Positions 1 to 43,256 of a stretch of 43,256 bases of DNA are shown here, piece by piece. Positions within the stretch are counted from its first letter, which is position 1, and the number at the start of each line of letters is the position of its first letter. The stretch lies in the IMG/VR virus record IMGVR_UViG_3300027419_000010, positions 1 through 43,256 of that record, one strand, 5' to 3'. The translations under genes were made by a program, and so were the position numbers. Origin of the DNA: a virus. Taxonomy: Duplodnaviria > Caudoviricetes. Under the pieces are notes generated by a model that saw only the letters and a list, made by a program, of their open reading frames with translations, was not told the origin of the DNA and ran no database searches.

Positions 1-127
1 CCCGCAGCTCTGACAGTCGGAGAACAAACTATCGTAGGAAGAAAAACAGGCGGGGCGATAACGGCTCTTTCAGCTTCAGAAGTTAGGACAATCTTAAACG
101 TAGCAGACGGGGCAACCTCCAACACCA
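1..127. repeat. Terminal direct repeat (copy 1), circular-assembly overlap
   Basis: 1-127 is identical to 43130-43256 and lies inside one continuous ORF; 127 is a common assembler k-mer size. Confidence 0.95.
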
Positions 128-258
128 AAGCCACAGGAGCAGAACTCGACACAGGGACAGATGACGCTAAATTCGCAACCGCTAAGGCTTTGAAAGATAG
201 CTCTTATGCCACAAAAAATGATTCTCAAACGATTTTATCTAATCAAATATTCTCATAA
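1..258 (+). CDS. 3' end of the fibre protein that begins at 41519 and wraps across the junction
   Basis: Frame 1 reads PAALTVGEQTIVGRKTGG...DSQTILSNQIFS*, TAA at 256-258, in frame with the 41519 ORF. Confidence 0.9.
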   Translation, partial: PAALTVGEQTIVGRKTGGAITALSASEVRTILNVADGATSNTKATGAELDTGTDDAKFATAKALKDSSYATKNDSQTILSNQIFS

Positions 259-261
259 ACT

Positions 262-621
262 ATGGCAACATTCTCAAAGACAATCCTCTCCGGCTCTACC
301 GACGGACAAGGAATAAAGGTAGTAGCTACCGCAACGGCAGGAACGACTATCCATACCTGTTCAACAACCGCAACCGACCTAGAAGAAATCTGGCTCTATG
401 CTTTTAATTCTCATACCGCTGACGTGGTTCTCACGATTGAATTCGGAGGGGCAACCGCTCCTGACCAAAATATCGTAGTAACCGTTCCTTTCAAAGAGGG
501 TTTGTTCTTGGTAGTCCCAGGTTTGATATTGAAAGGAAATGCCACCCCTCTTACAGTCAAGGCTTTCGCCGCTACTGCCAACGTGATTACCATAAGCGGA
601 TTCGTTAACAAGATAGCTTAA
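262..621 (+). CDS. Small virion structural protein (fibre-associated, beta-rich)
   Basis: 119 aa, Thr/Ala/Gly-rich, starts 3 nt after the fibre stop. Confidence 0.65.
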   Translation: MATFSKTILSGSTDGQGIKVVATATAGTTIHTCSTTATDLEEIWLYAFNSHTADVVLTIEFGGATAPDQNIVVTVPFKEGLFLVVPGLILKGNATPLTVKAFAATANVITISGFVNKIA

Positions 622-626
622 TATCA

Positions 627-1004
627 ATGAACTTTTTTAGAAATAGAAACACACTCGGAAATATACCAACTCTCATCAAAGAAGAGGGTGGAGCAGCCCC
701 CATATTGGGAGAGCAGCAAACAGCGCAAGACCCTGACGAGAATACTTATCTGAAATATGTGCAATATGGGAATCTATATGTTCTTAACGGGTTTTACGGA
801 GGGGGATTAGCTAGGCTTGGTGTAGCAAGCGAGACTGAAACAAAGGCTAGGGTATGTACTTTGCTGGGCATAACGGCTTCGTCTTGGATAGAATCTACTC
901 ATTATACATCTTCTGGTAAGATGCAGTATTATCCAGACCCAGGTGCGTGGTCGCAAATCACTTCTTCATCTGTTCCTACTATTTTCGCAGTCCTCGCCGC
1001 TTAA
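627..1004 (+). CDS. Hypothetical protein, probably virion-associated
   Basis: 125 aa, tightly packed in the structural operon. Confidence 0.55.
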   Translation: MNFFRNRNTLGNIPTLIKEEGGAAPILGEQQTAQDPDENTYLKYVQYGNLYVLNGFYGGGLARLGVASETETKARVCTLLGITASSWIESTHYTSSGKMQYYPDPGAWSQITSSSVPTIFAVLAA

Positions 1005-1031
1005 CTTCTTTCAATTCTTTTAATTTAATAT

Positions 1032-2534
1032 ATGGCACAGAAACCAATCACAATAGATAGCGTTTTAGGAGGATGGAGTGAGAGCTACTACCTAGGGAGT
1101 AGGGGTGCTTTTAACGTCTCTTTGGGAATAGACCCGGATTACGCGATAGGACAGACGAAATCATCAGGGGCAATCGTGCCGGTAGGGTATGAGAAGTTTG
1201 CGGATTTAACCGGATATCCTAAATGGATCATCACGAACCCTAAGACCGCCGACACTTACGTCTATTCTTCGGCCGACTTCATAAAATATGACGCAAATTA
1301 TAGCGAGGCTTCCTTGACGCTTCCAACTAGCGGAGCAGGGAACGGAGCAGTATATTACAACGACTATATCTACCTGGCAACGCCGACCGATATAGCAAGA
1401 TACGGACAATTATCAGGCACTCCAAGTCTTACCAATAACGCCTGGACAGGTGCGACGCTTGGCTCGCTTACGGCCCTTACTAATACTACCTACCCCTCTA
1501 TTTCCGGCACTTCCATCCCCAACCATCCGATGTTCTCCCATTCCGACAACTCGGTATATGTGGGGGACGTGGTAAGCGGGAAGGGGGTTTTGCATAGGAT
1601 TATTACTAACGCTACCGGCACCAATGACGGCTCGGCTTTCAACGTGATTGATTTTCCTTATGGATATTACCCGACTTGCATTGGTAATTTTGGCAAAGAT
1701 ATAGCGGTTGGGTGCATACAAGGCTCGGCTAATGCTACGACCATCCAAGGGGAAGCGAAAATGTTTTTATGGGAGGTTACGAACACCGATACTTTCTACG
1801 ATGAAGTTCCGCTCGGAGATCCGCTCGTTACCGCTATCCGCAATATAAACGGCAATCTCTACGTTTGGAGCGGAAACCTCACCAGTCACAGGGTAAGAAT
1901 TTATTTGGGTAACGGATATTTTAAGGAGGTATGCTCGGTGGACGATTGCCCGCCGCCATTTCAAGGGGCGGTCGATTCGGAGAAGGGGAAAATATACTGG
2001 GGAGGAAGCACAACCTATCCCGAAAGCACGGCTTCGGTTTTCTCTTACGGCTCTACCAGCAATCTTGGAATGGGGCTGCATAACGTGGTTCGCTCGACTG
2101 CTACCGGAGCCAACGCCAGAATTACCGCATTAAAAGCCATCCAGTCAAACAAACTTATCTTGGGCGTAGGCTCGGATAGCGAGAAACAGCTTGAAAAATA
2201 CTCGGCAACGGCTTCCATAGATTCTACTTTCAGGACAATGGTATTTCCCATAAACCGCAGATTCCAGATCGAAATGATAAAACTCTCTTTGGGCGGGTCG
2301 GTCACGGATTCGACTGTCATTACTCCGAAAGTGTATGTGGACGACGGCTCGGACAGCGAGGCTTTGAAAGTAATAAACTCTACCAACTTTTCCAATTCGG
2401 AGAGGATTATAAAACTATCATCCACCAAGATAGGCAACAATAACTTCTTCCTGGACTTTGCCTTTTCCGGCACTACTTCGCTTCCGATACTGCTTCCTAT
2501 AACCGTCTATTTTAAGCTACTCGATAACGAATAA
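1032..2534 (+). CDS. Podovirus tail nozzle/stabilisation protein (P22 gp10 / T7 gp12-like, beta-propeller)
   Basis: 500 aa with repeated short beta-strand blades, adjacent to an adaptor-like gene; inferred from synteny. Confidence 0.55.
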   Translation: MAQKPITIDSVLGGWSESYYLGSRGAFNVSLGIDPDYAIGQTKSSGAIVPVGYEKFADLTGYPKWIITNPKTADTYVYSSADFIKYDANYSEASLTLPTSGAGNGAVYYNDYIYLATPTDIARYGQLSGTPSLTNNAWTGATLGSLTALTNTTYPSISGTSIPNHPMFSHSDNSVYVGDVVSGKGVLHRIITNATGTNDGSAFNVIDFPYGYYPTCIGNFGKDIAVGCIQGSANATTIQGEAKMFLWEVTNTDTFYDEVPLGDPLVTAIRNINGNLYVWSGNLTSHRVRIYLGNGYFKEVCSVDDCPPPFQGAVDSEKGKIYWGGSTTYPESTASVFSYGSTSNLGMGLHNVVRSTATGANARITALKAIQSNKLILGVGSDSEKQLEKYSATASIDSTFRTMVFPINRRFQIEMIKLSLGGSVTDSTVITPKVYVDDGSDSEALKVINSTNFSNSERIIKLSSTKIGNNNFFLDFAFSGTTSLPILLPITVYFKLLDNE

Positions 2535-2536
2535 AT

Positions 2537-3685
2537 ATGTCTTATTCTTACACAACTTTCAGAGACGACATCGCCAACTCGGAGAGATTTCCTGACATCG
2601 CAAACAATCTCTCGATCCGCACAGTCATCAACCGCTCCGTCCGCAACGTGAACAGGGAAGTTGACCTAAAAAGCACTAAACGCAAGGCAGGGCTTACTTC
2701 GAGGATTTTCGATAACGTCTATGACTACGCTTGCCCGACTGACCTCAAGGCTCTCATTGACTTCCAGCCCCAACTCAATCGGGATAGTGATACTCGGATC
2801 AAGTGGACTACCGAAGAACTTTTTGACCGCAAGAAAGAGATACTGACCAACCTAGTTACTATCTCCCATGACGATATGGCTCGTAAAATCATGGCTTCGA
2901 TGGACGTAAAAGATACCACGCTCAAAGTCTCAAATATGGATTCCTTGAACGAGGACGGAACATGGACTTTGTTCGGAGACGCGGAAAACGTGGCGCTTGA
3001 TAACGATAATTATGCCGAAGGGTCAGGGTCTATCCGGTTCGATATTTCAGCGGCAGGGGGAACGACGGCAGGGATTTACAAGGTTTTCGATGACCAATTT
3101 GATATTACCGATTACGTTTCTGGCGGTTCGGCTATCGTCTGGCACTATGCCTCGAATGTGACCAACTTGACCAATTTCATACTGCGGATAGGCAACGATG
3201 CTTCCAACTATTATGAGATGACTACAACTACCCAAGCGGACGGCAACGCCTTTGTCGTGGGGTGGAACTTACTCAAGTTTGATTTTTCAGGAAAGAGCGA
3301 GACGGGTTCGGTTACGGAGGACGAATGCGATTATGTGGCAATCTATATGACCAAAGACGGGGCGAAAGTAAGCGAGACGGACTTTAGATTTGATGACTTA
3401 CAGCTCCACGTCGGGCAGATTTTCTCGGCTCTTTATTACAGCAACTACGGCTGGCAGACTTCGGGGGGAACGTGGATCGAGAACTCTACCGCTGATACTG
3501 ACATAATAAACGCTACTTCCGAAGAATACGACCTGTTTGTGGAAAGAGGGAGAATGGAAGTCTTTAACGAACTCAAGGAATGGGACTTGGCAGACCGGGC
3601 AGAAAAGAGATACCAGGAAATAAAGAAAGCCTATACGCAAAGATACCCGTCCGAAAGATTGAAACTCGAACAGCGATATTACTAA
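2537..3685 (+). CDS. Head-tail adaptor / tail tubular protein A-like with inserted beta-sandwich domain
   Basis: N-terminal helices (IRTVINRSVR...YDYACPTDL) and C-terminal helices (DTDII...AEKRYQE) typical of gp11/gp4-like adaptors flank a beta-rich insert. Confidence 0.55.
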   Translation: MSYSYTTFRDDIANSERFPDIANNLSIRTVINRSVRNVNREVDLKSTKRKAGLTSRIFDNVYDYACPTDLKALIDFQPQLNRDSDTRIKWTTEELFDRKKEILTNLVTISHDDMARKIMASMDVKDTTLKVSNMDSLNEDGTWTLFGDAENVALDNDNYAEGSGSIRFDISAAGGTTAGIYKVFDDQFDITDYVSGGSAIVWHYASNVTNLTNFILRIGNDASNYYEMTTTTQADGNAFVVGWNLLKFDFSGKSETGSVTEDECDYVAIYMTKDGAKVSETDFRFDDLQLHVGQIFSALYYSNYGWQTSGGTWIENSTADTDIINATSEEYDLFVERGRMEVFNELKEWDLADRAEKRYQEIKKAYTQRYPSERLKLEQRYY

Positions 3686-3694
3686 TTTAAAAAG

Positions 3695-5932
3695 ATGGCG
3701 GAGGAATATAAACAAACATTTTTAGAAGAGAAAAACGAATATCCGACACTTGATGAGGTGCGGGCTTTGATTTCTTCGTCCATGACTAGAGTTACTTCAC
3801 CAATGACTGTAGCTTCAAGCTATATGCAGAGCGAGGATTTTGCTACCGGATCTAAAGGTTGGCAGATTAAAGCCAACGGGGACGTTGAATTCAATAATGG
3901 AAATTTCCGGGGAGACATAACGGGAGCTACTGGAACATTTTCAGGCTCTCTTACTGGTGGCTCTCTTAATATTCCCAACACTACAACCGCTAATTCTTTT
4001 CATACGGACGCTACAGGCAACTCTTGGTGGGGGTGTAACGTGGCTGATTTTGGAAGCGATAATGATAACGCTAAGGCCTACATATTAAACACGGGAGCTG
4101 CTAAGTTTCAAGATATAGACATAGTTGGGACAGTATCGGGACGGTCCACCGCTACTTTGGCCGCTGCAATCGACGAATCGGGACATTTTGCGGACGCAGC
4201 TATCAATACCGCTACCGGAAACATTCTTGGAGAATTCACTTTCGGAACGTCAGGGGCGATCCAGATAGGAAGTTATGTAAACGGAGCAAGCGGAGATGTA
4301 AGGATAAGTCCGACTGGAATTCTAGGCAGGGATAGTTCCGGCTCTACTACTTTTTCGATAGACGCGACTACGGGAGTTGCAACCATAAGCGGACTTGTTG
4401 TGGGAACCAATGTAGGAATCGGGACAGCTCAAGACAGCGCCGGAGTGACTACCATAATCGGAAACACGGTAACGGCTTCTTTCGTAAACGCGCTCAGTAT
4501 AACCGCAGGAAGCGTAAGCGCCAGCGGCATAACTTCAGGAACCTTGTCATCTAAAACCATAACTCTTGGAATTACCGCAGGGACTGGGGACTCATATATT
4601 GGATCAGGCAAGACGGATTTTACCAATGCTCAGGCAGGTTTCATTCTCGGAGTAGATGACAGCGATAGCGACACAGCTAAGTTTTTCATCGGTAACGATA
4701 CGAGTTATCTAAATTGGACCGGAGACAATCTGGATATTACATCGAGCAGGCAGCTTGAGGTCTTTACGGCAGGAGAAAGTATCACCGCAGGGCAGTCGCT
4801 TTGTTTAGGGAGGGGGGTTGCAGCTTCCAGCACGGAGGGGCAGATAATATCTTTCAGAAGCGCGGGGGTCGATAGTCTCAATCCAGATACTAATTATCAC
4901 GGCGCCACCAGTTATCGCGTCAATTCCCAATTAAGCGCACCAGCTAGGCAGGAGTGGGTATTGGTTGATTTTGAGTTTGAAGATTTTGCCGACGTATTCA
5001 CGAACTGCGCCGTATGGTTTTATACCAATAGCGGTACGGTCAACGTGGCCGGGCCTTTCACGGTCACGATTTATCCGATTACATCAGCGTGGGATGAAGA
5101 AACTGTTACCTACAATAATCTTCCTACATTAGGGACAGCTCTAGGGTCTTTTCAGGTAGAAAATTCCGACGGATCGATGTATCACAGCGTTGATTTAACG
5201 AACTTCATGTGGAAGATTAAAGCTAGCGTAACTACCGCGCCATATGGATTTCTGCTTAAAGGATCACAGAGCAACGCTAATAACGGGTACGTAAACTTAT
5301 TCTTGGAAACTAGCGCAAACCAAGAGCCTGGGCTGCGTGGAAGAAGGATGCTTTACAGGAATAAAGTATTCAAGGCAAAATCCGCTACCATCGAAGGGGA
5401 TTCTCAGGAATACAGGTGTTTTAACTTCATAGGATTTGCGGCAGAAGCGGCAGAAGCAGAAGATTCTATCAGAGTGATAACGCAGGGAACGGTAAGCGGC
5501 TTGAGCGGACTTATACCCGGAGAAGCATATTATGTCGGAGAAGGAGCGGGGGATATCGATACTTCCTTCAGCATTTCCAGCAACAAGCCTTTGTATAAGA
5601 TAGGAAGGGCTATCACTGATACTAAATTACTGATAGAGAAGGGGGAGATAACTTATGATTATGTCATTACATCACAGACCGCCAATCCATTTTACCTTCC
5701 TACATATTTCCGGCCGATTGAAATAGAAGCTTGGTCCGGAGGAAGCAGCGGATTTGAGCATGCCTTATTAGGCAGGTACATAAGTAAGAATCAGTATCAT
5801 GTAGCTGCCGGATATCATGTGCTTACTACCGGTTCTATGGGATTCGCTACTCTTTCTTATACTCTCCAGGGAGGGGTGGTGTTCAATAGCTTTCCGGCGG
5901 ACACTATAGCTTTACTTAAAATGAAAGGATAA
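3695..5932 (+). CDS. Tail fibre/spike with DNRLRE/CBM96-like domain
   Basis: GWQIKANGDVEFNNGNFRG tail motif, Gly/Thr/Ser-rich shaft, then NPDTNY...VTIYPITSAWDEETVTYNNLP typical of DNRLRE domains. Confidence 0.7.
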   Translation: MAEEYKQTFLEEKNEYPTLDEVRALISSSMTRVTSPMTVASSYMQSEDFATGSKGWQIKANGDVEFNNGNFRGDITGATGTFSGSLTGGSLNIPNTTTANSFHTDATGNSWWGCNVADFGSDNDNAKAYILNTGAAKFQDIDIVGTVSGRSTATLAAAIDESGHFADAAINTATGNILGEFTFGTSGAIQIGSYVNGASGDVRISPTGILGRDSSGSTTFSIDATTGVATISGLVVGTNVGIGTAQDSAGVTTIIGNTVTASFVNALSITAGSVSASGITSGTLSSKTITLGITAGTGDSYIGSGKTDFTNAQAGFILGVDDSDSDTAKFFIGNDTSYLNWTGDNLDITSSRQLEVFTAGESITAGQSLCLGRGVAASSTEGQIISFRSAGVDSLNPDTNYHGATSYRVNSQLSAPARQEWVLVDFEFEDFADVFTNCAVWFYTNSGTVNVAGPFTVTIYPITSAWDEETVTYNNLPTLGTALGSFQVENSDGSMYHSVDLTNFMWKIKASVTTAPYGFLLKGSQSNANNGYVNLFLETSANQEPGLRGRRMLYRNKVFKAKSATIEGDSQEYRCFNFIGFAAEAAEAEDSIRVITQGTVSGLSGLIPGEAYYVGEGAGDIDTSFSISSNKPLYKIGRAITDTKLLIEKGEITYDYVITSQTANPFYLPTYFRPIEIEAWSGGSSGFEHALLGRYISKNQYHVAAGYHVLTTGSMGFATLSYTLQGGVVFNSFPADTIALLKMKG

Positions 5933-5948
5933 ATAACTAATAAAAATC

Positions 5949-7772
5949 ATGGACATAACACTTTACAAAGCAGGTGGTAAGACCAAGACTATCTCCGAAA
6001 ACGGGGCGCAGTATTACATTGATAATTTCGGGTGGAGCAAGGACAATCCGGCTAATATACAAAAAGCAAATCCCATAATGGACCCGGCGGCTCAATCAGC
6101 TCCGGCCTATAACCCACAAGGCAATCTTAGTGCCGCTAATCTTAACGCGTACAAGGAAACCATAAAACCTGCCCCGGCGGTTTATTCATCATCGGCGGCC
6201 AAGACTGACTACGCTAAAAATCAGGAAGTCTTGCAAAAAGCGGAGGAAAACATCACGAACTATAACCAGCTTACCAACAAGGATGGAACTATTTACAACG
6301 GCGACAAAGGCTACGCGACTCCGGAAGATTTGGCGAAGGATATGGGCGTGCAAAGCAATCAGATTGACTGGGCCAAAATAGGAACAAATCAGGTCATAAA
6401 GCCTACTGGCAACGTAGCTTTGGATAGCAAAGTGGATGAAATAAACAAGACTATCGGACAGTTTACCGGCTCGGTCATGGATGCGTATAATATGCGGCCG
6501 GATGTGCAGGAAATGATAAGGAACAATTATGAGGGCGATCCTTTCACTCCGGGTACTCCGGCTAATACGGCCTTGAATAATTGGTGGAATAGCAATGGGA
6601 GATATGAGATGAACGGCCAGATGCAACAAATGACAGCAGAATACAAGCAAGCCGAAGATGATTATACCAGCGCAGTTGCGGCAGCTAGGCTAGCCGAAGA
6701 CGGAGGTAATCTATTGGCATTCAGAAAAGCGATAGAGGACGTAAATGCTGCTCAGGATAAAAAAATAGAGTCAATAAACAATCTTTACGAGAATATAAAG
6801 ACTGCAAGAAACCAAGTCACGCAATATTCAACTCCTACCGCAGAAGAAACGGCGTTAAAGACTGAGATTGCCAATGTAGCACAGCAGATAAAACAAACCA
6901 ACCTCAATGCAGAAGCCGGTATTGCAAAAGTCAACGAGCAGACGATCCCTCAAGCCTTCCTTACAGGGCAAAATGCCGCTATCCAAAAGCAAGCCAATCT
7001 TGCCCTCAAGACCCTGAATGACAGTTATTCCAATCTTACCAACCGCCTCGGACTCATGGAGGAAGAAAGACAGGTCAATCTCGATTCTGCCAATCAGCAG
7101 TTATCATTCCTTTACGATGATCTGGATTTTCAGCAGAAGGCATACGACAGATTATATGACGAGGAAACGGATATTATAAGCCGCTTTGATAAATATTCCT
7201 CGGAAACAAAATCCAATGCCGCAGACGCGCTCGAGGCTCTTTCGGGTATTGACCCGTCAACCATGAGCGAAAAGGCTAAGGCTCAGGTCGCTTCCGTTGC
7301 GGAAACCTTGGGGGTGGATTCTACTGACATTATGTCCGCCTTGCAGAACTCTTGGGATCAGGGCATCTTGGAAGCCGCTCAGAAAGCAACGGCAGACACT
7401 ACGATTATTGAGAGAGACGGCAGACAGATACTGATTAACAAGACCACAGGGGAAGATATCAAAGATTTGGGGAAAATTTATGTCGCTCCTAAGGCCAGTT
7501 CGGGAGGTGGTGGATTGACCGAGGCAGAAAAGAAGCAGGCGAAATATAACGATGTTGTATCGCAACTTCAATCCAGCAAGGGGATAGATGGATATGTAAA
7601 CACCGATGTTTATGAGCGGCTTATCAAGGCTAATCCGGATTTGAGAAGTTGGCTACCGGCAGAAGAATGGCTTAACCCTAATGACCCGACAGCTAAAAAG
7701 TTTTTCCAGACGGCAAGTCAGGCCATAAAAGGAGATAATTCTTCGGGGATAGAAAATCCGTGGGCAACATAA
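5949..7772 (+). CDS. Putative internal virion/ejection protein
   Basis: 607 aa, Ala/Gln/Asn-rich and helical, located after the tail genes as in podoviruses. Confidence 0.55.
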   Translation: MDITLYKAGGKTKTISENGAQYYIDNFGWSKDNPANIQKANPIMDPAAQSAPAYNPQGNLSAANLNAYKETIKPAPAVYSSSAAKTDYAKNQEVLQKAEENITNYNQLTNKDGTIYNGDKGYATPEDLAKDMGVQSNQIDWAKIGTNQVIKPTGNVALDSKVDEINKTIGQFTGSVMDAYNMRPDVQEMIRNNYEGDPFTPGTPANTALNNWWNSNGRYEMNGQMQQMTAEYKQAEDDYTSAVAAARLAEDGGNLLAFRKAIEDVNAAQDKKIESINNLYENIKTARNQVTQYSTPTAEETALKTEIANVAQQIKQTNLNAEAGIAKVNEQTIPQAFLTGQNAAIQKQANLALKTLNDSYSNLTNRLGLMEEERQVNLDSANQQLSFLYDDLDFQQKAYDRLYDEETDIISRFDKYSSETKSNAADALEALSGIDPSTMSEKAKAQVASVAETLGVDSTDIMSALQNSWDQGILEAAQKATADTTIIERDGRQILINKTTGEDIKDLGKIYVAPKASSGGGGLTEAEKKQAKYNDVVSQLQSSKGIDGYVNTDVYERLIKANPDLRSWLPAEEWLNPNDPTAKKFFQTASQAIKGDNSSGIENPWAT

Positions 7773-7800
7773 TAATTGTTATACGATAAATAATATCATT

Positions 7801-10800
7801 ATGGCAGATTTTACAACCACAAGATTACAAGCGATAAAACGACTCCAGTCAGGCGAAAGCTGGGGCAATGTTTGGAACTCCGTAAAAAAGCAATTTCCGA
7901 GCCTATCCAATAAATTTATAGATGAGCAGTTGGGCGGTTCGGGAGAAAAAGGAACCGGATGGGCGGCGGCCGGAGCGTATGAAAAATATAAGGCTCAACC
8001 TAAGTCCAATCTCATTACGGCTCTAAGGTCTTCCGCAGAAACTACTAAGAACGCTATTACCGCACCGAAGCAATCCAATCTTATATCCTCTTTGCGAACG
8101 CCTGCCAAGAGCGCTACTGTTCCGATCACGAATTACCTAAATACTCCCGCAAAACCGAGTATGCCGGTGAATACGCAGGCAAAAACCTCATTGGTAACGC
8201 CTACTCAAAACAATCCGAAAAAGAGCAATCTAATCGAGAGTCTTAGAAAGTCTGCCGATGTCATACCTAAAATCGGAGAGGCCGCTGGGAAAACTATATG
8301 GGGATTGGAAAAAGCAATCATTACTTCCCCTGTGAAATCAGCGGCGCAGATAGGGCTTTACGGCGAAAAGAAACTAGAAGGAACCAAGACAGCAAGCTAT
8401 GAACCGACAAGCAAATTAGGTAAATTTTTTCTTGGCGATAAAGTGAGCGACGTGGAAACCGAAGGACAGGATTTCCTAAAGAGCGTAGGAGTAAGTGAGA
8501 ATAAGTCTAATAAATACGGATTGGCCTTAGGAGGGGCATTAGCGATTTCTGATTTCATCCCCGGAGGCGGTGGTAAAAAATCTGTTATAAAATATCTAGC
8601 CAAAGAAGATGACGCAGTAAAGATTGCAAAGATTTTGACTAAGGCGGGAATGAAAGCGGACGAAGTAATGCCCTATGCACAGAAAATTGCAAAGACTTCC
8701 GATGTTAAGACGATAGAGAATACTTTAAGCGAAATAGACAACTTGGCTAAAACAAGCCAAAAAACGACCGCACAGAATGCCCTGAGAGGCGTGGAAATAA
8801 AAAAGCCTAACATTGTATCGTCTAAATTGTCACCGATAAAAGAAAAATTGTCTTCTACTAATAAGGAATTAAAAACAGAACTGTTTGATCGTTATGCTCC
8901 GATACAAGATATGGTAAAGAAAGCAAAACTGTCCGCTGAGGCCGATCCGTATGTTGCCGCGCGTAACTATGCCGGGCACTTAGGTAAGGTAGAAAATAGG
9001 CTTGATGATTTGTCCGCAGTCTTGAAACCTAATAAGGCAATTCTAAAAGATGTGAAACAGTATGCCTTGCTTGATAGATACGATGAACTTGCTAAAAGAG
9101 GAGTTACTAAATTCCCTGATAATCTTACACCTGAAAAGATAATAGCGAACAAGGCGGAGATGGAGAAAGCTTTAGGATCAGAAGGAATGGCAAAAATAAA
9201 CAATGCACTCAAGGGCATAAGGGGATATAACGACAACTTGCTCAAAGAGGCAAAAGACGCTGGAATAATTTCAGATGAAAGCTATAAGGCAATAAAGACA
9301 AACAATGAAAAATATATACCATTGCAAAGATTGGAATACTTAGAGGAGCAAGCCGATAACATTCCAAGAGGGTCGAATGCTTTTAGCGTGGCTACTCAAG
9401 GTATCATCAAAGGGATAAAAGGAAGCGAGAAAGCAGTCGCTGATCCGATTGAGTCAATGGTAAGAAACACTTACAAAACTATTAACCTGATAGAGCGAAA
9501 TAAGGTTGCTCAAAAGGTTGGGGATTTATCAAAACTTCCAGAGTTTAAAGATATAGTTATTCCATTAAGAGAAGCTGAGAAAGTGCAGAAAAGAATTGAT
9601 ATATTTACCGAACTTGGAAAAACAAGGATTGATAAAAATAAGTTAGAAAGATTGATAGTCACTCGCAATCGTTGGAGTAGGAGATTGCAATCAGAGGTCA
9701 ACAAATTGAATAAATTAGGAGTCAATGAATATCTTAAAAGACCAGATGAAAAAACACTGCCAACGCTAAAAAGCACAGTCAAAATAATTATCAAGCCGGA
9801 GGAGATAAAAGAGTTAGCTCCAAAAAGTTTTGATGAACTTAAAAACTCCTATGGAGCGAAAGATATTCTTAAAAAAGAGTATGCAACTTTTGACAGACTA
9901 AAGCAGGAAGTAAAGGCGGGTGGATGGTCAAGGCTTATAGAGGTAGGAATAGATAAGAATACTGCCGAAAGCGTGGCTAAACAGATATTCAAAAGTCCAG
10001 TTTACAAACCTAAACAGGTTATAGCGGAGCAGGCTGGATATGCGATACAGAACACCTCAGATGTAAAGAACTTTATAAATAATCTGATACAAGAAGAGCC
10101 GGAAAAATTGAATATAATAAAAAATAAATTAGCTACGAGAGATAGGAGACTTGCTTCTACTATTGAAGATTTACAAGGTTTACAGAAGTCTTACGGAGAT
10201 CTGAAACTGAAAAGAGGAGAATTGAGAGGCGAAGCAAAAGAGTTGGCTGATATCCCAGTTCCTTTTGGTATGGAAAAAATATCCGTATTCCGCAATGGTA
10301 TCAAAGAGGAGTATGCAGTACCGAAAGACGTGGGGGCAGCCCTGAAAAATCTTAATCAAGAAAGCACGGATATAGTCACAAAATGGGCGAGACTAAGTTC
10401 AGGGGCTTTGAGAGCAGGTGCTACTTCTTTGAATATAGGTTTTATTCCCGCTAATGCCGCTAGAGATTTTCAGACCGCCACGCTTGTTTCAAGGGTTGGA
10501 TTCACTCCCCAAGACTGGATGAAGGGGTTTTCTGAGGCTATCAAGAGAGGGGATGATTATAAGAAGTTTTTAGAGAGTGGAGGTGCTTCTGGATTTTTTG
10601 AGGCTAACAAGAATTTACCGAAGACAGTAAAAGGTTTGACTGAGGCGAAAGGCTTAAAAATCATAAAAACTGTTACTAACCCAGTAAAGTTACTTAATCT
10701 AGTAGGAGAAACTATAGAGCTTGCTCCTCGGTTAGGTGTGTACAAGAGATCGGTTAAAAAGGGCCTTAGTCAAACTGAGGCGGCTTTTAACGCGCGCAAT

Positions 10801-11961
10801 GCTACGGTAGATTTTGCAAAGTCCGGTAATAAGATGAGAGTATTCAATCAATGGGTTCCATTCTTAAACGCTAGGTTACAAGGCAACGTAAACATGCTCA
10901 GCTCCTTAAAAAGGAATCCAGTATCTTCCGCTATAAAATTGGGAGCGATAGTTGGCGCTCCGGAGATTTTGACTTATATAAACAATAGTCAAAAATACCC
11001 TGAACTTTGGAACGATATATCAGAGACGGACAAAAAGAATAATTTCATCATTATATATGGAGATAAAGTAGACGAAAAGGGAAATCTGCTTGAGGCGGTA
11101 AAAATCCCCAAAGGAGATGCTAAGGTGTTCGCGAATCCTTTAGAGAGCTTTTTAGAATATCTCAATGGCAATGATCCTAAAGGAATAAAACAACTGGCTA
11201 TAGAAATGGGGAGCGATATGTCTCCTATAAGCTTTGAGAAAGGTGGTGAGTTTTCTGGCGGACAAGTAATGAGCAGTATCTTACCGCCAGCGATCAAAGG
11301 GGCAGCGGAGAGCGTTACCAATACTAATTTCTACACCGGATACGATATAGTTCCTCAGAGTATGGTAAAGGCTTCACCTCGTGAGCAATATGACGATAAG
11401 ACTTCTACGCTGGCTAAAGAGTTGGGGGACTTATTAAACTGGAGTCCAAAGAAGATAGACAACTTTATCTCCACTCAGTTTGGAGGGGTGGGAACACAGA
11501 TAACAAAACCTTCGATGGCAGAATCGCAAATATCAAAAAGATTCTTTGGAGCATACGGAGGAAAGCAAGCACAAGAGATGTCAAAGGAAGCTGAAAAGGC
11601 AGTGCAAGAGCAGGCGGATAAAAAGCTTAAGTTAAAAAGAGAGGCGCAGGAAGCTCTGAACAATTTAAGCGCTAGTGACAATGCAGCGGAAGAATTTGAC
11701 CAGATCATACAGAACAACCCTGAGTTGGCTAAGACTGTTGTAGACTTAAAAGAAAAACAAGATTTGGGATTTACCGGAAAAGATTATGTGATACAGGAGC
11801 TTGGAGTAGAAAATGGGGAAAGGGCTAAATTTTTGGTAGGACAATTCAATAAACTGAAAACAGATGAAGAAAAAGCCGCCCTTTGGGACGACCTAGTGAA
11901 CAAAAAACTTATCAGTAAGGATGTGGCAGATCAGATGGGAGAACTGCTCAATTCCCAGTGA
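7801..11961 (+). CDS. Large ejection/polyvalent protein with C-terminal LPD38-like domain
   Basis: 1386 aa; ARNATVDFAKSG...VPFLNARLQG and TNTNFYTGYDIVP...WSPKKIDNFI motifs characteristic of LPD38-containing phage proteins. Confidence 0.7.
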   Translation: MADFTTTRLQAIKRLQSGESWGNVWNSVKKQFPSLSNKFIDEQLGGSGEKGTGWAAAGAYEKYKAQPKSNLITALRSSAETTKNAITAPKQSNLISSLRTPAKSATVPITNYLNTPAKPSMPVNTQAKTSLVTPTQNNPKKSNLIESLRKSADVIPKIGEAAGKTIWGLEKAIITSPVKSAAQIGLYGEKKLEGTKTASYEPTSKLGKFFLGDKVSDVETEGQDFLKSVGVSENKSNKYGLALGGALAISDFIPGGGGKKSVIKYLAKEDDAVKIAKILTKAGMKADEVMPYAQKIAKTSDVKTIENTLSEIDNLAKTSQKTTAQNALRGVEIKKPNIVSSKLSPIKEKLSSTNKELKTELFDRYAPIQDMVKKAKLSAEADPYVAARNYAGHLGKVENRLDDLSAVLKPNKAILKDVKQYALLDRYDELAKRGVTKFPDNLTPEKIIANKAEMEKALGSEGMAKINNALKGIRGYNDNLLKEAKDAGIISDESYKAIKTNNEKYIPLQRLEYLEEQADNIPRGSNAFSVATQGIIKGIKGSEKAVADPIESMVRNTYKTINLIERNKVAQKVGDLSKLPEFKDIVIPLREAEKVQKRIDIFTELGKTRIDKNKLERLIVTRNRWSRRLQSEVNKLNKLGVNEYLKRPDEKTLPTLKSTVKIIIKPEEIKELAPKSFDELKNSYGAKDILKKEYATFDRLKQEVKAGGWSRLIEVGIDKNTAESVAKQIFKSPVYKPKQVIAEQAGYAIQNTSDVKNFINNLIQEEPEKLNIIKNKLATRDRRLASTIEDLQGLQKSYGDLKLKRGELRGEAKELADIPVPFGMEKISVFRNGIKEEYAVPKDVGAALKNLNQESTDIVTKWARLSSGALRAGATSLNIGFIPANAARDFQTATLVSRVGFTPQDWMKGFSEAIKRGDDYKKFLESGGASGFFEANKNLPKTVKGLTEAKGLKIIKTVTNPVKLLNLVGETIELAPRLGVYKRSVKKGLSQTEAAFNARNATVDFAKSGNKMRVFNQWVPFLNARLQGNVNMLSSLKRNPVSSAIKLGAIVGAPEILTYINNSQKYPELWNDISETDKKNNFIIIYGDKVDEKGNLLEAVKIPKGDAKVFANPLESFLEYLNGNDPKGIKQLAIEMGSDMSPISFEKGGEFSGGQVMSSILPPAIKGAAESVTNTNFYTGYDIVPQSMVKASPREQYDDKTSTLAKELGDLLNWSPKKIDNFISTQFGGVGTQITKPSMAESQISKRFFGAYGGKQAQEMSKEAEKAVQEQADKKLKLKREAQEALNNLSASDNAAEEFDQIIQNNPELAKTVVDLKEKQDLGFTGKDYVIQELGVENGERAKFLVGQFNKLKTDEEKAALWDDLVNKKLISKDVADQMGELLNSQ

Positions 11962-12154
11962 CAGAAAGAATAATGCCTACTATAACAGATATAATTCCCA
12001 TAACTCCGACAACCGCGACAAGGGTAGATATTGAAAATGAGCTACATGCTACAGCAAGTACGAATGACAGGACAAAGAATCCTATGCCGCAAAGAATCGC
12101 CTCATAAGATGTAACTGTATATTTCTTAATAATACTTTTTATAGATATCTTCAT
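11948..12154 (-). CDS. Small membrane protein (2 TM), moron gene 3
   Basis: 68 aa with two hydrophobic stretches, 3 nt after the upstream minus-strand gene. Confidence 0.7.
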   Translation of the reverse strand: MKISIKSIIKKYTVTSYEAILCGIGFFVLSFVLAVACSSFSISTLVAVVGVMGIISVIVGIILSVTGN

Positions 12155-12157
12155 AAT

Positions 12158-12994
12158 CTAATAATTAATCCCATATGAATTAAGAAATTGCTTGACCCAA
12201 TCATCTATCCTGGTGCCTCGATCCATATAGGCGGTTATCTCGCTTGAAGCGTCTGAAAACAAAGTCTTATCTTCTTCAAGCACCGCGCGCGCCGAATCCG
12301 CTTCTCTCTTGCTGCTTGCATACCACTCTGCCGTTCCTCCGTGATTTTCAACTTCTATCTTTTCTTCCAATAATCTGAACAGCCTGTAATCTATAAACGC
12401 GATCTTCTCGTCTATCTCTGCTACCTTAGTGTTTATCTGGGAAATGAGATTATTTCCAAAAGCCTTCCTGGTGTCCTCTGCGCTTGACGGAGTGGGTTGC
12501 GGTTCAGGGGTGGTTTCGATAGGAGTAACCGTTTCTTCCGTAGAGGGTTGAGTGATTGTCGGTTCTTGCTCTGGTTCCTCCGTTTCTGCTATGCTTTCCG
12601 CTAAGGCATAATTATTAAAATCGGTATCATTTATGATGTAAACGGAGTTGAGATCATAGCCAGAAGTATCGGTAATAAGATGCTTGTCTCCCATATCTCC
12701 ATTCGGCACCAACTGATAAATATCATTTGCGCCATCGACCTTCACTAAGTCAGAAGTTGAAAAAGAATCGATGTAATCCTGAGAGATGACAATGACATTC
12801 TCCCATTTCAAGTGCTGATAACTTTCGAATACTTTAGGATTTAAGACCAACCGCTTATAAACCTTACCGCCAGAATATTTGACGATGTAAATGTCCGGTG
12901 AAACATCAGTCTTTACGATAGCTCCATCGGAAATCTCAGAAGCGTTAACGGGAAACGCAAACAAGATCGCAAGAACCAGCAATAACTTTTTCAT
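12158..12994 (-). CDS. Secreted protein with Parcubacteria-type repeat domain, P/T/E linker and coiled-coil C-terminus
   Basis: Signal peptide MKKLLLVLAILFAFPVNA; DGAIVK...DIYIVK..GGK.YKRLVLNP.VFESY.HLKWEN resembles CPR secreted-protein repeats (from recall). Confidence 0.75.
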   Translation of the reverse strand: MKKLLLVLAILFAFPVNASEISDGAIVKTDVSPDIYIVKYSGGKVYKRLVLNPKVFESYQHLKWENVIVISQDYIDSFSTSDLVKVDGANDIYQLVPNGDMGDKHLITDTSGYDLNSVYIINDTDFNNYALAESIAETEEPEQEPTITQPSTEETVTPIETTPEPQPTPSSAEDTRKAFGNNLISQINTKVAEIDEKIAFIDYRLFRLLEEKIEVENHGGTAEWYASSKREADSARAVLEEDKTLFSDASSEITAYMDRGTRIDDWVKQFLNSYGINY

Positions 12995-13101
12995 GGCCGT
13001 TTAGTTATCCACTTAAAAATATTATAAAAAACTACCAGTAAGAATGTATATCCTACCAGTCCTATCATCCAATCCGGAGTATTATAGGTTCCATGTTTCA
13101 T
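12991..13101 (-). CDS. 36-aa single-TM peptide, moron gene 1 (not in ORF track)
   Basis: MKHGTYNTPDWMIGLVGYTFLLVVFYNIFKWITKRP*; ATGA overlap with the 12994 start. Confidence 0.65.
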   Translation of the reverse strand: MKHGTYNTPDWMIGLVGYTFLLVVFYNIFKWITKRP

Positions 13102-13108
13102 ACCTAAC

Positions 13109-13137
13109 CATATACCACTATTTAAATATAAAGTCAA
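13109..13137 (-). promoter_or_regulatory. Sigma70-type promoter of the moron operon, near-leaderless
   Basis: Minus strand TTGACT-17nt-TATATG preceded by TGG; ATG 7 nt downstream. Confidence 0.45.
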
Positions 13138-13162
13138 TACTTAATCAAAATTAACCAAAACC

Positions 13163-13474
13163 ATGCCACAAACAGAGGGAGAGAGAATCGCGAGGCTTGA
13201 GGAGAAATCCATAGCGCGCGATAGGGAATTAGCAGGGCTTGACGACAAGCTCGAAGAAATCAAACAGCTTTTAAAAGACAGCCAAGAAAAGGCCGATGAG
13301 ACTATCGGAAATCTGGCCGGAAGGGTTTGCCAGGTAGAGACGGTGCAAGAATCTTTCAGGCCGGTAAAGAAGTTTTATGACAATGCCGCTGCCGCCGCTT
13401 TGGGGATTATGATAACCCTCGGACTTACAGTCATAGGTCTGGCGTATTACATCTACGAACACATGAAATCGTAG
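13163..13474 (+). CDS. Holin-like / XhlA-like protein
   Basis: ERIARLEEK coiled coil followed by one C-terminal TM helix. Confidence 0.5.
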   Translation: MPQTEGERIARLEEKSIARDRELAGLDDKLEEIKQLLKDSQEKADETIGNLAGRVCQVETVQESFRPVKKFYDNAAAAALGIMITLGLTVIGLAYYIYEHMKS

Positions 13475-13503
13475 TTGCGGAATATTTAGAATCGTGGTAT
13501 TAT
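13475..13503 (+). promoter_or_regulatory. Sigma70-type promoter with extended -10
   Basis: TTGCGG-17nt-TATTAT with TGG upstream of the -10. Confidence 0.6.
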
Positions 13504-13509
13504 GCCTGT

Positions 13510-13724
13510 AGAACATTAGAAAACCTTACCTCTCGAGCATAATAGCACGATGACTACTACAAGTAGTTTTTCGTGCTTTTTGTTATCCGAGAGGAGGACA
13601 GTAATTAAGCCATCCGACTGCTTCGGCGGGATATATAGTCTCACTTATCGTCCTCCTTCCGGCTCGTAAGATTGGACGGCGGGGGGAATGCGTAGAGAGT
13701 TCCTCCTGCGATCTAATTTTACGA
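13510..13724 (+). ncRNA. Structured leader RNA: three helical domains, boxA-like 5' end, internal terminator-like hairpin
   Basis: CCTCTCG/CGAGAGG, AGCACGA/TCGTGCT plus T-run, AGGAGGAC/GTCCTCCT with a C(UUCG)G loop, and 13-bp plus 11-bp stems with G-U pairs. Confidence 0.7.
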
Positions 13725-13727
13725 CCC

Positions 13728-13883
13728 ATGAACCACGAAATAAAGCACAAGATAATCGTGAGCGTGAGGAAAGAAAAGAGGAAGATTCTTTTACTGCAGA
13801 TTAACGAAATCATAAAAGGATTAAGGAATGACGAGCTAGAGGCTTTACTGGCTAAAATGAAGGAATGGCAAAATCTAACCTAG
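13728..13883 (+). CDS. 51-aa basic hypothetical protein
   Basis: MNHEIKHKIIVSVRKEKRK...WQNLT*; directly after the leader and overlapping the next gene. Confidence 0.55.
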   Translation: MNHEIKHKIIVSVRKEKRKILLLQINEIIKGLRNDELEALLAKMKEWQNLT

Positions 13884-14176
13884 AGCAAGAGTTTGAGTGG
13901 CTTCTAAAAGCTCACAAAATGCCCTGTATGGAACGAGAATATCGTTTTGTACCGGATAGACGCTGGCGGTTCGATTTCGCCTATACGGGGCAGAAAATTG
14001 CCGTAGAAATAGAAGGAGGAATATGGAACGGAGGTAGGCACACCAGGGGGTCCGGATACGAGAAAGATTTGGAAAAATATAACCGAGCTACTATCGAAGG
14101 CTGGAAAGTTTTGCGATATACCGGCCGGACAATGGGGCAGGCAATAGATGACTTAAATAAAATATTAAACAAATGA
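13865..14176 (+). CDS. PD-(D/E)XK endonuclease (DUF559/Vsr-like)
   Basis: EYRF..DRRWRFDFA...IAVEIEGG.W..GRH.RG.GY..D..KYN.A...GW.VLR. Confidence 0.85.
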   Translation: MAKSNLEQEFEWLLKAHKMPCMEREYRFVPDRRWRFDFAYTGQKIAVEIEGGIWNGGRHTRGSGYEKDLEKYNRATIEGWKVLRYTGRTMGQAIDDLNKILNK

Positions 14177-15291
14177 GCCAACTTTGGACCAAGCAGCAAG
14201 AGGCATTCTTGCGGAACAATTACCAAGAGATGACCGATGATGAGATTGCGGATGCTATGGGAAAGACGAAGGATGGAATAAGAAGAAAAATGGAAAGGAT
14301 GAAGCTGGAAAGGAATGAAAAAGAATTCATCCCCAAAGAGATCGAGAAGCGAAAAGGGCAGATGATTATCAAGGAAAAGGACCTGCTCATTAACAAACTG
14401 CTGGACGAACGAGCCAAGAACGGGATTATCCTGGATATCTTGCGGACTACGGTAAGCCAAGCCGACTTTACGCCGCAGAAACTATACCCCAAGAATATCC
14501 GCAAAGGCCACGAAGAAGAAATGATACTGCATCTGACGGACGTGCATATCGGGTGTTATTCCGAAGAAGTGTTGAAAGAGAAGATTGATAAACTTTTTTC
14601 CGCAGTCACGCAGATTACCCAGATACACCGCTCCGCTTACTCGATACGCAAGCTCAACATCTTCATGACCGGGGATATAGTGGACGGAGACGGAATCTTC
14701 CCCGGCCAGAGCTACGAGCAGAAATTCTACCTCATGCAGCAGATTTTCACGTTCGGCGCACCGCACATGGCCAATTTGCTTAACCGCCTGAGCGAGCATT
14801 TCGAGGAAGTGGAAATCCATTGCGTAAGGGGAAATCACGGCCGGAAGGACAAATTTACCGATCCGCAGATAAACTTTGACAACGTATTCTATGAAGTGTT
14901 GAGGATGGCTACCGGGAAGAATGCGAGAATAAAGTGGAATATCACCTGGGATTGGTATAACTACGCCACTATCCAAAAGACGACCTTCATGCTGATCCAC
15001 GGCAACCAGATAAAGACCTGGCTTAATCTTCCTTTTTACGGGCTGAAAGAGAAGGCTATGCGCTGGAAGGGGAGCATGCCGCAGGACTTCCGCTATGTGT
15101 TCATGGGGCATTACCATACCAATCTATACTTCGAGTGGAATAACTTTGAGGCTTACACCGCCGGAACGTGGAAGGACCGGGACGCTTTCGCCGAAGAAGT
15201 GTTGGGGATGAAATCAAGCACCACGCAGAAAATTTACGGCATCCATGACGGGAGATTGACTTTCAATTATCCGATAAATTTGAGCGTATGA
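14173..15291 (+). CDS. Calcineurin-like metallophosphoesterase with N-terminal HTH
   Basis: Motifs DVH, GDIVD, GNHG, HG, GHYH; N-terminal WT..QEAFLR..Y..MTD.EIA..MGK HTH. Confidence 0.85.
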   Translation: MSQLWTKQQEAFLRNNYQEMTDDEIADAMGKTKDGIRRKMERMKLERNEKEFIPKEIEKRKGQMIIKEKDLLINKLLDERAKNGIILDILRTTVSQADFTPQKLYPKNIRKGHEEEMILHLTDVHIGCYSEEVLKEKIDKLFSAVTQITQIHRSAYSIRKLNIFMTGDIVDGDGIFPGQSYEQKFYLMQQIFTFGAPHMANLLNRLSEHFEEVEIHCVRGNHGRKDKFTDPQINFDNVFYEVLRMATGKNARIKWNITWDWYNYATIQKTTFMLIHGNQIKTWLNLPFYGLKEKAMRWKGSMPQDFRYVFMGHYHTNLYFEWNNFEAYTAGTWKDRDAFAEEVLGMKSSTTQKIYGIHDGRLTFNYPINLSV

Positions 15292-15467
15292 AATACGTCC
15301 TAAAAAAATATATAGATGCACAAAACGCCAGAGAGGCGTTGGAGATAGGATCGGGGATAGAAGTTTCTGAAGTACTATTGGTAGATAAAGAAGAAAAGAG
15401 GATGGGCTTTGAAGCAAAGGACGCTATCTGCACCGACGTGACCATAGAAGATGATGAAGAAGTTTAA
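15288..15467 (+). CDS. 59-aa hypothetical protein
   Basis: ATGA overlap with previous stop; MKYVLKKYIDA...EDDEEV*. Confidence 0.6.
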   Translation: MKYVLKKYIDAQNAREALEIGSGIEVSEVLLVDKEEKRMGFEAKDAICTDVTIEDDEEV

Positions 15468-15482
15468 ATATAGGTGACAGAA

Positions 15483-15596
15483 ATGTATCTAAAAGAAACA
15501 CAAACACAAAAAAACGAAAGAAGGGCGGTAAGAGCAGCAGGGCGTAAAGAACAGAAGAAAATAAGCGACTTCACTTATCGTGAGGTAAAGGCATGA
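15483..15596 (+). CDS. 37-aa hypothetical peptide
   Basis: AGGTGA upstream; ATGA-coupled to the next ORF. Confidence 0.4.
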   Translation: MYLKETQTQKNERRAVRAAGRKEQKKISDFTYREVKA

Positions 15597-15724
15597 CACC
15601 GGAATTTGAAGGCTCGCTATTCGTGGGCAAGAAAAACTGGAAATGGACAGTATCAGGAAACGATATAGAAGAAGGAAGATTGAGGCGAAAGAATGGTAAA
15701 CTTCGACCCGAAGTACAGGATTGA
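15593..15724 (+). CDS. 43-aa hypothetical peptide
   Basis: GAGGT upstream; ATGA overlap. Confidence 0.4.
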   Translation: MTPEFEGSLFVGKKNWKWTVSGNDIEEGRLRRKNGKLRPEVQD

Positions 15725-15908
15725 GAGGATATTGGACATAATATTGCCCTCTATCCAGAAATCACCGGCAGACAAGGAAACGAGGCTTAACTGGCTTGAG
15801 AATTATAGGCTGAAAGCTAACGACCTCAACGCACAGACCGGATATATCTACGCCGATCTGGAACAATGTTTCATGGATGCAAGACACACAGTCGAGGCGA
15901 GACTATGA
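15693..15908 (+). CDS. Hypothetical protein
   Basis: 71 aa, GAGG upstream, ATGA-coupled to the next gene. Confidence 0.55.
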   Translation: MVNFDPKYRIERILDIILPSIQKSPADKETRLNWLENYRLKANDLNAQTGYIYADLEQCFMDARHTVEARL

Positions 15909-16117
15909 AGGGAAAGAACCGCCATCATCCCTATCCGAAGAAGTATCGGAAACTGGGAGCAGAAACAAAAAGAGTGGATGTAAGAGAACATCAAGCCTAT
16001 CACCAGTTGGTAGGGGACAAGGACCCTATAAACGCATTATGTTATATCATCCTGAATTTTATGCCGGATGAGATGCGACCGCTTATGGGGGAAGTGAAGA
16101 AATATGGGGAGAGGTGA
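15905..16117 (+). CDS. Small HNH-like protein
   Basis: Start re-called at the ATGA overlap; NRHHPYP...EHQAYHQL resembles minimal HNH motifs. Confidence 0.45.
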   Translation: MKGKNRHHPYPKKYRKLGAETKRVDVREHQAYHQLVGDKDPINALCYIILNFMPDEMRPLMGEVKKYGER

Positions 16118-16150
16118 CTTTCCCCTAGACTACAAATCAAATATTTAAAT

Positions 16151-16351
16151 ATGAAGTATCTATGCGAAGAATGCAGAGAACGTATCAGGAAGACAAAGGG
16201 GGAAGTATATCAATGTTCGGAATGCAGCAAGGTATTATGCGGAAAACACAGCTACTTCCGCGTGGACGAAAATAATATAGCGATAACCCGAAGCTCTCCG
16301 ATTTTATGCAAAGAGCATTATGTAAAAAAATACAATAATTTATGGAACTAA
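16151..16351 (+). CDS. Zinc-finger protein
   Basis: CEEC, CSEC, CGKH and CKEH motifs. Confidence 0.7.
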   Translation: MKYLCEECRERIRKTKGEVYQCSECSKVLCGKHSYFRVDENNIAITRSSPILCKEHYVKKYNNLWN

Positions 16352-16473
16352 ACGAAAAAACCGCCGAAAGATTTGAGCTGGTGCAAAGGACAGAAGGAAC
16401 ACTTGAAGCCATAGCCCAACTGCTTAAATTTATCGCCGAGAAAGACGAGGATTGTGTAATAAATATTAAGTGA
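16342..16473 (+). CDS. 43-aa hypothetical protein
   Basis: MELNEKTAERF...VINIK*, fills the gap between two ORFs. Confidence 0.45.
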   Translation: MELNEKTAERFELVQRTEGTLEAIAQLLKFIAEKDEDCVINIK

Positions 16474-16796
16474 AATATATGGAAAGTTGGAAAATAAAGA
16501 TAGTAGATAATCCCTGTAAGGTTGATAGGGATATTTATATCTTTCGCAGGGCTGATTATGAAAAAACGGAAGTGATTGGATGGGATGAAAAAGGAAGATG
16601 TATTGGAACAATCTTTCCGCCCGGCGAAGTATTCCCTCCGAGTATATCTCTTAGTCCAGAAACTTTACAGAACTTGGCCGATGAACTAAACAACATGGGC
16701 ATAAAACCGCAAAAAGGTTTTTTGGAGGGTAAATTAGAAGCAACGGATAAACACTTAGAAGATATGCGCCGCTTGGTATTTAAAAATAACGAATAA
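16470..16796 (+). CDS. Hypothetical protein
   Basis: 108 aa (GTG, or ATG at 16479); C-terminal LEATDKHLEDMRRLVF. Confidence 0.65.
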   Translation: MKYMESWKIKIVDNPCKVDRDIYIFRRADYEKTEVIGWDEKGRCIGTIFPPGEVFPPSISLSPETLQNLADELNNMGIKPQKGFLEGKLEATDKHLEDMRRLVFKNNE

Positions 16797-16800
16797 ACAT

Positions 16801-17760
16801 ATGGAGGAACTGATGCCATTCAAGACAGGAGTTGTAGATGACCCCGGAGATCCGCGCGATTATAAATATGAAGAACTGGTCGGAGCCGGAGAGCCGTTTG
16901 ACTGGGAAAAGGGCTACGACGTTGAGGAAGAAATGGGGGCAAGCCTAAAGAGAGAAAGCCAGAACGGATCGCTATCATGCGTAGGACAGGGAATAGCCAA
17001 ATATGCCGAAGTGCTTAACTTCTTCGATGAAGGGATTTTGAGGGACTTTTCCGCAAAAGACATCTACTCGAATATCAGACTGCCTCAAGGATGTGCTTTG
17101 ATTTCTGAGGGGGTGAAGTGGCTTGTAAATCACGGCGTAGAGGAAGAAAGCAATATTCCCTCGTATGACAGGGGAAAACCTCCCACAGAGGCGTATATGG
17201 CCGATAAAGTGGCAAGGAATGAAGATCGGGCATTGCGTTTCCGCGCTAAATCCTATCTCACGACTACCCATAACGATATAGACTACCTGGCGATGATGAT
17301 TAGGGATAATCACGGATTGGTTACATCTTACGAGGGGGATAACTACAACTGGTCGGCTAAATTCATGACACCTCCCAAGAAGCCTACTTTTTCCCATTGC
17401 GTATATATCAAGGGGGCGAAGATGATAAACGGCAAGAAATATATCTTAGTCCTTAATTCTGGCGGCACGAAGGTCGGGGAAAACGGAGTGCAATATATGC
17501 CAGAAGAATACTTTGGATATTTGAAGAACATTTGGGTAATAAGAGACTTAATCACTAAAGAAGAAAATATGATTGTGGACGAGGCTAAATTGGAACAAAT
17601 CTACCAAGAATTATTGATAGGTTCTGCTGCCGACGATCCAGGAGCAAAAAACCATCTAGGCAAGCCGGAAGACGAAGTGAGAAAAGCGGTCGGGCAATCG
17701 GACGAAAGGCAACGAATCATAGCTTGCGTAAATGCGGCGAGGAACGTATTAAAAAGATAA
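16801..17760 (+). CDS. Papain-fold (C1-like) cysteine peptidase with DUF4214-like C-terminus; putative lysin
   Basis: Q..S.SC (QNGSLSCVG), His (FSHCV), Asn (VLNSGG); adjacent to a holin-like gene. Confidence 0.75.
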   Translation: MEELMPFKTGVVDDPGDPRDYKYEELVGAGEPFDWEKGYDVEEEMGASLKRESQNGSLSCVGQGIAKYAEVLNFFDEGILRDFSAKDIYSNIRLPQGCALISEGVKWLVNHGVEEESNIPSYDRGKPPTEAYMADKVARNEDRALRFRAKSYLTTTHNDIDYLAMMIRDNHGLVTSYEGDNYNWSAKFMTPPKKPTFSHCVYIKGAKMINGKKYILVLNSGGTKVGENGVQYMPEEYFGYLKNIWVIRDLITKEENMIVDEAKLEQIYQELLIGSAADDPGAKNHLGKPEDEVRKAVGQSDERQRIIACVNAARNVLKR

Positions 17761-17769
17761 TTTATAACT

Positions 17770-18018
17770 ATGGAATTTAGAAAACAAATCGCATTCAGTT
17801 TTGACAGTATTACCAAGAGCAAGATTTTAAAAGGGGCGCTCATTGCCGGGACCGGATCGGGGGCAATCGCTTTCCTTGCCTATCTCGGAGAAGTGGATTG
17901 GAGCGAGAACACTTTTATGGTCGCTTTCATCGGCTGGGTCGTGCCGTTTGCTACTAACGTAATCCGCGAATGGATGAAAGGGGAGACGGTCTATAGCGTT
18001 CCGACATCTAATCAATAA
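17770..18018 (+). CDS. Putative holin
   Basis: 82 aa, two TM segments, ends NVIREWMKGE, follows the peptidase. Confidence 0.6.
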   Translation: MEFRKQIAFSFDSITKSKILKGALIAGTGSGAIAFLAYLGEVDWSENTFMVAFIGWVVPFATNVIREWMKGETVYSVPTSNQ

Positions 18019-18028
18019 CCATATATAA

Positions 18029-18187
18029 ATGGAAGAAACATCAGAAAGAGATAAGCCTTTCGATTCGATGATTGTCATAAGATACAAAAAAGAAGACTGG
18101 AAAAAAGATTATACCTTTAAGGCTAGATTATCTATGAGGATAATAGCATTTATTCTTCCGGGCTTTCTGAAAATAACCATCAAGTAG
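18029..18187 (+). CDS. 52-aa hypothetical protein
   Basis: MEETSERDKPF...IIAFILPGFLKITIK*. Confidence 0.45.
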   Translation: MEETSERDKPFDSMIVIRYKKEDWKKDYTFKARLSMRIIAFILPGFLKITIK

Positions 18188-18240
18188 CGTTCCGAGGGAA
18201 GATATAGTATAATGTAATTGTTACTTAGCTACGCACAGAA

Positions 18241-18268
18241 AGCAACTCGCAAGGGTTGTTTTTTGTTT
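18241..18268 (+). terminator. Intrinsic terminator
   Basis: AGCAACTC-GCAA-GGGTTGTT followed by TTTTGTTT. Confidence 0.85.
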
Positions 18269-18273
18269 GGCTC

Positions 18274-18301
18274 TTGACAAATTATTAAAAGGTGCTAAGA
18301 C
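18274..18301 (+). promoter_or_regulatory. Promoter for a putative small RNA
   Basis: TTGACA-16nt-TAAGAC with TG extension; the -10 is imperfect. Confidence 0.45.
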
Positions 18302-18307
18302 GAAGAT

Positions 18308-18412
18308 AGTTTTACAAATCTTAATTTAATCCCTCAGGATTAGCGTCGAAAGGCGTTTGCTAGAATTAAGGTTCATAGACACGCAATTTCCCCCATTTTA
18401 GGGGATTTTGCG
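18308..18412 (+). ncRNA. Putative small RNA: three-way junction plus 3' hairpin (candidate decoy RNA)
   Basis: 11-bp AATCTTAATTT/GAATTAAGGTT enclosing TAATCC/GGATTA and AGCGTC-GAAA-GGCGTT; then TCCCC/GGGGA plus TTTT; no ORF. Confidence 0.55.
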
Positions 18413-18424
18413 CCCTGAAAAAAT

Positions 18425-18461
18425 ATGATATAATGGTTATATCATCCCGATACGGTATCGG
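18425..18461 (+). promoter_or_regulatory. Extended -10 promoter overlaid by two palindromes (operator or recombination site)
   Basis: TGaTATAAT at 18426-18434; ATGATATAA-TGG-TTATATCAT and CCGATAC-G-GTATCGG. Confidence 0.6.
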
Positions 18462-18470
18462 TTGACATAC

Positions 18471-18530
18471 AGGCCCGTCTTTTGAAACCTCAAGTCTAGC
18501 AACGAGAGGGACTAGAAAGGCGGGTCTTTA
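18471..18530 (+). ncRNA. Integrase-leader hairpin, candidate antisense immunity RNA
   Basis: 13-bp AGGCCCGTCTTTT/GAAAGGCGGGTCT, inner CCTC/GAGG, apical loop AAGTCTAGCAACGA; stem ends 4 nt before the integrase ATG. Confidence 0.6.
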
Positions 18531-18531
18531 T

Positions 18532-19413
18532 ATGCTTCAAAAAGAGATAGATTTATATTTAAAATGGAAGAGCGGCAATTATCCCAGGGCGGCTAAAATG
18601 TATGAGATACATGTACGGCGCTTCAATGAATATAATAAAAAAGCATTGTCTGAAATAACTATAGAGAATGTAATAGATTTCAATGAAAGCATAAAAAACA
18701 AATACTCCCAGAATCACATCAACTACGCTATGACTGTAGTCAAGGACTTTCTGGGATTTTATTACAAACAGACCGTAAAGGGAAAGAGGAGGTGTAATAT
18801 AGACCCTTCACTGGTAAGGATCAGGAGGAACGAAGCCAACCCTCATTACGCCATTACGGAAAAAGAGTATCGTGAGCTTATAAATAAGATGCCGGAAAAC
18901 GAGTTTTGGCATGCTCAGTTAAAGATTATCGTACGGCTTTTATATGAAACAGGTATCCGCGTATCGGAATTAGTCAATCTGAATATCGAGGACATAGACA
19001 ACCCGAACCATATGGCTCTAATCATTACAAGGAAAGGACGGGAAAAAGGCTGGATAAAATGGAGCGACGACCTGCACGAGACTATGGTAAAGTTTTTAGG
19101 CGTGAGGCTTTGCATGAACCAACAGCCGCATTTGTTTTTAACCAGTACCGGACATAAGAGGCCGACAGTCAGGACTATTGAAAGGTGGGTGAAGAAAATA
19201 GTCCGGGAATATGATATGGATGAAAGGATCGTCGTCCATAGCTTCAGGCACGGCAAGGCGCATTATATGTATGATCATGGCGCGGATCTCGTGGCGGTCC
19301 ACAAGGCCCTTAGGCACAGTAAAAATAATGTCGGCGGCGCTATGCAGTATTTGAGATTCAATGAAAAAGAATCAGATAAGATTTTAACGGAGTTCCTGCC
19401 GGTGACCTATTGA
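18532..19413 (+). CDS. int: Tyrosine recombinase/integrase (XerC/D-like)
   Basis: Catalytic R (TGIRVSEL), K (RKG), HxxR (HSFRH), H (LRHS), Y (MQYL); N-terminal SAM-like domain. Confidence 0.93.
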   Translation: MLQKEIDLYLKWKSGNYPRAAKMYEIHVRRFNEYNKKALSEITIENVIDFNESIKNKYSQNHINYAMTVVKDFLGFYYKQTVKGKRRCNIDPSLVRIRRNEANPHYAITEKEYRELINKMPENEFWHAQLKIIVRLLYETGIRVSELVNLNIEDIDNPNHMALIITRKGREKGWIKWSDDLHETMVKFLGVRLCMNQQPHLFLTSTGHKRPTVRTIERWVKKIVREYDMDERIVVHSFRHGKAHYMYDHGADLVAVHKALRHSKNNVGGAMQYLRFNEKESDKILTEFLPVTY

Positions 19414-19438
19414 CCTTACTTATTTTATGTGATATACT
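19410..19438 (+). promoter_or_regulatory. Strong early promoter
   Basis: TTGACC-17nt-TATACT with TG extension, overlapping the integrase stop. Confidence 0.8.
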
Positions 19439-19444
19439 ACTGAT

Positions 19445-19815
19445 ATAGAACATTGAAATTCGTACGGAAAACAATTTCAGACTCGTTGGTCGCAACAGGA
19501 AAGGCTCAAAGCCTTTTAAAAAAACAAGTAGAATGTCGCAAAATCCTGCTTGTGCGAAAAGGGCTAGAATAAGCCAAGAAAACGAGTCTAAGAAACTCGT
19601 TTTTTTGTTGCTACGGGCCGATAGACCCAACGAGCTATCGGCCTATAGGAGCAAGTAAGGCATAGATTGCTTCATTTCTTAGGCTCCTGTGGATAACTCT
19701 CTTATCCATAGGGCTAAGGAAACGAACGGCCGGGCAGCAAGTAGCTAGTCTATACGACATTGGCACAAGCTTCCCGGCACGTCACGACCTAAAAAGGGTG
19801 GCCTAATCATTAGAC
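19445..19815 (+). ncRNA. About 370-nt structured early-operon leader with attenuator
   Basis: AGACTCGTT/AACGAGTCT antiterminator, internal multibranch, then hairpins GGCCGATAG/CTATCGGCC, TGTGGATAA/TTATCCATA and GCCGGG/CCCGGC; no plus-strand ORF in the track. Confidence 0.75.
19576..19606 (+). terminator. Conditional intrinsic terminator in the early leader
   Basis: AAAACGAGT-CTAAGAA-ACTCGTTTT plus T-run; its 5' strand is shared with the upstream antiterminator helix. Confidence 0.75.
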
Positions 19816-19822
19816 CAAACAA

Positions 19823-20419
19823 ATGACGCAAGTCAAAACGTACCGCATCGGAACTTATGAGCTTATCAACGGCAAATATGTCCTTAAAAATCATAACAGG
19901 ACGTACCGGGGAAAGCCCACCAAGCACATTGAAAAGATAGAAGCAAAAAGGAGAGAAGTGAGAAGAGGAATGGCGGTAATAGTCGCTTGCTTCATTATTA
20001 CGGCGTTACAGATTACTAATAGCTTCGAGATAGAGGCGGAAGGAGTGGCTGCCGGAGATGTAGTAGTCACGGCGGTTGCTCCTACTGACTACAGCGGAAT
20101 TCCTTACATTACCAAGATAGAGCCGAGCGTGGAGGAACAAATAAGAATGATTGCTGCGGAAAAGGATTTCAAATGGGCTGATTACTTGGTAAAGCTGGCG
20201 AACTGCGAAAGCAAGCTGAACCCGAAAGCTATCAACGATAAGAACAGGAACGGAAGTATAGATTGGGGATTGTTCCAATGGAACAGCGAACTTCCTCCGA
20301 TACCGATTACGAAAGACTGCGCTATGGATATCCGGTGTTCTACGGAAAAGACTATCGAGGCAATCAATATGGGATTGCAGGATCACTGGGTATGCAACGA
20401 TATAGTTTTAAACAATTAA
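19823..20419 (+). CDS. Membrane-anchored lysozyme-like/SLT transglycosylase
   Basis: TM segment, then CES..NP.A.N..N.NGS.DWGLFQWN catalytic motif. Confidence 0.8.
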   Translation: MTQVKTYRIGTYELINGKYVLKNHNRTYRGKPTKHIEKIEAKRREVRRGMAVIVACFIITALQITNSFEIEAEGVAAGDVVVTAVAPTDYSGIPYITKIEPSVEEQIRMIAAEKDFKWADYLVKLANCESKLNPKAINDKNRNGSIDWGLFQWNSELPPIPITKDCAMDIRCSTEKTIEAINMGLQDHWVCNDIVLNN

Positions 20420-20439
20420 GAACCTAGAAAGGTGTAACT

Positions 20440-20571
20440 ATGGAAGAAGACGAAATCGAAGACGATAGCAATATCGACACAAGCGATTATGAAGAAGATA
20501 TGGATTATGAGACTGCCAAGGATTTGAGAGCGGACAGGTGGCAGGGAATCCGGGCAACGTGCATGAGGTAA
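20440..20571 (+). CDS. 43-aa highly acidic peptide
   Basis: AGAAAGGTG upstream; MEEDEIEDDSNIDTSDYEEDMDYE..., 16 of 43 residues D/E. Confidence 0.6.
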   Translation: MEEDEIEDDSNIDTSDYEEDMDYETAKDLRADRWQGIRATCMR

Positions 20572-20589
20572 TTAACTAATTTGAATTTT

Positions 20590-20772
20590 ATGTCGAGAGT
20601 AGAAATTGAAAAAAAGATTTCTTTCCAAAAAGAAAAAATCGAAACGTTAGAAGAACAAATGAAATCGGAAAGAGAGGAAATGAACGCACTGGTTATGGAT
20701 CTAGAGGCAAGTCTTAGAGAAGAATTGACAGAAGTGCTTGCCGAAAACGAACAGCTAAGGCAGAGAGCCTAG
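20590..20772 (+). CDS. Coiled-coil hypothetical protein
   Basis: Heptad-rich 60 aa; ATG at 20590 preferred over TTG at 20581. Confidence 0.6.
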   Translation: MSRVEIEKKISFQKEKIETLEEQMKSEREEMNALVMDLEASLREELTEVLAENEQLRQRA

Positions 20773-20864
20773 GTAAAGCATTAAAAGGTAAAGGCCGTGT
20801 GGGTGTATATATAAAGCTGGGTCGCTTTACCCCCAGCGATGTATATACCCATACGGTGTAAAGC
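20772..20864 (+). ncRNA. recT leader: long hairpin with pseudoknot-capable loop
   Basis: 19-bp stem 20794-20812/20839-20857 whose four non-WC pairs are all G-U on the + strand; loop GCTTTACC complementary to flanking GTAAAG copies. Confidence 0.7.
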
Positions 20865-20870
20865 AACACA

Positions 20871-21671
20871 ATGAACAAGGATAATATCATAAAACTTTTG
20901 CCGGATTATGTTCCGGAACAAGTAGAAAGTTTTGCGGCATATTGCATGAGGCTTTATCTCGAAAGGGATAAAAGCGGTAAGCCGAAGAATGCCTGGATGC
21001 AACAAAAAACCGACGAGCAAATGGCAACGCTTTTTAAGAGAGTTGCAAAGGACGGAATGGTGTTCGACGGAATACATATAACCTTACAAGCGACTGGGAT
21101 CAGCTATGACTACATAGCATATAAAAATAAGATGTTCATATCTTACCCGGAAAGCACAATAGATGTCGGTTTGGTGTATGAGGGCGACGATTTCAAAGTA
21201 TCGAAAGAAACCGGAAGTGTGATGTATCACCACAATGTATCCGATCCTTTCGGACAAACGCCGGACAATCTCAAAGGTGGCTACTGTATCATCAAGAACA
21301 AGAGAGGCGAGTTTATAACGCTTCTCAGTAAGGATGACATAGAGAAGCACAGGAAGGTAGCCAAGACCGATTATATCTGGAAAGACTGGTTTACTGAAAT
21401 GGCCACTAAGACGGTTATAAAAAAGGCTTGCAAACTCCATTTCTCCGACATTTACCAGAACATCGAGAAAATGGATAACGAGAATTACGACCTGGAAAAT
21501 CCGTTGGAGTTAGACTTGAAAACCAAGCAGGAGATTGACGGCATATGCGACATAGAAGCATTAAAGAAATACTACTTGGAAAACAAAGGTCGAGGAAAGG
21601 AGTTCGGCAAATATGTGACTATCCGTAAGCAACAAATCAATGAAGATACACAACTTCAGCCAGCAGAGTGA
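20871..21671 (+). CDS. recT: RecT-family ssDNA annealing protein
   Basis: VYEGDDF, GGYCII, IEKHRKVAK...W..WF.EMA.KTVIKKACK; paired with a YqaJ exonuclease. Confidence 0.85.
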   Translation: MNKDNIIKLLPDYVPEQVESFAAYCMRLYLERDKSGKPKNAWMQQKTDEQMATLFKRVAKDGMVFDGIHITLQATGISYDYIAYKNKMFISYPESTIDVGLVYEGDDFKVSKETGSVMYHHNVSDPFGQTPDNLKGGYCIIKNKRGEFITLLSKDDIEKHRKVAKTDYIWKDWFTEMATKTVIKKACKLHFSDIYQNIEKMDNENYDLENPLELDLKTKQEIDGICDIEALKKYYLENKGRGKEFGKYVTIRKQQINEDTQLQPAE

Positions 21672-22236
21672 GGACTGGTTCAATATCCGCAAGGGTAAGA
21701 TGACCGCTTCTCATGCTCAGGCGATAGGAAACAATGGAAAGGGCCTTGAAAGCTATATTATGGAGCTTATGGCAGAATATTATTCTATCTCTGAAAAAGA
21801 CTACTTCTCGAATGGCGACACGGAAAGAGGGATAGAGCTGGAGGAACAAGCACGATCCATTTACGAACTAGAAAGAGATATAAAGGTCGAGCAGGTCGGA
21901 TTTATAGAATATAACGATTTCGCAGGTTGCAGCCCCGATGGATTGATAGGGGAAGACGGAGGGATTGAGATAAAGAGCTTGAATGACTGCAACCATTTCA
22001 AGCTCTGGATAAACGGAGAGAAAGAGATAGACACAAAGCATCTCTGGCAAATACAAATGAATCTCCTTATAACAGGGCGCAAATGGTGGGATTTTATAAG
22101 CTACAATCCTAACTATCAGAAAGAGCTTGTAGTTTATAGGATTCTGCCGGACGAGAAAATGCAAGAGAAGATATTGGAAGGAATAGAGAAGGGGATGAAG
22201 AAGATAAAGGAAATAAAAGAGCTATGCGAAGAATAA
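21640..22236 (+). CDS. YqaJ/lambda-exonuclease family
   Basis: Q.SEDW...R.G..TAS, RG..LE..AR..YE, GCSPDGL, IEIK, QIQ..L...G..W.DF.SY. Confidence 0.92.
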   Translation: MKIHNFSQQSEDWFNIRKGKMTASHAQAIGNNGKGLESYIMELMAEYYSISEKDYFSNGDTERGIELEEQARSIYELERDIKVEQVGFIEYNDFAGCSPDGLIGEDGGIEIKSLNDCNHFKLWINGEKEIDTKHLWQIQMNLLITGRKWWDFISYNPNYQKELVVYRILPDEKMQEKILEGIEKGMKKIKEIKELCEE

Positions 22237-22586
22237 GCCCACGCGTTCGGAAAATCATTGACAGCGATCCTTTTTACAGAAGATGCTGCATAACCGGAAG
22301 TATCAATGTATCAATGGAGCATTGCTGGATATACGAAGGCAGACAGATAGACGAAGCGTGGGCGATTGTCCCTCTTAGGCGAGACTTAAACACCTCTCAT
22401 CCTCCGAAGGACGTAAAGGATAAATGCCGACTGATAAGCCTTATAAGGGCAAAACCGGACGAGCTTAGAAAATATCCTAAAAAGAACTGGCAGCAAGAGC
22501 TACATCATCTAAAAACTAAATATCCAGAATTTTATGAGCGACATTCTACAATTTCCCTCTCAAGTCGAGAGTATCAGAACGCTTAA
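22224..22586 (+). CDS. Putative HNH-like nuclease (Ref/DUF968-like)
   Basis: CC...EH...AIVPL pattern in the recombination module. Confidence 0.4.
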   Translation: MRRISPRVRKIIDSDPFYRRCCITGSINVSMEHCWIYEGRQIDEAWAIVPLRRDLNTSHPPKDVKDKCRLISLIRAKPDELRKYPKKNWQQELHHLKTKYPEFYERHSTISLSSREYQNA

Positions 22587-22893
22587 AGACGGAAGTATAA
22601 AGGTCGATATCGAAACCCAAGAGCTACCGCCGGAAGATATGACCAAGCTCTTTGAGTTTAAGAATAAGCCGATATGGATAGCTTTCAAAGAGACGGATAT
22701 CAAGTATGAGGACTTAGACATCAAAGAGCCAGCGCCGGAATTCAAGACCGACAAAAGCCCTAGCCAGAGATTAAGATCCGTCCTGTATCGCTACTGGGAA
22801 CAAAAGTATTCTACGGCCTACACCAACTTCGATGACTTCTATAAAAAGACTGTGGATCAGATATGCAAGCAGTATAAAGATAAATTAGATTAG
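22534..22893 (+). CDS. Conserved phage hypothetical protein
   Basis: 119 aa; TLKDGSIK...TQEL and KSPSQRLRSVLY.YW motifs. Confidence 0.65.
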   Translation: MSDILQFPSQVESIRTLKDGSIKVDIETQELPPEDMTKLFEFKNKPIWIAFKETDIKYEDLDIKEPAPEFKTDKSPSQRLRSVLYRYWEQKYSTAYTNFDDFYKKTVDQICKQYKDKLD

Positions 22894-22931
22894 TTTCTGT
22901 TTAGTTAATAAGACCAGCTAAGTAAACGGAA

Positions 22932-23186
22932 ATGACACAAAAAAACATCGTATTGTCGTATTTGAAGAACAAGCGGAGATGGATTCCAAGCTATGACCTC
23001 GTTAAAATCGCAACTCCTTACGGCTTCCTTCCTAAAAACGGAGACAGGAGGGCAAGGGAATTAGTCGCAGCAGGAATAGTAGAGCGTGAAATTGGAAAGA
23101 ATCTAAGAAACGTAAGGAACTCAGAAGGCATGCCGGTAGAGGGGAAGGTGGCGTGCTTTAGGGTTAAGAAAGGAATCGGATCATGA
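22932..23186 (+). CDS. Putative winged-helix DNA-binding protein
   Basis: TQKNIVLSYL...RRARELV..G.VER. Confidence 0.5.
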   Translation: MTQKNIVLSYLKNKRRWIPSYDLVKIATPYGFLPKNGDRRARELVAAGIVEREIGKNLRNVRNSEGMPVEGKVACFRVKKGIGS

Positions 23187-24241
23187 GCAAGAAGCGGTAT
23201 GTGGATACGAAGTTTTGGGACGATGAGTATATTGTAAATTTAGATCCGTCTGAGAAGCTATTATTTTTGTATTTTCTGACAAATCCCTTAACGGACATTT
23301 GCGGAATATATGAAATAACACTAAGAAGAATATCTTTCGACACAGGATTCGATAAAGATATGGTTATAAAGATTTTAGAAAGATTCGCTGCTGATAAAAA
23401 AATATATTACATAGACGGATATGTATATATAAAAAATTTCTCTAAACACCAAGCAGATAATATGAGCGTGCAAAGGGGAATAGAAAGAAGTATGGCGGAT
23501 ATACCATCCAAAGTCTTTGAACAAATAAAGAAAATAGACGAACGTATAAAAGACCCAGAAAGAGTAGAGATAAGGGGATATGGAGTAAAAGAGTATGTAA
23601 GAAAAAAAATACTAGATAGAGACGGTAGTAAATGCGTATTATGTGGATCTGAGGAAAATTTAGAGATTGACCACATAAAGCCTATTAGAGAAGGAGGGGA
23701 TAACTCTAACGATAATCTCAGGGTTTTATGTAGGAAGTGCAATCAAGAAAGAAATAGGGAATATTACGACAAATATAAAAGAAAAGAAACAAACTGCGAC
23801 AGCCTGTCGGAGACTGCGACAGACTGCGACATACCTAACTCTAACTTAAACTTAACTAAACCTAAACTAAACTCTAACTTAAACTCTAACTTAAACTCTA
23901 ACGCGGAGAGTGAGGATCAAGAAATTCTGAAATATACTCCGAGAGACAAAGAGCTTACCGATATCCTTCTTTCCAAGGTCCGAGAAAATTATCCATTCTT
24001 AAGAACTAAGACGGACGCACAGCTTGTTTCGGACTACGAGGAAATGAATAAGCTGAGCCGGATAGACGGATACACCTACGAGCAGATCGAGTTTATCATC
24101 AACTTCTCGCAGCATGACAATTTCTGGAAGCAGAATATCCGGTCGGTCACCAAGCTACGCAAACAGTTCGAGGAACTTATTGTAAAAGCAAAGAGCAAAT
24201 ACACGGCTAAAAGAAAGCAGATAATAGGCTTAAACACTTAA
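23183..24241 (+). CDS. Replication initiator with inserted HNH endonuclease domain
   Basis: N-terminal FWDD..I..L...EKLLFLY..TN....CGIY initiator domain; C..C...LEIDHI.P...GG.N...NLR.LC..CN HNH; C-terminal D.FW..NI.S..KLR..F; internal iterons. Confidence 0.8.
   Translation: MSKKRYVDTKFWDDEYIVNLDPSEKLLFLYFLTNPLTDICGIYEITLRRISFDTGFDKDMVIKILERFAADKKIYYIDGYVYIKNFSKHQADNMSVQRGIERSMADIPSKVFEQIKKIDERIKDPERVEIRGYGVKEYVRKKILDRDGSKCVLCGSEENLEIDHIKPIREGGDNSNDNLRVLCRKCNQERNREYYDKYKRKETNCDSLSETATDCDIPNSNLNLTKPKLNSNLNSNLNSNAESEDQEILKYTPRDKELTDILLSKVRENYPFLRTKTDAQLVSDYEEMNKLSRIDGYTYEQIEFIINFSQHDNFWKQNIRSVTKLRKQFEELIVKAKSKYTAKRKQIIGLNT
23791..23902. repeat. Probable replication origin: iterons plus AT-rich strand-biased repeats
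   Basis: ACTGCGACA x3 in 10-bp phase (23793, 23813, 23823) with inverted CGACAG-C-CTGTCG; AACTCTAAC x4; no G on the + strand at 23831-23902. Confidence 0.7.
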
Positions 24242-24243
24242 TT

Positions 24244-24546
24244 ATGAACGCATTTATCGTAAACACTAGCAAAGGATCGGTCCAGATTGACGGCGACGAG
24301 GTGAATAAAGTATTGCAGGGCATAGCTTCCGGCAGTCCGGTAGTGGTCCGGCAAGGTATAATCAATCCGAGTTTCTTTGTAAACATTATCGAAGACGTGG
24401 AAAGAATATGCGAGCACAAGAGGGATATAGCGGATGTTATGCGGAAAAACGAGCAATTTGAGAAATACGGCGTAGGTCAAAAACAAGAATATCCGGAATT
24501 AGAACCGCTTAAAAACATCTTTAGCGACATAAAATTACTAACATGA
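24244..24546 (+). CDS. Hypothetical protein downstream of the initiator
   Basis: 100 aa, operon packing. Confidence 0.65.
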   Translation: MNAFIVNTSKGSVQIDGDEVNKVLQGIASGSPVVVRQGIINPSFFVNIIEDVERICEHKRDIADVMRKNEQFEKYGVGQKQEYPELEPLKNIFSDIKLLT

Positions 24547-24893
24547 TCGAGCAACAGTCTGTAAATGTTTATTCAGAAAGCGAAACAAACCGCATAAACA
24601 TGTCTCGTTGGGACATTACCAGAAAGATAGAATATAACATCACCCACAAATTTTCTTACGATTTTCTCCTGAAATACGGCTACTCACGATTCCTTAACAA
24701 TCCCAAATATATCCCCGGAGATTGGAAAAATTACAGTCCGGATCAAGTCGGAGAGTTGTTTCTAGATATTTACCGCAACGAATACGCCGAGGACTTCAAA
24801 AGGATTTATGCCGATTTCAAGAAATACTTTGAGGAAAACAAGAAAGAGGGTTGGATTCCGAAGGAGCTTTATCAATCTTTTTTAAAGGCATGA
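24543..24893 (+). CDS. Hypothetical protein
   Basis: 116 aa, ATGA overlap. Confidence 0.65.
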   Translation: MIEQQSVNVYSESETNRINMSRWDITRKIEYNITHKFSYDFLLKYGYSRFLNNPKYIPGDWKNYSPDQVGELFLDIYRNEYAEDFKRIYADFKKYFEENKKEGWIPKELYQSFLKA

Positions 24894-25066
24894 ATAAATT
24901 AGAAGAATCGTTTTTGGAAGCGCTAGGTATGGCGTTTAAAAAAGGTTTCAAGACTGGATACGAAGAGGCAAGTGGAGAAGCTTTTACCGGAACTATCGCG
25001 GAAGAGGTTTTAGAAGAATCTGTCGAGGAAACAAAAGAAGAATTTAAAAATACCTTTAAAATATGA
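24890..25066 (+). CDS. Hypothetical protein
   Basis: 58 aa from the ATGA-overlap start. Confidence 0.55.
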   Translation: MNKLEESFLEALGMAFKKGFKTGYEEASGEAFTGTIAEEVLEESVEETKEEFKNTFKI

Positions 25067-25293
25067 CCAAAGAACAATCCTCCGACCTCCTTACCTGGGT
25101 CCAGCATAACTACCAGACGCTTTACTACCGCAAAGGCTACAAGATAAAGGAGCTAATCAAATCTATGTCAGATATGAAGGTTAAAGACGCGAAAATAGAA
25201 CTCCAAAAAAAGTTAATCCAACTAAACAACGGCTTATGCTCAAATACATCCTCCAATTCCTCGGCCTCCGGTGCAAATGCGGCGGAAAGATGA
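25063..25293 (+). CDS. Hypothetical protein
   Basis: 76 aa, ATGA overlap. Confidence 0.55.
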   Translation: MTKEQSSDLLTWVQHNYQTLYYRKGYKIKELIKSMSDMKVKDAKIELQKKLIQLNNGLCSNTSSNSSASGANAAER

Positions 25294-25367
25294 AAGAGGT
25301 AAAGGGTTGGAACTTCGACGAGTGCGATCGGTGCGGAAAGAAGAAATATTATCAAAATTATTTTTAA
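25236..25367 (+). CDS. 43-aa zinc-ribbon protein
   Basis: RCKCGG...ECDRCGK. Confidence 0.5.
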   Translation: MLKYILQFLGLRCKCGGKMKEVKGWNFDECDRCGKKKYYQNYF

Positions 25368-25371
25368 GGAG

Positions 25372-25920
25372 ATGAGAATATTGGTGGCTTGTGAATTTAG
25401 CGGAATAGTCCGAGAAGCATTTACCAAAAAAGGACATAATGCAACGAGCTGTGACCTGCTTCCAAGCGAATTACCCGGAAAGCATTACTTGGGAGATGTT
25501 GAAGATATTTTATATGAAGATTGGGATATGATGATAGCTCATCCGCCTTGCACACATTTGGCAGTATCGGGGGCGAGGTGGTTCAAAGATAAGCAACAGG
25601 AGCAGAAAGAAGCGTTGGAATTTGTAAGACTTTTGATGGAGGCACCGATTGAAAGAATTTGTATCGAAAATCCTATCAGTATTATCAGTAGCAAGATACG
25701 CAAGCCAGACCAAGTAATACAGCCTTGGATGTTCGGTCACGGAGAAACAAAAGCTACCTGCTTGTGGCTTAAAAATCTTCCCAAATTGCAACCGACAAGT
25801 ATCGTGGAAGGCCGAGAAAGCAGAATACACAAAATGCCACCCGGACCGGATCGGTGGAAGGAAAGAAGCCGCACTTTTACAGGAATAGCAGAAGCTATGG
25901 CTGAACAATGGAATTTTTAA
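25372..25920 (+). CDS. Putative DNA cytosine-5 methyltransferase (short phage type)
   Basis: MRILVACEFSG.VR.AF, HPPC catalytic motif, IENP, IQPW.FGH.E.K.T.LW. Confidence 0.75.
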   Translation: MRILVACEFSGIVREAFTKKGHNATSCDLLPSELPGKHYLGDVEDILYEDWDMMIAHPPCTHLAVSGARWFKDKQQEQKEALEFVRLLMEAPIERICIENPISIISSKIRKPDQVIQPWMFGHGETKATCLWLKNLPKLQPTSIVEGRESRIHKMPPGPDRWKERSRTFTGIAEAMAEQWNF

Positions 25921-25937
25921 CTTTTTAACTAACCTCT

Positions 25938-26057
25938 ATGTCCGGCAGAACAACCAAACTGTTAAAATGGATCTTCCAACAACTCAACGACAGACTACCT
26001 ACTAGATCAGAGTTTAGGAGATACAAGAAGGATTATCAATTAACTAAGGAGATATGA
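25938..26057 (+). CDS. 39-aa basic peptide
   Basis: MSGRTTKLLKW...*, ATGA-coupled to the next gene. Confidence 0.4.
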   Translation: MSGRTTKLLKWIFQQLNDRLPTRSEFRRYKKDYQLTKEI

Positions 26058-26644
26058 AAACCCTACAAAACCTTGATGCAGGTGACCTCATCACAGACGG
26101 AACTTACTACAGACGTATTCTAGCCAGACTGGGCGGAGAAGGAGAATTGACGGTTTATGCGGTGAGCTACAAGGCGTTAAATGGAAGCGTGGATTTGGAT
26201 GAGCTGAAAACTGGTGGTGATATTATGACCGCTTATGAGCTTGAAGAAACCGAATACACCCCCTACCTCACCCCCGAAGACAAATATCCCAAAACCGAAC
26301 TCTTTGAAAAACTAGCAGCAATCGAACACGAGCGATGGGCTGATTGGCAGAGGTATGTGCATTCTAATTGCATTCCATGTACAGACGGGTTGGTTATCCC
26401 CGCTAATCTAGTAGAACATTGGGGTAAGCAGATGGACGCTTACTACTCCGACCTTTCAGAAGCAGAAAAAGACAGTGACAGAAAACAAGTTATGAGATAT
26501 TGGGAATTGATTGTGCCTTCCGAAGACAAGACAGAGAAGCTGGTGGAGGAATATTATTCCAAGGCTACTTACCCGATTGTTTACAGGGAGGATTTGGATA
26601 AGATCTTGCGAGATTTCGCTAAGGATTTATTAAGTAATAAATAG
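26054..26644 (+). CDS. Chimeric protein with central RyR-like domain
   Basis: EKLAAIEHERW...YSDLSEAEKDSDR matches the RyR-domain pattern. Confidence 0.6.
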   Translation: MKTLQNLDAGDLITDGTYYRRILARLGGEGELTVYAVSYKALNGSVDLDELKTGGDIMTAYELEETEYTPYLTPEDKYPKTELFEKLAAIEHERWADWQRYVHSNCIPCTDGLVIPANLVEHWGKQMDAYYSDLSEAEKDSDRKQVMRYWELIVPSEDKTEKLVEEYYSKATYPIVYREDLDKILRDFAKDLLSNK

Positions 26645-26646
26645 AG

Positions 26647-26817
26647 ATGGAAAACGAAAAGGAAAAAATATGTTCTGATATAAGAAGTGAAATAAGCGGT
26701 GCAAGACAAGATTTCGAGATTATGGATGATTTCAGTTCTTGCGCTTGGACAGAGAGAGAACATCAGGCATATATCAAGGGGTTGGTAAGGGCATTAGAGA
26801 TTAGCGAAGGCAAATAA
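26647..26817 (+). CDS. 56-aa hypothetical protein
   Basis: MENEKEKICSDI...GLVRALEISEGK*. Confidence 0.55.
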   Translation: MENEKEKICSDIRSEISGARQDFEIMDDFSSCAWTEREHQAYIKGLVRALEISEGK

Positions 26818-26825
26818 GCCTTCTT

Positions 26826-26926
26826 GCCACCTTAGCTCAATGGTAGAGCGGGACAAAAAAGTATCGGGGTCGGAATTAAAAACTTTTCCCATTAGTCTGC
26901 GGCGAGTTCGATTCTCGCAGGTGGCA
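26826..26926 (+). tRNA. tRNA-like RNA (Thr-like body) with anticodon arm replaced by a 40-nt insert
   Basis: Acceptor GCCACCT/AGGTGGC-A, D arm GCTC-AATGGTA-GAGC, T arm GCGAG-TTCGATT-CTCGC; GGAC/GTCT closes a 40-nt loop. Confidence 0.8.
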
Positions 26927-26976
26927 CAAGTTTATTCGTTCTTTCTGGATTTATTTTAACCCCTTAACCAAAACCT

Positions 26977-27225
26977 ATGCTCGATAAATTTAGGGAGAGG
27001 AAGATGAAAGAATTAGCTTGGGTTCGTTTTAGTAACAACCATGCATTGATGGAGCAATCGAAAGAAAACATAAGGAAGTTTATCTCCGACCTCATTTCGG
27101 AAGTGGAGGAAGCTCTTGGAGAGGATAGAAAAATATGTAGATGCCTATGCGACAAAAACAGGGTGAATATGGGGTGGAATGAACGCAAATCCCACTTCGA
27201 GGACGCATTAAATAATAAGGAATAA
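26977..27225 (+). CDS. Hypothetical protein (small helical paralog family)
   Basis: 82 aa; KFRE...IRKFI...GWNE. Confidence 0.6.
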   Translation: MLDKFRERKMKELAWVRFSNNHALMEQSKENIRKFISDLISEVEEALGEDRKICRCLCDKNRVNMGWNERKSHFEDALNNKE

Positions 27226-27227
27226 AT

Positions 27228-27611
27228 ATGACAATTAAATTTCGAGGCAAGCGTGTAGACAATGGGGAATGGATATTTGGATTTTACTGGAGGTCGTTGG
27301 ATGGAAGAAGTTGGATAAAAGATATCGAAGACAGGATAGATTTCGAGGTAGAAGAAAAGACAGTCGGATGGTCCACAGGCTTGCATGATAAGAATAAGGT
27401 GGATATTTATGAGGGGGATGTTATAAGAATGGAAATACCAGTTGACGAAAACGACCCACTCATAACACACGGAATATATGAAGTAGTTTTTTCGGAAGGG
27501 TGCTACTGTTTGAAACTGCCAGAAGGAGAATATGCTTTATGTGAATATCTGCACCAAGATTGCGAAGTTACAGGCAATATCCACGATAATCCAGAGCTTT
27601 TAACGCAATAA
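27228..27611 (+). CDS. YopX-family protein
   Basis: IKFRGKR.DNGEW..G...TGLHDKN..DIYEGD...EV.GNIHDNPELL. Confidence 0.92.
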   Translation: MTIKFRGKRVDNGEWIFGFYWRSLDGRSWIKDIEDRIDFEVEEKTVGWSTGLHDKNKVDIYEGDVIRMEIPVDENDPLITHGIYEVVFSEGCYCLKLPEGEYALCEYLHQDCEVTGNIHDNPELLTQ

Positions 27612-27612
27612 T

Positions 27613-27975
27613 ATGGACTATAAAGAAAAAAGACTGCAAGAGTTTCGGGAGAAGTTTCTAAAAACAATGGACATAAAAACAGAGCAAGAAGCCGAAGCCT
27701 TCCTCTCCGAGACGATAGAGGAGATGCAAGCCAACATAAAGATATTTGAGGCGTGTGAGATTATGACAGAAGAACAGAAAGTAAGATGGAAGGGCGAATT
27801 ATACAAATGTGTTTTAGATGACCTAGATACAAAGATAATGTCGAGCATGATAGAAGAAGGGGCGGTAGAATACGAAAGGAAAAATATACCACATGGGGAA
27901 GAAGTAAGGGCAATAGTAAAAGCGTGGATGCCAATCAAGCCTAAGTTCGGAAAGGAGGAAGATGAAAAGATTTGA
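27613..27975 (+). CDS. Hypothetical protein
   Basis: 120 aa; EFREKF...EAFL N-terminus. Confidence 0.6.
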   Translation: MDYKEKRLQEFREKFLKTMDIKTEQEAEAFLSETIEEMQANIKIFEACEIMTEEQKVRWKGELYKCVLDDLDTKIMSSMIEEGAVEYERKNIPHGEEVRAIVKAWMPIKPKFGKEEDEKI

Positions 27976-28108
27976 ATACACAAAAATACACAAAATAGAT
28001 ATTGGTATTTTTACTCTTGGTGACATGGGGAAAAAGGGATGGGAATTAGTTAGCATAGATGGAAGCTGGTATATTTTCAAGCGTGAGATAGAGGGGAAGG
28101 AGGACTAG
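27962..28108 (+). CDS. DUF4177-like small protein
   Basis: MKRFEY...MGKKGWELVSI...YIFKRE, 48 aa, AGGAGG upstream. Confidence 0.7.
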   Translation: MKRFEYTKIHKIDIGIFTLGDMGKKGWELVSIDGSWYIFKREIEGKED

Positions 28109-28239
28109 CTTCTTCCGAGTAGGAGTGGCGGAAACGCAATCCGAGTGAGTAAAGAAATCCGGCAACTATCTGATACCACTCCTTTGGGATAGCAACATCG
28201 TTAGAGAGCTTCACCTCTCCTGCTCCGAGTATTCTAGTC
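28103..28239 (+). ncRNA. Putative structured intergenic RNA
   Basis: GACTAG/CTAGTC and GAGTAGGAG/CTCCTGCTC closing stems, GCG-GAAA-CGC, CTATC/GATAG; alternative AGGAGTGG/CCACTCCT. Confidence 0.5.
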
Positions 28240-28280
28240 ATAAGCCTTTAAATGGAATAATAATTATTTAATTCTAATCT

Positions 28281-28673
28281 ATGATCCAAACCACAAGCCT
28301 AGAACTCTCCAAGCGGTTGAAGGAGAAAGGGGTAAAACAGGAGAGCGAGTTTTATTGGGGATGCAGTGTCGAGAAGAAAAATGAATGGGAAGTATATAAT
28401 ATAGAAAATACTTTCGATGGAGTAGGTAATATCACTAGCCTAGACTTAGACGAAGAGATTATATCCGCCTTCACCGCTGAAGAAATTGTGGAGAAGTTGC
28501 CCGTAGGTTGCATAACAAAAAAAGTGGTGGTTTATAAGAACTTCAAAGCTACCAAGAAACACGCCTATCAATGTTGGAGGGGCAGTAACTTCACGGAGAA
28601 TTTTGAAGCCGACACAATGGCCGAAGCTATGGGCTTAATGCTCGAATATTTATTGGATAAAAAACTTCTATGA
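28281..28673 (+). CDS. Conserved phage hypothetical protein
   Basis: SLELSKRLKE.GVKQESEFYW...SAFT.EE..E.LP...AEA.G.ML.YL. Confidence 0.7.
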   Translation: MIQTTSLELSKRLKEKGVKQESEFYWGCSVEKKNEWEVYNIENTFDGVGNITSLDLDEEIISAFTAEEIVEKLPVGCITKKVVVYKNFKATKKHAYQCWRGSNFTENFEADTMAEAMGLMLEYLLDKKLL

Positions 28674-28801
28674 TTCTAAACTCAATAGGTTGGGGGATTA
28701 TGGCAGGGTGTGTGTATTTCGCTATATTCATCTATAAAAGAATGAGGAAAATATTGCCGGCAGCCCTGTTCGCTTTATCCGTCTTTATTGTAACAATATG
28801 A
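28670..28801 (+). CDS. 43-aa membrane peptide
   Basis: Two hydrophobic stretches; ATGA overlaps at both ends. Confidence 0.55.
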   Translation: MILNSIGWGIMAGCVYFAIFIYKRMRKILPAALFALSVFIVTI

Positions 28802-29121
28802 CAAAAATCAAACAGCTTTGGGAGGCAATAATCGATCTCCCTGATCTTTCTAAATGGAAAGAAGAACTCATCGAACAAGGTAGCAATGAGAGAGAAATAA
28901 TCGGCTATATCGTTCCGTTTATCGAGCTATCTCATTTGCTGCGGGTTGCAGAGGAGAGATGGAAAGACATCTTTATAGAGACGGACGGATCGGTATATCA
29001 GAGAGTGCGCTATCATGGTATAGAAAACATAAATCGTATATGCGACATCGACCTCTCCCTTCCCCTCTCCGACCAAACACCCGAAACCCTAGAGAAATTG
29101 GCGGAGGTGGTATGCGGATAA
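28798..29121 (+). CDS. Hypothetical protein
   Basis: 107 aa; DLSLPLSDQTPETLEKL C-terminus. Confidence 0.65.
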   Translation: MTKIKQLWEAIIDLPDLSKWKEELIEQGSNEREIIGYIVPFIELSHLLRVAEERWKDIFIETDGSVYQRVRYHGIENINRICDIDLSLPLSDQTPETLEKLAEVVCG

Positions 29122-29303
29122 AAGTCAAGCACAAAGATAGAGAGAAAGAGATAGTCTTGCAAAAAGCAATAGACAGTTGGGTAAAAAATAATAAAGGTAT
29201 GATTGAGGATATAATGGAGCTAAATAAAGATGTGCAAATGTTTGAAATAAAATGGGGAATAAAGTTGAAGCTGGAGATAGACGGTGCGGAGGTGGTGGTA
29301 TGA
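29112..29303 (+). CDS. Hypothetical protein
   Basis: Start re-called at the ATG after SD GGAGGTG; 63 aa. Confidence 0.55.
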   Translation: MRIKVKHKDREKEIVLQKAIDSWVKNNKGMIEDIMELNKDVQMFEIKWGIKLKLEIDGAEVVV

Positions 29304-29473
29304 AAGAAGAAAGAACTTGTAACAAATGCGGAACTACACTAAAACAACACAATAAGAAGAAAAAGTATTTCTTTTGTAGCGAATGCAACTGTTGGTATAA
29401 ATGTTGGTTGCCCATGACAGAATCGCAAATAAAAAGAGCCATAGAAAAAGCAAAAGAAAAAGGATATTATTAA
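29300..29473 (+). CDS. Zinc-ribbon protein
   Basis: CNKC...CSEC; SD GGAGGTG and ATGA overlap. Confidence 0.6.
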   Translation: MKEERTCNKCGTTLKQHNKKKKYFFCSECNCWYKCWLPMTESQIKRAIEKAKEKGYY

Positions 29474-29483
29474 TTTTAACCCT

Positions 29484-29753
29484 ATGAAATTAAGAGAGGA
29501 ACTTGAACTCAATATTGGTCTATTACGTCAATGGCTCAACGAAAGGACAGATGACAAGCTGATTACCAATGAGATAATTAAGGTGTTTATCTCTCCAGAG
29601 AGGATTGAGGAACTTTTCCAGAAATATGCGGAGGAAATGGTGGGGGAGGATAATAATACAATCAATCAAAATTATGAAGATGATATAGCACTATGTGGAT
29701 ACAACCGAGCCAAAGCCGAGATAAGAGAAAGGATTAAGCAACTAAGCGAATAG
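29484..29753 (+). CDS. Hypothetical protein (small helical paralog family)
   Basis: 89 aa; EEMVGED...GYNRAKAEIRER. Confidence 0.65.
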   Translation: MKLREELELNIGLLRQWLNERTDDKLITNEIIKVFISPERIEELFQKYAEEMVGEDNNTINQNYEDDIALCGYNRAKAEIRERIKQLSE

Positions 29754-29755
29754 GT

Positions 29756-29887
29756 ATGGAAAAAACCGAAAGAGATAAAGTAATAGACGAGATAAGGGGC
29801 ATGAAGCTTGGTGTGGAAGGGGATTACGACACTATCCAGAGGGTGAGGTTTGAGATCATAAACCAATTAAAAAACAAAGATGTATAA
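29756..29887 (+). CDS. 43-aa hypothetical protein
   Basis: MEKTERDKVIDEIRGMK...*. Confidence 0.45.
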   Translation: MEKTERDKVIDEIRGMKLGVEGDYDTIQRVRFEIINQLKNKDV

Positions 29888-30068
29888 ACAAAGCACATTC
29901 GGAACGCATGTATTACACTTTGAAGGATCCGCGAAAGAACGCGAGGCCAAGAGGCTATTCTTCCAGCGCTACCAGACGGACCCGGATAAGCCGGAGAATG
30001 AGAAAGGGTTCAGGGAATTCTATATCTGGCTGATCGGAGATAGCAAGTACAAGAAGCTGATGGGATAG
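29880..30068 (+). CDS. Hypothetical protein, last early gene
   Basis: 62 aa. Confidence 0.55.
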   Translation: MYKQSTFGTHVLHFEGSAKEREAKRLFFQRYQTDPDKPENEKGFREFYIWLIGDSKYKKLMG

Positions 30069-30091
30069 TTATCCACTTTTGAAGTAAATAG

Positions 30092-30120
30092 TTGCACGAT
30101 TTTTACAGGGACTTTATAGT
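30092..30120 (+). promoter_or_regulatory. Late-operon promoter
   Basis: TTGCAC-17nt-TATAGT upstream of the packaging genes; DnaA-box-like TTATCCACT at 30069. Confidence 0.6.
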
Positions 30121-30134
30121 TATAATATACAATT

Positions 30135-30212
30135 ATCTCTACACTATACGCCGATAATATCGGTAGAGGTGTTTGAGATTTAACCTTCTATCTAGCGGTA
30201 GGGGGATTTTTT
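30135..30212 (+). terminator. Late leader with attenuator-like terminator
   Basis: CCTTCTATC-TAGC-GGTAGGGGG plus ATTTTTT, preceded by a hairpin with alternative pairings. Confidence 0.6.
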
Positions 30213-30223
30213 AATAAGGGAGT

Positions 30224-30748
30224 ATGGGAGCGCCAAAAGGAAACATTACCGGAGATAAGTTAATAAACGGTAGTTTTAGCAGCGAGAAGAAAATGGAGGA
30301 TTATTTGGAAGAAAATATAGAAAGCATTTTCAACTTAATTACAGATGAAGATTATCTATCACATAAAAGACAATGCAGAATAAGCCAAACTTTATACGGG
30401 AGAGGATCGGGGATGAAGATAGATATTATGGTAGACAGCAAACAAGGGAATAAATACTTTTTAGAGCTAAAATGCACTAAAAATTATGCGGATATGCTAC
30501 ATGGATTAGTACAGCTTTTATATTATAAGGAAAGTTTTGAATTTATGTACAAGGAAAATGTAGAGTTAGTTTTAATATCTGATTGTTTTGATGGGATAGT
30601 TGGCAAGATTATAGAAAAATATAACTTTCCGATAAAATTTATAGTTATAGATAATCAAGGTGGAGTATTTGAATTAAAACAATATGGCAACAGAGAAACA
30701 AAAAAAGGCGGTGGAAAAAATAGTGGAAAATCGTGGAAACATAAGTAA
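30224..30748 (+). CDS. PD-(D/E)XK nuclease, NucS/DUF91-like
   Basis: E..MEDYL..N, KIDI, LELK, GLVQLL.Y; AT-rich. Confidence 0.65.
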   Translation: MGAPKGNITGDKLINGSFSSEKKMEDYLEENIESIFNLITDEDYLSHKRQCRISQTLYGRGSGMKIDIMVDSKQGNKYFLELKCTKNYADMLHGLVQLLYYKESFEFMYKENVELVLISDCFDGIVGKIIEKYNFPIKFIVIDNQGGVFELKQYGNRETKKGGGKNSGKSWKHK

Positions 30749-31076
30749 ATCCATGAGAGAAGCTGGATATGACGACACGACAGCTAAAAATCCTAAAAAT
30801 CTTACTGAGAGCAAGGGGTATAAGGAGATTTGCGAAGAATATGGATTGACTGATGAATTGATAATTACTTCTTTAGTAGAAGACATTAAAGCCAAACCTC
30901 AAAATAGAAAACCTGAACTTGAATTAGGAGCAAAAATGAAGGGTTTGATGATCGAAAAGAAAGAGATCGACCATACCTCAAAAGGCGAAAAGATCACGAA
31001 TATAAACTATATCATACCAAATGGAGCTGAATCTAAGGCCAACAATCAAGCAACATCAGGTATATCAAGCTCTTAA
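30684..31076 (+). CDS. terS: Terminase small subunit
   Basis: T.KQKKA...N.GN.SK.MREAGY...TA.NP and EIDHTSKGEKI motifs; directly upstream of TerL. Confidence 0.75.
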   Translation: MATEKQKKAVEKIVENRGNISKSMREAGYDDTTAKNPKNLTESKGYKEICEEYGLTDELIITSLVEDIKAKPQNRKPELELGAKMKGLMIEKKEIDHTSKGEKITNINYIIPNGAESKANNQATSGISSS

Positions 31077-32379
31077 TGATCCGAGTGTTACAGATGTCTT
31101 CTTCGGAGGAGGCGCCGGGGGAGGTAAGACTTGGCTGATATGCGAATCGAGACTTATAAATGCCTTAAGATTCCCCGGTTATCGCTCATATATCGCCCGG
31201 GAAGAGCTTAAAAGGCTGATGCAATCGACATATATCACCTGGAACAAGGTTTGCGCTCATCACCGCATACCAGAGGGAACATGGAAGCTTAATGGGCAAT
31301 ATAACTACATAGAATTTGAGAACGGAAGCAGGATAGACCTTTTAGACGCTAAATTCGAGCCGCGCGACCCATTGTATGAAAGATTTGGATCATTGGAATA
31401 CACCGACGGAGCGATAGAAGAAGCAGGAGAGATACATCCACTATTCCGGGACGTGATGAAATCTAGGATCGGGAGGCACAAGAATGACGAATTTAATCTA
31501 CATCCCTCTACGCTGATAACCGGAAACCCGAAGAAAAACTGGACCTACTCAGAGTTCTATAAGCCCTGGAAGAATAAGACATTGCCTGAAAACAAAGTAT
31601 TCGTCCAAGCCTTATACAACGACAACGAGCATACGGCCAAGATATATGGAGAGCAATTAGCGCAGCTTACCGACAAAAAACTGAAACAAAGGCTGATGTT
31701 GGGCAACTGGGAATACGAAGACGATCCTAATACCCTCATAGAATACGACGCGATTATAGACTTATTCACGAATACGGTAGATGACGGAGATAAATACATC
31801 TCTGCGGACATCGCCCGATACGGGCAGGACAGCACGGTAGTTTATCTCTGGAAGGGGCTTAAAGTGATAAAGATATCAGTCTGGACCAAGCAAGGAGTTG
31901 ACCAGACCATCGAGAAACTGAAGAAACTGGCAGCCGATGAGCAAGTTCCCTACAGCCATATAGTAGTAGATGAGGACGGAATAGGCGGAGGCGTGGTGGA
32001 CGGAATGAGAGGTGTAAAAGGCTTTATAGCCAATTCTTCCCCGATAGACCCTCCCAGTTCGCTCATAGAGCAGAATTACCGCAATCTGAAGACCCAATGC
32101 TATTACCTTCTATCTGACTGCATAAACGATCACAAGATAGCGGTCGATTGCCAAGATATCGTGATAAAAGACCTTTTGACGGAAGAATTAGAGCAGGTAA
32201 AAAGCAAGGACCCGGACAAAGATACCAAGATGCAGATAGTCCCGAAAGATGAGGTGAAGGAAATCATAGGCAGAAGCCCGGACTACTCCGATACGCTGAT
32301 GATGAGGATGATATTCGAGCTTAAAAAGGTATCAAGCGAACCGGCGAAACAATGGAAACCTAACTTTAAAAAACGATGA
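31021..32379 (+). CDS. terL: Terminase large subunit
   Basis: Walker A GGGAGGGKT, Walker B AIEEAGE, TGNP, RNase-H-like ADIARYGQD...SPDYSD. Confidence 0.95.
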   Translation: MELNLRPTIKQHQVYQALNDPSVTDVFFGGGAGGGKTWLICESRLINALRFPGYRSYIAREELKRLMQSTYITWNKVCAHHRIPEGTWKLNGQYNYIEFENGSRIDLLDAKFEPRDPLYERFGSLEYTDGAIEEAGEIHPLFRDVMKSRIGRHKNDEFNLHPSTLITGNPKKNWTYSEFYKPWKNKTLPENKVFVQALYNDNEHTAKIYGEQLAQLTDKKLKQRLMLGNWEYEDDPNTLIEYDAIIDLFTNTVDDGDKYISADIARYGQDSTVVYLWKGLKVIKISVWTKQGVDQTIEKLKKLAADEQVPYSHIVVDEDGIGGGVVDGMRGVKGFIANSSPIDPPSSLIEQNYRNLKTQCYYLLSDCINDHKIAVDCQDIVIKDLLTEELEQVKSKDPDKDTKMQIVPKDEVKEIIGRSPDYSDTLMMRMIFELKKVSSEPAKQWKPNFKKR

Positions 32380-34310
32380 TAAAAGACCTACAACTTACGC
32401 GCGACAAAAGCGGCAAGATACTAAGCCCGATAAGCGACTTTAGGGCTGACAAGCTCACGAAGGACCTCATGGCTATTATGCAGTCCGACTTTGCCATTTC
32501 TTCGCAGATAATGACCACGCCTCACAAGGAGTTCAATAACATGACCCTGATCGAGCGGCAGACACTGTGCCAGAAGAAGTTTAACAACTGGCAGGAAGCG
32601 CAATCTGATGATCCTGATCTTGCCTGGAAATCGAACGCTATCCGTCCTGTATCGAGAAATAAGGTCATTTCCATAGCCGCGCACCTTACCGGTTCTATTC
32701 TCTATCCCCTTATCGCCGCTCAGAACGACGACCAAGAAGAGGATAAAGACGCCGCAAAGGTGATGAAGATGTTGGTGGAATGGGTTAATGATAACTACGA
32801 TTACGCACAGACCTTCGTATATTCAGTCATCGCCGCATTGGTAAATCCGGCTTCAATTCTACACTTGGAATATTGCGAGGTCATGCGGACCATCAAGGAA
32901 ATCAACGAAAAAGGCGGCTGGGAGCGAAAAGAAGTGATTGACGAACTTATGAGCGGCTTTGTAACTTCTATTGTGCCACTAGACGAACTTTATATCGCGG
33001 ACATTTACGAGCATAACATTCAAAAGCAGGGCTGGTTATTCCGCATAAAAGCTATTCCTTTCGACCAAGCCAAGAAGAAATACGCCGGACAGAAGAACAT
33101 AAACTATGTGGAACCCGGCCTTAATGTGATGTTTGATGAGACTACTGACACGTTCTACGAGCAATACGACGAGAATTTGCGGGACAGACTGGTTTATGAA
33201 GCTATCTACTACAACCGTGACGAGGACTTGGAGATTCCCTTCCTCAACAACATCCCCATTGGAGATCCTGAAAGACCGAATCCAAGAAAAGATAAGTTAT
33301 ATCCATTCATCAAGTTTGGTTTCGAGCCGATAGACGAGGGTAAGTTCTTCTACTACAAGTCGTTAGTTGATAAGACTTTGCCGGACAGCGATTTGATAGA
33401 TGTGCTTTACCAGATGATTATTGACGGCACATTCTTACAGCTCATGCCGCCTACGGCCATTTATGGCGATGAGACTATTACAAGTTCGGTAGTAACTCCG
33501 GGAACGATAACCGTTCTCAAGCCGGAATCGAAGATAAATAAGTTGGACGTGGGTGGCAACCTTGCCGCCGGACACAATACCTTACAGATGGTAGAGGACA
33601 GCCTCTCTGAAAGCTCTCAAGACCCCAGACAGGCCGGACAATCTACGAAAGGAAGCCAGACCGCCTTTGAAGTATCAAGATTGGAAGAAAACGCGCGTAT
33701 CAGTCTAGGGCTTACCGGAAAGATGATTTCATTTGGAGTGAGAGACTATGGCCGGCTGTTGGTGGACAGCATACTGCAATTTATGACCGTCGCGGAGGTT
33801 GGAGAGATAGCCGGACTGAAATATAAGTCATTCCTTTTGCCTTCTAAGACCGGTATGCAAAAAACCAAGAAGGTTATCCTGGACGGGGAACTGCCTGATA
33901 TGAGTACCGAAGAAAACGACCTCATCGAAAGCTACAATATTTTGGAAGAAGAAGGAGGCAAAGACGGAGAAAGAGAGATTTACAGGGTTAATCCGGAGAT
34001 ATTCAGACGCAGGAAGTTCCTGATCCGTATAAACCCTGAAAGCATTATACAGCCTAGCGAAGCGGTAAAGAAGGCATTAAACCTTGAAGAATACGACCGC
34101 GCTGTGCAGAATCCGCTTGCTAATCAGGAAGAGATATTTAGGGACCTCTTACTCGGCTCCTACGACGCTACAAAGAACGATGTTGATAAATATATCACTA
34201 AACCCCAGCCAATGGCTCCTGGGGCAGCACAAGAAGCTACAGAAAGTCCTCTAGGCAAGTTGCTTGGGGCAAACATAGGAACGCAGCCGGAAATGGCACT
34301 CAAAGCTTAA
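32376..34310 (+). CDS. Portal protein (podovirus/P22-like)
   Basis: 644 aa directly after TerL; FYYKSLVD, QTAFEVSRL stem motifs. Confidence 0.8.
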   Translation: MIKDLQLTRDKSGKILSPISDFRADKLTKDLMAIMQSDFAISSQIMTTPHKEFNNMTLIERQTLCQKKFNNWQEAQSDDPDLAWKSNAIRPVSRNKVISIAAHLTGSILYPLIAAQNDDQEEDKDAAKVMKMLVEWVNDNYDYAQTFVYSVIAALVNPASILHLEYCEVMRTIKEINEKGGWERKEVIDELMSGFVTSIVPLDELYIADIYEHNIQKQGWLFRIKAIPFDQAKKKYAGQKNINYVEPGLNVMFDETTDTFYEQYDENLRDRLVYEAIYYNRDEDLEIPFLNNIPIGDPERPNPRKDKLYPFIKFGFEPIDEGKFFYYKSLVDKTLPDSDLIDVLYQMIIDGTFLQLMPPTAIYGDETITSSVVTPGTITVLKPESKINKLDVGGNLAAGHNTLQMVEDSLSESSQDPRQAGQSTKGSQTAFEVSRLEENARISLGLTGKMISFGVRDYGRLLVDSILQFMTVAEVGEIAGLKYKSFLLPSKTGMQKTKKVILDGELPDMSTEENDLIESYNILEEEGGKDGEREIYRVNPEIFRRRKFLIRINPESIIQPSEAVKKALNLEEYDRAVQNPLANQEEIFRDLLLGSYDATKNDVDKYITKPQPMAPGAAQEATESPLGKLLGANIGTQPEMALKA

Positions 34311-34366
34311 ACTTCCTAAAGGTCGACTTAGGAGTTTATATATCATTAAAAATAACTACAAAATAG

Positions 34367-34834
34367 ATGAAAAACGGACAAATCTTCAGACTGGCTAATG
34401 GAATCGCAAAAGTAGGCCACTTAAAAGGTATCAAATTCGCTTATGGAATCACTAAGAACAAGAAGATTATTGATCGAGAGATTGAAGACATTAAAGAAAG
34501 TATCACTCCCTCGCCGGAGTTTGCAGAGTTTGAAAAAGCGCGTGTCGAGCTATGTAAAGAATACGCTGAAAAGGACGAAAAAGGGGAATTCAAAGTAGAG
34601 AACAACGAGTATGTTTTACCGGAAGACAAGAAAGAAGAATTTGAAATCAGATTGAAAGCGCTCCGAGAACAGCACAAAGAAGCTATCGAAGGACGTGAAA
34701 AGCAGAACGAAGACTTTGAAGCATTCCAGAAAGAGGAAAGCAAGGTGGAATTTTACAAAATCAAGCTCAAGGACGTACCGGAGGACATCTCAGCCGAGGA
34801 AATGCAGGCAATTGACGAACTAATCGAAGAATAA
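34367..34834 (+). CDS. Hypothetical helical protein
   Basis: 155 aa; FAYGITKN...LCKEYAEKDEKG. Confidence 0.7.
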   Translation: MKNGQIFRLANGIAKVGHLKGIKFAYGITKNKKIIDREIEDIKESITPSPEFAEFEKARVELCKEYAEKDEKGEFKVENNEYVLPEDKKEEFEIRLKALREQHKEAIEGREKQNEDFEAFQKEESKVEFYKIKLKDVPEDISAEEMQAIDELIEE

Positions 34835-35313
34835 TGAAGACATTTATCGCACAAAGAGAATGGCTTGCTCTTCCTACCGACCTAAGACAGAAGCTAGTCT
34901 ATCAGTTTGCACTTAGAAAAAGCGAAGGGATGGTGGTGGTGCAGAACAAAATCGTCTCGGACGGCTGCTCGCAAAAGGACTTGATGGGCCTCACGATCGA
35001 CAAGATGATTGACTTTCTCGGAAACGATTGGGAAAAGGTCGAAAACGAAAGGCTGTATGACGACTTATTTAACAGAGTATTAAACAAAATAAATGGAGAA
35101 ACAAAAGAAGCTGACCCCGAAGGAGCTATTGGAACTGAAAAAGAAGCAGGCCAAAGTGAAGAAGCTGCGGGAACTGGCCAAGAAGATAAACCAAGCGCTC
35201 CTCAAGGAAAGCGTGGAAGAAGCTCAGGACAAAATATCGCTATTGGCTCTCGAAATAGACGGACAGTTCAACCAGAGAAGGCTGACGACCAAAGTAAAGG
35301 ATCTCAAGATTAA
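34834..35313 (+). CDS. Hypothetical protein with low-complexity tail overlapping the next gene
   Basis: TAATG coupling; N-terminal ~85 aa look globular. Confidence 0.6.
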   Translation: MKTFIAQREWLALPTDLRQKLVYQFALRKSEGMVVVQNKIVSDGCSQKDLMGLTIDKMIDFLGNDWEKVENERLYDDLFNRVLNKINGETKEADPEGAIGTEKEAGQSEEAAGTGQEDKPSAPQGKRGRSSGQNIAIGSRNRRTVQPEKADDQSKGSQD

Positions 35314-35476
35314 GAGCAATGACGTTGCCGGGAAGGAATTATTGAAGATTACAGGCGACCTATGTGTCACGGAAGCGGTGGGAATGCTCAACGGATTCGA
35401 TAACGAGATAAAGGCCAAAATCAAGAAGGACGTTGCCAAGAAGACCATTGAGGAATTAAACGTCGAACTGTTATGA
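35093..35476 (+). CDS. Hypothetical protein
   Basis: 127 aa, ATGA-coupled to the next gene. Confidence 0.65.
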   Translation: MEKQKKLTPKELLELKKKQAKVKKLRELAKKINQALLKESVEEAQDKISLLALEIDGQFNQRRLTTKVKDLKIKSNDVAGKELLKITGDLCVTEAVGMLNGFDNEIKAKIKKDVAKKTIEELNVELL

Positions 35477-35802
35477 GAAGGTATAAAGTAATTATCGCCA
35501 ACTATCTCCTGAAACACCTGTTTAACGCCATCACCGAGGAAGAGATATTGAAGCATAACGGCAAGAAATTTATCGTAGGGGGCAAGGAACTTCCAGAGGC
35601 GGATTATCGGGACATTACCAGCGGAGCCAGAGCCATGAAAGAGATGTATGTCTGGAAGATGTTAAGCAAAGAGATGAAATGGAACGCCAACAAGGACATT
35701 TATCAGAAATCCCAGACTATAGACGATGTATTGTTCGGCAAGGCGGTGCTTTATACACTCGATGTAATGGAGAAGAAACTGGATAAATTATCCCAATTAT
35801 GA
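35473..35802 (+). CDS. Hypothetical head-module protein
   Basis: 109 aa, ATGA overlaps. Confidence 0.7.
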   Translation: MRRYKVIIANYLLKHLFNAITEEEILKHNGKKFIVGGKELPEADYRDITSGARAMKEMYVWKMLSKEMKWNANKDIYQKSQTIDDVLFGKAVLYTLDVMEKKLDKLSQL

Positions 35803-35984
35803 TCACGATAGAGCTTACGGACGAGGATGCTGACCTGTTCAAGCTATTTCGGAAGTATCAGGACCAATTCAAGATTTTGCTCAAAGACGGACTCCTGGAC
35901 TTCAAGCAAGGCAGGGGAGTAATCCACAAAAATGACGATGGAAAGATAAGACTTACCGAAGTGACGAAAGTAAACCGCCACTAA
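35799..35984 (+). CDS. Hypothetical protein
   Basis: 61 aa; IELTDEDA.LF..FRKYQ.QF..L. Confidence 0.65.
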   Translation: MITIELTDEDADLFKLFRKYQDQFKILLKDGLLDFKQGRGVIHKNDDGKIRLTEVTKVNRH

Positions 35985-36039
35985 TCACCATCCCAACGAA
36001 GGGACGTGAGAAGCTGAAAGGCTTTTTGCGTCCTTTTTT
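35985..36039 (+). terminator. Strong terminator with overlapping alternative hairpin before the scaffold/capsid genes
   Basis: 15-bp GGGACGTGAGAAGCT-GAAA-GGCTTTTTGCGTCCT plus T-run; alternative TCAC.TCCC-AACGAA-GGGA.GTGA. Confidence 0.75.
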
Positions 36040-36117
36040 GTTTGCCAGATGCGAGAGGCAGACCGAAAAGGCTGTGTTAATTCTAAAAGGCTGAGCGTGC
36101 CTAACGCTTATAAAACT

Positions 36118-36780
36118 ATGGAAGACGAACTTAAAAACGGGGCAGAAGAGACTGCCGACCTCACTGGTTCAGAGGATGAAACAAACAAGGAGTTAGAAAC
36201 AAAAGCAGACGAAACTGCTGAACCTGGCTCCGAGGTTGAAACAAACGAAATCGACTACGAAGCTGAACTTGTTAAGGAGAGAGAACGAAGAGTTAAAGCG
36301 GAAGAGAAGATCGTTGAAATGAAGCGCGGCTCTAAAAAACCGCAGGAAGATGACGAAGATGAAGACGACCTCATCAATCGCAAGATTGACGAACGGGTAA
36401 ATCTAGCCCTCAAGGAAAACTCTACCGACGCGGTGGAGGGGGAACTTCAGGACATCACCGACAACGACAAGGAACGCGAACTCATTAAGTTCCACTACGA
36501 GAACAGCATCAGGCAATCCGGTTATACCAAAGCCGCTATCCGGCAGGACTTGGAAAGGGCAAAACTTCTGGCAAACGAGTCTAAGCTCCGCAAGGAGAAC
36601 TCGGAGCTGAAAGAAGCGCTTAAAGCCAAAGCCGCCGTAGGCAAAGGCTCATCAGGAAATAATCAGATAAAGCCGGAAGTCGAGGAAGATCATAAGTTTT
36701 CCAAGGCAGACCTCGAATTCATGAAGAAAAGGGGACTGACCAAGGAAGAAGTCATTAAATCACTAAATAAGAAACAATGA
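36118..36780 (+). CDS. Capsid scaffolding protein
   Basis: Acidic N-terminus, coiled coils, upstream of the capsid genes; ATG 36118 after an A-rich leader preferred over 36049. Confidence 0.7.
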   Translation: MEDELKNGAEETADLTGSEDETNKELETKADETAEPGSEVETNEIDYEAELVKERERRVKAEEKIVEMKRGSKKPQEDDEDEDDLINRKIDERVNLALKENSTDAVEGELQDITDNDKERELIKFHYENSIRQSGYTKAAIRQDLERAKLLANESKLRKENSELKEALKAKAAVGKGSSGNNQIKPEVEEDHKFSKADLEFMKKRGLTKEEVIKSLNKKQ

Positions 36781-37280
36781 GTAAAATCATCGAAATTGTG
36801 AGCAACGGGGGCTATGCCGTAATCCCTACCATCAAATGGCAGGTACAGGCCGGTGCCGCTGCTTCAATCAAGGCTGGAACTCCGGTCAAGAAAGGAGCTA
36901 CTTCCGGACAGTATGTCGTTCCTTGCGTGGACGGCGACCTTACTGTCGCTACAGACCAGCCGTTTATGGGTATTGCCGCTTGCGACTCAACTGACACCGC
37001 TACCGCTGACGGCGTGGTGGAAGTTTATATGCCGCTGCCGGGTATCATCTATCGCGCTAAGGCTAAGACCGCTTCGCTTGCCAACACTAAGACGGAAATC
37101 GACGCAATGGTAGGGGACTATTATTGCCTTGACCTTACTACCGGAGACTGGACCGTCGACACAGCCGCCGCAGACGCCGCAGCTAACGCCTTTATGGTGG
37201 TGGGTGGTGATCCGAATACCAGTTCAATCGACTTTATCTGCCGGACGGACGCTACGTTCCTCGGAAGAGCGCAAGTTTAA
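36777..37280 (+). CDS. Capsid decoration/cement protein
   Basis: 167 aa beta-rich (IKAGTPVK...FMGIA...DG.V.V), between scaffold and MCP. Confidence 0.6.
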   Translation: MSKIIEIVSNGGYAVIPTIKWQVQAGAAASIKAGTPVKKGATSGQYVVPCVDGDLTVATDQPFMGIAACDSTDTATADGVVEVYMPLPGIIYRAKAKTASLANTKTEIDAMVGDYYCLDLTTGDWTVDTAAADAAANAFMVVGGDPNTSSIDFICRTDATFLGRAQV

Positions 37281-37298
37281 TCAATCTAACAAAACATT

Positions 37299-38228
37299 AT
37301 GGCTAGTTATAGTTCAGGCCTTAATCCGGATGTCGTCAAAACCGATCTTGATAAGGTTTTCATGCAGGAATTTGACGTGCTTTCCGGTCCCGGCCAGGCA
37401 ACGGTAGAAACTTCCGACATTTTCATCCAAGACACAGCCGACAGTTCAGCGGTCATCGCCGAAGTGTTCAAGGGTTCGGGTCTTTGGGAAGAGAAGGAAG
37501 AAGAGCAGGAAGTGCCGCAGGGAACTCCCCGCATTACCAACAAGGTTACGTTCTACGTTACCGAGTATTCCAAGTCAATCGACATTCCTAAGACTTTCTT
37601 CGACGACCAGAAGCATGGCTCCTACGAGAAGATGGTCAAGGATTTTGCCGAGAAGGGGCGCATTACTAAGAACACCAACGCTTTCGCGGTATATCGCAAC
37701 GCTTTCACGACCACTTTGACTGCTGACGGCGTGGCTCTCATCTCCGCTTCGCACGTTACCATCTCAGGCGAGACGGTTTCCAACCTCGTTACCGGGGCTT
37801 TGACCGAATCGACCTTGAATGACGGTATCGTTGCCCTTTCGGAAATGAAATCGCAGGACGCTGTGGTTGTAGGAAGTGGCGCTAACGCTCTTCTGGTTCC
37901 GCAGAAGCTCTACAAGAAGGCTTGTGAAATCGTCAAGTCCGAAAGACGGAGCGACACGGCGAACAACGACACCAACGTTTATTCCAGCGCTTACGACATC
38001 AAGGTTTACACTTCTCCCTACCTGGGTGCTGCTGCCGGAGGTTCCGACACCGCTTGGTTCCTCTTGGGCCGAAACCACTCCGTTACCCGTTGGGTACGCC
38101 AGGGTATCGAGACTACTTTGGTCGATTGGAAATATCAGCGCAATAACAACTACATCTACAAGGGTTCTTTTAGAGAAGTTGTGGGTGCATACGACTATGC
38201 AGGAATAGTTGGATCAACGGGTCTGTAA
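37299..38228 (+). CDS. Major capsid protein (HK97 fold, Mu gpT-like)
   Basis: DGVALIS.SH, L....L..G...L..MK, LLVP..L...A.EI..S...ANND.N, SPYL...TAWFL. Confidence 0.88.
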   Translation: MASYSSGLNPDVVKTDLDKVFMQEFDVLSGPGQATVETSDIFIQDTADSSAVIAEVFKGSGLWEEKEEEQEVPQGTPRITNKVTFYVTEYSKSIDIPKTFFDDQKHGSYEKMVKDFAEKGRITKNTNAFAVYRNAFTTTLTADGVALISASHVTISGETVSNLVTGALTESTLNDGIVALSEMKSQDAVVVGSGANALLVPQKLYKKACEIVKSERRSDTANNDTNVYSSAYDIKVYTSPYLGAAAGGSDTAWFLLGRNHSVTRWVRQGIETTLVDWKYQRNNNYIYKGSFREVVGAYDYAGIVGSTGL

Positions 38229-38319
38229 TCATCTAGTCCGGCCGGACGAAGTTTGCCAGTTCTTTAAAAACTGGCCCCGCAATGTTTATTCCCTTTCTAT
38301 CAGCGAATAAAACAAGAGG

Positions 38320-38586
38320 ATGATAGACAAAAAGCATTTTACGAAGTATGAGAGACGCTTTGCTCGCCAACTTCAAGAGTTACACATCAAATTCAAAGCA
38401 AAACAGATCATTTGCGGACACGAGGTGGACTTTCTTATCGGACGGAACGTGATAGAAATTGACGGACATATCCAAAGTACCAAGAAAAATAAGGTCTTAA
38501 TGGAAAACGGCTACAACGTATATCACTTCCGGAACGATGAAGTCCGAAACGCCCGCGAATGGCTTAAAAAACTAATTATAAGTTAA
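38320..38586 (+). CDS. DUF559-family endonuclease
   Basis: T.YE..FA..L...I.FK.KQ.I....VDF.I...VIEIDG..Q...GY.V.HF.N.EV. Confidence 0.8.
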   Translation: MIDKKHFTKYERRFARQLQELHIKFKAKQIICGHEVDFLIGRNVIEIDGHIQSTKKNKVLMENGYNVYHFRNDEVRNAREWLKKLIIS

Positions 38587-40454
38587 TGAAAACAGCAATC
38601 GGATATTTGGAGCTTGACGCTCTTACATCCAACCCGACCGATATGAGGGCAGACCGTTATGGTTTTGCCATCATCAACGGATCTCCTTATTACTGGAACG
38701 GCAGCGCATGGACGGCTTTCTCCGGAAGCGGAGCGGCTACTCCAACGCTTGACGCCGTGTATGACGATGACAAGGTATTGCTCATCGATGCAGGTGTCTT
38801 GGAATTCAGGGTTACGGCAGAAAGCAATGGGCTTTATCTCAACAAGTCCAATGTGGCTTCCGGCGACGTATTGGTTATCGCCAACTCCGGAACTGGCAAG
38901 GATATTACCGGTCCGGCTTGGTCTTTTATCTCTACTGGTTCAGTAGGTATCTTAGAACTCGCCTCAGGCGGTACTATCAACGCTACGGACGGAGCTTTGA
39001 CAATTGGAAAGACCGGAACCGCTACTACGATGGCTGGAACCGCTACCATTGCCGAAGGTATGACGCTCACCGCTGGCACGTTTACTCACTCAGACGGACT
39101 CAATACCTTGATTGATAACGCTAACGACGCGCAGACCCTTCTTATCACCAACAACACTATCTCGACTTACGGAGCAGGTCCTGCAGCTTCCGCTGGCATG
39201 GTAGTCCTTCGCTCTACTTCCCTCACTACCGGTTCGCTCTTGAAATTGCAGCTTACCGAAGGAACTCTTAACGGAGGTAACTATCTTGATTGTTACGACG
39301 TAACCGGATCGGCCATCGTATTCAAAGTCGCAGAAGACGGAGCCACCACTATTACCGGAGCAGGGGCAGTTAACGTCCTTACGCTTACTGCCGGAGACGC
39401 TGTAATGTCCGACGGTTCGCTTACCATTGCCGACGCGGATAATGCGGCTTCTCTCTCAATTACCAACAACACCGCAACGACTGCTTCGGTATTCGTTCTG
39501 GCTGGCTCTGGAGTGTTTACAGGTTCCACTACCGGTTCATTCATGACAATCACCCCGTCAGGACTTACCACCGGAACGGCTGTGTATATCCCGCTTGCAG
39601 GACTTACTCAGGGAAAGGGGATCGACATCCCCGCCAACGCGCTCACTACGGGACAGGTTATCAACATCTCTTCCAGCGCTACCGCGATTGCTACTACGGG
39701 ACGTTTATTCCTCTCTACTCACTCAGGCACTACCGGAACATCTGCGGTTCTCAATGAGTTTATCTCGGCTGCTACTGACGAAACGGTAATTGCTCAATTC
39801 AAGGCTTCTGCTGCCTTGGCTGCTGGAAAGATTGTCAATGTTTCGGGAGCTTCAATGACTACCGGATCAGCTGTATCTATTGCCGACCTTAACGCTCTTA
39901 CGACCGGTATCGGAGTCCACATCGCTTCAAGCGCAACGGCTATCACCGGAGCAGGTAGAATGTTCTACTCCAACCACACCGGAGCGACCGGCACTTCCGC
40001 AACGCTTAATGAGTTTGCTTCTGCGGCAACTGATGAGACTATCATCGCTCAGATCACCTCTACCGGAGCTTTGGCGCTTGGTACTTCTCTTGGCATTACC
40101 GCTGACGCTTGCACTACCGGATTCGGTATCAATATGTCGATGGACGCTCTCACTACGGGAGTTATGGTCAATCTGCACTCTGATTCTGCCGATACCACAG
40201 CGAGAAGCCTGGTACACATCCACAACGACAATACTGCCGCTGTCGGGACTGTTCCTTTGGAGATCGTGCAGGACGCTGTGCCGACTACGCACTTCAAGAT
40301 TGCTATGAAGCTTGCAGGAGTCACTATCTGGATCTCAGACGGTACAACTGCTAACTCAGCACTTTCCGGAACAGCTGGAGACATCTGCTTTAACGCAGGG
40401 TCAAACAAACCGGAATACTGTACCGGCACTACTAGCTGGACCGCACTTGTCTAA
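38586..40454 (+). CDS. Fibre/spike-like virion protein with LTTG beta-solenoid repeats
   Basis: 622 aa, T/A/G/S-rich; ~85-aa internal duplication (LNEFISAATDETVIAQ / LNEFASAATDETIIAQ). Confidence 0.7.
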   Translation: MKTAIGYLELDALTSNPTDMRADRYGFAIINGSPYYWNGSAWTAFSGSGAATPTLDAVYDDDKVLLIDAGVLEFRVTAESNGLYLNKSNVASGDVLVIANSGTGKDITGPAWSFISTGSVGILELASGGTINATDGALTIGKTGTATTMAGTATIAEGMTLTAGTFTHSDGLNTLIDNANDAQTLLITNNTISTYGAGPAASAGMVVLRSTSLTTGSLLKLQLTEGTLNGGNYLDCYDVTGSAIVFKVAEDGATTITGAGAVNVLTLTAGDAVMSDGSLTIADADNAASLSITNNTATTASVFVLAGSGVFTGSTTGSFMTITPSGLTTGTAVYIPLAGLTQGKGIDIPANALTTGQVINISSSATAIATTGRLFLSTHSGTTGTSAVLNEFISAATDETVIAQFKASAALAAGKIVNVSGASMTTGSAVSIADLNALTTGIGVHIASSATAITGAGRMFYSNHTGATGTSATLNEFASAATDETIIAQITSTGALALGTSLGITADACTTGFGINMSMDALTTGVMVNLHSDSADTTARSLVHIHNDNTAAVGTVPLEIVQDAVPTTHFKIAMKLAGVTIWISDGTTANSALSGTAGDICFNAGSNKPEYCTGTTSWTALV

Positions 40455-40503
40455 TCTAAAACGGGGGAGAGGAGTCGACCCCTTTCCCCCTTAATTTAAA
40501 AAC

Positions 40504-40902
40504 ATGATTGACTTATCAACCGAAAAGACAATCCGAGAGGCGGCCATCTTAACTGACAGTTATGTTGCCGGTACGATCCTGGGAGCAGAAACTTCCGACC
40601 CGACGGACGTATCGCAGTATAACCAGCTGATCTTAAAGGTGCGCTTTACTATCGGGAGCCTTACTACCGCGCAGGTAAAAGTAGAGTTCTCCGCCGATAA
40701 CGCCACCTACGACCAGGAAAGCACCGAGACGGTAAGCGGTGGGACTATCACTTGCGCTGCCGCAGAAAGGAGCTTTGCCGCAACGGGAAACTTCGAGATT
40801 CCTATCCCTATCTCTGCCAGATACATCAAAGTATCGGCCAAGGGAACCGGAACAGTTGATGGCTCGTCGATGTCTATCGGAGCTGTGCTTGCCGTAAATT
40901 AA
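40504..40902 (+). CDS. Small beta-sandwich virion protein
   Basis: 132 aa; VKVEFSADN..Y and ARYIKVSA motifs. Confidence 0.6.
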   Translation: MIDLSTEKTIREAAILTDSYVAGTILGAETSDPTDVSQYNQLILKVRFTIGSLTTAQVKVEFSADNATYDQESTETVSGGTITCAAAERSFAATGNFEIPIPISARYIKVSAKGTGTVDGSSMSIGAVLAVN

Positions 40903-40913
40903 CTCACAAACAT

Positions 40914-41516
40914 ATGATGGATTTTGTCAAAAAAACCTTTGAAAAGATTGACGAATACAAGAAATGGAACGCTCTTAGTGAAGCGGAACGTGTCAAATAT
41001 GAGGAATTAAAAAAGAAAAATGACTCTATCGAGGCCGGTTTTGCCGAACGCGAGAACGATCTTGTCGAAAGGGAAAAATCCATCAATGAGCGTGAGAGGC
41101 AACTAGAGGCCTCTATCGATCGCACCAGATTAAAACTCGAAACTTCCATCGAGGAAATCAACGAGCAGATAAGACTGGGGCAGATAGAGGACTCGAATTT
41201 GTCTAAAAGTATCGAGGAAAAACAGAAAGAAATCGAGGGTTTGAAGAAGAATACGGACTTATTCAGGAACGAAAAGGAAAAAGCCTTGCGCGATCTGGAG
41301 GGAATAAAAGACAAGATAGCTTCCCTTAAATTGAAAGAGAGATTGCAGGCAGACGAAAGCAGGAACTTGGAAAAGGAATTTGATAAAGTATCGGAAAATC
41401 TTAGGAAAAAGCAGGAAGAAATCAAGGACATCGGAAAACGGCAGGAAGATTTGAAAATATATGAAAAGAGAATCCAAAGGTACTACGACGAAGCAGGTAT
41501 AAAAATTAAGTTATAG
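40914..41516 (+). CDS. Long coiled-coil protein
   Basis: 200 aa of E/K/R-rich heptads. Confidence 0.7.
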   Translation: MMDFVKKTFEKIDEYKKWNALSEAERVKYEELKKKNDSIEAGFAERENDLVEREKSINERERQLEASIDRTRLKLETSIEEINEQIRLGQIEDSNLSKSIEEKQKEIEGLKKNTDLFRNEKEKALRDLEGIKDKIASLKLKERLQADESRNLEKEFDKVSENLRKKQEEIKDIGKRQEDLKIYEKRIQRYYDEAGIKIKL

Positions 41517-41518
41517 CG

Positions 41519-43256
41519 ATGCCTTATAGAGCAAACCAAGACAATCAGCATATAGGTTTAGGTGGAGAACTCACGGCCGCCGAGGAACTTCGCGTGCAGG
41601 AAATCCAGGCGCTTGCAGATACGGGGGAAGCCGAGGCTTTGGGGAAAGAGTCCGGCTCTGTAATAAAGAAAGAAGTCGGAGGCTCTTATACTTTACCTAT
41701 CGCCTCTGCCACTACTTTAGGAGGAATAAAAATCGGGACCGGATTATCCATAGACGGAAACGGAGTTGTCACCGCCGGATGGTCTATGACTTATCCCGGA
41801 GCCGGAATCCCGCTTTCAACCGGATCAGCATGGGGAACTTCCATTACCAATAACTCCGCGAACTGGGACACCGCTTATGGTTGGGGCAATCACGCTTCGG
41901 CCGGATATGTAACCGGAACGCCTTGGACCGCTATGGGCTATCTCACTTCCTTATCGGGAGCAGTCCTGACCGACCAATCCACTCCGCAGACCATCGGGCT
42001 TACTGGGGCCAGACTAGCTAAATTATGGGCTACGGATATTACCTGTACCAACGCTATCGCTGCAAGCATTACCGGGAACGCCGCAACCATTACTGTCGCA
42101 GACTCTACTGATACTACTTGCCATGTCGCACTATTCGAGGACGCTACCGGGTCTTTGGCCGCTAAGACAGACGGAGGGCTGACTTATAACGCTTCGACCG
42201 GGGTTTTGTCCGCTACCGGATTTTCCGGACCGCTTACAGGGGATGTGACTGGCAACTGCTCTGGCTCATCAGGGTCTTGCACGGGCAACTCCGCAACTGT
42301 CACGGGACTATCAGTCACTTCGGGAAAGACTTTAAGTGTTTCCAACTCGCTTACCATAACCGCAACTGACGGCTCAACCCTTGCAATCGGAACAGGGGGG
42401 ACACTCGGATCGGCCGCTTATACCGCCTCAACCGCTTACGCTGCCGCTCTTGGCGAAAACGACAACTACGTCACAGACGCAGAAAAGACCGCTATCGGAA
42501 CTATAAGCGGAAAAGAGGTAGCATCTAACAAATCAACCTCAGTATCTACTGATGGAGCAAGTGACACTAAATATCCCTCTGTAAAGGCGGTAAAAGATTA
42601 CGCCGACGGACTTGTTGCCGGACTTCTCGATTATCGTGGAGGCTATGACGCTTCAGGAAACGCTTTTCCAACGACAGGAGGCTCTGGCTCGGCTGGGGCT
42701 GTCCTCAAGGGCGATATGTGGATTATCTCAGTAGCAGGAACTCTCGGAAGCGTAGCAGTCCAGGTGGGGGATTCCCTTATCGCCAACGTGGATACCCCTG
42801 CTCAAACGGCTGGAAATTGGAATGTATTGAACTCCAACATCTCCTATATTCCCGAAGATGCAGCTAACAAAAAAACTTCTCTCGCTGACAATTCCGACAC
42901 CTATTACCCTACCCAAAAAGCGGTCAAGACGGCAGTCGACGGAAAGGTAGACGTGGTAGCAGGCAAAGGACTTTCAACCAACGACTACGATGACGCAGCC
43001 GAAAGTAAGCTCGCAGCAATCGAGGCTTCCGCCGATGTCACAGACGCAACCAACGTGGCAGCAGCAGGGGCGGTTATGGAATCCGATTACAACGCTAACA
43101 CGATCCTCTACGCTACCACCGACAACACCCCCGCAGCTCTGACAGTCGGAGAACAAACTATCGTAGGAAGAAAAACAGGCGGGGCGATAACGGCTCTTTC
43201 AGCTTCAGAAGTTAGGACAATCTTAAACGTAGCAGACGGGGCAACCTCCAACACCA
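41519..43256 (+). CDS. Tail/head fibre protein, 622 aa across the junction ending at 258 (missed by ORF track)
   Basis: ATG 41519, open to the end; YTLPIASATTLGGIKIG, WDTAYGWGNHA, YPSVKAVKDY/YPTQKAVKT and KVDVVAGKGLSTNDY fibre motifs. Confidence 0.88.
   Translation, partial: MPYRANQDNQHIGLGGELTAAEELRVQEIQALADTGEAEALGKESGSVIKKEVGGSYTLPIASATTLGGIKIGTGLSIDGNGVVTAGWSMTYPGAGIPLSTGSAWGTSITNNSANWDTAYGWGNHASAGYVTGTPWTAMGYLTSLSGAVLTDQSTPQTIGLTGARLAKLWATDITCTNAIAASITGNAATITVADSTDTTCHVALFEDATGSLAAKTDGGLTYNASTGVLSATGFSGPLTGDVTGNCSGSSGSCTGNSATVTGLSVTSGKTLSVSNSLTITATDGSTLAIGTGGTLGSAAYTASTAYAAALGENDNYVTDAEKTAIGTISGKEVASNKSTSVSTDGASDTKYPSVKAVKDYADGLVAGLLDYRGGYDASGNAFPTTGGSGSAGAVLKGDMWIISVAGTLGSVAVQVGDSLIANVDTPAQTAGNWNVLNSNISYIPEDAANKKTSLADNSDTYYPTQKAVKTAVDGKVDVVAGKGLSTNDYDDAAESKLAAIEASADVTDATNVAAAGAVMESDYNANTILYATTDNTPAALTVGEQTIVGRKTGGAITALSASEVRTILNVADGATSNT
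43130..43256. repeat. Terminal direct repeat (copy 2)
   Basis: Identical to 1-127. Confidence 0.95.

Follow-up and report, generated by a model that had tools for sequence, protein, structure and literature searches.

The DNA analysed here (the window; 43,256 nucleotides, IMG/VR record IMGVR_UViG_3300027419_000010) contained an integrase gene preceded by a hairpin and followed by the leader of an early operon, and this locus raises the question of how a phage in which no repressor can be recognised would choose between lysis and lysogeny. The original prediction answered it with an RNA co-expressed with the integrase, which was to pair in trans with two half-sites of the early leader and so terminate early transcription. 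The reading preferred below, at a rough probability of 0.62, is a lysis/lysogeny switch without a repressor, composed of integration at 19534–19559 within the early leader plus small-RNA shut-off of int. All features given below are on the + strand, except the palindrome at 19534–19559, to which no strand was assigned; every sequence string quoted in the original prediction was found at its coordinates.

Genome, relatives and search for a repressor

The window was a circular tailed-phage genome of 43 kb with a 127-nt terminal repeat and matches to terminase, portal, and capsid, and the phage was present whole in two groundwater runs, X1 and X2; no RNA run was found among the listed runs holding window sequence. 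Relatives were collected with an Int alignment, which fetched 240 loci: 50 non-redundant loci had at least 235 bits and upstream sequence, and 42 of these were kept (two fell short of the required 290 nt of upstream sequence, and a weak hairpin excluded another six). Among the left-out loci, no hairpin was called before int in L006, L008, L099, and L164, and the upstream target described below was visible by reading in L007 and L165. A single-protein locus search gave no match, GenBank phages had only distant integrases, and a class-wide search found a close Int in 5/401 genomes, one of the five being a likely host Xer. L305 proved to be the same element as L001 in a scaffold pattern scan (119 matches).

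The loci were labelled as phage-type or cassette. The cassettes (L085, L092–L094, L097, L101, L102, L107–L110, L114, L163, and L168–L172) displayed the organization int, site, small ORF, and Phage_rep_O-like gene, with the same Int and RNA pair; several were in Bacteroidota records, and the long contigs and the complete chromosome in which Bacteroidota cassettes occurred carried them unsplit. L170 was counted as phage-type though its genes were cassette-like. A relative in run X3 (record 4) had both flanks in common with the window and other sequence between them (window 18298–19715), so that the int/RNA/site module may, by this pattern, be exchanged as a unit.

No repressor family was found among 68 window ORFs searched with Pfam/PHROGs or among 24 searched with NCBIfam, and a profile of the HTH proteins of six relatives had no match among 935 six-frame window segments (best E 0.3), which bears out the earlier statement that the window has no recognisable CI-like repressor. 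The sole HTH-like signal of the window was the N-terminus of the phosphoesterase at 14173 (Pfam/PHROGs), most window ORFs were without family, and no + strand ORF was found between int and the site in the window. In L003, L004, L007, L081, L088, and L166, but not in the window, int was separated from PE, the early promoter (see below), by a small ORF; this ORF was HTH-like in three of the four scanned (L081, L088, and L166), so the family was not uniformly protein-free.

Integrase leader and its upstream target

Int (18532–19413) was an Xer-like tyrosine recombinase with a PF00589 match and best NCBIfam and PDB matches of XerA type, below the family cut-off; its six catalytic residues R143, K168, H236, R239, H262, and Y273 were all kept and were invariant in the alignment, so the recombinase was intact as had been supposed. 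The loop-presenting RNA just before int was likewise recovered: the hairpin at 18471–18527 folded with z −4.4 (0/200 shuffles as stable), its outer stem had two-sided changes in 10/12 pairs across 9 sequences, and in relatives the hairpin just before the ATG was kept as a structure, with a varying loop. The 12-mer at 18495–18506, earlier placed almost entirely in the apical loop, was the quoted string at the right place, but only 18496–18501 of it were terminal-loop.

Two candidate promoters lay upstream: (i) P1 (18274–18302), predicted to drive a long int transcript from a putative start site, with a perfect −35 (TTGACA at 18274–18279) and a weak −10, and (ii) P2 (18426–18434; TGATATAAT), a predicted extended −10 promoter for a small RNA. 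TTGAC[AT] was found at most 150 nt before the target in 13/21 loci, and a strict extended −10 between target and hairpin in 10/21 loci; with such a promoter-like site in that position, an RNA with the loop but without the target could be made. The predicted small RNA of the window spans 18441–18531 and carries the hairpin, which ends 4 nt before the int ATG and has its variable loop seed at 18495–18502. A perfect 9-bp palindrome covered the P2 −10 (18425–18445). Elsewhere, L009 contained three hairpins like the int-leader hairpin, with other loops, after its site (L009:4015–4318), possibly an array of immunity RNAs.

A repeat scan disclosed a pairing missed in the original prediction: 18357–18373 was complementary to 18486–18502 at 15/17 nt. 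The seed target (18357–18364) plus its extension, together 18357–18387, formed a predicted int-leader antiterminator, and the target was presented single-stranded in a junction of a closing stem and two hairpins (18317–18373; z −2.5). In the relatives, the 200 nt upstream were searched for a stretch of 7 nt or more perfectly complementary to a 14-nt segment on the loop, and 41/42 loci with hairpin had one. The loop and its upstream complement of 7–10 nt co-varied (21/21 distinct loops versus 8% of non-cognate pairs; p = 1e-5, a permutation value inflated, like those below, because the loci are related and their independence is overstated), the int coding sequence as control gave 0/21, and the extension into the 5′ arm of the hairpin, with the seed excluded, co-varied too (p = 1e-5). 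By these sequence comparisons, the conserved target of the int-leader loop is located upstream of int. In L005 the loop had two complements, namely the upstream target and, within the attachment site of the same locus, the right arm.

The junction fold was alike in the window and most relatives shown, with two-sided changes in 9/14 pairs of a 17-row alignment of relatives from which the window was left out. The model R1 (17 rows, mostly cassette junctions) matched cassette junctions and missed the upstream junction of the window as well as those of the searched phage-type loci, so it is likeness of fold that suggests one family across both types; MAFFT misaligned the mixed set. In the predicted fold of the P1 transcript of the window, the target was paired with the loop up to 18520 and the hairpin formed at full length, as the layout of a kinetic attenuator would have it; equilibrium cofolding gave no loop–target pairing with either target. 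The U-tract before int was short, and thus the block at int may be translational.

Because co-variation is blind to direction and the junction folds alone, the same data would also suit the opposite sign, in which the P1 junction is a short activator RNA that opens (or titrates) the hairpin of the P2 transcript in trans and turns int on. This reversal is improbable: the target is in cis and upstream, it prevails during transcription according to the predicted fold, and the junction in the early leader of the cassettes (see below) acts like a target, not a gene.

Early attenuator across the attachment site

The early leader lay behind the predicted promoter PE (19410–19438; TTGACC-17-TATACT) and led to the SLT-domain gene (19823–20419), the first early gene, followed by RecT, YqaJ, and replication genes; prophage G002 likewise had an SLT gene in first position behind its left site. 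Between them lay an antiterminator strand (19479–19487, upstream of the attachment site), able to form 9 bp with 19581–19589, and a predicted intrinsic terminator (19575–19607, downstream of the site; z −4.6) that would insulate the early operon and that was found by the attenuator script and unflagged by a simple scan. Both states folded far better than shuffles, the leader being predicted to adopt the helix 19479–19487/19581–19589 at 19590 and the terminator at 19610, and the attenuator proposed earlier for this leader was thereby reproduced.

In the 170 nt that follow the site, the attenuator script detected a terminator in 16/32 cases. Across these 16 loci the 5′ arm of the terminator paired best with its own pre-site strand (p = 1e-5; 11/16 ranked first), and an 8-locus subset, which contained L170 with its cassette-like genes and the unclassified L099, gave p = 3e-5. 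The pairing was also seen in prophages (11 bp in G001, 10 bp in G005, and, by eye, 8 bp in G002), where the two strands were 29–40 kb apart, so that excision to the circle would be needed to bring them together. Since antiterminator and terminator co-varied across the site, integration would part PE and the antiterminator from the terminator and the early genes; and since the early attenuator straddles the attachment site, recombination is most likely what switches it.

Behind the terminator, a 9-bp hairpin (19616–19643) repeated in its loop the motif CAACGAG, complementary to 19482–19488 too. A 17-codon TTG ORF at 19605 was dropped, its stop being lost in a relative.

dif-like site, prophages and candidate host dif

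The palindrome at 19534–19559, the predicted attP, was composed of two arms and a 6-bp spacer and was the sole good copy in the genome. It showed the dif layout of two inverted arms of ~11 bp round a 6-bp centre, as given in the available part of PMC5357621, and an exact left arm followed int in 31/46 loci. The stretch between the half-sites, earlier taken for a folded domain that brings them together, contained this palindrome, the GCGA strand being part of the right arm. An extra arm-like half-site was seen in the early leader (19488–19497), with similar half-sites beside the site in G001 and G374.

Four complete prophages (G001 and G002, titled Moraniibacteriota; G005, titled Saccharibacteria; and G374, of the same class as G002) had the site at both ends and head or terminase genes inside, with lengths of 29–40 kb. 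One end carried int, a promoter-like site, and the site, and the other end carried the site, the terminator, and early or replication genes; the promoter-like sites, identified by reading in three of the four (G001, G002, and G005), preceded the right-hand site at an equivalent position. In G001 and G005 the left sites were degenerate; they were missed as near-exact pattern matches and recognised by reading. Spacer and right arm were host-like at the int-side end and divergent at the other, which suggests that strands are exchanged at the spacer's left edge, by analogy with VGJ phi as described in the accessible text of PMC5357621; the spacers differed between prophage ends, so that part of the reaction may fall to host Xer. 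A single such site was present in the window, in the attP form, its spacer being unlike that of the host. In X1 and X2 the contigs spanned the site unbroken and no integrated copy of the window phage itself was seen, and the X3 contigs, which left 19466–19546 uncovered and had no junction, were uninformative on integration; one X3 contig matched 19547–19656 with no listed difference. A repeat of ~100 nt was observed near both ends of prophage G001, once inverted (L362:7900–8000; L161 after int).

The host pattern, which was drawn from these same elements, was found in 75/151 genomes of a Patescibacteria class (set G011–G160) and was single in 69, versus 5/151 for the reversed control. GC skew changed sign at the site in 4/4 contigs; contigs or records of the candidate dif were G005, G028, G098, and G374. 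Thirteen of 30 fetched host loci were near gltX, its neighbour, or rpmA, and one was with a recombinase. Single copy and GC-skew flip fit dif, which occurs once per chromosome at the replication terminus, as characterised in the part of PMC5357621 at hand, making this a candidate dif site of Patescibacteria, and the near-symmetric arms suggest a single host Xer. Attachment site and related prophages together point to a Patescibacterium as the probable host of the window phage. There is precedent for finding a host dif via a mobile element in the available passages of PMC9765430. Patescibacteria prophages with predicted attachment sites have been reported in 10.1101/2024.03.08.584096, whose available passages did not mention dif or a switch, and no paper on the site or the switch in Patescibacteria was found in the open-access literature.

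An alternative is a switch controlled by protein, in which an unrecognised repressor, or a roadblock of Int or host Xer at the palindrome, would silence PE and the RNA would tune int only. The HTH-like ORFs beside PE in several relatives, the site retained inside the leader of unsplit cassettes, the extra half-site at 19488, the 9-bp palindrome over the P2 −10, and the lack of a family for most ORFs all speak for it; the window, however, gave no repressor match, and PE was parted from the early genes in four prophages, so that no repressor is needed there. Silencing by protein is considered very improbable, and integration very probably is itself the off switch for PE.

Split target and second targets in the early leader

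The original prediction placed the target of the loop at half-site 1 (19482–19488) and half-site 2 (19563–19568), pairing in trans to cause termination at 19606. Half-site 1 was present and not conserved as a target, and half-site 2 offered 6 bp and was partly paired in the predicted fold. The split complement was uncommon (0.6–1.6% of shuffles; 23–34/2156 genome tiles) but had been chosen post hoc, and it was absent from the relatives: against the antiterminator strand, the apical 24 nt of the hairpin matched 7 nt in the window but 2–4 nt in 12/12 relatives. Ten phage-type leaders (L170 included) yielded no cognate target: p was 0.75 for the part before the site and, for the part behind it, 0.09 by length and 0.5 by energy. 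The half-site duplexes reached −10.5 and −8.9 kcal/mol versus −18.9 kcal/mol for the upstream target, half-site 1 was mostly paired, and the two flank the attachment site, hence they are parted in the prophage. Binding of both by the int-leader RNA is therefore unlikely, even with the rarity of the match among shuffles, the sharing of GCTAGAAT by the upstream target and half-site 2, and the trans target of the cassette relatives (see below) in its favour, and it would concern this lineage only, for example in superinfection immunity.

A weaker downstream signal (11/20; p = 4e-5) came mainly from the Bacteroidota cassettes. In these, a second copy of the junction, enclosed in a long stem and carrying a cognate target, lay ~100–120 nt ahead of the first gene, and this target co-varied with the loop (9 distinct loops; p = 0.0008). 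It lay >1 kb downstream, behind another promoter, which implies action in trans. By this co-variation, the general idea of an RNA acting in trans on the early leader holds for some members of the family, via a different site; the trans half of the original prediction thus stood in the cassettes and drew no support from the 10 phage-type leaders. Placement of the second target over the start codon of the first gene was rejected, the ATG in question being part of the closing strand of the junction, ~100–120 nt before the gene.

In the window, the best candidate second target was a weak one at 19600–19613 (7 Watson–Crick plus G–U pairs at the terminator tail), whose duplex of −14.2 kcal/mol was equalled by 17/627 tiles with the 15-nt loop and by 459/627 with the 32-nt apical part; a lineage-specific second target in this leader is possible. 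Three further resemblances to cassettes were observed: (i) 19677–19720 seemed by eye to be the long stem of the cassettes, with a short loop; (ii) 19718–19729 was like a cassette-type target and not cognate to the loop of this phage; and (iii) 19778–19831 was a junction-like fold at the start of the first gene with a non-cognate slot (E 0.04). The latter two may be relics or targets of the RNA of another element.

Proposed switch

In the repressor-free switch preferred here, PE of the free circle would transcribe through the site, 19479–19487 would capture the 5′ arm of the terminator, and the recombination and replication genes would be read, the pairing and co-variation of this state having been computed and its effect on transcription presumed. 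After integration at the host dif, PE and the antiterminator would point into host DNA, and the terminator would insulate the early operon at the other end. Int would be made from P1 transcripts, in which 18357–18387 is predicted, on folding kinetics, to catch the nascent loop and 5′ arm and so block the hairpin. The P2 RNA, which is without the target, would bind the junction of the P1 transcript in trans; the hairpin would then form, and transcription or ribosome loading at int would presumably stop. The variable loops would set immunity types, and loss of the RNA or higher P1 activity would raise Int, with excision and reconnection of PE. RNA attenuation of int is probably what maintains the prophage. 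The elements, their co-variation, and the prophage layout were observed; that the promoters are active, that termination occurs, that the RNA acts in trans and with which sign, and which recombinase is at work, we infer.

A wider reading is more tentative, at somewhat under even odds: a widespread family of temperate phages of Patescibacteria and related cassettes of Bacteroidota would share lysogeny free of protein repressors, with a dif-mimic attP between antiterminator and terminator, a new pair of small RNA and three-helix junction, of exchangeable 7–10 nt specificity, that gates int and, where the element is unsplit or superinfecting, the early operon, and immunity groups coded by RNA, and the dif site of the hosts would be given with it.

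If true, a single recombinase and a single DNA site, together with RNA pairing, all of them short parts, would make a minimal switch of the phage life cycle, near the simple ancestral switch outlined in the available part of PMC3694055 but without the repressor, and the logic of Tn916, described in 2024, would extend to tailed phages. The same switch would explain how prophages persist in Patescibacteria, hard-to-culture hosts, would supply a candidate dif site and a host-prediction marker for them, and would constitute a naturally occurring collection of RNA switches, which are perhaps orthogonal.

Comparison with known systems

For each of Tn916, P4 CI, the BPs type, and IMEX, a defining feature was absent here. 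The C4 RNA of P1/P7 is a similar immunity RNA that pairs with leader sites. In P4, as described in the available passages of PMC4825925, the CI RNA is a small RNA from the same leader that pairs with an upstream and a downstream site (seqA/seqC) and stops expression. The locus resembled P4 CI and C4 in having a leader-region small RNA with an upstream target, plus a downstream one in cassettes, and differed from them in that the RNA is predicted to arise from its own promoter and terminator instead of by processing, and has int as its main target, in a three-helix junction. Rfam gave 0 gathering matches in the window and no CI or C4 among 5 weak matches, in keeping with the original prediction of no likeness to either in sequence; the weak matches STnc250 and PreQ1 were rejected, being below the gathering score and a generic terminator.

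For the mycobacteriophages BPs, Brujita, and Charlie, recombination sets the state, attP lies within the gene for the repressor, and proteolysis limits Int (PMC3694055, available part). Recombination would set the state here as well, with prophage stability resting on low Int, but attP was in the early leader, no repressor was seen, and Int is predicted to be limited by RNA; the hallmark given in that part, attP inside the repressor ORF with rep, int, and cro round divergent promoters, was absent.

IMEX, such as VGJ phi (PMC5357621) and LME-1 (PMC9765430), have in the passages at hand a dif-mimic attP whose spacer is unlike that of the host, and one prophage end is host-like. The present elements shared with them the dif-mimic attP and, in four related prophages, integration at dif, the element revealing the host dif. 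They were unlike IMEX, which depend on host Xer and encode no recombinase themselves, in having their own intact Xer-like Int, with use of host Xer possible, and a site that would double as a transcriptional switch.

In Tn916, according to the accessible part of PMC11658703, a promoter (Porf7) and a cis RNA antiterminator (canT) are at one end and an insulating terminator (T1) and replication genes at the other, joined after excision only. The four prophages displayed the same parting, by integration, of promoter and antiterminator from terminator and replication genes. However, canT is described in that part as processive and as working on heterologous terminators, whereas here a strand of 8–11 bp pairs with its own terminator; and Tn916 is a conjugative element, whereas the element found here is a tailed phage with a dif-like site.

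Follow-up and report, generated by a model that had tools for sequence, protein, structure and literature searches.

The window analyzed in this study (the whole stretch of DNA, 43,256 nt) comprises an entire circular tailed phage of 43 kb with a 127-nt terminal repeat and genes for terminase, capsid, RecT, and YqaJ. The plus strand carries nearly all of its genes. The sole long minus-strand gene between the plus-strand operons (12158-12994) encodes a secreted-looking protein of 278 aa without family match and is a candidate for expression in the lysogen. The region of interest lies between an integrase gene and the early genes (Table 1). In the integrase, the catalytic residues R143, K168, H236, R239, H262, and Y273 are all present, in columns that are invariant in 22 homologs, and the top PDB match is XerA (5hxy, E 1.3e-12). 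A further contig of 51,793 nt also codes for this integrase. The enzyme is catalytically intact as judged from these residues, and recombination by it is putative. Downstream of the first early gene come those for RecT, YqaJ, and a replication protein of DnaD/HNH type. Scans of window ORFs against Pfam and PHROGs (46 proteins) gave no repressor of the CI type; ORFs of no family remain, and a repressor of an unrecognised kind is possible.

Table 1. Features between the integrase gene and the first early gene of the window.
Feature	Position	Strand	Characteristics
Xer-like tyrosine recombinase (integrase), 293 aa	18532..19413	+	Pfam PF00589, E 8.6e-25
Early promoter, sigma70-type (predicted)	19410..19438	+	TTGACC-17-TATACT, extended -10; 10/12 consensus
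Start motif	19447..19458	+	AGAACATTGAAA; identical in L057
Strand A	19479..19489	+	19479-19487 pairs with terminator 5' arm; 19482-19489 pairs with H4 loop
Hairpin H2	19499..19517	+	Position kept in L057, sequence changed (folding)
dif-like recombination site, likely attP	19533..19560		ATGTCGCAAAA-TCCTGC-TTGTGCGAAAA; 11-6-11 inverted arms
Predicted intrinsic terminator	19575..19607	+	-13.1 kcal/mol; kept in L057
Hairpin H4	19605..19654	+	Conserved lower stem, variable upper stem; loop 19625-19634 antisense to strand A
Hairpin H5	19675..19725	+	Terminator 5' arm repeated in its 3' base (19713-19725)
Hairpins H6 and H7	19727..19817	+	Before the first start codon; conserved AGGGTGGC
First early gene, membrane-anchored lysozyme-like (SLT_3) protein	19823..20419	+	

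The early promoter overlaps the integrase stop codon (a TTGACA is found at the same place in the relative L057) and is separated from the SLT-like gene by a leader of about 380 nt, which folds far better than its shuffled versions (z -8.5, 0/100). Its start motif is presumably boxA-like. The terminator consists of a 5' arm (19575-19587), a loop (19588-19594), and a 3' arm with seven U residues at 19600-19606; its core is modest and it was not called by a simple terminator scan. The initial annotation had described an attenuator in which two copies of ACTCGTT compete for AACGAGT, and the copies at 19481 and 19595 are indeed the only two on the plus strand, with AACGAGT at 19581. The hairpin described beyond the terminator (19616-19624/19635-19643) is present with its loop ACCCAACGAG, in which CCAACGAG (19627-19634) occurs as a single copy in the genome and is complementary to 19482-19489. 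A claimed extension of this match to 10 bp with one bulge is found in the window (bulged C at 19626) but is not kept in L057.

The further hairpins expected before the first ORF were found by folding as H5, H6, and H7. Locking of the antiterminated state by the repeated terminator arm at the base of H5 was rejected as the main fold, being 5-9 kcal/mol less stable. The upper stem of H5 (19688-19710) is formed by an inverted pair of 9-mers, presumably DnaA-box-like, which is the sole perfect copy in the genome and is absent in L057; boxes of this kind are also found ahead of the early promoters in L138, L139, and L145. No known riboswitch had been recognised at the outset, and the Rfam search likewise gave no match at the gathering score in the window, the best weak scores being 27.1 for STnc250 (cut-off 42) and 22.5 for PreQ1 (cut-off 39), and no match in the leaders of 10 related loci.

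L057 is a homolog of the leader (nhmmer E 1.6e-10), with a fold of its own at z -11.8. It keeps the full layout, with changed letters at the pairing sites and the same geometry. The helix of strand A and the terminator 5' arm has 9 bp in the window and 10 bp in L057, and the H4 loop matches strand A over 8 and 7 bp, respectively, at the same offset, the match in L057 being kept by compensatory change. Since all three pairings (antiterminator, terminator, and H4 loop with strand A) are preserved in L057 with different letters, the original observation is not due to chance. The compensatory change also supports the attenuator as first proposed, and the leader is a real, conserved element.

Such leaders were rarely recovered by direct search. 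A metagenome scan over 19 of 64 parts gave one true homolog, L057, among the 80 loci retained, and a descriptor of the layout, run over 2.49 Mb from the two strands of 244 loci and the window, returned the window, L057, and one likely chance match. The genome scan gave no leader homolog, exact DNA patterns of the leader had 0 matches in viral contigs, and a pattern of start motif and U-tract gave 17 loci with no homolog by eye or nhmmer. BLAST against GenBank phages found nothing by DNA or protein, and 23 RecT relatives are without such a leader. A two-sequence covariance model applied to 100 sources recovered its own inputs only. In run X3, a 176-nt piece over the terminator and H4 with no listed change gave no covariation, and nothing when placed on L057. 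Runs X1 and X2 possibly represent the source DNA itself.

Between strand A and the terminator, 3' of the recombinase gene, lies a 28-bp dif-like site that occurs once in the phage. This element (19533-19560) had been missed in the initial annotation, and its placement best explains why the attenuator exists. A reading of it as an RNA hairpin, H3, gave way to that of a DNA site, as the element is palindromic with an 11-6-11 arrangement and is present in host chromosomes. The pattern TGTCGY-N14-RCGAC recurs downstream of distant integrase relatives, with 11 strand matches at eight places and 0 in five shuffles. A strict form of the site pattern was found in six of 11 integrase-family virus records against 0 of 13 RecT-only records, in one of 20 SLT records, and in none of three distant integrase records. 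The site is a variant in L138 and a weak copy in G003 (score 14.7); none was found in G002, G004, and G005. Two further arrangements were observed around such sites. In a virus record that has an SLT gene but no integrase visible in the vicinity, a dif-like site occurs with a further half-site and many TGTGGATAA boxes (L034:730-785). In L143, two tandem structured repeats lie between the dif-like site and the terminator (L143:4020-4330) and are possibly another RNA regulator.

Eight leaders were modelled: those of the window, L057, L138, L139, L140, L143, L145, and G447, the latter rejoined at its sites. For each of them the cost of freeing the terminator 5' arm was compared with the mean cost after shuffling the upstream part. 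The native costs and shuffle means (kcal/mol) are 8.4 and 2.4 in the window, 11.0 and 2.2 in L057, 8.1 and 2.1 in L139, 6.7 and 2.5 in L140, and 7.3 and 2.8 in L143, with the native value reached by none of 50 shuffles in each case. In L145 (8.4 and 3.1) and the rejoined G447 (10.6 and 1.4) it is reached by none of 40, and in L138 (5.6 and 2.9) by four of 50. When host dif flanks replace the upstream part, the native cost is reached in 0/40 for seven leaders and in 3/40 for L140. With start points and terminators of the relatives chosen by eye (in L138 and G447 after the complementarity was noticed), the upstream strand is predicted to sequester the terminator 5' arm in all eight leaders modelled. 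Pairing probability alone is less specific, as host flanks reach 0.9 in 6/40 (window) and 3/40 (L057). L141 gave no signal with the first terminator choice (25/60 shuffles); its record is split and the other end is needed.

Strand A sequences are wholly different between the phages, with the pairing kept. The site is located between the antiterminator strand and the terminator in all eight leaders, and is thus more widespread than the H4-type loop match, which is found only in the window and L057. In the co-transcriptional folding that had been proposed as a check, strand A pairs with the terminator arm at p ~1.0 until the 3' arm is complete, both in the window and in L057, making read-through the predicted default. 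At equilibrium, the terminator is within ~1-5 kcal/mol of the antiterminator, and read-through therefore rests on kinetics.

Of 151 genomes of the Patescibacteria, the phylum to which a Buchananbacteria genome belongs, 54 contain an exact match to the site pattern, each with one site, against two control matches. Several host sites have the arms of the window, with spacers that are mostly GATAYA (TCTATC in two cases) and differ from the window spacer TCCTGC; in most cases, only the first one or two spacer bases are common to phage and host. In 19 of 20 host-site loci the GC skew is higher on the left than on the right, with a change of sign in 12 of 20, and in four of 20 a Xer-like gene is found within ~3 kb. 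A Xer-like gene, nearly always one, is present in 232 of 401 genomes, a count that includes the unpublished genome G164. The single-copy element TGTCGYNHAA-N6-TTNYRCGA near the skew shift (e.g., G032:C1:428368-428391 and G013:C1:620911-620934) is therefore a candidate dif site of Patescibacteria; no paper on chromosome dimer resolution in this group was found in a partial coverage of the literature. Because the same arms occur in single-copy Patescibacteria sites, we infer both the dif identity of the phage site and the host, likely an ultra-small member of the Patescibacteria.

Among the relatives, G447 is the only record showing both junctions. It contains two sites as direct repeats, at positions 117 and 40371 of 40,495 nt. 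Its end carries the integrase, the promoter, a strand complementary to the terminator arm, and a site with a host-type spacer, while its start carries a site with a phage spacer, the matching terminator, and early genes including the SLT protein. Each end has exactly 126 nt in common with the implied empty host site, as would be expected for a prophage contig from an assembly with k=127. By this arrangement G447 is an integrated prophage with the antiterminator strand and the terminator at opposite ends. Provirus G001 has ~850 nt of mostly non-coding, AT-rich DNA followed by the site, the terminator, and the SLT gene, and ends at the integrase. G003 is similar, with non-phage DNA, its weaker site, terminator(s), and early genes, and also ends at the integrase. 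As integrated, the cost of freeing the terminator arm is 0.6 kcal/mol in G447 and 1.6 kcal/mol in G001.

No integrated copy of the window's own phage was seen, and phage-type integrases were found in none of three partly overlapping Patescibacteria genome sets (0/401, 0/139, and 0/401) at a positive-controlled threshold. Together with the lack of a prophage in these genomes, the circular contig with its terminal repeat and the divergent spacer are in line with a site whose sole role is the resolution of phage dimers, be it in plasmid-like or in lytic replication; splitting of the leader would then never occur and the attenuator would be set by the H4 RNA alone. We consider this improbable, however, since G447 shows both junctions, one of them with a host-type spacer, since the proviruses G001 and G003 are broken between integrase and early genes, and since the six leaders without an H4-type loop still keep the site-spanning antiterminator. 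One-sided spacer homology is, moreover, typical of dif-integrating phages as far as described in PMC5357621.

We thus favor a reading of the leader as an integration-gated attenuator, to which we assign a probability of about two in three: with a likely attP placed between the two pairing partners, transcription of the free circle would run on into the early genes, and the prophage would be insulated. In the free circle, promoter, strand A, attP, and terminator would follow each other, and strand A would catch the terminator 5' arm ahead of 3' arm synthesis, turning the early genes on. Recombination of attP with the host dif, by the Xer recombinase of either phage or host, would then take place on the left border of the 6-bp spacer and rely on one or two bases common to both sites, in the manner of VGJphi. 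Since phage and host spacers mostly share one or two bases, as in the VGJphi type, such a one-edge exchange with replicative resolution is likely. In the prophage, promoter and strand A would come to lie at the right end and leave the left-end terminator uncancelled, with the early genes off. Silence would be reached without a repressor, and excision would restore the switch.

The position of the site within a transcribed leader, directly after the recombinase gene, would also suit a switch operated by a protein or ligand, in which termination would depend on RNA polymerase being stopped or paused by recombinase at the site, or on the binding of a metabolite or protein to the RNA. A weak PreQ1 match at 19495-19533 points in the same direction, yet its score is far below the cut-off and it is absent in the 10 related loci scanned, so that it was rejected. 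Against such a switch, the sequences of the hairpins that separate strand A from the terminator are not conserved, the DNA site excepted, and strand A itself differs completely between phages that keep the pairing. Such a switch therefore seems scarcely probable to us.

Within the integration-gated attenuator, the weakest step is the role of H4 in the subfamily formed by the window and L057. Matches of the loop with strand A as good as those observed have a chance of 0.0005 (window) and 0.0015 (L057) with random loops, and of 0.005 and 0.003, respectively, with shuffled loops. The hairpin folds at z -5.1 in the window and -6.1 in L057, with conserved flanks. Read-through RNA would display the H4 loop, which would bind strand A on nascent leaders in trans, free the terminator, and throttle the early operon as copies rise. 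Strand A:H4 duplexes have predicted energies of -8.3 and -11.3 kcal/mol, and because the target on nascent RNA opens for only 1.8-4.4 kcal/mol (window) or 1.2-2.6 kcal/mol (L057), binding in trans could restore termination as transcripts accumulate. The early operon may be throttled in this way, much as P4 CI acts; we give even odds to the H4 loop acting in trans to free the terminator. No strong helix with a downstream target of the loop was found in the leaders of the window or L057. Binding in trans could favor lysogeny or block superinfection. Since H4 lies downstream of the terminator and a lysogen would transcribe it by leak only, it would serve as feedback in the circular state more than as classical immunity.

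With the same attenuator and att site, the H4 loop may instead find its strand A partner solely in cis, forming a long-range pseudoknot once read-through has occurred, and would help to refold the leader for processing, stability, or first-gene translation without feedback in trans. Local concentration favors pairing in cis, the terminator together with the strand A:H4 helix (-13.1 and -11.3 kcal/mol) forms a stable end state, and no processing signal was found in the leader. In addition, folds that end at the start codon pair the strand A region just upstream of the AUG in both homologs, but this pairing is gone once the coding sequence is included. An event in cis after read-through would also come too late to affect termination, and the low cost of opening the nascent target speaks for a partner in trans. 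Between the window and L057, H4 varies in its upper stem and loop but keeps the sequence of its lower stem, a pattern that would fit a processed RNA. On balance, a purely cis role appears unlikely, although less so than the two preceding alternatives.

Extended to the whole family, the integration-gated attenuator would represent a repressor-free, all-RNA switch between lysis and lysogeny in Patescibacteria phages: integration at dif would split the antiterminator helix and excision would rejoin it, while in a subfamily a self-encoded hairpin antisense to strand A would count copies and provide a sequence-specific immunity, with strand, terminator, and loop co-varying as it diversifies. We put this forward tentatively, with the odds somewhat against it. 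Small ORFs that are absent in the window directly follow the integrase in some relatives (L141:3939-4115, HTH-like; L139:3887-4108; L138:3656-4003) and may replace the H4 RNA as regulator there. A repressor-free switch may therefore not be family-wide.

The arrangement departs in a defining feature from each of four systems it resembles, namely P4 CI, the BPs type, Tn916, and IMEX. P4 CI (seqA/seqC) and Gifsy-1 IsrK are likewise leader-derived RNAs complementary to an upstream part of their own leader, and like P4 CI the H4 RNA would prematurely terminate a replication operon, whereas IsrK activates and H4 would repress (PMC4825925, in the text available). P4 CI has two targets, upstream and downstream of the RNA, and is a stable, processed, trans-acting RNA; H4 has one target only and its action in trans is a prediction from folding. 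The window further differs in its intrinsic terminator/antiterminator pair, in the att site inside the leader, and in having no C4/CI-type match in Rfam; the available part of PMC2864571 merely lists C4 motifs. In the integration-dependent immunity of the mycobacteriophages BPs, Brujita, and Charlie, recombination also sets the lytic or lysogenic state with attP inside a regulatory element, but there attP removes a degradation tag from a protein repressor within an int-rep-cro unit (PMC3694055, as far as available). In the window, the site lies in a non-coding leader and separates the strands of an RNA helix, and rep and cro were not found. A comparable change of state is predicted by folding for G447 (0.6 kcal/mol split vs. 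10.6 kcal/mol rejoined).

In Tn916, promoters at one end likewise drive genes at the other end only once the element is circular, and a left-end terminator guards against read-through from the host (PMC12084037). Tn916 is a conjugative element for which the available text of PMC12084037 describes no att-spanning antiterminator; in the window, a strand joined on from the other side of the site would disable the terminator. IMEX (VGJphi-type) and the XerS, XerH, and XerA modules share a 28-bp site of 11-6-11 layout, a host site near the skew shift, and one-sided spacer homology, with the recombinase gene beside its site in the single-recombinase modules (PMC5357621, in part). IMEX rely on the host Xer, whereas the window phage encodes its own Xer-like recombinase, and it is a tailed 43-kb phage of Patescibacteria with the site embedded in an attenuator. 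For the relative G447, IMEX-like integration at the host dif is indicated by its arrangement. Integration of lambda separates sib from int. The sib element is also an RNA element that acts on phage gene expression near att (PMC5300877, in part). It lowers int mRNA, whereas the separated element of the window is an antiterminator for the early lytic operon. An att site inside an antiterminator was not found in the literature searched, which was covered in part, and a variant of recombination-gated control with the att site inside an attenuator is likely new here.

If true, recombination of DNA would here reset an RNA attenuator and so give a lysis-lysogeny switch of minimal design that dispenses with the usual repressor. 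Patescibacteria phages are reported to be mostly temperate, with no mention of integrase, Xer, or repressor and no description of their control circuits in the available text of PMC12911398. With its short and portable parts, the model lends itself to tests in vitro or in E. coli, and it suggests that a terminator gated by a recombinase could be built in synthetic biology. The analysis also yields the candidate dif site of Patescibacteria and with it a route to assign hosts to these phages.

Elsewhere in the window, three minor elements were observed. ARAGORN detected no tRNA; a tRNA-like element at 26826-26928, missed by both ARAGORN and Rfam, has clear acceptor, D, and T arms and an expanded anticodon region. 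The region 13490-13600 contains another promoter-like site, again with the start motif (TAGAACATT), and a terminator-like hairpin, and is possibly a small RNA; a CCTCTCG segment in it has complements at 13587-13593 and, in the integrase leader, at 18503-18509. The latter leader (18472-18526) folds into a hairpin of the form stem-GAAA-stem-GACUAG-stem that covers the ribosome site (z -3.9) and contains CAACGAG as does the H4 loop. This CAACGAG copy at 18500 was set aside as a second trigger, as it overlaps a conserved stem common to other integrase leaders. Similar motifs precede the integrases in L137, L138, and L141, and the hairpin possibly serves autoregulation or represents a new cis motif.
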